Origin: an uncultured archaeon
Lineage (GTDB): Archaea > Thermoproteota > EX4484-205 > JAAOZP01
Assembly (NCBI GenBank): GCA_938045545.1
Contig: CALIBN010000023.1
Coordinates: 1 to 44,772, forward strand
Direction: 5' to 3'
Length of the DNA: 44,772 nucleotides
In this document: piece by piece, positions 1-44,772 of the stretch
Layout of the letters: the number at the start of each line of letters is the position of its first letter
Numbering within the stretch: position 1 is the stretch's first letter
The notes under the pieces: generated by a model
Database searches by the model: none
What the model was told of the DNA's origin: nothing
Seen by the model: only the letters and a program-made list of their open reading frames with translations
Made by a program: the position numbers and the translations under genes

Positions 1-225
1 GTAAGGCTTCACGCAACCTGTACTCTTAGAGGACCTGCCCGTCTCCTACGTTCAAATACGGGATTCTGGCTTAAACACCAAATACTGGTCTTCATTTCCC
101 CTCGCCATGTTCTTAGCGAATAACATGCGCGCGCTAAAATGTTTGTCATCATTGGAGGCGGGGAGCCCGTCGAACCCGCTGACTCATCCCTTGATGCTTA
201 TATACTTAATCCTCCTGAAGGATGA

Positions 226-1632
226 GTGGGGATGGTGAAGATAGTTAGGAGAGGAAAGTACGCCAGGATGGTTTTCAGGGACTTTAAGCCTGGGGAGATC
301 TTCGACGTCGTTAGGAGGATAAACGAGAAAAGTAAGAAAAGCAAGATCGTCAGAGTGATCGATGTGTTCACGCTCCCCGATACTATAGCCGGGGTGGTTG
401 AATATGGGAGCGATAGACACGGGGACTACCCTCCTTTCATAGGGGAAACAGTCATCGAGAGAATAGGTGGGAGGGAAGTCGGGCATTACTCGCACCTAGG
501 GCCACTGCCCGACGGCAGGGTTGCCGGCGCCGTCCAAATGAGGGAGGACCCTGCCCCATGGATATTCTTCAAGGGAGACACGATCATAGAGAGCATCGAG
601 GGAGGATAATCGACACAGATAAGAACGGTTTCGCCGTCCCCCCCAATGGGACTCTCGCCGGGAACGTTAAAACCGAGGAAGGCTTAGGGGGCGTTCAAAG
701 GGGAATCCTTCGTAAAGGAGATTGGAGGAAATAAGGTGGAATACGCAAGTATTCTTCAAGTTTGGTGCGACGGAACACTGGTTGGAGTAGCCACCCTAAA
801 GAATGGAATATATGTTCCATTCAAAGGAGACGTTTTATTGGATGAAATTCGGGGCGAGAAAGTGGTATATGTAGACCTGCCCCTTTTCCTGCCGGATGGA
901 ATCCTGGCTGGAGTGGTCACGCTGAAGGAAGGCAAGCGCGCTCTCTTCAAGAACGATGTCTTAATCGAGAGCATCGGGGGAAAGAGGATTATAAGGCCGA
1001 GTATTTATTTAGATTTTCTATCGGATGGTAATGTTGCCGGTACTGTTGTGGTCGAGGGACATGAAGGAGGACTCCTGTTCATCGGAGACACCCTCATAGA
1101 TAACATCGGGGGAAAAGAGGTTTAAGACTGCAGCAATCGAAGCGATTCTCCCGGGCGACATGCTGGTCGGAGAAGTCTTCTTGGAGGATGGTAAGAGGCT
1201 TCCCTCCGTCGGGGATAAGATTATAGACGAAGTCAATGACATGAAGGTTTTAGAGGGAAGTTTCCTTTTCCAGCTACCGAACGGAACTCCAGTATCTCTC
1301 GTAAAGCTGGAGGATGGTAGAGAGCTGTTGCTCCAGGGAGATACCTTGGTTGAAAGGATCGGGGAGAAGAAGATAGTTAGGGTTGTGGAGGGATGCAATG
1401 GATTCCTGCCTGACGGAACCTTGGTCGGTGCAGCCTTGCTTGAGGATAATAAGGTGGTATTCTTCAGGGGGGATGAGTTGCTGGATAGCATCCATGGGGA
1501 GAAGATCACGGGCGTGGGATATAACCTTCGTCCCCTGCCGGATGGTACTGTGGAGGGAAAGCTGGAATATGGAGGAAGTGGGACTCCTTCTTCTGGTATG
1601 GAGATGAGGTTCACCTGTCCTTCTCATTATAG
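226..1632 (+). pseudogene. Frameshifted tandem-repeat protein (~10 repeats of ~42-44 aa, probably a beta-propeller)
   Basis: ORFs 226-609, 736-1125 and 1160-1690 share the repeat [LI]IExIGG(K/R)xV...LPDGx(L/V)AGxVxLxDG...FxGD. The repeat continues through the gaps in other frames (603-690 RIIDTDKNGFAVPPNGTLAGNVK; 1576-1632 KWDSFFWYGDEV), implying single-base shifts near 603, 690, 1112 and 1575. Confidence 0.7.
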
Positions 1633-1956
1633 TCAGGTACCCAGAAGCGATTCTATTTGTCCCATACTGCTTTTGACAATATTTCCATGAGTACGGTTAG
1701 CTGCCCCATTGTTAAAAACCTGCTTATCTAATATTCATGTCGCATGCGTCTTTTCATACTTGCTGTAACGGATCGAGTTAATTCACTGTTTACGAAGAAA
1801 AGCCTTCTAAGCTCAAGAATTCCTCAAGAAAAGCTGGACATCGAATCGTGGAGCATACCTTTTTAATTAGAAGTAATTTTGCCATTCATAAGCCGATTAA
1901 GGCAGTTTTATGGTTTCGAAGGGTTTAAAAAGAGTGTTTCAGGAGCCTCCTCAGGC

Positions 1957-2838
1957 TTGAAAACCGTAGTTGGCCCAGCGAGCACAGGGCTGGGTGAGAA
2001 AATATGTTCCCTTACGGGCCTGGAGAGGATCCGTTTCTCATTCAAACAGTTTCCAGACGGTGAGCTGTACGTTAGGCTGCTCGAAGATGTTACTGGGGTT
2101 GACGCTTTAATAATACAGTCTCTGTCTCCGCCTCAAGACAGGAACCTGATGCTCCTCCTCCAGCTTATATCTGCTTTCAAGACTAACGGCGGCGGGGAAG
2201 CATCAGTGTTGATTCCCTACATGGCTTACGCCCGCCAGGACAAGATGTTCCTCTCCGGGGAGCCTGTTTCAGCCCATCTTGTCGCCAAGCTTATTGAGGC
2301 CGCTGGAGCAGACAGGGTTGCGCTCGTCGAGGTTCACAGCGATGCTGCTGCTAAAGGCTTTAGAAACAGTGTTCTAATAGAGGCCACCGGGTCTTTCGCA
2401 GAGTATTATTTGAGGAACGGGTTTGAAAAAGCCTACGTGGTTGCGCCCGATAAGAATGCTACTCCAAGAGCCAAGAGGCTTGCAGACATGATTCAGGGCG
2501 GGGTTGGATGGGTTGAGAAAACAAGGAACAAGGAGACCGGCTGCATCTCATCCACTGAGGGCCAGCTCAACCCTTCCGGTAGGAAGACGATCATCATAGA
2601 CGACATTATAAGCACTGGGGGGACGATCATCGAGGCCATAAAACTGCTTAAGAGCAAAGGTGCCTCCCAAATATCCGTGGCGTGTATTCATGGTCTTTTC
2701 GTAGGCGATGCTTACCAGAGAATTATGAATGCCGGGGCTTCAAGCGTGCTTTCCTCAGACACGGTTGAAACCCAGTATTCTAATATTTCCGTGGCGGGCG
2801 ACGTGGTTAGAACACTCAGGGAGGAGGGCTGGCTCTGA
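1957..2838 (+). CDS. prs: Ribose-phosphate pyrophosphokinase
   Basis: FPDGELYVR, PYMAYARQDK and IIIDDIISTGGT motifs. The start is probably the in-frame TTG at 1957 rather than 1879. Confidence 0.95.
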   Translation: MKTVVGPASTGLGEKICSLTGLERIRFSFKQFPDGELYVRLLEDVTGVDALIIQSLSPPQDRNLMLLLQLISAFKTNGGGEASVLIPYMAYARQDKMFLSGEPVSAHLVAKLIEAAGADRVALVEVHSDAAAKGFRNSVLIEATGSFAEYYLRNGFEKAYVVAPDKNATPRAKRLADMIQGGVGWVEKTRNKETGCISSTEGQLNPSGRKTIIIDDIISTGGTIIEAIKLLKSKGASQISVACIHGLFVGDAYQRIMNAGASSVLSSDTVETQYSNISVAGDVVRTLREEGWL

Positions 2839-3872
2839 ATGCTAAACAAGGCTGGGCGCGGCTGTTCGCAGTCCTGTCGGGCGAGCACGAGAGGCTTCCC
2901 GCTGCCGAGATCGAAGCAGTATTCGAGGCTGAGAATGTTCCCCGGATTACCATAGAGGGCTTAACACAGGTCTACAGGTTCACCGCCCCGTTGGAGCCTG
3001 CTTCGAAAGCCTTCAAAAGACTTGCTTTATCACACTTTCTCTGTGAAGAGATAGGTGTTTTCAAGCAAGGTGCTTCCTGCGACGAAATGATTACCGCAGT
3101 GCTGAGAGCAGGCTTAAACGGGAGCGTTGCGTTCAGGGTTAGGAGGATAAGGGGCAGTATTTCCCCGGAGGACGCTTTTGCCCTTGAAACAGGGTTGAAC
3201 AGGAGGGCTTCTAAAACCCCCGGCATTATCGTCAACCTGGAGAATCCTGAGAGCATTTTGGAGGTTGTGTCTTCAAACGGCTTCCTAATCCTGGGCAGGA
3301 GGGTTTGCAACAGCGCCAGGAAGAACGTGATGTCTAGGAGTGGCGGCAGGAAACCGTTCTTCCATCCTTCAAGCCTTAAGGTTGGGCTTGCAAGGGCGAT
3401 GCTGAACCTCGCTAGGGTTGGGAAAGGTAGTGTGGTGGTGGACCCGTTTTCCGGAACCGGGACGGTTCTGATGGAGGCGCATGAGCTGCAAGCCTACCCA
3501 ATAGGGCTGGATTTGGATCCTTTGATGGCCTATTCTTCCCGTAGAAACTACAGGTGGTTTCGGACACTCGTCTTCCAAGTCTTGGGGGATGCTAGACACA
3601 TGCCTTTCAGACGTGCCGACGCTGTGGTTACGGACCCGCCCTACGGGAGGAGGGCTTCTACACATGGTTTAGAGTCTCTAAGGCTTTACGAGGGCTTCAT
3701 AAGGGAAGCCTCAAGGGTTCTCAGGGCTAAAGGATGGATTGCCTTCCTGGCTCCCAGCAGGCTGCCTGTTGAAAGAATTTTGGAGCTGAACGGTTTTAAG
3801 CTTAGGGAGAGGTTTCTCATAGAGGTTCACTCTAATCTGACGAGGAAGCTGCTGCTGGCTCTCATGGAATGA
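2835..3872 (+). CDS. trm11: tRNA m2G10/m22G10 methyltransferase (Trm11/TrmG10, THUMP + Rossmann)
   Basis: KPFFHPSSL, VVDPFSGTGT and VVTDPPYGR motifs. The family-typical N-terminus LSGEHERLPAAEI lies in frame upstream of the ORF-track start (2991); the likely start is CTG at 2835. Confidence 0.88.
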   Translation: MNAKQGWARLFAVLSGEHERLPAAEIEAVFEAENVPRITIEGLTQVYRFTAPLEPASKAFKRLALSHFLCEEIGVFKQGASCDEMITAVLRAGLNGSVAFRVRRIRGSISPEDAFALETGLNRRASKTPGIIVNLENPESILEVVSSNGFLILGRRVCNSARKNVMSRSGGRKPFFHPSSLKVGLARAMLNLARVGKGSVVVDPFSGTGTVLMEAHELQAYPIGLDLDPLMAYSSRRNYRWFRTLVFQVLGDARHMPFRRADAVVTDPPYGRRASTHGLESLRLYEGFIREASRVLRAKGWIAFLAPSRLPVERILELNGFKLRERFLIEVHSNLTRKLLLALME

Positions 3873-4798
3873 ACTCTATGTCTACCAGCTCTAGGAAAAC
3901 CTCTTCTTCTAGTCCAAGAAAGTAGGATAATGGTGTTAATGGAAGTACGTTCACCTGTTTATCGTTAACTGTAATCCTAGTGTTATTCAATGTTCTAAGG
4001 AACCCAGGTATTCTCATGCCTGTTATGATTCCAGTGTTTCTTTCAACGTATGCCGCAGGCATGCTCCATAAGGTATTATTGACATAGTATGTTATCTCCA
4101 GCACATCGTTTCCAGAAATCCTTGATATTTTTCATACAGGTCCCATGTCGGAGGCTTAACCTTGAGTTCACTTATCCACAATGTACGGTTGAATTCTGGG
4201 ATGCATACCTTGCCCTCCTTAAGGTAGACCAAAGTCCTGAATATTTTTGATGCCCATACTGGGGACGGCGGTGGATAATTGCTTATCTTCGGCTCGAGGG
4301 TTCCCAGAGGGATGAGCTCAGCGTCGAAAAGAAATAATCCTGTCCTCTAATGGTTGAAACAGCGGAAGTAAAAACCCCGCATCCTTCCCCTGCCAGTAAA
4401 ACCTTTTAGTGTTCACATCGTATTTAAAGGTCGCATTTCTTCTAAACTCCTTGAAGACCTTTTTCCCATCCTCGTTATAAACGGAGTGGCCTACAACATT
4501 GATTGTAAAGTTTAAAGTGTGGGTGTCCCCGGTTCTCTCGATTTCCAGGCTCAGGGTTGCGTTACGTCCAACGAGCTGCCTGAGCTCTAGAACTTCCCCG
4601 GGCTCGATTTCAATAAGACCGCTAATAAATTTGTATTTCAGCCTCAAAATCCTATTCTCCTCTGGCCAGCTAATGTAGCTGGAGTTTTGAGAGCCGGGGT
4701 ACCCCGGCCAACTCGAAAAAAAGGATTGCTATAGCGGAAGCAACAATAATAGGAATCAGAATGATGATGTTAACCCTTATCCTCACCCGCCCCCTCAT
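3862..4798 (-). pseudogene. Frameshifted membrane-anchored or secreted hypothetical protein
   Basis: ATG 4798 gives MRGRVRIRVNIIILIPIIVASAIAILFF (basic then hydrophobic). Reading continues after a shift at the A7 run 4716-4722 into 4318-4647, then into an unlisted frame (FDAELIPLGT...PPTWDLY), then into 3862-4104. Confidence 0.6.
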
Positions 4799-4884
4799 CC
4801 CTCCAGCCTGGCGAGTAATTGGCGAATCTAGTTATAAACCTTACGAGGTTAAACGTTATATTTCGCGGGTCTAGTGGTTAAAAC

Positions 4885-5811
4885 GTGTTGAAGAAGAGCC
4901 AGCCGTTCGGGAGACTGCTATTTCTGGGGACTTCTGCAGCAGTCCCTACGGTCAGCAGGAGCCACCCCTGTGTGGCACTCTGGTGGAAGGGAGAGGTGCT
5001 TCTATTCGATTGCGGGGAGGGTGCTCAGAGACAGTTGATGAGTGCCAGCCTCAGCTTTGAAAAGATAACTAACATATTCATAACGCATATGCATGGGGAC
5101 CATGTTCTGGGGCTTCCGGGGCTGCTTATGACGATGACTCTTCAAAATAGGAGGAGGCCTCTCAATATATATGGGCCGAAAGGTCTTAGGCCGTTCGTCG
5201 AATCCTGCCTGCCGATGATATTCTACCAGCCTGTTTTCCAGATCAGCATTAAGGAGGTTGGTAATGGTCTAGTCGCCTCCGGGAGGAAGTATAAGGTTTA
5301 TTCGCATGAGGTTAGGCATTCTGTTGAATCCTATGCTTACTGTTTCAAGGAGGATGATAGGCCTGGCAGGTTTAATGTTGAGAAGGCGGAGGAGCTAGGC
5401 GTCAAGCCCGGGCCCTTAAGGGGCATGCTTGTTGAGGGTAAGCCGGTAACTCTTGAGGACGGTAGGATTATCATGCCTGAGGAGGTCGTCGAGCCCTCTC
5501 GCCCCGGGGTTAAGATCGTTTACACGGGTGACATGGGGAATACTCCCGGCTTCGAGGAGTTCTGCATGAACGCTGATATTCTTATTCACGAGGCTACTTT
5601 CGACGAAAGCATGAGCAGTGAAGCGGGTAGTCTCCAACACTCGACCTGTGTTGAGGCGGCTAAGCTGGCTGCTGCCGCACGCGTTAAGAAGCTCATACTT
5701 ACTCACGTAAGCTCCAGGTATGGTGATGCTTCAATTCTGCTCGAGCAGGCTAGGAGGTTTTTCAAAGATGTTCAGATCGCTGAAGACTTCTTATCTATCG
5801 ATATTTTTTGA
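4885..5811 (+). CDS. rnz: Ribonuclease Z
   Basis: FLGTSAAVP, THMHGDH, GP-rich exosite (GVKPGP), HEATF, HST and LTHVSSRY motifs. Confidence 0.96.
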   Translation: MLKKSQPFGRLLFLGTSAAVPTVSRSHPCVALWWKGEVLLFDCGEGAQRQLMSASLSFEKITNIFITHMHGDHVLGLPGLLMTMTLQNRRRPLNIYGPKGLRPFVESCLPMIFYQPVFQISIKEVGNGLVASGRKYKVYSHEVRHSVESYAYCFKEDDRPGRFNVEKAEELGVKPGPLRGMLVEGKPVTLEDGRIIMPEEVVEPSRPGVKIVYTGDMGNTPGFEEFCMNADILIHEATFDESMSSEAGSLQHSTCVEAAKLAAAARVKKLILTHVSSRYGDASILLEQARRFFKDVQIAEDFLSIDIF

Positions 5812-6351
5812 AAGAATCTCTTTCAGTTTGCTTTCAACTGCTTCTTCAAGTTCCTTCAGGCTTCCGTCGTTCACTATGTAGACGTCGCTTAACGCAAGCA
5901 CCTCCCCTAGCCCGACGGAGAGCTCAACCCTGTCCCTCTCCTCAAGCTCCCTCAGCGTCTCAGGATCGTCTGACCTGCCCCTGTTAGAAAGCCTGCTATA
6001 CCTAAGGCTCGCTGGAGCCAGTACTGCAATACGGGTTATGAAATATCCTTTAGACTTGAAGTATTCTGCTTCCCTCAACGACCTTAACCCGTCCACTACA
6101 ATGATCTTGCTATCCGATTCCTCAATCTTTTTTTCCACAAGTCTGGCGACAGCATCATCACCCAGCTCCCTCCTAAGCTTAACCATAAACCTGCTCATTG
6201 ACACTATGTCTCCGCCTACCCCCCGGGTTTCAGCCTCCTCCCTGACAGCGTCCCCCATTGAGACCACCGTAAACCCGTGTTCGCCAATAAGCTTCGCGAC
6301 AGTCGTCTTTCCTGAGCCCGGCATTCCTGAGATGAGAACCAGCTGCTTCAA
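5791..6351 (-). CDS. P-loop nucleotide kinase, UPF0200/dephospho-CoA-kinase-like family
   Basis: GMPGSGKT Walker A, SMGDAVRE, VDGLRS and RGRSDD. The usual position next to thpR/cca is recalled from archaeal gene order. Confidence 0.8.
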   Translation of the reverse strand: MKQLVLISGMPGSGKTTVAKLIGEHGFTVVSMGDAVREEAETRGVGGDIVSMSRFMVKLRRELGDDAVARLVEKKIEESDSKIIVVDGLRSLREAEYFKSKGYFITRIAVLAPASLRYSRLSNRGRSDDPETLRELEERDRVELSVGLGEVLALSDVYIVNDGSLKELEEAVESKLKEILSKNIDR

Positions 6352-6409
6352 CGGCTGCTTCAGGCTTAAGACGGTAAGATATATAAATTCTTACCCGGTT
6401 TTCATCAGG

Positions 6410-6961
6410 ATGGTGAGAGTCTTCGTTTCAATGGATGTTGAAAACGAGAATGTAAGTCGGAGGATACTTGAGGTTCAGAGAAGAATGGTTGAGACTAGGG
6501 CTGATCTAAAACTGGTGGACACGAGTATCCTCCACTTAACACTATTCTTCATAGGGGAGGTTCCTGAAACCATGGTTAACACGATATGTGAAAGGCTTTC
6601 ACAGGTTGATGGAAGCCCGGTTGAGATAGAGCTCAGAGGCATCGGGGCTTTCCCCACAGTTTCGCAACCAAGAGTTGTGTTTGCGAAAATCGGAAAGGGT
6701 TCTGGGGAGCTTGTTGAAAGGGCTGAACAGGCTTCAGAAGCCTTGTCTAAAATAGGCTTTAGGATGAGCGAGCAGTTCCACCCCCACCTGACTATCGCAA
6801 GGGTTAGGAGCCGTTTAAACATGGATAGGCTTGTCCTTTTTATTAGGAGTAACGGGGACATCTTGATAGGGGAGGCTCTTACGAGTAGGCTCAGGCTTAA
6901 GAAGAGCACTCTGACGCCACGGGGACCCGTATATGAAACCCTCTGGGAAAAAATTGATTAG
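6410..6961 (+). CDS. thpR: RNA 2',3'-cyclic phosphodiesterase / 2'-5' RNA ligase (2H family)
   Basis: Two HxT motifs (LHLTL, PHLTIAR) and KKSTLTPRGPVY. The true start is ATG 6410; the ORF-track extension to 6038 is the antisense shadow of the kinase. Confidence 0.93.
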   Translation: MVRVFVSMDVENENVSRRILEVQRRMVETRADLKLVDTSILHLTLFFIGEVPETMVNTICERLSQVDGSPVEIELRGIGAFPTVSQPRVVFAKIGKGSGELVERAEQASEALSKIGFRMSEQFHPHLTIARVRSRLNMDRLVLFIRSNGDILIGEALTSRLRLKKSTLTPRGPVYETLWEKID

Positions 6962-6983
6962 CAGGCACCCGTGTTGATAATAT

Positions 6984-8390
6984 ATGCCGAATAGTCTTCA
7001 AGAGGTTGTACAGGAGGTCCTGAGAAGGGTTAAGCCCGGTTTAGAGGAGGAGGAGCGGGTTAGCAGGATACTTTCAAAAACTGTTTCGATGCTTAGGGAA
7101 GAGTTTAACAGGTTGGAGCCTGAAGCCGAGGTTCTCGTAGAGGGGTCCATGGCTAAGGGTACTTGGCTTAGCGGCGAGACGGATGCAGATATCTTTGTAA
7201 GGTTCCCTGTTAAATGGAAGAAGAGTGAAATGGGGGAAACCCTGATAGAGAGTGTTAAAAGAATATTTGGCCCGGAGAAATGCAGGCTCCGGTTTGCAGA
7301 GCACCCGTACGCAAAGGTTACTGTGGATAATATTAACGTGGATGTTGTCCCATGCTACAAGGTTGAGAAGGGCCTCTACAAGAGTGCAACCGATAGGACT
7401 GTTTTCCACACGGAGTTTGTGAAGGAGAGGTTGAGCCTTGAGCTGAGGGATGAGGCTCGGCTCCTTAAACGGTTCTTCAAGGGAATAGGGGTTTACGGTG
7501 CGGAGATAAAGACGAGAGGGTTCAGCGGCTTCCTAGTTGAGCTCCTCGTATACTCTTTCGGAGGGTTTGTGAAAACCCTGGAGGCGCTCAGGGGCTTTCA
7601 GCCTCCTCTTGTACTGGATCCGGGTGGGCTCTACAAGAATAGGGAGGAGGAGCTTGCCAGGAGGGCTAGGGGCAGCCTGCTATGCGTCATAGATCCTGTT
7701 GACGAGCTTAGGAATGTGGCCGCAGCGGTGAGTGGCGAAAGCCTAAGCATAGCACAGTACGCTGCTCACATGATGCTCGAGAAGCCTTCTATAGAGTTTT
7801 TCTACCCTGTCTACAGGGCATCTAGGGAGGAGCTGAGGGAGGTTGTGAGAAGCAGGGGGCTCAACGTTGTCTCAATCACGATACCGGCTTGGACGAATAT
7901 CCCGGATATTCTATGGGGCCAAGCCTACAGGCTTCTTTCAAGGCTCAGCGGCTTTCTTGAGGAAAATGAATTCGGAGTCTTGATGGAGAGGGCTTGGAGC
8001 GACGAGGAGAAGAATATTGTTCTACTATTCGTATTGGAGGAGGTTGAGAAAAGGGCGGCTATACTCCACATGGGTCCACCCTATTTCAGCAGCAACGTGC
8101 CCAGGTTTGTTGAAACCTATTTGAGCAGCGAGAGGATGTTGATCCACCCGTTCCCCCGAAACGGAAGATGGTGGACTGTTCTCAAGCCTAAAGTAAGGGA
8201 TGTTAAAGAAGCCATCTCTAAATTCGTTTCTTCAAGCGAGTTCTTGAAAGGTTTTTCAGAAGAAATCCTTGAGTCTCTCTCCAGATCCACAATACGCTTA
8301 GGCGATAGCGTTGTGGACGCTGTTGAAAATGCCGAGTATACTTCTTTCTTGGAAAGATGTATAAACCCCTTCCCCTGGCTTTCTAAATGA
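6984..8390 (+). CDS. cca: CCA-adding enzyme (class I)
   Basis: GSMAKGTWLSGETDADIF, AEHPY, DVVPCY, SATDRT, GVYGAE, GFSGFLVELL and DPVD..RNVAAAVS motifs. Confidence 0.96.
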   Translation: MPNSLQEVVQEVLRRVKPGLEEEERVSRILSKTVSMLREEFNRLEPEAEVLVEGSMAKGTWLSGETDADIFVRFPVKWKKSEMGETLIESVKRIFGPEKCRLRFAEHPYAKVTVDNINVDVVPCYKVEKGLYKSATDRTVFHTEFVKERLSLELRDEARLLKRFFKGIGVYGAEIKTRGFSGFLVELLVYSFGGFVKTLEALRGFQPPLVLDPGGLYKNREEELARRARGSLLCVIDPVDELRNVAAAVSGESLSIAQYAAHMMLEKPSIEFFYPVYRASREELREVVRSRGLNVVSITIPAWTNIPDILWGQAYRLLSRLSGFLEENEFGVLMERAWSDEEKNIVLLFVLEEVEKRAAILHMGPPYFSSNVPRFVETYLSSERMLIHPFPRNGRWWTVLKPKVRDVKEAISKFVSSSEFLKGFSEEILESLSRSTIRLGDSVVDAVENAEYTSFLERCINPFPWLSK

Positions 8391-9129
8391 GTGTGAGAAA
8401 AAGCTTCGCTGAGTCAAACATCCTAACGTTGTTGAACAGTACGTAGACTTCCTCAGCCTCCTCAAGCCCTTCTATCAGTGTTTTTAGCCTCTTTAAATCT
8501 TCAAGGCTATACTCGTACTTATAATTATAGCGTTTCCCGAGACCGTGAAGCCTAAAGTAGTACACGCCTCTAGTAAGAGGCTGGTCCCAGAAAGGGTCTA
8601 CCACGTGAATAAGGTCGAGCTTCTCCAGGACGCTTTTCGTCACGTTTTTCCTCTCAAGCCATTCTCCCCGTGGTTCCCAAGCCAGTCTAACCCCTCCCCT
8701 GTCTATCTCCTCCAGGAATTTCCTCATGTTGCCGATGTTTTTAGGGGAAGGGTTGAAGCTTGGGGGTGTTTGAAACACGGCTATTCTGGCGCCAAGCTTC
8801 TTAACTATTTCTAGGGTTCTAACCCATGCTTCCAAGGTTTTCCTTGAAGGGTTGAAATCACCATAACCCTTAAGCTCATTTCTACTCAAGCCGCTTCTTC
8901 TCCAAGTGGGGCTGTCGGGTGGATGCGTGATCCCCTGCCAGGCTTTCACCGTGAACTCGAAACCTTCAGGGGCTTGAGCCCTCCATTTTTCAGCTGTCTC
9001 AGGCCTTGGAAGCTTATAGAAGGTCGACTGGGTCTCGACTAGGCTGAATTCGGAGAAATATTTCTGCATAGAGACAGGATAGCCGCAGCAACCAACCTTA
9101 ATCACAGTCAACCCGAATAGTATTGTCAA
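8383..9129 (-). CDS. DUF72 family protein
   Basis: IKVGCCG, E(T)QSTFY, FQTPPSF, WEPRG, YFRLHG and YVLFNN. The real start is probably a few codons downstream. Confidence 0.88.
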   Translation of the reverse strand: MTILFGLTVIKVGCCGYPVSMQKYFSEFSLVETQSTFYKLPRPETAEKWRAQAPEGFEFTVKAWQGITHPPDSPTWRRSGLSRNELKGYGDFNPSRKTLEAWVRTLEIVKKLGARIAVFQTPPSFNPSPKNIGNMRKFLEEIDRGGVRLAWEPRGEWLERKNVTKSVLEKLDLIHVVDPFWDQPLTRGVYYFRLHGLGKRYNYKYEYSLEDLKRLKTLIEGLEEAEEVYVLFNNVRMFDSAKLFLTLI

Positions 9130-9199
9130 CCGGTTGCTTAAACTTTTCCCGGGGAAAGCTTAATACCCCCCCGCTTCAAGGGGGTGAGCGTGCTGGAAA

Positions 9200-10207
9200 A
9201 TGCTCACTGTCATCGTGTCGGGTTTCTTCGGCGACGAGGGGAAGGGGAAGGTCGCCGCCTTCTTAGCGCTTAAGGAGCGTCCGAAGATAACTGTTCGCAC
9301 GGGTTCCGTTAACGCTGGGCATACTGTAGTGTATCGTGGCGTAACTTATAGGCTTAGGCTGGTGCCATGTTCATTCATAGTTCCGGAGACGAGGCTTCTT
9401 ATAGGTGCTGGTGCAAACGTGGATCCTAGGGTTTTCATGGAGGAGGTTGGTTTACTCGGCGTCAAGGGAAGGGTTTTCATTGATGGAAACGCCTCGGTGA
9501 TCGAGGAGAAACATGTTGAGGCTGATAGGAGCAACGGTTTCTTCAGAGAGTTCATAGGAACAACGGGCACAGGTGTTTCTCCAGCGCTGGTTGACAGGGT
9601 TGCCAGAAGAGCCATGCTTGTTAAAGACGTTCCAAGCCTAAAAGATTATGTTACGGATGTGGCTGAGGAGGTTAACTCTGCGTTGGACAGAGGGGAGAAT
9701 GTTCATCTCGAAGGTACTCAAGGCTTCTACCTCAGCCTCTACCATGGGACATATCCCTACGTGACTGGGAGGGACACTACTGCTGCAGCAGTGTGTAGCG
9801 AATGCGGTGTGGGTCCGAAAAAGGTTGACGAGGTGCTTCTCGTTTTGAAGAGCTTCGTGACTAGGGTTGGTAACGGTCCTCTCGAGGGAGAGCTTTCACC
9901 TGAGGAGGCTGAGAGAAGGGGCTTTGTTGAAAGAGGAACTGTAACCGGTAGGCTAAGAAGAGCTGCTCCATTCAATTTTCAGATGGCTAGGCGTGCAGCC
10001 ATTGTGAACAGTGCTACTCAAATAGCTGTTACAAAACTGGATGTCTTGTTTCCAGAGTGCTCCCACGCTAGGAGGAGGGAGGAATTATCGGAGGAGTGCT
10101 TGCGCTTTCTGAGAAAGATCCAGGATGAAACAGGCGTCCCGGTGACGATAGCCAGTACTGGCGCTGAGGCTGAGGACACCGTTTACATTGGTCCAGAAGG
10201 AGTATAA
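9200..10207 (+). CDS. purA: Adenylosuccinate synthetase (short archaeal type)
   Basis: GFFGDEGKGK, NAGHT, EGTQG, GTYPYVT, TRVGNGP, GTVTGRLRR and TKLD motifs. Confidence 0.97.
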   Translation: MLTVIVSGFFGDEGKGKVAAFLALKERPKITVRTGSVNAGHTVVYRGVTYRLRLVPCSFIVPETRLLIGAGANVDPRVFMEEVGLLGVKGRVFIDGNASVIEEKHVEADRSNGFFREFIGTTGTGVSPALVDRVARRAMLVKDVPSLKDYVTDVAEEVNSALDRGENVHLEGTQGFYLSLYHGTYPYVTGRDTTAAAVCSECGVGPKKVDEVLLVLKSFVTRVGNGPLEGELSPEEAERRGFVERGTVTGRLRRAAPFNFQMARRAAIVNSATQIAVTKLDVLFPECSHARRREELSEECLRFLRKIQDETGVPVTIASTGAEAEDTVYIGPEGV

Positions 10208-10256
10208 CTCCAAGGGGGAATAGTAAATAGATTCCTTTTCCACCTCTTGCTTCAGC

Positions 10257-10982
10257 TTACTGCTGGTTTTGCATAACGTTTTGAAGCCTTACTACGAGCG
10301 GGCTGTCAGCGTCGCGCTGCTTATTACTACTGTTGATGGCCCTCAACAGCTCTATGAAGTTACTTACTCTCTGCTGCGTCACTACTTCTGGAGACATCTT
10401 CTGCCTCAAGTTTTTTAGTCTCGCCATTATAGATTCTGTCTCCTTTATTTCTAGAAGAGTTATGTCCAGACTGGTCTCCAGCATTGTTTCAGCAGCCTTA
10501 TAGCTTATCTCATCCACCTCGCCTGTTGAAAGCTGAACCTTGTTTATGGACCTAACCCTCATCAGCGTGTCCAACCTGTTTTTAAGCTCCTCCTGAATCT
10601 TACTGAGCTCTGAAGACAATTCGACAACCTTGTTACTGAGCTCATTCATATCCTTTAGATATGTCCCTTTAAGCTCGTCATATATGTTCGTAGGTATCTG
10701 ATGTTCCTGCCTCAGGTTTTCAAGCGCCTCAAGCCTCCTCCGCGTTATCTCAACGCCTCTTATCAGGCTCTCAGCCTTTATTTTCCAGAAGTTTTTCAGC
10801 AAGACATAGTCTTTCCCAGCCTCCACAGCTTCCCCCTCTACCTTTATGAAGCCTCCATTGGGCGTCATTATGAAGAACTTTGAGGGCATGCCCCTGGGAT
10901 CTATTTCGTAGCCGACTAGGGTTCCTATTTCCCTGTCGTAAACATCCTTAACGGGTAAGCCAAGAATCCTGCTGTTATCCAT
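10257..10982 (-). CDS. CdvA-like protein (PRC-barrel + coiled coil)
   Basis: N-terminal GLPVKDVYDREIG PRC-barrel-like start, RRRLEALENL, GEVDEISYK and C-terminal PLVVRL strand. Confidence 0.8.
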   Translation of the reverse strand: MDNSRILGLPVKDVYDREIGTLVGYEIDPRGMPSKFFIMTPNGGFIKVEGEAVEAGKDYVLLKNFWKIKAESLIRGVEITRRRLEALENLRQEHQIPTNIYDELKGTYLKDMNELSNKVVELSSELSKIQEELKNRLDTLMRVRSINKVQLSTGEVDEISYKAAETMLETSLDITLLEIKETESIMARLKNLRQKMSPEVVTQQRVSNFIELLRAINSSNKQRDADSPLVVRLQNVMQNQQ

Positions 10983-11095
10983 CCCTAATGGTTGTTTATG
11001 GCTGTTTATTTAACATAATTCTAAAAAGGCGTTGACAATACGCCACAATATTTTTGACGTCCTTCCTAATTCTTTAAAGACGGATGGTTTTTCGG

Positions 11096-13306
11096 TTACT
11101 CGCTGAACTCGCCGAGGCTTGTCTGAAAACCCTCTTCCTTAAGCCTCCTCTCCCATTCTTCGCTACGTATCATACCCCCGGCCTCCTTCTTAATGTTTAA
11201 AGCAAGTTTTTGACCAATGCCGGGTATTCTTGAAAGCTCCGCAACGCTTGCGGAGGCTATTTCCGAAACCCTTTTGAAACCATGGTTGTAAAGCCTTCTC
11301 GCCCTAACTCTTCCAACTCCCTCAAGGGATGATGCCAGCTCGACAAGCTCGGGCTTGACGCCATACTCTATTCTTGCCTCAAGCTCGCCGAATCTTTTTA
11401 CAGCGTCGAAATCCTTCACCAGCCTAGCTATTTCCTTCGCCGAGTAGGCTAGCCATTGAGCCGTCTCCTTACACGCGTAAAGATCTCCTGGTTCAACACC
11501 CAGCTTAAGGTATATGTCGTCTTCACTATACTCGTTTATCCACATCCAGAGCGTCGCCGCCGTCTTATAGGTTTCCATCGGGTCAACATCCCCTATGTCC
11601 ACGTAAAGCTCTTCCTCATGCCTGCCTACGAACTCCACCACGAAGCTCTCGGTAGACCCTGTTACGCTGAACTTCGGCCTCATGTCTGGGGATGCGCATA
11701 TGAGGTTTAACCCGCTAACGTCGGTGAAGACACGCGGCTTATTCTTCAAACCGTTGAGGAACATTATTCCGGTTGAGGGGGAGATATAAAGCTCCGATAT
11801 TCTCCTACCCAAGGGCGTCGCCTCGAGAAAACCATTCCTCTCAACTATAAGCCCGTCTTCCATGAGAATTCTAAGCACTCGCTTCACACGGGTTGAAACT
11901 CCCCTCCCCTTCTGGACATGATACAGGGTGTTTCGGAAAACTTCAAGTATGCCTTTAATGTCTGTGGCTATCCTGCTGGCTACGCATGCCAGTATTGCTG
12001 TCGAAAAATATGTTCCTAGGCCGAGTTTAGAGGTTATTTTTTCAGCGGCCGAGTCAACGTATCTCGCGATGAGATAGTCAACATCGTTCTCGTTTCTAGC
12101 GTAGATAACTGCTTCACCATACTTATCGTATTTCGGTCTTCCTGCTCTACCAGCCATCTGCTTATACTCCATAACAGTTATCATGTTGCTTACATGCGTT
12201 TCAGGGTCAAACCTGTTTACTGAGGTTACGCAAACAACTCTTGCAGGAAGATTGACGCCTGCTGCAAGCGTGGGAGTGGCAGTAATAACTTTTAAAAGTC
12301 TTTCTTTGAAGGCCTTCTCAATCGTTCTACGCTGGAATGTTGTCAACCCTGCGTGGTGGAACGCAATCCCTTTTTCAACGACACTCGCAAGGTCATCCCC
12401 GATTATAGTCGACTCGCTGTTCTCCCTTATCTCTGTTGCAAGCTCTCTAAGCCTCTCTCTTTCTCTCTCGGAAAGGTGAAGGTAAGACACTGAGGAGAGT
12501 TTTCTCGCCAAGTATACTGTTTTCTTCCGTGTCTCGACAAAGAAGAGGGCTTGCCCCCCTTCTCTCAGAGAATAGGCGAGCAATACGTGCAAGGGTTCGT
12601 CGAAATCTCCCTCCAGATCAACAATACTGCCATCGTTAAAAATAATTTTCGAATCGTAAAAAACTCCTTCTCTAAGGCTGACGGGTCTCCAGTCTGAGAC
12701 GACACATTTAGCGTCAAGCCATTTAGCAACCTCTTCAGCGTTGGAAACCGTTGCGCTTAAAGCTATGAGTTGTGCTTTAGGAAGAATCCTTCTCGTAAAG
12801 GATACTAGGGTTTCTATTCCCGGGCCACGGTCCTCGGAGTCAACGTAATGGATCTCGTCGAATATTACTAGGTTTACCTCCTCGATCCATCTGGGCCTAT
12901 GCCTGATTATGGAGTCGAACTTCTCGTAGGTTGCAATAATCACATCATAGTCTGCGAGCTCCTCCGCCTTAGAATCATAGTCTCCACTGGCTAGGGTTAC
13001 CCTGATGCCTCCTTTCAAGCCCCTAATCTTCCTGAGAATGTTGAAATCAACGTATTTCTCCCAGGCGATTGCCCTAAGTGGCACGAGGTATACTGTTTTA
13101 CCGCCCTCTTTTTCAAGCTTGTGTATTGCAGCCAGCTGTGCCACCAGCGTTTTGCCAGAGGCTGTGGGCACTGCAAGCAGAAGGTTTTCTCCTTTAAACA
13201 GCCCTGCTTTAACAGCTTGTTCTTGCGGTGGGTAAAGAGTTTTAAAACCAGCTATAAGAAGCTCATCCTTCGCCTCGTTGCTCAGGGGCAGTTCTGCGAG
13301 CTCCAT
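11096..13306 (-). CDS. hel308: Hel308/Hjm SF2 DNA helicase
   Basis: LYPPQ, PTASGKT, DEIH, LSAT, FHHAGL, TPTLAAGVNLPA, QMAGRAGRP, GVGRVRARRLY and a C-terminal HhH. Confidence 0.95.
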   Translation of the reverse strand: MELAELPLSNEAKDELLIAGFKTLYPPQEQAVKAGLFKGENLLLAVPTASGKTLVAQLAAIHKLEKEGGKTVYLVPLRAIAWEKYVDFNILRKIRGLKGGIRVTLASGDYDSKAEELADYDVIIATYEKFDSIIRHRPRWIEEVNLVIFDEIHYVDSEDRGPGIETLVSFTRRILPKAQLIALSATVSNAEEVAKWLDAKCVVSDWRPVSLREGVFYDSKIIFNDGSIVDLEGDFDEPLHVLLAYSLREGGQALFFVETRKKTVYLARKLSSVSYLHLSERERERLRELATEIRENSESTIIGDDLASVVEKGIAFHHAGLTTFQRRTIEKAFKERLLKVITATPTLAAGVNLPARVVCVTSVNRFDPETHVSNMITVMEYKQMAGRAGRPKYDKYGEAVIYARNENDVDYLIARYVDSAAEKITSKLGLGTYFSTAILACVASRIATDIKGILEVFRNTLYHVQKGRGVSTRVKRVLRILMEDGLIVERNGFLEATPLGRRISELYISPSTGIMFLNGLKNKPRVFTDVSGLNLICASPDMRPKFSVTGSTESFVVEFVGRHEEELYVDIGDVDPMETYKTAATLWMWINEYSEDDIYLKLGVEPGDLYACKETAQWLAYSAKEIARLVKDFDAVKRFGELEARIEYGVKPELVELASSLEGVGRVRARRLYNHGFKRVSEIASASVAELSRIPGIGQKLALNIKKEAGGMIRSEEWERRLKEEGFQTSLGEFSE

Positions 13307-13307
13307 C

Positions 13308-15368
13308 TCAACGCCTTATTCTCCTAACGGTATCCTCGTCAGGAAACATGATTACTCCCTGCTCCCTCATCTGCTCTATAAGCTTGTAGAATTCATCGGG
13401 CTCTATCTTCTTGTCTACACACCTTTTTCTAAGCTCGCTTAAGGACGCTTTCCCGATCTCCGCTTCAAGGTTCTCTATCTCCTTTAGAATTATCCGCATC
13501 TTCTCCCACCTGCTTCTAGACCTACCGGTCATAAGGATGTCTATGTCTATTTTTCCTGAGGAGACGTCTAGGCCGGCTGTGCTTAAACTATAGTTCATCA
13601 GCCTTATTGCTGCCTCCGCATCCTCCACGGTGACTTCCTCCCTCAACAGCACCCTGGCCCTTGCAACGCTAAGCCTTATCAGAGACTCCAGGTGCCTCGG
13701 GGTTATGGGTATCGGCGCATTAGCCTCCTGGCTGCTGCTTCTCAACTGTAAGAAAAAGTTTTTAATTCTCTCAGTAGCCTCAGCCGACAGCTTCGGGGTT
13801 ATCTTCTTGCAGTAAGCCAAATATTTTCTCAGCATGCCTGGAGGTATAGTCTGGTCACCGTAATCATAGGTCTCCATGTGAAGCTGCAGAATATGGTCTG
13901 AAAGCCTAGCATCCCCCTCCTTATCCGGCCTGTCTTTTATTATGAAGTAGAGGTCGAACCTTGAAAGCAGCGTTGAAGGAAGGTCAACATTCTCGCTGAA
14001 ATTAAGGCTGTCATCATACCTGCCGTAAACCGGGTTCGCCGCCGCAAGTATTGCTGTCCTCGCATTCAGAGTCGCTACTATTCCTCCCTTGGCAACGCTT
14101 ACTGTTTGCTGCTCCATCGCTTCATGTATTGCAACCCTATCCTCCGCCTTCATTTTCTCAAACTCGTCTATCGCCGCTATTCCCTTGTCGGCGAGCACAA
14201 CGGCTCCTGCTTCAAGCGTGAAGCTTCCAGTCTTGTCCCTTACAACGGCAGCCGTGAGACCTGCTGCTGTAACGCCTCTGCCTGAAGTATATAGTCCTCT
14301 AGGAGCTATCTTCTGAACGTATTTGAGAAGCTGACTTTTAGCAGTCCCAGGGTCTCCTATGAGTAGCAGGTTTATATCTCCCCTTACAGTCACGCCGTCA
14401 GGATAGGTTCTCCTAACCCCGCCTACCATTTGAAGAAGGATTGCCTCCTTAACCTCCTCTAAACCGTAGATCGAAGGGGCTATTGAGCGTATCAGCTTCT
14501 GGTATATCCAAGGGTCTTTACTCATCTCTCTAATCTTCTTCTCCTCCTCTGGGCTAACCGTAACCTCTCCAAGTTCCTGGGTTAAGGCTTCAATATAGTT
14601 GACTTCAATCGACAGGGTGAAAGTACTGTATTGAAGATTCTTCACAGGGTGTCTATCAGGCATGGCTACCACGATACCGGTTATCTGAACCCTGTCGCCC
14701 GGCCTAACCCTGTCTGTCAAGTCTCCCGTCAACCTTAGGCTTATGCTGTGAGGCATGACTCCGGCTGGGAGGTCCTCCGGCTTCTCCTGAACCCTTATCT
14801 CTTGGTAATCTATAAACCTAGACTGGTCTTGAAGCAGCTCGAAGTTTGCAAGCCTACTTGTTCCGCATACTTCGCAGCGAGGTGCTTTCAGGATTATTCC
14901 TGTCTGAGGCTCCTCGTAAACCCTGCTGCACGTCTTACATCGGAAAACGCCTTTAGACAGTATGCTCTTTATCTCAGATATTCTCACTACAACTCCTTCG
15001 AAGCAAACCAGCCTACCCAGTAGGCTTGACTTTATGTCTCTTATCGAGATCCTTTTACCGAGGCCTCTTACCCTAACCGAGACCTCCTGTATTTTAGAAG
15101 CATAATCCTTGTCCAGGCTACTTAGAATAGAAAGGACCACCCTGTTCATTTCCTGCAGGATAGAGGGGTTTTCAACCAGTTCTTCAACCATCTCCCTACT
15201 GTAGGAGAGCATGTCTTGGAAATCTATGACGATGGAGGCCCCCCCTAGGGAGGGTAGGGAAGCTATCTGCTCGTAATACTTTCTCTCACCGTTTTCATCC
15301 CTAAAGTTGCGAATAAAGTCTAGGAAGAGGCTTTCCACAGGTATCTTGGCTTTAACCCCGCTGCTCAT
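13308..15368 (-). CDS. mcm: MCM replicative helicase (no intein)
   Basis: C4 Zn finger, GDPGTAKSQ, IDEFEKM, HEAMEQQ, LLSRFDL and TPRHLESLIR motifs. Confidence 0.98.
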   Translation of the reverse strand: MSSGVKAKIPVESLFLDFIRNFRDENGERKYYEQIASLPSLGGASIVIDFQDMLSYSREMVEELVENPSILQEMNRVVLSILSSLDKDYASKIQEVSVRVRGLGKRISIRDIKSSLLGRLVCFEGVVVRISEIKSILSKGVFRCKTCSRVYEEPQTGIILKAPRCEVCGTSRLANFELLQDQSRFIDYQEIRVQEKPEDLPAGVMPHSISLRLTGDLTDRVRPGDRVQITGIVVAMPDRHPVKNLQYSTFTLSIEVNYIEALTQELGEVTVSPEEEKKIREMSKDPWIYQKLIRSIAPSIYGLEEVKEAILLQMVGGVRRTYPDGVTVRGDINLLLIGDPGTAKSQLLKYVQKIAPRGLYTSGRGVTAAGLTAAVVRDKTGSFTLEAGAVVLADKGIAAIDEFEKMKAEDRVAIHEAMEQQTVSVAKGGIVATLNARTAILAAANPVYGRYDDSLNFSENVDLPSTLLSRFDLYFIIKDRPDKEGDARLSDHILQLHMETYDYGDQTIPPGMLRKYLAYCKKITPKLSAEATERIKNFFLQLRSSSQEANAPIPITPRHLESLIRLSVARARVLLREEVTVEDAEAAIRLMNYSLSTAGLDVSSGKIDIDILMTGRSRSRWEKMRIILKEIENLEAEIGKASLSELRKRCVDKKIEPDEFYKLIEQMREQGVIMFPDEDTVRRIRR

Positions 15369-15909
15369 CCGTATACATTAACCCCCGTCGCCACCCGTTT
15401 AAAGCTTCCCTTAAAAGATTATAGAGGAACTTCTCCTCGGGCTGAAGCCTTTCAAGAATACTGGTAGGAGGCTCCTTTAAAAACACTAGTTTAACTATCT
15501 TCCTGACCCTTATATCTATGATCTCTTGAAGATCGTTTTGAATCATAGTCTTCTTATCATCCTTGTGAGCCTGCACCAGTTTAGCTGCTTTTATGTAGAA
15601 ATAGTCAGGCAGCTTGATGAGCCCCTCCTCGGAGGCTTCAAGCCATCTCATCGCAGCAACGTCTTTCAGCGTTAAAGGCTCCTCTCCAAGCCTCACTAAA
15701 CCCGAGTCCGCCAGTTGGCTTGCTATTCCTCTGGAAACCCTTATTACCCTTCCCCTCTCAATAGGGATCTCCCCCAGTCCCGGCAGTTTCAGGCTTCTCG
15801 AATCGACCTGGGGTATTGCCACAGTTTCCTCCAACTCATACTCGAGCTTTGTCCTCTTTAACTCGCTGCTTATTACCCATTCCAATAACTCTATGCCCAC
15901 GCTGGCCAA
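15352..15909 (-). CDS. gins23: GINS23 subunit
   Basis: Immediately upstream of mcm; LPDYFY, DIRVRKIVKL and LQPEEKFLY motifs. The start is uncertain (TTG 15909 or GTG 15900). Confidence 0.82.
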   Translation of the reverse strand: MASVGIELLEWVISSELKRTKLEYELEETVAIPQVDSRSLKLPGLGEIPIERGRVIRVSRGIASQLADSGLVRLGEEPLTLKDVAAMRWLEASEEGLIKLPDYFYIKAAKLVQAHKDDKKTMIQNDLQEIIDIRVRKIVKLVFLKEPPTSILERLQPEEKFLYNLLREALNGWRRGLMYTDEQRG

Positions 15910-15969
15910 ACCTTGTTTAGCCTTGTAAGCGAAACATTTAACTTTAAACAACCACTATTTCCGCTAACG

Positions 15970-16929
15970 ATGAGCGTAGCTGATCTTCTATGGGTGGAGA
16001 AGTATAGACCTAGGTCTCTCGATGAAATAATCGACAGGGAGGAGGTTGTAAGCAGGTTGAAATCCTTCATTAAAATAGGTAATGTTCCCAACATGCTTTT
16101 CGTAGGTCCTCCAGGTACTGGGAAAACAACTGCGGCACTAGCTCTTGTAAACGACTTGTATCAGGGTTCCGCTTCCGGAAGGTTCTTGGAGCTTAACGCT
16201 TCGGACGAGAGGGGTATAAACACGATAAGAGAGGTAGTTAAGGATTTCGCCAGAAGCCGGCCTTCAACAGGCGTTCCTTTTAAAATACTTATACTCGACG
16301 AAAGTGACAACATGACTCAGGATGCTCAACAGGCACTAAGGAGAATAATGGAGCGGTATGCTTCTGTAACGAGGTTTATCCTTCTGGCGAATTATCAGTG
16401 GGGAATAATTGAACCTATTCAATCTAGATGCGCGGTCTTCCGGTTCCCGCCGTTGAGCCCCACGCATATAAGGGAGGGCTTAATAAGAGTGCTTGAAAAA
16501 GAAGGCGTCTCCTGGTCTGAGGAAGCGTTGGAGGAAATAATTAAGGCTTCAAAAGGAGATATGAGGAAAGCGATAAACATTGCTCAGTCTGCATCAGGCG
16601 GCTCCAAGAGGCTTACCAAAGAGAGTATCCTGCAGGTTGTAGGTGTTTTACATCCCAGGGAAATAAGGGAAATGATTAACGAGGCGCTGAATGGGGATTT
16701 TGTCTCCGCAAGGAAGAGGCTGGCTAAGCTTCTCTACGATGACGGTTTATCGGCAAACGACATTCTTAGAGAAATGAATAATGAGCTGATGTCTGTTGAG
16801 ATGGACGAGAGGAAGAGGCTTCAGGTTGTTAATGCCCTAGGGGAGGCCAATTTCAGAGTGTCGATGGGTGCTGATGCTGAGATACAAATAAGCACTGTAT
16901 TAGCTGCTTTAGTAGCTGACTTGAAATGA
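15970..16929 (+). CDS. rfcS: Replication factor C small subunit
   Basis: WVEKYRP, GPPGTGKT, ELNASDERG, LDESD, AQQALRR and IQSRC. ATG at 15970. Confidence 0.97.
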   Translation: MSVADLLWVEKYRPRSLDEIIDREEVVSRLKSFIKIGNVPNMLFVGPPGTGKTTAALALVNDLYQGSASGRFLELNASDERGINTIREVVKDFARSRPSTGVPFKILILDESDNMTQDAQQALRRIMERYASVTRFILLANYQWGIIEPIQSRCAVFRFPPLSPTHIREGLIRVLEKEGVSWSEEALEEIIKASKGDMRKAINIAQSASGGSKRLTKESILQVVGVLHPREIREMINEALNGDFVSARKRLAKLLYDDGLSANDILREMNNELMSVEMDERKRLQVVNALGEANFRVSMGADAEIQISTVLAALVADLK

Positions 16930-18158
16930 ATGGTTCAAAGCTAAGCTGGGTGGAGAAATATAAGCCGAAGACCTTAGACGAGATAGTTGGCAACGACGCG
17001 GCTAAGAAGGATTTCATAGACTGGCTTCAAAGATGGGATAGGCGAGGCAAGGCTGCTATGCTTCACGGCCCGCCCGGCGTTGGTAAAACCGTGCTTGTTG
17101 AGGTTGCGGCCTCCACGCTCGGCTACAGGCTGATAGAGACGAATGCAAGCGATACTAGGAGGGAGGACTATTTGGAAAACGTCATTAAGCCTGCTGCCTT
17201 CAACAGAAGCCTGTTCAGCAGCAGGCTGATGATTTTTTTCGACGAGATAGACGGTATTTCAAGAGAGGACTCTGGAGCCTTAAATTTCATTCTTGAGCTA
17301 ATAGAATCCTCTAGAGTACCGATAGTTATGGCTGCGAACGACCCTTGGTCTCCAAACCTGTTTAGAATAAGAGATAAGGTATACATGATTCCGATGCACC
17401 GGATAAGGGTGCAAAGCATTGTTAAAAGACTCAGGGATATTTGCAGGAATGAAGGAGTTAGGTGTAAACAGGAGGTTCTCATGCTAATTGCGGAACGCTC
17501 TGAAGGAGATATGAGGGCTGCAATAGAAGACTTGGAGCTCCTTTACTCCTCTCGTGAAGACATGGATCTTGAAGAGGCGGAGAAAATACTGTCCTACAGG
17601 AACGTGGAGAAGAACATTTTCGAAACACTGAGAATGGTTGCGTTCGCCCCAACCTTGGAAAAGGCTTTAACATCATTATCCTCGTCGGAGGAGAAGCCTG
17701 AAGACATTCTCGAATGGGTTTTTGAAAACATTCCTCATGTTTTGCCAAAGCAATCTCTATACCGGTCTTTGAGATATGTTGCTGGAGCAGATGCTCTTTT
17801 TAAACAAATATCTAAAAACTCCCTGTGGAGGATCTTGCCATGCTTCTACCATAAGCTGGCCAGCGCTTTCCTAGTCGCCCCCCAGAAAAATAGAGCTAGC
17901 TTCTCGTTCCCAACCAGGATGAGGGAGAGGTTTAAAAGGTTCCAGCATGAAAAAAACCTCAGGGAACTCGAATCCTTTTTCATGAAGGATCTTCATATGG
18001 GCAGGTCTGCATTCAGGAGAGATTTAATCCCCCTGCTTCGGCTTCTCTCTAAGAATGAGGATTTCAGAAGGAGTATGCTTAACAGGATGGTTGACCAGCA
18101 TTTGAAAGAGCTTTACAGCTCAGTTATTCTTGGAGAGGCTCGCAAGAGGTTTTCTTAA
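16926..18158 (+). CDS. rfcL: Replication factor C large subunit
   Basis: WVEKYKP, GPPGVGKT, NASDTR, FDEIDG, ANDPW and GDMRAAI. ATGA overlap with rfcS. Confidence 0.94.
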   Translation: MNGSKLSWVEKYKPKTLDEIVGNDAAKKDFIDWLQRWDRRGKAAMLHGPPGVGKTVLVEVAASTLGYRLIETNASDTRREDYLENVIKPAAFNRSLFSSRLMIFFDEIDGISREDSGALNFILELIESSRVPIVMAANDPWSPNLFRIRDKVYMIPMHRIRVQSIVKRLRDICRNEGVRCKQEVLMLIAERSEGDMRAAIEDLELLYSSREDMDLEEAEKILSYRNVEKNIFETLRMVAFAPTLEKALTSLSSSEEKPEDILEWVFENIPHVLPKQSLYRSLRYVAGADALFKQISKNSLWRILPCFYHKLASAFLVAPQKNRASFSFPTRMRERFKRFQHEKNLRELESFFMKDLHMGRSAFRRDLIPLLRLLSKNEDFRRSMLNRMVDQHLKELYSSVILGEARKRFS

Positions 18159-18435
18159 CTAGGTTAAGCAACAGGCGAATATTCGGGTTCCCCTGGTTTA
18201 TCGCGTATATTCTGATTCTACCGAAGGACTTTTCCTTCACCAGCCCAATTTCGACCATCCTGCTGACCCTCTTCTTCACAATGCTGTGGTTCAGATTAGT
18301 CTGCCTTATTATTTCAGAAAGACTCATCTCACCGTTTCTCAGCAGTCTCCAGAATATTCTTGACCCACTCGCAGAGCTCGATATCTCCTCCAACAAGCTT
18401 ATAATCTCGTCGCCCAGTTTAGATCCCTCCTCCAA
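18124..18435 (-). CDS. Small winged-helix DNA-binding protein (ArsR-like)
   Basis: MSLSEIIRQTNLNHSIVKKRVSRMVEIGLVKEKSFGRIRIY is a wHTH pattern. Overlaps the 3' end of the cdc6-like gene. Confidence 0.8.
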   Translation of the reverse strand: MEEGSKLGDEIISLLEEISSSASGSRIFWRLLRNGEMSLSEIIRQTNLNHSIVKKRVSRMVEIGLVKEKSFGRIRIYAINQGNPNIRLLLNLVKKTSCEPLQE

Positions 18436-19406
18436 ACTATTCCTGTCCTCCCGCCGTCAAAGCTTGAGACTTTAAAATCCAAAAGCATCTTCTTCTCAAG
18501 CATTTTTATTCTTTTCCAAAGCTGCGAGTATCCTAAAGGCTTAACCCCACTCTCCCTAGCGATACTTCTATATTCTTCAAAAAGATTTTTAAAACGTATG
18601 CTTTGAGCACGTTCTGAAACTATCTTCAGAATCATTCTCTCATGAACATCGCTGAGATTTGCATTCACATATTCTAAAGGATTATCGGCTAGTTTTTTAG
18701 AAACCTTTAAAACATGGTTTTCATCAACACAGTTATTCTTGGAGGCGTCTAAAGCGGCTTTTAGAATTCCTATGGCGAGCCGGGCGTCTCCTCTAAAACC
18801 GGCTATTCTGCTTATGGTGTTTAAAGCCTGCTCATCCACGTAAAAGCCTTCATGCACCCTGAGAAACTCCATAAGTATAGTTCGGATTTCCTCGAAAGTA
18901 TATGGCCTAAAGTATATTGTGTAAACCGGCGGTGGAACCATGCTGATGTCAACCGGAATGCTGTCTGATCTGAAGATCAACAGTATGAAAAATCTCCCCA
19001 TTGGAAAAGCCTCGCCGATCCTTAAAACTGTAGAAACATGTTTATTTTCAGGCGAAAAAATTTCAACGTTATCAATCGCCATGAGAAACCTGTTCTTTAA
19101 AAGGCTGAGTGCCTCCAGTCCAGAGTATCCTCTCAGGCCGCACGCATGTTGAAGGGCGCCGAATAAACCACGGCAACCTGAGGCTTCAGGATCAAGGTAA
19201 ATCTGCTCAAGGTTTTTCCAAGCATATTTAGCATTATTCATAAGCTTCCTTGCAACGGTTGTTTTCCCTGTTCCCGGTCCTCCCCATATTATTACTGTTA
19301 CGGTTAAAGGGTCTTCGCTTTCCATGAACATTCTTAGAAGCATCCATATCTTACCATACTCCTCGGTTCTCAACCGGACTAATTTCCCACCTAAGGGTTC
19401 TTCCAA
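18399..19406 (-). CDS. Divergent Orc1/Cdc6 family protein
   Basis: GGPGTGKT, FRPYTFEEIRTIL, GDARLAI (sensor 2) and a C-terminal wHTH (PLGYSQLWKRIKML...GRTG). Walker B reads IDN. Confidence 0.8.
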   Translation of the reverse strand: MEEPLGGKLVRLRTEEYGKIWMLLRMFMESEDPLTVTVIIWGGPGTGKTTVARKLMNNAKYAWKNLEQIYLDPEASGCRGLFGALQHACGLRGYSGLEALSLLKNRFLMAIDNVEIFSPENKHVSTVLRIGEAFPMGRFFILLIFRSDSIPVDISMVPPPVYTIYFRPYTFEEIRTILMEFLRVHEGFYVDEQALNTISRIAGFRGDARLAIGILKAALDASKNNCVDENHVLKVSKKLADNPLEYVNANLSDVHERMILKIVSERAQSIRFKNLFEEYRSIARESGVKPLGYSQLWKRIKMLEKKMLLDFKVSSFDGGRTGIVWRRDLNWATRL

Positions 19407-19529
19407 GGCCTATACTGGAAACTAATCCTACTATGCTGCTTATTTTGGTTTACGAATGTAAATTGGTGAGGGAGAGAGTAGGGTGAATAAGTAATGTTTT
19501 TAAGGGCCGTCTGGGGTAACGGTTAGTTG

Positions 19530-19682
19530 ATGCCTGAACTCCAGTGTTTAGCCTGCAACAGGGTTATAAGCGAGGAGGAAATGTCAGAGTTTAGAGGGGA
19601 TGTGAGATGTCCCTACTGCGGCTTCAGGGTTCTAAAGAAGACACGTTCGAAAAAGATTGCTAAACAGGTTTTTTCCGAGTAA
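19530..19682 (+). CDS. rpoP: RNA polymerase subunit Rpo12/RpoP (50 aa, absent from the ORF track)
   Basis: Hand translation gives MPELQCLACNRVISEEEMSEFRGDVRCPYCGFRVLKKTRSKKIAKQVFSE, with CxxC...VRCPYCGFRVLxKxR. Confidence 0.93.
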   Translation: MPELQCLACNRVISEEEMSEFRGDVRCPYCGFRVLKKTRSKKIAKQVFSE

Positions 19683-19684
19683 AC

Positions 19685-19694
19685 TTTATATAAA
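19685..19694 (+). promoter_or_regulatory. TATA box upstream of the structured element
   Basis: TTTATATAAA starts 24 nt before the first paired base at 19709. Confidence 0.55.
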
Positions 19695-19708
19695 CCTCCA
19701 TAGGTCCG

Positions 19709-19835
19709 TATTCGGGAAACGGTGAGGGTCGTCCTCCGTGTATTGGTTGATTCTAAATATCCGTGAGGACATCCCCCACCCTCACCGTTTTCCGTTAAAG
19801 TTGCGACGGTGGGCTCGTGCTTCCCGAATATTTTT
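19709..19835 (+). ncRNA. Putative structured non-coding RNA of unknown class (alternative: origin-like inverted repeat)
   Basis: P1 TATTCGGGAA 19709-18 / TTCCCGAATA 19821-30; P2 AAACGGTGAGGGT 19717-29 / ACCCTCACCGTTT 19778-90; GTCCTC 19731-36 / GAGGAC 19765-70; CCGTT 19792-96 / GACGG 19805-09. TATA box before and T5 run after. Confidence 0.55.
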
Positions 19836-19913
19836 CGAAGAGGCTACTCGGCAGAGCGAGCAAAAACAAGTCTGAAAACAAAGTTTTTAAACCGCTTGGT
19901 TAGTTTTGAAGAA

Positions 19914-20003
19914 GGGGTCGTCGTCTAGAGTTTAAACGGGAAGCTTGGTCTAGGATACCAGCCTGGGGCGCTGGCGACCTGGGTTCAAATCCCGGCGACC
20001 CCA
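19914..20003 (+). tRNA. tRNA-Pro(GGG) with a 15-nt intron in the D-loop (about position 15/16; intron ~19929-19943)
   Basis: Acceptor GGGGTCG/CGACCCC-A, anticodon arm CCAGC-CTGGGGC-GCTGG, T arm CTGGG-TTCAAAT-CCCGG. Removing AGTTTAAACGGGAAG restores GTCTAGCTTGGTCTAGGAT. CCA is not encoded; a TTTTTAAA box lies upstream. Confidence 0.93.
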
Positions 20004-20097
20004 TTATTTTAACCAGGTTTACTTCAAGCCCTGCTTGCCTAGTAAATCCCCGGGTTCCCGAAAAGTTTATACGTACAACTTTCTAGTCTGTTCAACA

Positions 20098-20322
20098 TTG
20101 CCTGCTTACTATTGTCCGGAATGCGGGGGGGAGTTGAGGTACGAGCCTACTACTAAGATATATGTTTGCAAGGCCTGCGGAAGAGTTTACGAGATAGAGG
20201 AGCTGAAGACTACTAAGGAGAGGTTTCTGAAATCTGTGATGGAGAGCGATGAGGAGAAGAGGAAGAAGCGTAGGCGGGAAATTGTTAAATGGTGGCTGGG
20301 CGAGAAGTCGGTGGAGGAGTAG
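20098..20322 (+). CDS. Small Zn-ribbon protein with a charged helical tail
   Basis: CPECGGEL...YVCKACG. The likely start is TTG 20098, after a TTTATA box at ~20066. Confidence 0.75.
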   Translation: MPAYYCPECGGELRYEPTTKIYVCKACGRVYEIEELKTTKERFLKSVMESDEEKRKKRRREIVKWWLGEKSVEE

Positions 20323-20500
20323 CTCAGAATCTATACCCTTGGTTTAAATGTTTCATTGCTAAAAGGTTTGAGAACATCAACAAATAAATGTAAATGAGTG
20401 ATTAAGCAGGTCAGGCGGATTTTTTATGAATAAGGGGGTGCTTACTCTCGGTTATGAGTAATTTTTAAAAAGCCGAGGGTTTTCGAGTCTATTTACAAGG

Positions 20501-21760
20501 ATGAGTGATCTAGCTGACCGTTTTAGGCTTTCTAGCATCAGTGTCGAGGAAAAACAATACGTTGAGCGGATAATGCTTGACGTAAGGAGAAGAGGCGATA
20601 AGGCTCTTTTAGACTATACTTCTCGCCCTAAGCCTTTTGACAATGTCAAACTTGCCAAGAGCCAGCTTATGGTCAGCGGGAAAGAGCTTAAGGAATCTGA
20701 AGAGAGGATAAAGGTTGAAGTTAAGAAAGCAATCCTTTTTTTGATGAAAAACGTTAAGAAAGTAGTTAAGCTGCAGATGAAGGCTTTTCGGCCAATTGCC
20801 TTCCGTGAAAGAGGGTTTGAGTATTCTCTGCGCCTCTACCCTCTTGAGAGAATAGGCGTTCTGGTTCCAGGTGGAAGAGCATCCTACGTTTCAACCTTAG
20901 TCATGGCAGCTTACCCGGCTGTCTTAATTGGTGTTAGGGAGGTTCATATTTTAACTCCTCCGAGGCCAGACGGGTCTGTCAATCCGGCGATACTTTACGC
21001 TGCCAGATTAATGGGTTTAACAAGGGTTTACCGGTGCAACATGGTTGCTGGGGTGGGTGCTCTGGCTTTCGGCACAAAGTCTATTCCGAGGGTTGACAAG
21101 ATATTCGGCCCGGGAAACAAGTTTGTGATGATAGCGAAGATGGTTGCAAGCAGTTATGGTGTTTCGATAGATATTCCCGCAGGGCCTTCGGAGCTTGTTG
21201 TGCTCGCAGATTCGAGTGCAGACCCTCGTTTAATAGCACTAGACTTAGCTGCACAGGCTGAACACTCGCCTGCTTCCTTTACGGCACTCGTCACAGATTC
21301 ACGCCGCGTAGCGAAGTCTGTTGAGAAAATATTCAAGATGCTTTCTGAAAGACGCCATTTAAAGGCAAGGCTGAACCTATATCTGGTTGGATCCATACAG
21401 GAAGGTGTGGGAAAATGCAACCTGCTAGCACCAGAACATGTTTCCCTACACGTTAAGAATCCTAGGGCAATTGCTGGTAAGCTGACGGTCGCGGGGACGG
21501 TTTTTCTAGGTGGATGTTCGCCACCGGCTATAGGCGATTATGCCTCTGGGAGCAACCATATTCTCCCAACCTCTGGTCATGCGAAAGCAAGGGGTGGAGT
21601 GACCGTACTAGACTACCTAAGGCTTGTCTCCTATCAGGGTTTTTCCATGAAATATGTGAAATCAGTTAGCAGGCATGTTGAGGCCCTGAGCAATGCAGAG
21701 GGGCTCCCACTCCATGGTGTGAGCGTTAAGGCGAGGCTAACTAGGAGGCTGGCTGTATGA
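20501..21760 (+). CDS. hisD: Histidinol dehydrogenase
   Basis: VPGG, DKIFGPGNKFV, IDIPAGPSE, QAEH, APEH, GDY, NHILPT and EGLPLH motifs. Confidence 0.9.
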   Translation: MSDLADRFRLSSISVEEKQYVERIMLDVRRRGDKALLDYTSRPKPFDNVKLAKSQLMVSGKELKESEERIKVEVKKAILFLMKNVKKVVKLQMKAFRPIAFRERGFEYSLRLYPLERIGVLVPGGRASYVSTLVMAAYPAVLIGVREVHILTPPRPDGSVNPAILYAARLMGLTRVYRCNMVAGVGALAFGTKSIPRVDKIFGPGNKFVMIAKMVASSYGVSIDIPAGPSELVVLADSSADPRLIALDLAAQAEHSPASFTALVTDSRRVAKSVEKIFKMLSERRHLKARLNLYLVGSIQEGVGKCNLLAPEHVSLHVKNPRAIAGKLTVAGTVFLGGCSPPAIGDYASGSNHILPTSGHAKARGGVTVLDYLRLVSYQGFSMKYVKSVSRHVEALSNAEGLPLHGVSVKARLTRRLAV

Positions 21761-22530
21761 AAGCCATCTTCCTAATAGGTACTGCTGGAAGCGGTAAGAC
21801 AACCTTTGTAAAAAACTTCTCCCAATGGATGGAGGATAAGGGAGTGGATGTAGCAAGGATTAACCTGGACCCAGGAGTTATAAGCCTACCCTATCCTGCT
21901 GATTTTGATGTTAGAACATACGTTGACACAGAGAAACTGATGAGGGATATTGGACTCGGGCCCAATAGCGCCCTGACGGTTGCTTCAGACCTTATAGCTG
22001 TTAAGGTTCATGAGATAAGTGAGGAGATCGAGGCAATGGGTCACGAGCTTGCTCTAATCGACACCCCCGGCCAGATAGAGCTTTTCGCCTTTAGACCAGT
22101 TGGAAGAGCATTCTCTGAGAGATTCCTCAAGGGTCCGAGGATGGTGATATACCTGTTTGATTACGTTCTAATGCTCGAACCATTGAGCTTCTTAGCCTCG
22201 CTCTACCTATGCATGTCTGTATACGCTTCCCTCACAATGCCTCAGCTTAACGTTATTAACAAGGTGGATTTAGTTGAACCACGTGTGGTTAGAAGGATTG
22301 AAGAATGGTATTCGAACCATTTGAAGCTCTACGAGGCCATTACTAAATCATACAGGGGGGAGAAACTGAAGCTGGGGCAGGAGCTTTCAAGAGCATTATC
22401 TCTCTTAAGCAGCTTAAATAAGCCTATGCCTGTTTCAGCCGTCACGATGGAGGGGTTTGTAGACGTTTATTCCCAAGTGACAAGGATTCTCGGCACTGGC
22501 GAGGAATTCTCACAGGAACAGGCTTTTTAA
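21757..22530 (+). CDS. GPN-loop GTPase
   Basis: GTAGSGKT, NLDPG, LGPN, DTPGQIELF and NKVD motifs. Confidence 0.93.
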   Translation: MKAIFLIGTAGSGKTTFVKNFSQWMEDKGVDVARINLDPGVISLPYPADFDVRTYVDTEKLMRDIGLGPNSALTVASDLIAVKVHEISEEIEAMGHELALIDTPGQIELFAFRPVGRAFSERFLKGPRMVIYLFDYVLMLEPLSFLASLYLCMSVYASLTMPQLNVINKVDLVEPRVVRRIEEWYSNHLKLYEAITKSYRGEKLKLGQELSRALSLLSSLNKPMPVSAVTMEGFVDVYSQVTRILGTGEEFSQEQAF

Positions 22531-22565
22531 ACGATTTCTGGACGTGGGAAATATTTATTAAACCA

Positions 22566-23462
22566 TTGTTAAGGTTACTCAGCGATTTGCCCGCCTTCCA
22601 GGAAACCGAGGGCCTTGAGTCAAAGGCTTATGTTAGACAGATTGAGGAGGAGCTTAAGAAACAGAAGGAGAAGCTTACAGGTCTCGTAGCCCGTAGAAGA
22701 CAGCTAAGGGACCAGATTGCAGCGATAAGCAAGCAGATTGATGAATACGTTGCTAAGAGAAACGAGCTTAACGAGCAGATTAAGAAGATTAAGGATGATA
22801 TAGACCGGCTGAGGGCTTCGGAGAAAAACCTTAAGGAGGAAATGGAGCGTAAAAGAGTTGTTATAAAAAGCCGCTCTAGGAAGATAAGGATAAGTGAGAA
22901 GGAGGCTAGGGCACAGCTCTCAAGGCTTGAATGGAGGCTTGCGACAGAGCACTTAGAACCTAAAGAGGAGGCTGAGCTTGTTAAAGAGATCGAGAGGGCT
23001 AGGGCGATTCTGCGCGAGGTTGAAGCAGTAGTCAACATGAGGAAGAACATTGGCGATTTCGAAAAGAAGATAGGTGAAATAACCTCCATGATAATGGAGA
23101 AGAATAATGAGAAGGCTAAGCTTGTGGAATCTTCTAATCTCTACCATGCTAAGATTAAACAGCTTTTGGAGGATAAGAGAATAAAAAAAGACGAGCTTGC
23201 TAAACTTGATTCAGAGATAGATGAGGCTAGGAAGAAGAAGGACGAGCTTTTCATGAAAATGGTTGAGATAGATGCTAAATCCTACTTAGCTAGAATGAGG
23301 CGTGTGCTTATGATGCAGGAGGAGCATGCAAAGCGTTTAAAAATGGAGGAGGCTGTTAAAAGCAAGCTTGCTCTGGATGCTCAGGAGAAGCTTAAACGCG
23401 GCGAGTCGCTGGACTGGGAAGAGTTTAAGGCTATGATAGAGGTGCAGGGTGGTAAACCCTAA
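22566..23462 (+). CDS. Conserved archaeal coiled-coil protein (COG1340-like)
   Basis: Continuous heptads, LEWRLATEHLEPKEEAELV and C-terminal EKLKRGESLDWEEF. Start uncertain. Confidence 0.78.
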   Translation: MLRLLSDLPAFQETEGLESKAYVRQIEEELKKQKEKLTGLVARRRQLRDQIAAISKQIDEYVAKRNELNEQIKKIKDDIDRLRASEKNLKEEMERKRVVIKSRSRKIRISEKEARAQLSRLEWRLATEHLEPKEEAELVKEIERARAILREVEAVVNMRKNIGDFEKKIGEITSMIMEKNNEKAKLVESSNLYHAKIKQLLEDKRIKKDELAKLDSEIDEARKKKDELFMKMVEIDAKSYLARMRRVLMMQEEHAKRLKMEEAVKSKLALDAQEKLKRGESLDWEEFKAMIEVQGGKP

Positions 23463-23548
23463 CCAAGATAGTTTATCGTCGTTTTTAGAATTTTTGGACA
23501 TACAAAAGTTTTTTAACTATAGAATACCTCACTAACATAAAGGGCCTA

Positions 23549-24670
23549 TTGGGAGAGGATGCTAAAAGAGCTTTAATCATATGCGTGGATATGGATGACG
23601 ATGTGGGCAGTAAGACCGGGTTAGAGACCCCCATAACCGGGAGGGATAACGTGCTTAGAGCGGCTGAAAAGCTTGCCCTAGTCGACCCGGAGGAGGCTGA
23701 TTCAAACGCTATGTTCGCGTCAATAAGGCTTTTCGACGAGCTTTTCCAAAAAGGCTATTTGACGGAGGTCAGCGTGATCGGCGGCGTAAGGGACGGTGGC
23801 CTTGAAGCATCTCGAAAAGCCATGAATGAGATAATGCGTGTCGCAAACTACTTCAACCCCTCAGAGGTCTACGTTGTGACAGACGGGTTTGGAGAAGAAG
23901 ACATAGAACCGGTCATAAGGGCGAAGCTGCCTCTAGCCGGCGTGAAAAGGGTTGTGGTTAAGCAGAGCCGCTCCATAGAGGCATCCTACATAATATTCGG
24001 AAGATATTTGAAAATGCTTTTCTCAGACCCCAGGTTTAAGAAATGGTTCCTCGGGCTCGGAGGCATCCTCATAATTACGTTAACTATCCTAAGCTACTAT
24101 GGCTCCATAAGGGAGGTTTCAACCGCCTTCTGGAGCATAATAGGTTTAGCTGTTTTGATGAAGGGGTTTGACTTAGACAGGCTTGTCTCAGCAGGTCTTA
24201 AACATGTTTTCGGGGGGGAGATGCCTCCGCAATTCCTAATACTTAAAACATTGTTACTCTCCACAGGCATATCCCTAATATTGTTCGCCCTCTCCACAGG
24301 GCTTTCGACGGGTTTCCTCCCTGATGAAACCTTAATAGCTAGAATCGGGAGGTTCATCGCGCAGACAACTGATGTCATGCTTTTCGGCTTTGCGATAACG
24401 CTTTTAAGCGGTGCAATAAAATATCCTTTAACGGCTTCGAGCGTTCAAGACTCGCTTACAATACTCGCTAACATAGTGACTCTTATCCCCATGCTCAGAA
24501 CACTGGGGCTGGCTATAGCAACCCCCTCGTTCGAGCTTAGAATACTCCTCCACGTCAGCCTTCTAACCCTCATGCTTGTTTTCGCGGTGAACGTCACGGT
24601 TTTCTTAACGATGAGGCTTCTCTACTCGCTGAAAATACTTAAAATCAGCCAGAGAACAAAGATAGCCTAA
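23549..24670 (+). CDS. DUF373 family membrane protein
   Basis: ICVDMDDDVG, DPEEADSN, VTDG..EE and VVVKQS, followed by multiple TM segments. Directly upstream of uppS. Confidence 0.88.
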   Translation: MGEDAKRALIICVDMDDDVGSKTGLETPITGRDNVLRAAEKLALVDPEEADSNAMFASIRLFDELFQKGYLTEVSVIGGVRDGGLEASRKAMNEIMRVANYFNPSEVYVVTDGFGEEDIEPVIRAKLPLAGVKRVVVKQSRSIEASYIIFGRYLKMLFSDPRFKKWFLGLGGILIITLTILSYYGSIREVSTAFWSIIGLAVLMKGFDLDRLVSAGLKHVFGGEMPPQFLILKTLLLSTGISLILFALSTGLSTGFLPDETLIARIGRFIAQTTDVMLFGFAITLLSGAIKYPLTASSVQDSLTILANIVTLIPMLRTLGLAIATPSFELRILLHVSLLTLMLVFAVNVTVFLTMRLLYSLKILKISQRTKIA

Positions 24671-25473
24671 TGCTAGGGATCGTGGAAAGCATTGCTTCAA
24701 GAATTTCGAGAAACAGGCTATCTCTATGGCTTTACGAGAAGGCGCTCGCAAGACAGGTTAGACAGCTGCCGCCCCCGAAACACATAGGCATAATAATGGA
24801 TGGTAACCGAAGGTGGGCTGAATCAAAAGGCTTAGAAAGATACTTGGGGCATGTTTTCGGCGCGAAAAAGGTCGGCGAGGTTCTTAAATGGTGCTACGAT
24901 CTCGGCATAAACACGGTAACGCTCTACGTTTTCTCAACCGAGAACCTTAAAAGACCGCGTGAAGAGGTTGAATTGATATTTAGGCTCTTTAAAGATAAGC
25001 TTGTCGAGATGATGGATAAAAAGGTTCTGCATGAAAGTGGGACACGTCTCAAGGTAATAGGCAGGAGAGATCTTATTCCTGAGGAGATTATGCAATATGT
25101 TGAGAAAATCGAGAGGGAAACAGAGGGCTATTCCTCGCATTACTTGAACATAGCCTTCGCATACGGTGGGAGGGCTGAAATCGTCGACGCCGTTAAGAGT
25201 ATTGCTCGAGAGGTGGCCGAAGGATTGCTGGAACCAAGCAGCATAGATGAGGAAACTATTTCAAAAAGGCTTTACACTGCTCATCTTCCGGAGCCTGATC
25301 CCGACCTGATAATAAGAACCTCTGGAGAGGAGCGGCTCAGCAATTTTCTCCTCTGGCAGTCAGCATACAGTGAGCTGGTATTCATGGATGTGTATTGGCC
25401 TGAGTTTAGGAGGATAGATCTGCTTAGAGCAATAAGAACATATCAGAGAAGGAAGAGAAGATTTGGACTTTGA
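24670..25473 (+). CDS. uppS: cis-prenyltransferase (polyprenyl diphosphate synthase)
   Basis: HIGIIMDGNRRW, FSTEN, YGGRAEI and RTSGEERLSNFLLWQ motifs. Confidence 0.96.
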   Translation: MLGIVESIASRISRNRLSLWLYEKALARQVRQLPPPKHIGIIMDGNRRWAESKGLERYLGHVFGAKKVGEVLKWCYDLGINTVTLYVFSTENLKRPREEVELIFRLFKDKLVEMMDKKVLHESGTRLKVIGRRDLIPEEIMQYVEKIERETEGYSSHYLNIAFAYGGRAEIVDAVKSIAREVAEGLLEPSSIDEETISKRLYTAHLPEPDPDLIIRTSGEERLSNFLLWQSAYSELVFMDVYWPEFRRIDLLRAIRTYQRRKRRFGL

Positions 25474-25500
25474 GTTTTGACAAGAACTGGCTGAAGAATT

Positions 25501-26559
25501 TCACTTAAAAGAGGCGTTGGTGAGTTTTAATGGACCGGAGTCTGTTATGAGGTAAGTGTCTTCAAGCCTGACTCCGCCGACGCCAGGCATATACACTCCG
25601 GGCTCGATCGTTATAATGTTTCCTGCTTTAAGCTCCTCGTTGCTCGATGGTGAGATGGAGGGCGGCTCATGAATATCTATCCCAACTCCGTGTCCAAGGC
25701 CGTGTGCAAAATACTTGCCCAACCCATATTCTTCTAGTACTTCACAGGCCGACTTGTCTATCTCACACGCCTTAACACCTGGAAACGCCTTTCGCTCAGC
25801 AGCCTTCTTAGACTCCTCAACAGCCTCGATAATCCGAGCAGCCTCGCATTCCTCAAGCCTTTCCCCGAAAACCATCGTCCTAGTCAAATCACTTTTATAA
25901 TTGAGATAGTCTGAACCCGCGTCTATCAGCACGATGTCACCCCTCTTTAATCGTCTTGCTGAAGGTGTTGCATGAGGGTTTGACGCGTTCTCTCCGAATG
26001 CCACAATTGTTTCAAAAGCAGGTTTGAAAGCGCCCTTTAAAACTATTAGAGAGTCGTATTCGCTGGCAACCTCCACTTCCGTAGTGCCCTCGCTCAGCCT
26101 GCTTGCGATTTCGCTGACTGTTTGACTCGCTATTTCAGCAGCCCTCTTAACCTTATCTATTTCACGAGAATCCTTAACCAGCCGCATCTCCCTAACTATC
26201 CTGCTACCTGTTTTCAAGAGAACACATAGTTCTTTTTCAAGCCTCAAAGCTTCATGCATTTCTAACGCGTCGAACTCCACGTACTTCAAACCAGCCGGTT
26301 TTTCCCTTAAAAGCCTCTGCAAATATCCTTCACCCCTATCTAGCTTCACAACCCTAACCCCGTTCAGCGAGTAAGACATGTTAACACCTTCCAAGGGGGT
26401 TACGAGCAGCTTGGCTTCGCCGCTCCTAGGTATCAGAAGCAACCCTGAAACCGGCCGCTCGCTGTCGACGGCGTAGATTATGTTTCCCTGGTCCCTTAAA
26501 ACAAGCAGGTCTATGCCTGTTCTACTCAACCTGTTTTGAATTATTTCTATCCTGCTCAT
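25501..26559 (-). CDS. Xaa-Pro peptidase (M24B)
   Basis: PH, IDAG, SDLTRT, HGLGHGVGIDIHE, TIEPGVY and GVRLED motifs. Confidence 0.93.
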   Translation of the reverse strand: MSRIEIIQNRLSRTGIDLLVLRDQGNIIYAVDSERPVSGLLLIPRSGEAKLLVTPLEGVNMSYSLNGVRVVKLDRGEGYLQRLLREKPAGLKYVEFDALEMHEALRLEKELCVLLKTGSRIVREMRLVKDSREIDKVKRAAEIASQTVSEIASRLSEGTTEVEVASEYDSLIVLKGAFKPAFETIVAFGENASNPHATPSARRLKRGDIVLIDAGSDYLNYKSDLTRTMVFGERLEECEAARIIEAVEESKKAAERKAFPGVKACEIDKSACEVLEEYGLGKYFAHGLGHGVGIDIHEPPSISPSSNEELKAGNIITIEPGVYMPGVGGVRLEDTYLITDSGPLKLTNASFK

Positions 26560-27082
26560 ACGCAGGCTCTTTTTGAAGTCGTGCTCTTAAAGCTTGCTTG
26601 AGCTCATCATCGCTACGTACACCGAAAATGCTTAATCCGGTTGGAGTCAGCCTAAGCATCTTGCTCCTTCCCTCCCTGCTCGCTTCAAGCAACCCCATTT
26701 CAACCAGCCTCTTAATCTGCTTGTATGTATGCGTTCCCCTGAGGCTTACGATCCTGGATTGAGCTATGGGCTGTTTCAAACCTATGAGTGTGAGCGTTTT
26801 CAACATGGCTCTACTCATCATTGGCTTAACACCTATCCTTTTAACGAAGCCGGAGTATTCGGACTTAACCCTTAACATGTAGTTCCCCTGCCCTATCTCA
26901 ACTATTTCCAAACTCGTGTCCCTGGCTCTGTATTCTTCAGCCAGTTCTCTCAATGCTTTCTCAACTTTCTCAACCTTCCTGGCGCCTGCCGCCGACTTTA
27001 ACTGTCTTATTGTCAAGGGTCTTCCAGACGCGAAAAGAGCCGCCTCAATCCTCTTCCTATACTCCGAGTCCCTGGAAACCAT
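26522..27082 (-). CDS. scpB: Segregation/condensation protein B (kite)
   Basis: IEAALFASGRPL, TLTLIGLKQPI and LRG. Downstream of smc-scpA. Confidence 0.92.
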   Translation of the reverse strand: MVSRDSEYRKRIEAALFASGRPLTIRQLKSAAGARKVEKVEKALRELAEEYRARDTSLEIVEIGQGNYMLRVKSEYSGFVKRIGVKPMMSRAMLKTLTLIGLKQPIAQSRIVSLRGTHTYKQIKRLVEMGLLEASREGRSKMLRLTPTGLSIFGVRSDDELKQALRARLQKEPAYEQDRNNSKQVE

Positions 27083-27734
27083 TCTCCATCACTATGTAGT
27101 ACTCGCCCTCCTCGAAAAGAATGTCGAAACCCGGTTCGGACAGTAGGAAGAGAATCAATATAAAGGTTCTAGCCATCTCCAATGGCTGTTTGCCTTCTAG
27201 CAGGGAGCTTAATGAAACTCTTCCCTCCAGGCTGAGCATCATGTAGATGGTGTTCCTGAACTCCTCGACCCTGCTCTCAATCTCTCTTATGAAATCATCC
27301 TGCTGGGGTACGATTGGTGGAAGCACCTCCTCCTCCGGAGCCCTTTTAGAGTAGGCCTTTTCCAGTATTTCCGAGAGAGCTTTTACTAGGCGTTCAAGAT
27401 CTATAACTGGCTGAGACGGCCTGATAGGAGCCTCGAGAGGGCTTATTTTCTCAAGCAGCTCCAGGGGAACATCCAGCGTCTCCTCTGAACTAAGAGCCTC
27501 CTTATGCTTAAGCTCAGAGTCTATTGAGAGAAGCACCTCGGTCTTTCTAAGATAGATTATTGAGGATGCTAGCAGCACTAGTCCGGATAGCGTGAACTGC
27601 AAATATCCCTTTTCACGCAGCTCACCGGATATTTGCTTCAGTATCCCTGCGATCTTAATATCCCAAGGGTTTACTCTCCTGAGTTTAATCAGGTCGAACA
27701 CTATATCCGTTGCTTTCCGTGACTCACTCGACAA
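27057..27734 (-). CDS. scpA: Kleisin ScpA
   Basis: NPWDIKI, SGLVLLASSIIYLRKTE and C-terminal TFILILFL wHTH. Lies between smc and scpB. Confidence 0.88.
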   Translation of the reverse strand: MSSESRKATDIVFDLIKLRRVNPWDIKIAGILKQISGELREKGYLQFTLSGLVLLASSIIYLRKTEVLLSIDSELKHKEALSSEETLDVPLELLEKISPLEAPIRPSQPVIDLERLVKALSEILEKAYSKRAPEEEVLPPIVPQQDDFIREIESRVEEFRNTIYMMLSLEGRVSLSSLLEGKQPLEMARTFILILFLLSEPGFDILFEEGEYYIVMENGFQGLGV

Positions 27735-30700
27735 CCGTTGTCTCCTCCAACGCTCTCCCCACAGGCATTTCTATGAACCTTGAGAAACCGTTCTTAACAT
27801 AGACTCCTATAACCTTGTCCGCCTTGCTTACAACGACATCTCTTAGGGAAACAATTATTATCTGACTTTCCTTTGAGACTTCTTTCAAAAGCTCCGTCAT
27901 CCTTTCAATGTTAACGTAATCTAGGTGTGCGTCAGGCTCGTCGAAAATGTAAAACGCCGCAGGGAAGAGTTTCTGCATAGCGAAAATCAGGCATAACGCT
28001 GCCACAGACTTCTCTCCTCCACTAACTCCGCTTATTATTCTCGCCTCTTTCCCTGGGAATCTAACGTATACTGTTAACCCGGCTTCGAAAGGCCTTTCAG
28101 GATCCTCGAGTTGAAGCCACCCGTCGCCGCCAGTCATCTTGTTGAAGAAGGTTGAGAAATAATTGTTTATCCTATTCAGCCCGTCTAGGAAAGCCTCCCT
28201 TTTTCTCCTTTCAATGTCATCCATGAATTCCTGGATGCTCCTCCTTTCTTCCTCAAGCTCGTTAATCCTTTCAAGAGCATTCCTGTAGAAATAAACCTCC
28301 TGCTCATACTGGTTGATTGCAAGCATGTTTACTTCTTGAACTTTCTCAAGCTCGCTCCTAAGTATATTCAAGTATTTTTCCGTAAAGCTTTCCTTATCCT
28401 CTGAAACTTTAAGAGGCTGGCCCGGAATCCTGCTTTTCAGCTCCCGAATCCTGTTTTCACTCATCTCTTTGTCAACCAGTAGCTTCCTCTCAACATCTTT
28501 AACCCTGTTTATCTCCGCATTCAACCCTTCAATCTCTCCGTCAAGTTTCCGGATTGTTGAAACCAAGTCCCTCCTCCTATCTTCCACGTCCTCGCGTATA
28601 ACCTCTATGTTTTCCCCAATCCTCCCCTTCAAATCTTCAATCCTCGCTTTTAAATCGCGAGTCAGGCTTAAAACCACTCTATTGTCTTCCCTAAACTTGG
28701 CGATCCTCTCGCTCAGGGTCTTCTCAGTATTCCTGTATTCCTCAGCCTTTCTATTTAGATTGCTGACGATGTTCTCGATCAAGGCTAGTCTGTTTTTTAA
28801 AGCCTCTCTCTTTTTCTCAAGCCCGTTCAACTCGTTTTCAATCAGCCTTATTCTCCTGCGAACCCTGCTGATACTTTTTTCCCTAACTACGATTAAAGAT
28901 TTTAACCTTGTCCTTTCCCTTTCCAAGAGACGTTTTTTACTCGCGTCACGTTTTCTGAACACTTGACCCAATCTTCGAGATGCTTCTAAATACTCGCTGG
29001 TCAAAGTGTCTAACTGTTCCCCCAGCTCCTCCATGCGAGAGTCAATGGTGTTCAGGTCCTCGGCAAGCCTGCTTCGAATACTCGCTGCCTCAACTATTTT
29101 ACTGTTTAAAACTGGCCTCACATGGTTATTCATGGCTTCAAGTATTCTGGCTAACTCGCCGGCTTTCTCGGAGAAGCTTTTCACAACGCTTCTAACGCTT
29201 TCAAGCTTCTCCTCAATATTCTCCCTTACCAGCCCTCCTTCAACGGTGAAAACCTCGCCGCTTATGGTTGCCGCCCTGAACCCTCTTCTAGCGAAGACGA
29301 GGGCGTCCTCGGTAGTGTTAACCACAACGCTATTCCAGAAAAGTTTTAAGACATGTTTCTCAATGCTCTTAGGATATTTGACTATATCCATCATATGCTT
29401 GCCACGCTTGGTGAGTTCAAGAGGTATTTCTTTCCTGTTTACCTCCCCCTCGGAGGTTAACACTTTAATCCCAATTCCTTTACCTCCAAGAAAGTTCATT
29501 AGGAAAAGCATGTCTAGAGAACCTTTAACGAGTACAGCATCCATCCAATCGCCAGCCAGGCTTTCAACAGCTCTACTCAATTCTTTTGGAAACCAAAGGC
29601 TTTCTCTTAGAATTCCGTAAATACTTAAGCTTTTTTTCTCCAAAATAGTTTTCGCAAGCTCTAGAACCCTCCTCCTTCTCTCATCCTGAACAGCGTAGCC
29701 CGCTATTCCGGAAACTTTTGCAAAAAGGATTCTGAACGAATCCAGACTACTCATTAAGATTTTAACTGTGTTCATTATTTCATCCAGCATCCTTCTCCTC
29801 TCCGCTAAAACTCTGTCAAGATCAGCCAGTTTCTCAACTACCCTGCTTTTTCTAACCGTCTCCATCTTCCTCCTCCTACTCAAAGACCCAATTCTCCTCT
29901 TTAGACTATCATAATAGGTAGCGACTTCTCTAAGCATTCTTTCCGAATTCTCCTCCTCAAGCATCAGCCGGTCTAAATCCCTGTTGACTAGGATCAGCCT
30001 ATTCATAATACTGGAAATCTCCGCTTCCTGTTGTTTCTCAACCTCTTGAAGCCTCTTCTTCTCGCTTAGAAGACGAAGTATCCGGGTGCTGATCGAAGAA
30101 CGTTTTACAAGCATGCGCCTATAATCCTCTGTCAGGCTGGCCGTTTTCCTAATGCTCTTACTCCTCTTCCGCCTAGTTTTCGACAATTCTTTTCTAACCG
30201 TGTTTAACTCACTCCTGTTTCTCTCAAGCCTTTCAAAAGCTTCTCCAAGCCTTTTCTCAAGGTCTTTTAACTCGTATTGGAGCCTAATTCTCTCCGCGTC
30301 AGGGGTTGCTGAAGCAGCGGTTTCCAAAAGCTCCTCCATTCTCTCTATAATGCTTCTCTTCTCCGCCTGTCTGGAGGCAAGCTCTGCTTCAAGCTTAGCT
30401 CGCAAAGCAGTATTTTCCTCTAGGCTTCGCGATATTTCCTCCAGTTTTCTGACAAGCCTCCAATACTCGAACGAATTGATAATCATCTGCATCCTCTCCA
30501 CTTCTTTCTCAAGCATTCTTCTCCTGAGCAGAATGTTTCTCTCTCTTTCTAATTGAAGCATTCTTCTATCGATCTCTTGAAGCCTAGCCTGTGCCACTCT
30601 GAGATTATTGTCGGCCTGCTGCAGGTTGCTGAGCGCCTCCGCCTTCCTCTCGTCGTACTGTGCTAAGCCTAGTGCCTGTTCTATCTCCTTTCTTCTCTCC

Positions 30701-31641
30701 ACGGGATTTTTATCAGCCAACCGTGAAATCTCTCCCTGCGGTATTATGTTGTAACCTCTTGCAGAAAGACCTGTTGAAGAGATTGTGTCTTCAACAACGT
30801 TTTTAGAGGTTCTTCTACCATTGAGATAATACGTGCTCTCCCCGTCCCTCCCCATTCTCCTAGCAACCGTTATAAGCTTCTCTTGCCCAGGTATTGTTGA
30901 GTCACTATTATCTATGGTTATTTTCACGTAGGTCTCCGCTTCCCTCCCTGCGTTATCATTGACCAGGGAGGAAAGCCTGTCTATCCGGAGAAGTCTAGGA
31001 TTGTTTTCACCGAGTGCGAAACGTATCGCGTCGATTAAATTACTGTTGTGAACTATCACACCATCCCCTGTAACGTATGAGCCGATGTTCTCAACATATA
31101 TGTCGTATACTTCTCCTCTCCAAACATTCCTAACGATCCTGTTTAAAACATCAAGGCTTGTTTTCCCCTCGTCAATAACAATTATCTTCATGCCTTCTGA
31201 GAGCCTTGAAGCCTCAATCCACCTATGTGCCCCCTTCCCGTCGGCCACCATCAGCCTGTGTTCCGGGGTTACCTCAATCTTTCTGCCATTTTCTGTTTCA
31301 ATTTTTAACACTAATCCCTCGTAGGGTCTCCTGAAAATTGCGCTAACACCGGCTTCAACGCTCCTACCTAGAAGCGTTTGATAGCTTATGAGCGGCTCCC
31401 TTTCAAGGGGAATCACGTATTCCCCGTCCACCAGCTTGATTCTAACACCCTCAGAAGACGCCTCCTTGAAAAGAGATTCTACAGCCAGTCCTCCCCACGG
31501 CCGTTCTATGATTGTCCAAGGGGCTACGCATTTTCCAGAGCCGTTTCTACCTGTTAAAACAGTTAAGCCTCTGCTCAGGTTTATAACCTGTCGGCCGCCT
31601 ACCGATTTGAAATTCCTGATTTCAATCCTTGTCAAATGCAA
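27724..31641 (-). CDS. smc: Chromosome segregation protein SMC, intein-containing
   Basis: NFKS, GRNGSGK|SN, PQG Q-loop, long coiled coils, a divergent hinge, VNMLAI, SGGEKS and FDEPDAHLD. Confidence 0.95.
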   Translation of the reverse strand: MHLTRIEIRNFKSVGGRQVINLSRGLTVLTGRNGSGKCVAPWTIIERPWGGLAVESLFKEASSEGVRIKLVDGEYVIPLEREPLISYQTLLGRSVEAGVSAIFRRPYEGLVLKIETENGRKIEVTPEHRLMVADGKGAHRWIEASRLSEGMKIIVIDEGKTSLDVLNRIVRNVWRGEVYDIYVENIGSYVTGDGVIVHNSNLIDAIRFALGENNPRLLRIDRLSSLVNDNAGREAETYVKITIDNSDSTIPGQEKLITVARRMGRDGESTYYLNGRRTSKNVVEDTISSTGLSARGYNIIPQGEISRLADKNPVERRKEIEQALGLAQYDERKAEALSNLQQADNNLRVAQARLQEIDRRMLQLERERNILLRRRMLEKEVERMQMIINSFEYWRLVRKLEEISRSLEENTALRAKLEAELASRQAEKRSIIERMEELLETAASATPDAERIRLQYELKDLEKRLGEAFERLERNRSELNTVRKELSKTRRKRSKSIRKTASLTEDYRRMLVKRSSISTRILRLLSEKKRLQEVEKQQEAEISSIMNRLILVNRDLDRLMLEEENSERMLREVATYYDSLKRRIGSLSRRRKMETVRKSRVVEKLADLDRVLAERRRMLDEIMNTVKILMSSLDSFRILFAKVSGIAGYAVQDERRRRVLELAKTILEKKSLSIYGILRESLWFPKELSRAVESLAGDWMDAVLVKGSLDMLFLMNFLGGKGIGIKVLTSEGEVNRKEIPLELTKRGKHMMDIVKYPKSIEKHVLKLFWNSVVVNTTEDALVFARRGFRAATISGEVFTVEGGLVRENIEEKLESVRSVVKSFSEKAGELARILEAMNNHVRPVLNSKIVEAASIRSRLAEDLNTIDSRMEELGEQLDTLTSEYLEASRRLGQVFRKRDASKKRLLERERTRLKSLIVVREKSISRVRRRIRLIENELNGLEKKREALKNRLALIENIVSNLNRKAEEYRNTEKTLSERIAKFREDNRVVLSLTRDLKARIEDLKGRIGENIEVIREDVEDRRRDLVSTIRKLDGEIEGLNAEINRVKDVERKLLVDKEMSENRIRELKSRIPGQPLKVSEDKESFTEKYLNILRSELEKVQEVNMLAINQYEQEVYFYRNALERINELEEERRSIQEFMDDIERRKREAFLDGLNRINNYFSTFFNKMTGGDGWLQLEDPERPFEAGLTVYVRFPGKEARIISGVSGGEKSVAALCLIFAMQKLFPAAFYIFDEPDAHLDYVNIERMTELLKEVSKESQIIIVSLRDVVVSKADKVIGVYVKNGFSRFIEMPVGRALEETTVVE
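31045..31530 (-). mobile_element. Mini-intein (162 aa, no homing endonuclease) in the SMC Walker A
   Basis: Block A CVAPWT after GSGK, block B VTPEH, block F VYDIYVE and block G IVHN followed by Ser+1. Excision restores GSGKSNLIDAI. Confidence 0.93.
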
Positions 31642-31828
31642 TCTTTAAACCCTCTCCACGTCCACTAGCATTATTCGCATTAAAATAATATTCACGGTCT
31701 TTAATATAACTTGTAGAACCCTCCCCGCTTCGAAAACTAAATGTTAAGCCGCTCCACAGCCTCATAAAGCTTAGCATAAACGCCTAGGAATAAGTTTTTA
31801 AGCATTATTTTAAGAAGTCTGGGGCAGG

Positions 31829-32218
31829 TTGTCAGTATACCAAGGAGACATATTCAAGAGGAAGAAGACCGGGGGTAAGAGTCACCCTAACAGGGGTAAA
31901 CGCAGGTATGAAATGGGGCGGCCGCCAACCCTTACGAGGCTCGGGGAGAATAATGTTGTTGAAAAGGTTAGGGTTAGAGGAGGAGGATTAAAGCTTAGAG
32001 TTACTCAGGCTGCTTATGCTAACGTCGCTGTTGAGAAGGATAGGGTTGTGAAAGCCAAGGTTTTAGACGTGGTTGATAACCCTGCGAACAGGGAGTTCGG
32101 AAGGATGAAGATAATAACCAAGGGTGCTATAATAAAGACTGAAGTGGGCAATGCTGTAGTTACCTCTAAACCAGGCTCTAACGGGGTTGTGAACGCTAAG
32201 CTGGTTTCTGAAAGATGA
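31829..32218 (+). CDS. rps8e: 30S ribosomal protein S8e
   Basis: KKTGGK, KRRYEMGR, RVRGG, IITKGAII and TSKPGSNGVVNA motifs. Confidence 0.97.
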   Translation: MSVYQGDIFKRKKTGGKSHPNRGKRRYEMGRPPTLTRLGENNVVEKVRVRGGGLKLRVTQAAYANVAVEKDRVVKAKVLDVVDNPANREFGRMKIITKGAIIKTEVGNAVVTSKPGSNGVVNAKLVSER

Positions 32219-32511
32219 AAAGCATTTCTAAGGAACGCTACGTAATAGTTTACCCACAGTATTTTGACTCTAGGGCCTCGCGAAAAATGGGGAGGCGGGT
32301 GCCAAAGGGTCTTGCTGTTGATTCTCCAAGCCTGGCTAGGGTTGAGGAAGCATGTCGAAAGCTCGGCTTAAAGATCATTGTGGAACCCGACAAGGCTTAT
32401 CCGAGGGTGAGCAATGTTAAGTGTGGGCGAATAGTAGTTTTCTGCAAGGATATGCGGAAGAAGAGTGTTATTGAAAAAATCGGGAGGGCCATGAAGGGTG
32501 GTGCCGGATGA
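32215..32511 (+). CDS. srp19: Signal recognition particle 19 kDa protein
   Basis: VYPQYFDSRASRKMGRRVPK, KAYPR and GRIVV motifs. Confidence 0.95.
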   Translation: MKSISKERYVIVYPQYFDSRASRKMGRRVPKGLAVDSPSLARVEEACRKLGLKIIVEPDKAYPRVSNVKCGRIVVFCKDMRKKSVIEKIGRAMKGGAG

Positions 32512-32741
32512 AACGTAAAGGGACTGTTGAAAACATTCTTAACAACAGGATTGCTTTAGTTAGGCTGGAGGGACTAGTTGGCTTAGGCTCCCTCGTCTTA
32601 AGCAGGGAAATGAGGCCGATAGGCAGCGTTACAGACATAATAGGTCCAGTTAAAGAGCCCTATGCCGTGGTGGTTTTAAAAAGAAACGTCAAGAAAGTTG
32701 GGAAAGGCGAGGTCGTGTTTTTTAAGCCCAGAAAAGCCTGA
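32508..32741 (+). CDS. gar1: H/ACA RNP protein Gar1 (integration target)
   Basis: IGSVTDIIGPVKEPYAVV motif and rps8e-srp19-gar1 order. Its last codons form attL. Confidence 0.9.
   Translation: MKRKGTVENILNNRIALVRLEGLVGLGSLVLSREMRPIGSVTDIIGPVKEPYAVVVLKRNVKKVGKGEVVFFKPRKA
32721..32737 (+). repeat. attL core TTTAAGCCCAGAAAAGC
   Basis: Identical to 38236-38252. Confidence 0.92.
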
Positions 32742-32775
32742 GAAGGAGAAATCTCCCCGATAACCTTCTTTTTTT
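32741..32775 (+). terminator. Element-supplied putative terminator for the rps8e-srp19-gar1 transcript
   Basis: AGAAGG 32741-46 / CCTTCT 32764-69 stem followed by a T7 run, immediately after the gar1 stop. Confidence 0.5.
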
Positions 32776-32812
32776 CTATAACAATTTAAGCTAGTGCGAA
32801 CAATAGTGGAGC

Positions 32813-33154
32813 ATGCGAGAACAATTTCTCAGATGGGCGTTGAAGAAACACCTGGAGGCTCAAGGCTTCAAAGTTCAGTATGGAAGGATCAGGATCGGAA
32901 ACTTTGAAATCGATGGAGAAGCAACCGACCAGAATGGAACCAGAATGGCGATAGAAATCAAGACGGAGCATGACGATGTATGCCGTGGAATAGGACAGCT
33001 GGCGGAAGCATTAGCATACGGATACAACCAGGCTACCCTAGTTACAACCCTCAGGAAAGCCAGAAAGCTAAATGGGAGGGTCTTCGAAAAATTTCGAATT
33101 CGATTAATCGGGATAGACGGAAGGGGCAACGTTTACGAGTTGCTTGAATTTTAA
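32813..33154 (+). CDS. Small stand-alone PD-(D/E)xK nuclease-fold protein
   Basis: E...L..QGF...EIDG...AIEIK...GIGQL, a restriction-endonuclease-like D-ExK-Q arrangement. Confidence 0.7.
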   Translation: MREQFLRWALKKHLEAQGFKVQYGRIRIGNFEIDGEATDQNGTRMAIEIKTEHDDVCRGIGQLAEALAYGYNQATLVTTLRKARKLNGRVFEKFRIRLIGIDGRGNVYELLEF

Positions 33155-33480
33155 TTCAACCTGGAGCCAAGGCTAGCCCTACCTAAACAGGCTTTCCCAA
33201 CCATTAGCAACAATTAACCAAACATGCTTAACCACCACTAACGAAATCCAGCTTTAAGCTATCGAATGTTGAATTTTATTATTTCTACTGCTTAAGATGA
33301 ATAGTAAGCCTGCTTATGCCTCTTATCAGGGCTTGTTGGCTTAGGGCTTTTCCTTTGCTACGAGTATGGTGTGTTTAAGCCGGTTTAGTTATTTTTGTCT
33401 TTTATTAACAGGTTGAGTTGTCGGATTTTTGTCAAATGTTAACAGGCGTTAACAAATGCCAATTGGGGTTAAGCTCTATC

Positions 33481-33678
33481 CTATATCAGGTATGCCTGGT
33501 TATCGAGTTTAATGCCCAATGCCAGTAATGCTAAATCTAGTTTTGCGAGGATTTCTACTTGTGTTTTTCTATATTCATTCACCAGGTTGATGAGGGCCTC
33601 GAGCTCTTTCCTAGCCTTGTTCTCGCCTTTCTCTGACAATTTGATTCCACTCTCGTTCGAGTTCAAGTTTCTTACCAA
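33481..33678 (-). CDS. Small helical hypothetical protein (element)
   Basis: Amphipathic ARKELEALINLVNEYRKTQVEILAKLDLALLALGIK. Overlaps the upstream gene; the start may be TTG ~33639. Confidence 0.55.
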   Translation of the reverse strand: MVRNLNSNESGIKLSEKGENKARKELEALINLVNEYRKTQVEILAKLDLALLALGIKLDNQAYLI

Positions 33679-34009
33679 TCAGCTTTTCTAGTTCGCTTTT
33701 TACTGGCTTTTTGACCCTAATTGCCTCTTCCCACAAATCTTTAAATTGAATCTGAAGGGTTGAAGGGTTTAATTCAGGCAGGATCTTGCCGGCTCTTTCG
33801 GCTTCAACTCGTTCTTTTACTCTTTGGCGGATCTTTTGAGCCTCCTTCTCCTCAATTAAGCGTTTCATTTCCAAAAGCTCTTCTAAGGAATAGGCCTCAA
33901 GAGGCTTCTCAGGTGGCTCTGGAGCAGGCTGAGGCTCTTTTATGCCTAGGGCTCGCTTCAAGTCGGCTATCGCTTCTTTAACCTGTTCAAGCTCTCGTAA
34001 TACGCTCAT
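33611..34009 (-). CDS. Coiled-coil hypothetical protein (element)
   Basis: E/K-rich helices with a Pro-rich linker. ATG 34009 lies ~25 nt after a TTTTATA box on the minus strand. Confidence 0.7.
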   Translation of the reverse strand: MSVLRELEQVKEAIADLKRALGIKEPQPAPEPPEKPLEAYSLEELLEMKRLIEEKEAQKIRQRVKERVEAERAGKILPELNPSTLQIQFKDLWEEAIRVKKPVKSELEKLIGKKLELEREWNQIVRERREQG

Positions 34010-34107
34010 GAAACTTATGAGCCGGCTGAAGTATAAAACCTTTTGCTCTTCAAGTTGCTCAAGTGCGGGGATCTTTTTACAATTGAACCTAGCTTTTTTC
34101 TTCAAAT

Positions 34108-34320
34108 ATGCCTAGTCAGAAAAGCTTTAAGAATTCTCTCCAGGTGGATTGGATCATGGTTAGAAACAAGAAATTGGTGAGCGTGGAGAAGGCTTTCCCA
34201 ATGGGCATTCCTCCAGCTGTTAAACGAGAGATAACCAGCTTAAGGATTTCAGGCAGAAGGGACGGCCGGCATGTTGTTATTGGATCTGGCGGAAGGGTCT
34301 TTGTAAAGATGCGTGAATGA
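34108..34320 (+). CDS. Small basic hypothetical protein (element)
   Basis: ORF only; the start may be the internal ATG (MVRNKK). Confidence 0.45.
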   Translation: MPSQKSFKNSLQVDWIMVRNKKLVSVEKAFPMGIPPAVKREITSLRISGRRDGRHVVIGSGGRVFVKMRE

Positions 34321-34321
34321 G

Positions 34322-34351
34322 GTTTATAAACAAAAATGCAAGTTTATAAAC
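34322..34351. promoter_or_regulatory. Twin palindromes GTTTATAAAC, candidate operator
   Basis: Perfect 10-bp palindrome at 34322-34331 and 34342-34351, upstream of the AbrB-Rep-integrase operon. Confidence 0.5.
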
Positions 34352-34418
34352 ACATCGAATTATGACTATTTAGATATAAAATTTAAGTATAAATACCTCC
34401 TCTTGCAAGATTTCAACC

Positions 34419-34619
34419 ATGAACAGGCAACACGGTAGGAGGATCCTGATACGGAGGAGCTGGCGGGTAGTAGGCAATACTGTAGGAATAATTATCCCTA
34501 AAAGCTTCATGGAGGAATTAAGCCTGGAACCTGGCACGTTCTTCAGGGCTAGTCTTGAAAATGGTAAAATCGTCTTTGAGCCTTTAAAACTCGAACCTAA
34601 GGAGGTGGAAGAAGTGTGA
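34419..34619 (+). CDS. AbrB/MazE/SpoVT-family DNA-binding protein
   Basis: VGNTVGIIIPKSFMEELSLEPG...LENGKIVFEP swapped-hairpin signature. Confidence 0.88.
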   Translation: MNRQHGRRILIRRSWRVVGNTVGIIIPKSFMEELSLEPGTFFRASLENGKIVFEPLKLEPKEVEEV

Positions 34620-34870
34620 GCCGTAGCGACCCACACCCCTCCCTCCTCTCTTGCCCAGTAGAAGAGGATAAAGGGCGGTATATAAACATTCGCATAGAGT
34701 TAGCCTTCCTGATTCGCTATAACAATAAGCTCGCTAAGCTGTCTCTAGGAGACTGGTTAAAACCGGAAAAAGTCGGGAAGCTGGCTGAGAGGCTAGGCGT
34801 TGATCCCAAACTTCTGTTTCTCAGGCTTTCTGAGGCGTTGACGGACTTAGAGAAGGTGGTGAAAAGTTGA
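34616..34870 (+). CDS. Hypothetical protein, possible HTH (element)
   Basis: GGAGGTG RBS, GTGA and TTGA overlaps with both neighbours, KVGKLAERLGVDPKLL. Confidence 0.65.
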   Translation: MSRSDPHPSLLSCPVEEDKGRYINIRIELAFLIRYNNKLAKLSLGDWLKPEKVGKLAERLGVDPKLLFLRLSEALTDLEKVVKS

Positions 34871-36834
34871 GCAAGCCGGTTTACGAGTTGGAGAGGCTAA
34901 AGCAAGCTCAAAAATTCTTAGCGAGCGAAGAAGAGCGAGAAGAAAAGAGATTGAAAATAAGCAGGGTTGTTTTCAAGGACTTAGGTTCTTTCTTAATTCA
35001 GCAAGTTTGGAATAACGGCCCCAAGCTTCTTGTTTGGGATAAGGTTCAGAAACAAGTTTTGGATGTAAGAGAAGAATTCGAATATGATGGTGTTCGCTAC
35101 AAGCCCTTCGTTAAAATTCCGCTCAAGAGGAACGGCGAGCCAGCTATAGGCCTAGCCTCCTATCCTATGGACTACGGTTCTGAAAGAGAATTGATAAGCG
35201 AGGTCAAGGCTTTCATTCAAAAGTATTGCGAGCTGGAGCCGTCTTCTCTAGAATTTCTTTCTCGCTTTGTTCTCCACACCTGGATTTACGACTTTAACGA
35301 TTACGCGATCTACGTCTTTCTGCACGGCTTAATAGGGGTAGGAAAGACAAGGGTCGCTAAAATCCTATCGCTAGTTTGTTACAACTCGCTCTTTGTTAGC
35401 GGAAACACCAGTTTCTCGGCTTATAAAAGATTGATCTCCAGGTTCAGGGGGACTTTACTCATTAATGAGTTTGAGCCTAGAAATGATGACGACTCTGATG
35501 AAATTATTGCTTGGCTGAACAACGGGTTTGAAAAAGATAATCCTTTCGCACTCAGCAGAAAGAATGACCCAGAGAAACAGGATTTCTATGATTCATTCGG
35601 CCCAAAGGTTTTCACAACTAGGAGGCTGGTTGAGAACTCATCTCTGCTTTCGAGAGCGGTTCTTATCGAGATGCATGAAGCTAGCAGGAAGGATATTCCA
35701 GTCAAGCTAGGTAGGGAGGCTTATCTCCAGGCAGCACTTCTGAGAAACAAGCTTTTAATGTTCAGACTTAAGCACTATCATGATAGCTACGAATTAAGCC
35801 CAGAGCTAGATGAGAGACTCAGAAATGATTCCAACATTCCCCCCAGATTTAAACAGCAGGCCTTGCCTATGCTAACACTCTATGAAATCGCTGGCTTAAA
35901 CGTTGAAGAAGCTTTCGACTTCTACCACAAGCTTGGCCAAGAGTTTAAGAAGAGGGTTGCGACCACTACCTTAGAAGGAATCCTATTCAACGCTATCCTA
36001 GAAATCTGCCACCAGGATTCTTATGATGAAGAGTTTCTCGGCTTCATAGATGAAAATAAAAAGCTGGTAGGGGTTGGACTTAAGTTGCTCCAGAAGAGGG
36101 TTGACCTGTCCCAGCGGTTAATAGCGAAAACCCTTCAAAGAATTGGAATGGTTTCAGAGAAACGGAAGAAACCTGTTTTAATTTGGGACAAGGAGATAAA
36201 CAGTCCGGTTGTTAAAGATAGGACTTTAAGACTGTGGGTCTTTCCTAACGAAAAAGCATGGAGAGAGGCTTTCGAGAGATATTTTTATCAAGAGGATTCC
36301 AACCCAGGGAAAGACTTCTCCATAATACCTGAAGTCTTAAAGTCTTTAGTCTTCATGCCGGAGCCTAAGCCTAACGCTCTAACCCTTTCTGAACTAGGTG
36401 GCGCTAGTGGCGCTGGTGGCGTTTCTAGGAACAGGTATGAAAGTGGAGGCTCGAGTAACTTGACTGTGCCTACAAGTGCCACTTGTGCCACTTGTGCCAC
36501 CAACCAGAGTATTCTACCATTGGAAAATAATGAAACGTCTCAAGGATCGGTAGGAGAAACAGCCGAAAAACATAATGAAGATAGCCTTCTAAAGCCTGTT
36601 AACCCTATGGAAACAACCCCTTTAAACACTGGTTTCCAGGTTGAGCCTAAGCGTAATGCTACCCCTCACTCCGAGAACAATTATTTTCAAGGAGATCCTA
36701 GCATGGAGCATAGTAGCGTTCTTTATGCTTGTAAATCATGCTTGTCGGATCTGGAGGCCAAAGGGCAAGTTGTTGAAGCATGTGAAAAATGGGTGCAAAA
36801 GTGTGAGATATGCGGGGAAGTAGCTAGAGGTTAG
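34867..36834 (+). CDS. Rep-like P-loop ATPase/helicase with a C-terminal Zn finger
   Basis: GLIGVGKT Walker A, LLINEFE Walker B-like, GPKVFTT, LLSR arginine-finger-like motif, wHTH-like segment (LSQRLIAKTLQRIG) and terminal CKSC...CEIC. Confidence 0.7.
   Translation: MSKPVYELERLKQAQKFLASEEEREEKRLKISRVVFKDLGSFLIQQVWNNGPKLLVWDKVQKQVLDVREEFEYDGVRYKPFVKIPLKRNGEPAIGLASYPMDYGSERELISEVKAFIQKYCELEPSSLEFLSRFVLHTWIYDFNDYAIYVFLHGLIGVGKTRVAKILSLVCYNSLFVSGNTSFSAYKRLISRFRGTLLINEFEPRNDDDSDEIIAWLNNGFEKDNPFALSRKNDPEKQDFYDSFGPKVFTTRRLVENSSLLSRAVLIEMHEASRKDIPVKLGREAYLQAALLRNKLLMFRLKHYHDSYELSPELDERLRNDSNIPPRFKQQALPMLTLYEIAGLNVEEAFDFYHKLGQEFKKRVATTTLEGILFNAILEICHQDSYDEEFLGFIDENKKLVGVGLKLLQKRVDLSQRLIAKTLQRIGMVSEKRKKPVLIWDKEINSPVVKDRTLRLWVFPNEKAWREAFERYFYQEDSNPGKDFSIIPEVLKSLVFMPEPKPNALTLSELGGASGAGGVSRNRYESGGSSNLTVPTSATCATCATNQSILPLENNETSQGSVGETAEKHNEDSLLKPVNPMETTPLNTGFQVEPKRNATPHSENNYFQGDPSMEHSSVLYACKSCLSDLEAKGQVVEACEKWVQKCEICGEVARG
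36398..36500. repeat. Inverted arrays of 9-bp iterons inside the rep gene (putative ori)
   Basis: GTGGC x3 at 36398/36407/36416 faces GCCAC x3 ending at 36482/36491/36500. Confidence 0.7.
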
Positions 36835-36840
36835 ATTAGC

Positions 36841-38160
36841 ATGACTACCTGCCCTTTCTGCGGATCTTCGCTTGTTTTTAAGGCTGGTTTCAGAACAACT
36901 AGGACAGGTGAAAGAGTTCAGAGGTTTTTATGTAGGGTCTGTCTTAGACGTTTTTCTCTTAACTCTCAAATAAAGTCCGATATCGCTCTCAAGAACGCTG
37001 AAATGTCTGACCCGGCTGAGAACCTGGCCGAGTGCTTTCGCGTTAACTCTTTCACCTCTAAGCCAGCTTTCGAGGATTCTCCTCTCCCTTTCAGTAAAGA
37101 TGTAGCTCCTCATAATACTCCTATGACAGGAGAACATTTATATACCTTTGCCTCCCATGATAATAGTAGCAGGGAGGGAGAAGAACTCCCTGCTGGAGAA
37201 GTGGAGATGAGCAGCTCGGAGGGAGCTGTGACGAGCAGTATCCTGCTCCAGAAACCGGGGACTGGACAGGATAAGGAACTCGAAGGCAAACTAATAGGCT
37301 TCGCATGGTGGCTTAAGAAGCAGGGTAAGGCCGATGCGACGATTAAGAACTACGTTGCGATGCTCCGTCTATTGGTTAAGAACAACGCTAACCTTGAGGA
37401 TCCTGAGAGCGTTAAAGATGTTCTAGCCAAGGCAAATAAAAGCGATGGCTGGAAGGTTCTGGCGGTAAAGGCCTACAGCTCGTTTCTAAGCCTGATGGGT
37501 AAGACGTGGATCCCTCCTAAGGTTAAGGCGACTAGGCCCTTGCCCTTCATACCCATGGAGAAGGAGCTTGACGACTTGATAGCTGGCTGCGGCCCTAGGA
37601 CTTCAACACTGCTTCAGCTGCTTAAAGAGACCGGCATGAGGATAGGCGAGGCCCTAAGGCTGGCCTGGAAAGACATTGACTTGGAGAGAAGAGTAATAAT
37701 CCTGAATGAACCAGAGAAGAACTCTAACCCCAGGATCTTCAGGATAAGCCCCAAACTCGTAGGAATGCTTAACACGCTTCCTAAGACAAACGAAAGGATA
37801 TTTCCAACGGCTTACAACGTGATTAAGGCGAATTTCGAGGCTCAACGAAAGAGGCTGGCGAGGAAGCTTAACAACCCTAGGCTTCAAAACATAACCTTTC
37901 ACACCTTCAGGCATTGGAAGGCCACGATGGAGTATCACAAGACTAAAGACATCCTGCATGTCAAAGAGCTTCTCGGCCACAAGGATATTGAGAACACGAT
38001 GCTCTACATTCAGGTTGAGAAGGCCCTTTTCAACGAGGATAGCTCAGAGTTCACCGTTAAAGTCGCTAAAACACCGGAAGAGATTCAGAGCTTACTTGAG
38101 GCAGGCTTCGAATACGTTTGCGAGAAAGACGATCTAATGTTCTTCAGGAAGCGTAAATAG
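36841..38160 (+). CDS. Tyrosine recombinase/integrase with an N-terminal Zn ribbon
   Basis: CPFCGS...VQRFLCRVC; catalytic R (TGMR), K (EPEK), HxxR (HTFR), H (LGH) and Y (TMLY). Intact and next to attR. Confidence 0.95.
   Translation: MTTCPFCGSSLVFKAGFRTTRTGERVQRFLCRVCLRRFSLNSQIKSDIALKNAEMSDPAENLAECFRVNSFTSKPAFEDSPLPFSKDVAPHNTPMTGEHLYTFASHDNSSREGEELPAGEVEMSSSEGAVTSSILLQKPGTGQDKELEGKLIGFAWWLKKQGKADATIKNYVAMLRLLVKNNANLEDPESVKDVLAKANKSDGWKVLAVKAYSSFLSLMGKTWIPPKVKATRPLPFIPMEKELDDLIAGCGPRTSTLLQLLKETGMRIGEALRLAWKDIDLERRVIILNEPEKNSNPRIFRISPKLVGMLNTLPKTNERIFPTAYNVIKANFEAQRKRLARKLNNPRLQNITFHTFRHWKATMEYHKTKDILHVKELLGHKDIENTMLYIQVEKALFNEDSSEFTVKVAKTPEEIQSLLEAGFEYVCEKDDLMFFRKRK
36928..37113 (-). CDS. Putative nested antisense gene (61 aa, basic, helical) within the integrase linker
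   Basis: MRSYIFTERERRILESWLRGERVNAKALGQVLSRVRHFSVLESDIGLYLRVKRK. TATATAAA box at 37144-37137, 24 nt before the ATG, with GGAG upstream. Confidence 0.6.
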   Translation of the reverse strand: MRSYIFTERERRILESWLRGERVNAKALGQVLSRVRHFSVLESDIGLYLRVKRKTSKTDPT

Positions 38161-38205
38161 ATGCCTAAAAAGCCTTTCCTTACGGCTTAAATCCAGCCTA
38201 GAGAT

Positions 38206-38259
38206 GCATTATGCTTTTCTGCTCTAAAATATGTCTTTAAGCCCAGAAAAGCATAGTGC
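38206..38259. repeat. 16-bp inverted repeat (15/16) spanning attR
   Basis: GCATTATGCTTTTCTG 38206-21 versus CAGAAAAGCATAGTGC 38244-59. The single mismatch is a G-T/G-U pair. Confidence 0.85.
38236..38252 (+). repeat. attR core, the displaced original 3' end of gar1
   Basis: Reads TTT AAG CCC AGA AAA GCA TAG = FKPRKA-stop, the same peptide as at attL. Confidence 0.92.
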
Positions 38260-38314
38260 TCGGAAAACCTTTATAGCTTGGAAACGCTACTGTTAAAGTG
38301 GTGATAAAGCCTCG

Positions 38315-38728
38315 GTGGTCAGAAAGGTCTCGAGAAGATACAGGCTTGAGGGAAAGGTCCTTAACATCATAATGCGTTCCAAGGACGGCGTGGTTCAGAC
38401 AGACCTATACAAGATGCTTAACATATCGAGCAGAGAGGGGTCGAGAATCTGCTTGAAACTGGAGTCATGGGGGCTGATAAAGAGGGAGAAGGTTCTTCAC
38501 AAGGAGAGATGGACCTATAAGCTCTACTCGACGCGAAAGGTTCCAAAGATAGATTCGTTGAAGGGTTCACCATGCTTTGCATGCCAGTATTTCAACAGGA
38601 GTTGTTCACCAGGATCTGCAATAAGCCCTGAACGTTGCGAACTACTGGATAAGTGGATACTTACGATCGGCGTGGGGGGAGCGGATGCTGAAGTCAAAGA
38701 GGCGGTGGCTTCAAGAGAGGAAGCGTGA
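38315..38728 (+). CDS. Archaeal Rpc34 homologue / TFE-beta (wHTH + Fe-S cluster domain)
   Basis: wHTH (GVVQTDLYKMLNISSREGSRICLKLESWGLIKREK) plus PCFAC...C...PERC..L..W. It has its own GGAAAA-CCTTTATA promoter at ~38262-38275. Confidence 0.8.
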   Translation: MVRKVSRRYRLEGKVLNIIMRSKDGVVQTDLYKMLNISSREGSRICLKLESWGLIKREKVLHKERWTYKLYSTRKVPKIDSLKGSPCFACQYFNRSCSPGSAISPERCELLDKWILTIGVGGADAEVKEAVASREEA

Positions 38729-39305
38729 CCCATATTTTATACTTTCGAAAAAAGAGGGGTATCGTAGCAGGGCATCGTACAAGCTTAAGCAGATACTGGA
38801 TAAGTACAGGGTTATCAGAACAGGCGATATTGTTCTAGATATTGGATGCGCACCCGGAGGATGGCTTCAAGTTGCTTCTGAAGCCGTCGGTGAAACCGGG
38901 CTGGTTATTGGGGTGGATGTTAAGAAGGTTGAAAACCTGGGTCTTGAGAATATTAAGACAATCGTGCTCGACGTTTTTGACGAGGACTTTGTTGGAAAAG
39001 TTTTAAAAGAATCTAAAAGCAGGTTTGACGTGATTCTTTCAGACCTCTCGCCTAACATGTCTGGAATCTATGAGCTCGATCACGCTAGGCAGATCGAGAT
39101 GGTTGAAAGAGTCCTCCATCTGTCGAGGGACCTGTTGAAGACAGGAGGGTCGATGGTGATTAAGGTTTTCGAGGGAGAGGGTTCCGACAGAGTTTACAGA
39201 AGGGTTATGAGGCTCTTCAGGTTTATCAAAAGGTTTAAGCCTAAGGCTTCCCGCAAGGGAAGTTCAGAATTTTATCTGGTCGCCAAGTTTTTCAAAGGCT
39301 TCTAA
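38685..39305 (+). CDS. rlmE: 23S rRNA Um2552 methyltransferase (RlmE/FtsJ)
   Basis: YRSRASYKL, DIGCAPGGW, SDLSPN, KVF and KPKASR..SSEFY motifs. Confidence 0.95.
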   Translation: MLKSKRRWLQERKRDPYFILSKKEGYRSRASYKLKQILDKYRVIRTGDIVLDIGCAPGGWLQVASEAVGETGLVIGVDVKKVENLGLENIKTIVLDVFDEDFVGKVLKESKSRFDVILSDLSPNMSGIYELDHARQIEMVERVLHLSRDLLKTGGSMVIKVFEGEGSDRVYRRVMRLFRFIKRFKPKASRKGSSEFYLVAKFFKGF

Positions 39306-40479
39306 TAATTCTAACAAGCTCGTCAAGCCCAGCATCAGTCCTCACGCAATTATTATCGAAACCGCTTCTACACGCTATAAACCCTTCTCTCGCAAGCCTC
39401 TCTATAATAAGGCTTCTCCCAGGGGGGTTCACATGCAGGCTTGAAGCCAACCCGGTTAAATCAATGCTTCCCACAATCTTCTGGTCATCTGAGACTAGGG
39501 TTTCAAGGGTTTTGAAAACATCTTTATCCACAAATGTATTCTCTGTTTTCAGAAGCAGCATTTTCTCAAGCCATTCCCTAGAGTATGTCTGACCAGTGTA
39601 GAGCGGCCCCAGCAGCAGGGAGTCCTTCTCACATCCTTCTTCAACGTCAACCACGCCTAGTGGCACATATATTTTCTCAACCCTCCTTAATTTAAGAAAC
39701 CTGATTTGCGAAACACTTTTGAAAGCATGTTTCCTACCTTTCAAAACTCTTACTAAAACCTTAACGTAATGCCTCCTCGTAACTGAAACAATAGGTTCTA
39801 TTCCTCTTTCATTCCTAGCGGCAGCCTCGGCCACTGCTTTAAGCAGAACCCTGACTCCAATCTCCCGCATGAAGCCGGTTTTCAAAACATTCACGCCGTA
39901 AAGCATTCTCGCAGCCCGCTTATGCACGCCGAAAAGGTTGGCTGTGTCAGTGGCGGTTACGCTGAGCACGCCACCGTGTTTAACAGCTTGAAAACAAGTG
40001 TCAAGAAACCTTACGGGTGTTCCGAAAGGATCTAGCTCGAGCATGTCAAACCTGCTGCCCCTAGGGGAATGTTCCACGTGGAAAACATTCGCATCCATTT
40101 TAGACGCGTGCAGCCTCTCCTCCAGCCTGTTCAGCCTAATATTCATAACTATGGTTGCAAAGGCTCTTTGGCTTGAATCGTTCACATAGGCCTCATCCCA
40201 CCCTGCCTCCGTAACAACCCTTATCGATCTTACTCCGACGCCCGCCATAGAATCGCCGAAAAAGAGGCTGTGCCCAACCCTCCTCCTGATCACACTAGCA
40301 ACCATCACTGTGAAATCCCTATTCTCCTTCATCAAAGGGTTGTAGAATACGGGTGCCTTAGAAGGCACGTATTCATTCGGCGAAACCCTGTAGTAATCCA
40401 GTTTGGGAACGATTATTTCAGCCCTCCCCTCCCTGATGCTCATAGTTTCGAAATCCATCCCGTTCCCGGTTTTCTCCAC
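39292..40479 (-). CDS. trm1: tRNA (guanine26-N2)-dimethyltransferase
   Basis: PVFYNP, NRD, GVGVRSIR, LDPFGTP, VTATD and GPLY motifs. Confidence 0.94.
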   Translation of the reverse strand: MEKTGNGMDFETMSIREGRAEIIVPKLDYYRVSPNEYVPSKAPVFYNPLMKENRDFTVMVASVIRRRVGHSLFFGDSMAGVGVRSIRVVTEAGWDEAYVNDSSQRAFATIVMNIRLNRLEERLHASKMDANVFHVEHSPRGSRFDMLELDPFGTPVRFLDTCFQAVKHGGVLSVTATDTANLFGVHKRAARMLYGVNVLKTGFMREIGVRVLLKAVAEAAARNERGIEPIVSVTRRHYVKVLVRVLKGRKHAFKSVSQIRFLKLRRVEKIYVPLGVVDVEEGCEKDSLLLGPLYTGQTYSREWLEKMLLLKTENTFVDKDVFKTLETLVSDDQKIVGSIDLTGLASSLHVNPPGRSLIIERLAREGFIACRSGFDNNCVRTDAGLDELVRIIRSL

Positions 40480-40554
40480 GCTTCCAGTATCCGTTGAACA
40501 GCTTAAAAAACTGTTGAGAAACCCTTTTATCCATCCTAAGCCTCCGCACGCCTA

Positions 40555-41895
40555 ATGTACGACGTGTGCGTAGCAGGCGCGGGCGTGGCTGGCGCAACGC
40601 TTGCCAGGGAAGCAGCCAGAAAAGGGCTGAAAGTTCTCCTGGTGGATAAGTCGCCCCGGGAGAAGGTTGGAGACAAGGTTTGCGGAGACGCGCTTGGCTC
40701 ACATCATTTGGAGAGGCTCAGGCTAACCCTGCCCAGTGAAACCTATTTCTCCATATACCCTGGGATAGAAATATACTCTCCCGACATGCATACTCGCCTC
40801 AGCGTAGTTGCCGAGGGCTTAAGCGCGTACGCTCTAAACAGGCTTGAATTCGGTCAGTTTCTCCTTAAACTTGCCTTGGACGCTGGGTGCGAGTTTAAGC
40901 CGGAGACGCAGGCCAGAGGGCTGATCATGGAGCAGGGTTGCGTTAAAGGAGTTAGGCTGGTTGGCAAGAATGGTTTTAAACAGGATGTTTACGCGAAGGT
41001 GACTGTGGATGCTACGGGTGCTTCAAGAGTTCTCTCTAGAGAACTTCAAAAAGTGGGCTTTGACCAGGAGCTTGACGATGATGAAACACTCGTGTGCTAC
41101 AGAGAGATCCTGGAGACGAGGACGACTCCTCCCATCCCAGCCATCTACCTAGATATGGATGACGCTCCCGGAGGCTACTTCTGGGTTTTCCCGGAGGGGG
41201 AGGGAAGGGTTAACGCGGGCCTAGGCGTCGCCAAGGGCTCGGCGAATCCTAAGCTTCTCTTCAGAAAATGGGTCGACAAGCTTCCCTGCCTTAAGGATAA
41301 TATCGTAGGCGTTGTCCACAGGGGTGGGGGAATAGTTCCCGCCAGGAGGCCCATAGACTCGGCTGTTTGGAACGGCTTTATAGCTGTGGGAGACGCGGCT
41401 TTCATGGTTAACCCTCTGCACGGTGGGGGAATAGGGTCTTCCATGACCGGCGGCTTCCTTGCGGCCAAGGTTGTTGCAGAAGCTTTGGAGATGGGCCGTG
41501 TAGACGAGGAATCCCTATGGGGGTTCAACACGGAGTATATGAGAAGCTACGGTTTTAAGCAGGCTTCTCTAGACGTTTTCAGGGTTTTCCTACAGGGCTT
41601 GAACAATGAGCTTATAAACTACGGCTTAGCCCAGGGGCTTATTAAAAGCGGGGATCTTTTGGAGGCGAGCATGGGCGGGAGTCTTAGGCTCAACATTACT
41701 GAGAAGGCTTCAAGGTTTTTCGCGGGAATCGGTAAACCGGGCTTTCTTATGAAGCTTAACAGGACTGTTAAGCTAATGGAGGATTTCAGGCAGTTTTATG
41801 TGGATTACCCGCCTCATAGGGGGTTCGGCGTGTGGAGAATAAAGGTAAGGGGGTTCCACAAAAGGGTTCACGAGGAAGTTGGAAGAGCATCTTAA
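40555..41895 (+). CDS. Geranylgeranyl reductase family (DGGGPL reductase)
   Basis: GAGVAG, KVCGDA, PGGYFWVFP and VGDAAFMVNPLHGGGI motifs. Confidence 0.92.
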   Translation: MYDVCVAGAGVAGATLAREAARKGLKVLLVDKSPREKVGDKVCGDALGSHHLERLRLTLPSETYFSIYPGIEIYSPDMHTRLSVVAEGLSAYALNRLEFGQFLLKLALDAGCEFKPETQARGLIMEQGCVKGVRLVGKNGFKQDVYAKVTVDATGASRVLSRELQKVGFDQELDDDETLVCYREILETRTTPPIPAIYLDMDDAPGGYFWVFPEGEGRVNAGLGVAKGSANPKLLFRKWVDKLPCLKDNIVGVVHRGGGIVPARRPIDSAVWNGFIAVGDAAFMVNPLHGGGIGSSMTGGFLAAKVVAEALEMGRVDEESLWGFNTEYMRSYGFKQASLDVFRVFLQGLNNELINYGLAQGLIKSGDLLEASMGGSLRLNITEKASRFFAGIGKPGFLMKLNRTVKLMEDFRQFYVDYPPHRGFGVWRIKVRGFHKRVHEEVGRAS

Positions 41896-41983
41896 ACGCT
41901 GTTTCTATAGCGGTAGAAGCTTATTCTCAACTATCGTCTCCCGGGGAAATGCTTATTACCCTTTTTTCTAAAAGTTTCTCCAA

Positions 41984-42682
41984 TTGGGAAACACGGTCTT
42001 GAATACTGTTAGACCCAGTAAATCGGAAGTAGTGTTGACATGGTTGAACAAATACTCATGCGTATACGTTGCAACCCAGACGCAAAGACTACTCTTCAAC
42101 CCCTCCGAGATAAGCATCGGCGAAGTCGAGCCTGTAGACTACACCCTGATAACTGACGAGCAGCCTGAGCACTTCGACGAGAACCTGATAACAGAGCTAT
42201 GCCTTCTAAAGAAGTCTGGGAAAATAATCGCTGATGAAACAAGCTACAGGATTCTCCGGTCGCATATCCCTAAGGAGATGCTTATCGCAGCCAAGCCTAA
42301 CAAGCTGCTCGTAAGCAACGGGCTTATAATCAAATCATATCCGAGTGAAAATTCTGAGGCTTCAACGCCAGTAACATACATGGTTACGCTTGAAAACGGG
42401 TGCAAGATTTTCCAGACAGGCTCCTCTCCCGTGTCAAAGGCTTTGAAAAAGGTGACTATGGAGGAGAAGCCTGATATAACGTTCATACCAGTAGGCTTCA
42501 ACCCTATGCTTAACGCCGCCTCATGGGTTGAATCCGCTGAAAACTCCAACTCTAAAATAGTTATACCCTACCACGGCGAGGACCTTGCCGTTTTTCAACG
42601 CTCCGTGAAGAGGAAAGGCTTGAAAATAGGGATAGTAATACTTAAAGTCGGGGAGCCTTTTATATATAGAATCGGCCTGTAA
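41984..42682 (+). CDS. Degenerate metallo-beta-lactamase-fold protein (UlaG-like), metal ligands mostly lost
   Basis: The fold pattern is recognisable (LTWL, LLFNP, DYTLITDEQPEHFD, IFQTGSS, PDITFIPVG, VIPYH), but HxHxDH reads DEQPEH. Confidence 0.7.
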   Translation: MGNTVLNTVRPSKSEVVLTWLNKYSCVYVATQTQRLLFNPSEISIGEVEPVDYTLITDEQPEHFDENLITELCLLKKSGKIIADETSYRILRSHIPKEMLIAAKPNKLLVSNGLIIKSYPSENSEASTPVTYMVTLENGCKIFQTGSSPVSKALKKVTMEEKPDITFIPVGFNPMLNAASWVESAENSNSKIVIPYHGEDLAVFQRSVKRKGLKIGIVILKVGEPFIYRIGL

Positions 42683-42817
42683 GGCATTTTGGAAACGATG
42701 CTGAGCGAGCATTTAGCTTAAAGACAGTCTTAACGCGCACCGTATCCTCTTACGGTGGTCGTTTTCACCGGTTGGAAAGGCTTAAAGATAAGCTACTACA
42801 CTTAAAGCGGAAGCCAT

Positions 42818-43408
42818 TTGTACAGGTTAGTCGACCTAGTGGCGAAAACCCTTGTTAAAACAGGCGGCTTCCTAACTTGGCCTGATAAAACTGATGAAGG
42901 GGTTCTCCAACCGTTCGTACTCGACCTGACTACGATTCTAAGCCATCCGCCTGTTTTCCTCAGAGTTGCATCAGGGCTTCTCAGAGTCGTTAGGGAGAAA
43001 GTCGGGTTGAACAGCTTCGAGTTCGTTGCAGGGGTGCCGTTGGCCGGAATACCCTACGCGTCATTCCTCTGCGTCAAGACACGTAAGCCTATGCTGCTCA
43101 TTAGGGAAAGAGGCAGGGGTAAGCTTGTGGAGGGACCGTTGAAAATGGGGGATAGGGTTCTAGTCGTTGATGACTTCGTCGTGACAGGCAGGCAGATACT
43201 GGGGACGGCCAGTAAAATCGTTTCAGAGGGAGGAGTTGTTGAGCAGGCTGCCGTAATAATGTGTCAGAGCAAGAGTGCTGCGGAGAGGCTGAGAAGCAAG
43301 GGAATAACGTTGCACGAGTTGATCGATTTTAAAAGCCTAGTGGGAAGCCTGAAGAAACTCGACGCTTTAACCGACGAGGAATACGATGCTCTACTCTCCA
43401 ATATGTAG
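42818..43408 (+). CDS. Divergent orotate-phosphoribosyltransferase-like (PyrE-like) protein
   Basis: AGVPLAGIPYA, VEG...GDRVLVVDDFVVTG and EGGVV motifs. Catalytic-loop and orotate-binding motifs are altered. Confidence 0.72.
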   Translation: MYRLVDLVAKTLVKTGGFLTWPDKTDEGVLQPFVLDLTTILSHPPVFLRVASGLLRVVREKVGLNSFEFVAGVPLAGIPYASFLCVKTRKPMLLIRERGRGKLVEGPLKMGDRVLVVDDFVVTGRQILGTASKIVSEGGVVEQAAVIMCQSKSAAERLRSKGITLHELIDFKSLVGSLKKLDALTDEEYDALLSNM

Positions 43409-43453
43409 GAACCTTAGACTTTTATTTTAAAGGAGGCGTTGAAGAGAACGTGC

Positions 43454-44164
43454 CTAGGCTTTCCTCTCAGGTTTGGACGCTTCAGATTCCTCTATTAGTG
43501 GAATAATCTCCTCGACGGAGAACCTTATGAATGAAGCAGGGTCTATCCTGCTGAAAATCGTAACGACAGCATCTCTAGTGATTCCAGCCACCAAGCCGGT
43601 TTTTCTATGCGCGATCACGATGTACCATATGTTCCCATGTTTAAGATATTCTGTAAACAGGCTAGTGTTCGCGAGCGAGGGCCCGTATAGCGAGAGCTTC
43701 TTAATATTAGGTATGTCGACATCGTCGAAGAAAACCACTTTAGCAGCATCGCTGTTCGCATTATGATAGTTCAGCATCACCTCGGGGGAAATCCTCGCCT
43801 CGACAATCCTGCCGCTTTTAAGAAAGATCACTTGGCTGAACATGTTGGCAACCATGTTTGCAACCGGCTTCTTCTCCAAAACTATGAGAAAGACTCTCCT
43901 CCTCCTGAAGACGAAGCTGAAAACCGAGTCGACCGTTTTAGCAACTATCTCCGTCCTATCCCTCCTCCTGATCGTCAAGGGCACGTCCCTGCTAATAACC
44001 CCCTCCAGCATGTTTTGAGAAGCCCTCAACTCCGCTATCTCAGTCACCAGGCTCAGGTCAACCCCTTCAAGCGGGGTTTCAACCCTGTAGCCTTTAAGCC
44101 TCTGAGCAATATCGCTCTGAGGCAAGTATTCGTCCAGCCTGAATATCTTTCCCGCAGTAACCAT
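43454..44164 (-). CDS. Hypothetical protein, probably conserved in archaea
   Basis: Intact 236-aa ORF with globular composition (KVVFFDDVDIPNIKKLSLYG). No function recognised. Confidence 0.75.
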   Translation of the reverse strand: MVTAGKIFRLDEYLPQSDIAQRLKGYRVETPLEGVDLSLVTEIAELRASQNMLEGVISRDVPLTIRRRDRTEIVAKTVDSVFSFVFRRRRVFLIVLEKKPVANMVANMFSQVIFLKSGRIVEARISPEVMLNYHNANSDAAKVVFFDDVDIPNIKKLSLYGPSLANTSLFTEYLKHGNIWYIVIAHRKTGLVAGITRDAVVTIFSRIDPASFIRFSVEEIIPLIEESEASKPERKA

Positions 44165-44249
44165 ACTTCTCCATAATGCTAAACATTTGTTTTTAACCGT
44201 TTTCCAACTCTTCCTGAACTCTAAAAAGGCTGTTATCCCCCAGTTGCCT

Positions 44250-44772
44250 AAAGCTAGAACCTATTATTCGAGCATTTGTAGAGCTTCCAAGGCTTTTAAA
44301 AGTAGTTTCCTCACCCTCCGATTTTTTCATTTACTTCTCTTATCTTTCTCTATGCATTCTCCCAGCGGCATCTTTCGGCGAGCCCAAGCATCTTCACGAA
44401 ATCCCTACTAACTAACCAGTAGTCCCCTACCTTCTCCGTAGAGAACAGTATTTCGCCTATGTTGCAAGCAATTTTGCTATTTCTTGGACTTCTTTCAGGT
44501 TGAGAACCTCACAAGGCTAAATCAACGCCCGGATTACTCCACCAAGATATTTGTCCGTCTCCACATTACCCTTCTTCTCGAGCTCTTGATAGGTGCGCAG
44601 CATAATCTCCGATGCTTCTTTCGAATCTCCACATTAGCACATGCCAAGAAAAATAGATCATGACGACAAATAACCTCTAGTCTAACTACTTATTCTAAAT
44701 ATTTTGCTTGCCCTCTCAGGACTCATTTTCAGTATCTGTCTCATCTGGTATTTCAATACACCATATTCGGGA
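44250..44772 (-). pseudogene. Possible decayed gene remnant
   Basis: Protein-like fragments on the minus strand (EASEIMLRTYQELEKKG, LNLKEVQEIAKLL, DYWLVSRDFVKMLG) are broken by stops and frame changes. Boundaries are uncertain. Confidence 0.3.

Follow-up and report, generated by a model that had tools for sequence, protein, structure and literature searches.

A target-matched third half-site as a probable accessory integrase-binding site in the attP arm of a mobile archaeal element at gar1

How does a mobile element come to carry, just behind its integrase gene, a near-perfect complement of bases that belong to its host? In the window, by which we mean the whole stretch of 44,772 nt analysed here, the 16-mer GCATTATGCTTTTCTG (38206-38221) reads as the reverse complement of 38244-38259 except at one of its 16 positions, where a T stands opposite a G. 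The initial annotation had drawn attention to this pair and was borne out in its main observations: the sequence and its exception are as described and the exception is G-U compatible, nine of the 16 target bases lie in the att core (all nine fall within a 17-nt direct repeat), the last seven are host sequence, and the element, carrying a near-perfect complement of these host-only bases, matches attB and attR better than its own attP. Past the direct repeat, attL continues with CTGAGAA and attR with ATAGTGC; the latter belongs to the host, as it is present in empty gar1 sites of sister genomes (G009 and G012, reading ...AGAAAAGCatagtgctcgg...) and in an empty-site contig from run X1. A scan of the window for inverted repeats (16-nt arms, at least 15 matches, spacer of 3-40 nt) returned this pair only, and nothing in 10 block shuffles. 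The 22-nt spacer that had been placed between the arms proved to be an artefact of stopping at 16 nt. The arms extend to 24 nt, the left arm of the quasi-palindrome (38206..38229) being complementary to 38236-38259 at 20 of 24 positions, and the true gap is 6 nt (TATGTC).

The element is inserted at the 3' end of host gar1 (32508..32741, forward strand), an ORF for an H/ACA RNP protein with a match to Pfam Gar1 (PF04410, E=5e-7), for which orthologous loci were found in 15 of 16 sister genomes. The last codons and the stop of gar1 are rebuilt from element DNA (…KPRKA, GCC TGA). One copy of the 17-nt direct repeat TTTAAGCCCAGAAAAGC lies at attL (32721..32737) and the other at attR (38236..38252), and at both joints, 32720>38236 and 38235>32721, 17 nt fit either side. 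Between the two copies, the element body (32738..38235, forward strand) holds seven ORFs according to ORF calls, Pfam and PHROGs; with one direct repeat counted in, the repeat unit is 5,515 bp. Besides the integrase, these encode, among others, an AbrB/MazE-like protein and a protein of 655 aa that has a GxxGxGKT motif but no family match. PHROGs and Pfam returned no function for the 655-aa, 164-aa, 113-aa, 84-aa and 70-aa ORFs, and no rolling-circle Rep among the element ORFs. On the far side of attR, integration leaves intact a BRE/TATA-like stretch (GAAAAC…TTTATA, 38263..38275, forward strand) that is conserved across the genus and lies ahead of the host HTH-rlmE genes, and which, by its likeness to archaeal promoters, is their putative promoter. 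Four sister genomes (G009, G012, G007 and G002) retain the sequence cggaaaacctttatagc at their empty sites, and in three others (G008, G010 and G003) it shows small changes.

This element is still mobile, and we caught it in its integrated, empty-site and circular (or tandem) forms. Empty gar1 sites occur in seven sister genomes (G009, G012, G007, G002, G008, G010 and G003), and runs X1, X4 and X11 yielded empty-site contigs as well. The contig from run X1 is 56,094 nt long and joins 32720 to 38236 with zero differences at a depth of 33.9; in the same run, word depth is 1-6 within the element versus about 34 in its flanks. A further contig of 660 nt, at depth 5.3, joins 38235 to 32721 and thus holds the attP junction, a joint at which a circle and a tandem copy would look alike. 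Since this junction contig includes the 16-nt complement, the feature moves with the element. Double-stranded attL, attR, attB and attP were all seen, in the window and the run contigs taken together.

The enzyme in question is a tyrosine integrase of 439 aa (36841..38160, forward strand), matched by PF00589 (E=6e-21; aa 241-394, with 75.4 bits where the curated cut-off is 27.1) and by the integrase family phrog_1 (E=5e-32). Its N-terminal segment is zinc-ribbon-like (CxxC…CxxC), Xer-like domains for core binding and catalysis occupy aa 151-397, and the C-terminal tail ends in FFRKRK. The closest solved structures by sequence are those of archaeal XerA, 4a8e and 5hxy. In an alignment with XerA of P. 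abyssi (4a8e), GMRIGE pairs with GLRVSE, HTFRHW with HQLRHS and LLGH…MLY with LLGH…QIY, so that the catalytic R, HxxR, H/W and Y residues line up. Xer enzymes act on half-sites arranged around a 6-bp spacer. Relatives of the integrase occur in Bathyarchaeia and Brockarchaeota: species-representative genomes contain 409 of them and metagenome contigs at least 588, and in the latter the nearest integrase shares 56-60% identity and no further gar1-type element was found. The family is large, widespread in Bathyarchaeia and apparently undescribed in print; our literature search found no paper that treats a Bathyarchaeota integrase together with its attP.

What, then, might the complement be for? 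We propose that the 75 nt after the integrase stop form the P arm of attP, and that the 16-mer is probably the core of an accessory integrase-binding site within it, which we call P2. In the proposed layout, P2 (GCATTATGCTTTTC, 38206..38219, forward strand, 14 bp) is followed after 6 bp by P1 (38226..38239, forward strand, 14 bp, inner ten bases TATGTCTTTA), the putative element-side core half-site. Next would come a 6-bp overlap, AGCCCA (38240..38245), as the candidate region of strand exchange, and then the host half-site B' (GAAAAGCATAGTGC, 38246..38259, reverse strand, 14 bp, inverted), which is present in the empty sites and in the empty-site contig. Its host-only bases (38253-38259, ATAGTGC) include the original gar1 stop codon, TAG. 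P2 would accordingly be a third half-site, in the same orientation as P1 and 20 bp, or two helical turns, upstream of it. Because B' lies mostly outside the 17-bp identity, an element copy of the half-site that the integrase prefers would have to complement host-only bases, and P2 is the best such copy, with P1, P' and B as weaker variants. Extra integrase subunits on P2 might cooperate with the subunit on P1 in assembling the attP or attR complex, in the manner of accessory recombinase sites elsewhere.

The half-sites can be summarised by the consensus TATGCTTTTC. P2 agrees with the reverse complement of B' in 13 of 14 bases, all ten inner ones among them, a local alignment that was reached by 0 of 500 shuffles; over ten bases it scores 7 against P1, 8 against the reverse complement of P' and 4 against B. 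From start to start, P2 and P1 are 20 nt apart, and their direct similarity in the window is modest (13/20). Around AGCCCA a dyad may be present, with half-sites and overlap as predicted from the sequence: P1 matches the reverse complement of B' at 7 of 10 bases, but B reaches only 4-5 of 10. The other two gar1-borne elements, in G006 and G016, have a homologous left arm and a P2/P1 pair at the same spacing. The element-host differences between attL and attR of G016 are consistent with the proposed overlap, as are those of G006 save one mismatch, an element/host difference that lies within it. In the G006 copy, the distance from stop to att is 33 nt in all, and the 42-nt stretch 38161-38202 has no counterpart. 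At the attL side, a P'-arm motif GGAGAAATCTCCCC (32745..32758), a short palindrome with a C-rich stretch and then a run of T behind it, stands to the right of the repeat whatever the target: in the window, in two further elements of G000 (C12 and C11), in L039, L096, L111, L115 and L177, and in G006 and G016.

The same phasing recurs across the family. When the 110 nt that follow the integrase stop are compared with themselves, the direct-repeat offset that scores best is 20 or 21 nt for 37 of the 79 unique genome flanks versus 25 of 395 shuffles (about 6%), and in 26 of 60 further metagenome flanks versus 18 of 300 shuffles. The family thus usually carries a second copy of a core half-site 20-21 nt upstream of the first, and the left arm in the window lies there. 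The downstream copy falls at the left end of the att repeat in five of six related mapped elements (L039, L096, L115, G000:C12 and G000:C11). Eight elements have mapped att sites, having been selected by enough upstream DNA and an exact repeat of 12-13 nt, a selection in which most of the 160 loci drop out. Among these eight, the stop-to-att distance is 21-39 nt in seven, and in six the P arm holds a copy of a host half-site that outscores shuffles: four of these copies resemble B/P1 (at most 3/500 shuffles) and two resemble B', reaching 7 and 14 host-only nt (0/500 shuffles). L111 and L177, the remaining two, lack a significant copy in the P arm. When the P' motif served as anchor in looking for att repeats, only L039, L096 and L115 came up again, and degenerate attR patterns had no match in viral or metagenome contigs. 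A 16-nt repeat of L116 was dropped as an att candidate, its attL side lacking the P' motif. We do not claim dyad symmetry for the whole family, because an inverted half-site 4-10 nt after P1 is not enriched (at least 8/10 in 4 of 38 flanks versus 16 of 380 controls) and inverted-repeat offsets show no sharp peak across family flanks.

A second element has the same 14-6-14-6-14 geometry. This paralogue from the same genome, G000:C11, is inserted at the 3' end of a different gene and has P2 at +4 and P1 at +24, with the spacer CGGTTC. In its attB, which empty sites in G006 and G009 confirm, inverted arms of 8 bp match perfectly across a 6-bp spacer, and its P2 matches the reverse complement of B' at 12 of 14 positions, 9 of the 11 host-only positions among them. 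When P arms were compared with the reverse complement of B' in an ungapped 16-mer test, the window and C11 alone stood out, with 12/16 each against a non-cognate maximum of 9, and C12, L039, L096, L111 and L115 stayed at background. In the tRNA-targeting members L090 (12/14) and L057/L062 (11/14), P2 is probably also closest to the reverse complement of B'.

The match between P2 and the reverse complement of B' spans 16 nt and, more weakly, 24, and so exceeds the 10-nt stretch common to the other half-sites. This excess could reflect copying from the host arm or selection for pairing. The former would make the extended match a mutational relic: during ancestral residence at gar1, intramolecular template switching might have 'corrected' the quasi-palindrome of P2 and host arm, or attB might have been captured in part, so that host-only bases were copied in and the match beyond an older P2 has no function. 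We consider this unlikely. The very length of the match (13/14, 20/24) speaks for it, and so do the outer parts of the three gar1 elements, whose reverse complements (ATAATGC, ATACTGG and ATAGTGG) differ in a manner that fits drift from an ancestral ATAGTG(C/G). Copying would also suit the left arm of G016, which does not track its current host and fits the ATAGTG host type better than its own (ATAGGG). However, a P2 closest to the reverse complement of B' arose independently at another target in C11, the same relation probably holds in the tRNA-targeting L090 and L057/L062, and the best-preserved copy (15/16) is found in the sole demonstrably mobile element, with the two decayed elements faring worse.

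An alternative, akin to the sib-type retroregulation of lambda, is that the integrated state is sensed through RNA. An integrase transcript running through att would form a 16-bp 3' stem only when the element is integrated, which might alter mRNA stability or read-through into the HTH-rlmE operon. The predicted energies go in this direction, at -24.8 kcal/mol in attR versus -12.1 in the inferred attP as RNA (-13.9 versus -7.8 as DNA), with a fold z-score of -4.7 and no equally stable fold among 200 shuffles, and the lone mismatch is G-U compatible. Nevertheless, such a difference is an automatic consequence of the relation between P2 and B', a significant complement into host-only bases is present in only two of the eight mapped elements, and the TTTT run within the left arm could stop transcripts before they reach the right arm. 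Moreover, archaeal termination is not known to need hairpins. We therefore regard a state-sensing hairpin as very unlikely. A broader form of the idea is that the complement of host-only bases has been selected for base pairing, beyond protein binding: the P2 segment, as mRNA 3' end or unwound DNA, might pair with the B' strand and aid in selecting or holding the target, or the P2/B' hairpin might report the integrated state. To this we give only a very slim chance. Were it true, the recurrence in C11, at an unrelated target, would reflect a step that nucleic acid assists and that is general to this tyrosine integrase family, so widespread in Bathyarchaeia.

The initial annotation had listed, among its three models, one in which an RNA or single-stranded DNA containing the 16-mer pairs with the target and specifies it, by analogy to the bridge RNAs of IS110. 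The expectation attached to it was of conserved stems with a loop that follows the target. In the family, the segment after the stop varies with the target, a target-matched segment is found at other targets, and in the window and C11 it complements host-only bases, but homologous flanks showed neither conserved stems nor a scaffold. With only 21-39 nt from stop to att in seven of eight mapped elements, the P arm has little space for an RNA scaffold. Its target-matched segment keeps a fixed distance of 20-21 nt from P1, a feature of DNA helical phase. It is usually imperfect (e.g. 12/14 or 10/13), and in four of the eight mapped elements it is both imperfect and same-sense to the core. Nor do the predicted folds present the 16-mer in a loop. 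The TAGAG/CTCTA stem that was to loop it out is absent from the predicted minimum-energy folds of both the integrated and the inferred excised forms, in which the 16-mer region is paired, with the core. The second hairpin described upstream, AAGCC/GGCTT (38170..38188, forward strand), exists as sequence, within the stretch that G006 lacks, but the predicted minimum-energy folds favour GGCT/AGCC at 38184-38198 in its place. Rfam had no match in 38161-38260; with a permissive threshold, the range 37900-38500 yielded two weak snoRNA-like matches, both inside the integrase gene and attributable to chance. The integrase itself retains an Xer-like DNA core-binding domain and, among the literature matches listed, no title reports an RNA-guided tyrosine recombinase, as far as titles can tell. 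A guide is in our opinion highly improbable, and we find no support for a 'reprogrammable tyrosine integrase'; guide and state-dependent hairpin alike stand as unsupported possibilities. Finally, that the palindrome hairpin is itself the recombination site, as a folded single strand like integron attC or CTX phage attP, is hardly credible: 24-nt arms that close a 6-nt loop can fold as DNA despite their internal mismatches, but the stem duplex would reproduce only the overlap and B' rather than two half-sites around an overlap, its outer 7 nt are unpairable in the circle (the attP form), the element ORFs include no rolling-circle Rep, and all four att sites were observed as ordinary double-stranded DNA.

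Accessory recombinase-binding repeats beside a simple core site are known from the yeast 2-micron FRT site (its third symmetry element) and from integron attI1 (DR1/DR2), and these appear to be the nearest parallels to P2 as an accessory integrase-binding site. There too, an extra copy of a core-type half-site stands in direct orientation beside a core of half-site, spacer and half-site, resembling the core half-sites without a separate arm consensus. Unlike those repeats, the extra copy described here is 20-21 bp off rather than adjacent and is closer to the host B' than to the element's own P1; the enzyme adds an N-terminal zinc-ribbon-like segment and a C-terminal tail, and its binding is predicted. 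With archaeal XerA/dif, the integrase shares Xer-like domains, aligned motifs and putative half-sites around a 6-bp spacer (a perfect 8-6-8 in the attB of C11). It differs in serving a mobile element rather than resolving chromosome dimers, in its added N- and C-terminal segments, in the third half-site and in the asymmetric attB at gar1.

The attP of phage lambda comprises core sites (C/C', B/B') around a 7-bp overlap together with arm-type sites, according to the available part of one account (PMC8371274). As in lambda, a complex, asymmetric attP faces a minimal attB, and the element-side and host-side core sites are imperfect inverted copies, so that element DNA complements host-only bases in attR; the target-independent P' motif GGAGAAATCTCCCC could act as an arm-type site. 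In contrast, the arm sites of lambda follow a consensus unrelated to the core and are bound by a separate N-terminal domain, whereas P2 is core-like and target-dependent. No Xis or IHF analogue was identified here, and the 17-bp att identity lies where a protein gene has its 3' end. Such a site is familiar from integrated elements of Thaumarchaeota, which, as far as the available part of PMC6563490 goes, have short att repeats (median 17 bp) and target tRNA genes as well as the 3'-distal parts of protein-coding genes. Our hosts are instead Brockarchaeota and Bathyarchaeia, and that part of PMC6563490 describes no P-arm repeat architecture. With the IS110 bridge RNA, as presented in the available part of PMC11208158, our element shares a segment that adjoins the recombinase gene and matches the target; it differs in having a tyrosine recombinase and in that no structured RNA, two-loop layout or donor guide was found. 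The target match is accounted for by the proposed DNA half-sites.

The family shows a regular attP layout, in which a third half-site, matched to the target, stands two helical turns away from the core and a P' motif is independent of the target. For archaeal att sites, it has been noted that nucleotides beyond the attB/attP identity are needed and that the inverted repeats of the core need not coincide with that identity, and the role of bases outside it has been flagged as an open point for archaeal recombinases (PMC8371274, in its available part). The layout described here provides a sequence rule for predicting att sites and the bases that determine specificity, including those outside the attB/attP identity.

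The inverted repeat downstream of the integrase gene is real and beyond chance. Its 16-nt arms (38206-38221 and 38244-38259) are complementary at 15 of 16 positions, as the initial annotation had read them, and a scan for 16-nt arms with at least 15 matches and spacers of 3-40 nt found this pair to be unique in the 44.8-kb window, with none in 10 shuffles. The 22-nt spacer then described is an artefact of ending the repeat at 16 nt: the arms reach 24 nt each (38206-38229 and 38236-38259), with 20 of 24 positions complementary and 6 nt between them. Nor could we recover the open loop closed by TAGAG/CTCTA in which the 16-mer was thought to lie; neither the integrated form nor the inferred excised form is predicted to fold that way, and in both this region is paired with the core.

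The 5.5-kb insert sits in an archaeal chromosome between two copies of a 17-nt direct repeat, TTTAAGCCCAGAAAAGC (32721-32737 and 38236-38252). To its left are genes for ribosomal protein S8e, SRP19 and Gar1 (32508-32741, Pfam Gar1), to its right a MarR-like HTH gene, rlmE/FtsJ and trm1, and the named relatives closest to the contigs of the window's genes are MAGs labelled Brockarchaeota and Bathyarchaeia. The last codons and stop of gar1 (GCC TGA) are rebuilt by insert DNA, and the native end (GCA TAG) was moved to attR by the insertion. Immediately 3' of the att site, a BRE/TATA-like GAAAAC…TTTATA (38263-38275) is conserved genus-wide; this presumed HTH-rlmE promoter is left intact by integration. 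The last gene of the insert encodes a 439-aa tyrosine integrase (36841-38160, PF00589) that is Xer-like over aa 151-397, with catalytic motifs in register. A 655-aa ORF (34867-36834, + strand), whose product has a GxxGxGKT motif and is Cys-rich at its C-terminus, had no match in Pfam or PHROG, and is probably a replication or maintenance protein of the element. Elsewhere in the window, an SMC-like gene (1,305 aa; 27724-31641, - strand) appears, judged from translation alone, to hold an intein-like insert directly after its N-terminal GxxGSGK motif (…GSGK-C…VHN-SN…).

The boundary of the element had been placed correctly, and the outer seven bases of the repeat, ATAGTGC, are host DNA. Empty gar1 sites in two sister genomes (G009 and G012) read …AGAAAAGC-atagtgctcgg…, and five more sister genomes with empty sites have their own variants (atagctc, atagggatc, gtagggt, ataggat and gtgaaaa). 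The element's limits are fixed by public contigs. In the sequencing run X1, a 56,094-nt contig (depth 33.9) fuses 32720 to 38236 with no differences, which is the empty site, and a 660-nt contig (depth 5.3) fuses 38235 to 32721, which is the junction of a circle, or possibly of a tandem. The empty joint is present in runs X4 and X11 too. Counting the window's integrated copy, each of the four att forms is represented, so the element is mobile. Element pieces in X1 have depths of 1-6 and the empty-site contig is dominant; it appears from these depths and that of the junction that a minority of the genomes carry the element and that it is partly excised.

Decayed elements occupy the same gar1 site in two other genomes, G006 and G016, with left arm and core homologous to those of the window. 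The G006 integrase remnant has about 83% protein identity, against 97-98% DNA identity in the host flanks, which suggests that this element was acquired separately and hence that the left arm belongs to the mobile element. The distance from stop to att is 33 nt in G006; the window has 42 nt extra, and in this additional part GGCTTAAA (38184-38191) perfectly complements the 8 nt with which the att repeat begins (TTTAAGCC, 38236-38243). On contig C1 of G008, a decayed integrase tail (L022) is followed by a stretch with about 25 nt in common with window 38189-38213 (…CCAGCC.TAGAGA.GCATTATG). Some 55 nt beyond lies GGCCCAGAA…ATAG, which resembles a diverged core, and a gar1-type element may have left this remnant at a secondary site.

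Read as 14-nt units and compared over their inner ten bases, the sequences around the window's att sites resolve into putative half-sites. On the element side, P2 (38206-38219, TATGCTTTTC) is followed 20 nt downstream by P1 (38226-38239, TATGTCTTTA), which matches it at 7/10. Beyond a 6-nt spacer, AGCCCA (38240-38245), lies the inverted host half-site B' (38246-38259), whose reverse complement, TATGCTTTTC, matches P2 at 10/10 and, extended, at 13/14. Of the attL counterparts, the reverse complement of P' (CAGGCTTTTC) matches P2 at 8/10 and B (GTGTTTTTTA) at 4/10. On these matches the left arm would be the family's upstream copy, in the same orientation as P1; nearly all of B' falls beyond the 17-nt identity, which is why this arm complements host-only bases. 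AGCCCA as the proposed overlap agrees with the element-host differences in the attL and attR of G016 and, with one mismatch, with those of G006.

Many paralogues of this integrase occur in the genus, and four further copies or fragments in the window's own genome (G000). This genome contains at least two other complete elements from the family, on contigs C12 (about 110.6-121.5 kb; 10.8 kb, att repeat 17 nt) and C11 (about 43.5-53.0 kb; 9.5 kb, 13 nt), and another two integrase copies, each on a short contig (C13 and C46). The C11 element is inserted at the 3' end of a different protein gene, and its att site is unoccupied in G006 and G009, which confirms it. This element is an independent second case of the same geometry: P2 at +4, P1 at +24, the spacer CGGTTC and then B'. 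Its P2 matches the reverse complement of B' at 12/14, including 9/11 host-only positions, and P1 at just 7/14; in its attB, a 6-bp spacer separates inverted 8-bp arms that match perfectly.

The family is large, with 409 relatives in species-representative genomes and no fewer than 588 among metagenome contigs; the best 80 from each set were fetched. What dominates across the flanks of those fetched is a direct repeat of 20-21 nt period, imperfect and located right after the stop: 20 or 21 nt was the best offset in 37/79 unique genome flanks (25/395 shuffled controls) and in 26/60 further metagenome flanks (18/300). Its sequence varies between elements, matching each one's own target (e.g. tRNA 5' ends), and in five (L039, L096, L115, C12 and C11) of six related elements with mapped att sites the downstream copy forms the left end of the att repeat. 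Dyad symmetry showed no enrichment across the family flanks. Att sites were mapped in eight elements (the window, C12, C11, L039, L096, L111, L115 and L177) and are validated by a conserved attL-side motif, GGAGAAATCTCCCC, which every element with both ends available carries, with C-rich sequence and then a run of T beyond it. In all mapped elements, whatever the target, the motif is found 8-16 nt to the right of the att repeat (32745-32758 in the window), and it is itself inverted (GGAGA/TCTCC), making it a candidate arm-type or regulatory site; it could perhaps be bound by the N-terminal zinc-ribbon-like segment of the integrase. The att repeat starts 75 nt after the integrase stop in the window and 21-39 nt in the other mapped elements. 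Among the eight, the P-arm copy is B/P1-like in four (at most 3/500 shuffles), B'-like in two (0/500) and without clear likeness to either in two. Some unmapped tRNA-targeting members (L090, L057/L062, L040) likewise have an arm close to the stop whose inverted partner follows 33-41 nt downstream.

We propose that P2 is an accessory integrase-binding half-site. Together with P1 it would seat two integrase subunits on one face of the P arm, with B' as the matching high-affinity half-site across the overlap; this is the usual core-site logic, in which a single consensus is repeated in inverted orientation on the element and host sides, here with one further copy. A review of archaeal tyrosine recombinases (PMC8371274) describes archaeal sites as needing bases outside the attB/attP identity, which is what the relation of B' to P2 implies. 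Three points speak against the half-site reading: the P2/B' match outruns the stretch common to the other half-sites, dyad symmetry lacks enrichment family-wide, and the G016 arm fails to follow the sequence of its own host. A serious rival is that the extended part of the match is a neutral product of quasi-palindrome correction while the element was integrated. It is also conceivable that the hairpin forms a state-dependent RNA or DNA structure, since its predicted stability in attR is roughly double that in the inferred attP. The RNA guide for target choice, one of the models first put forward, is the least supported: we saw no scaffold and no Rfam family match, the P arms are very short, the 20-21 nt phasing is DNA-level, the copies are imperfect and often same-sense, and the DNA-binding core of the enzyme is normal and Xer-like. 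The repeat is most likely the outcome of a classical protein-DNA architecture to which this family has added a twist of its own, and it is not a new targeting principle; the useful results are the attP layout across the family and the directly observed mobility.
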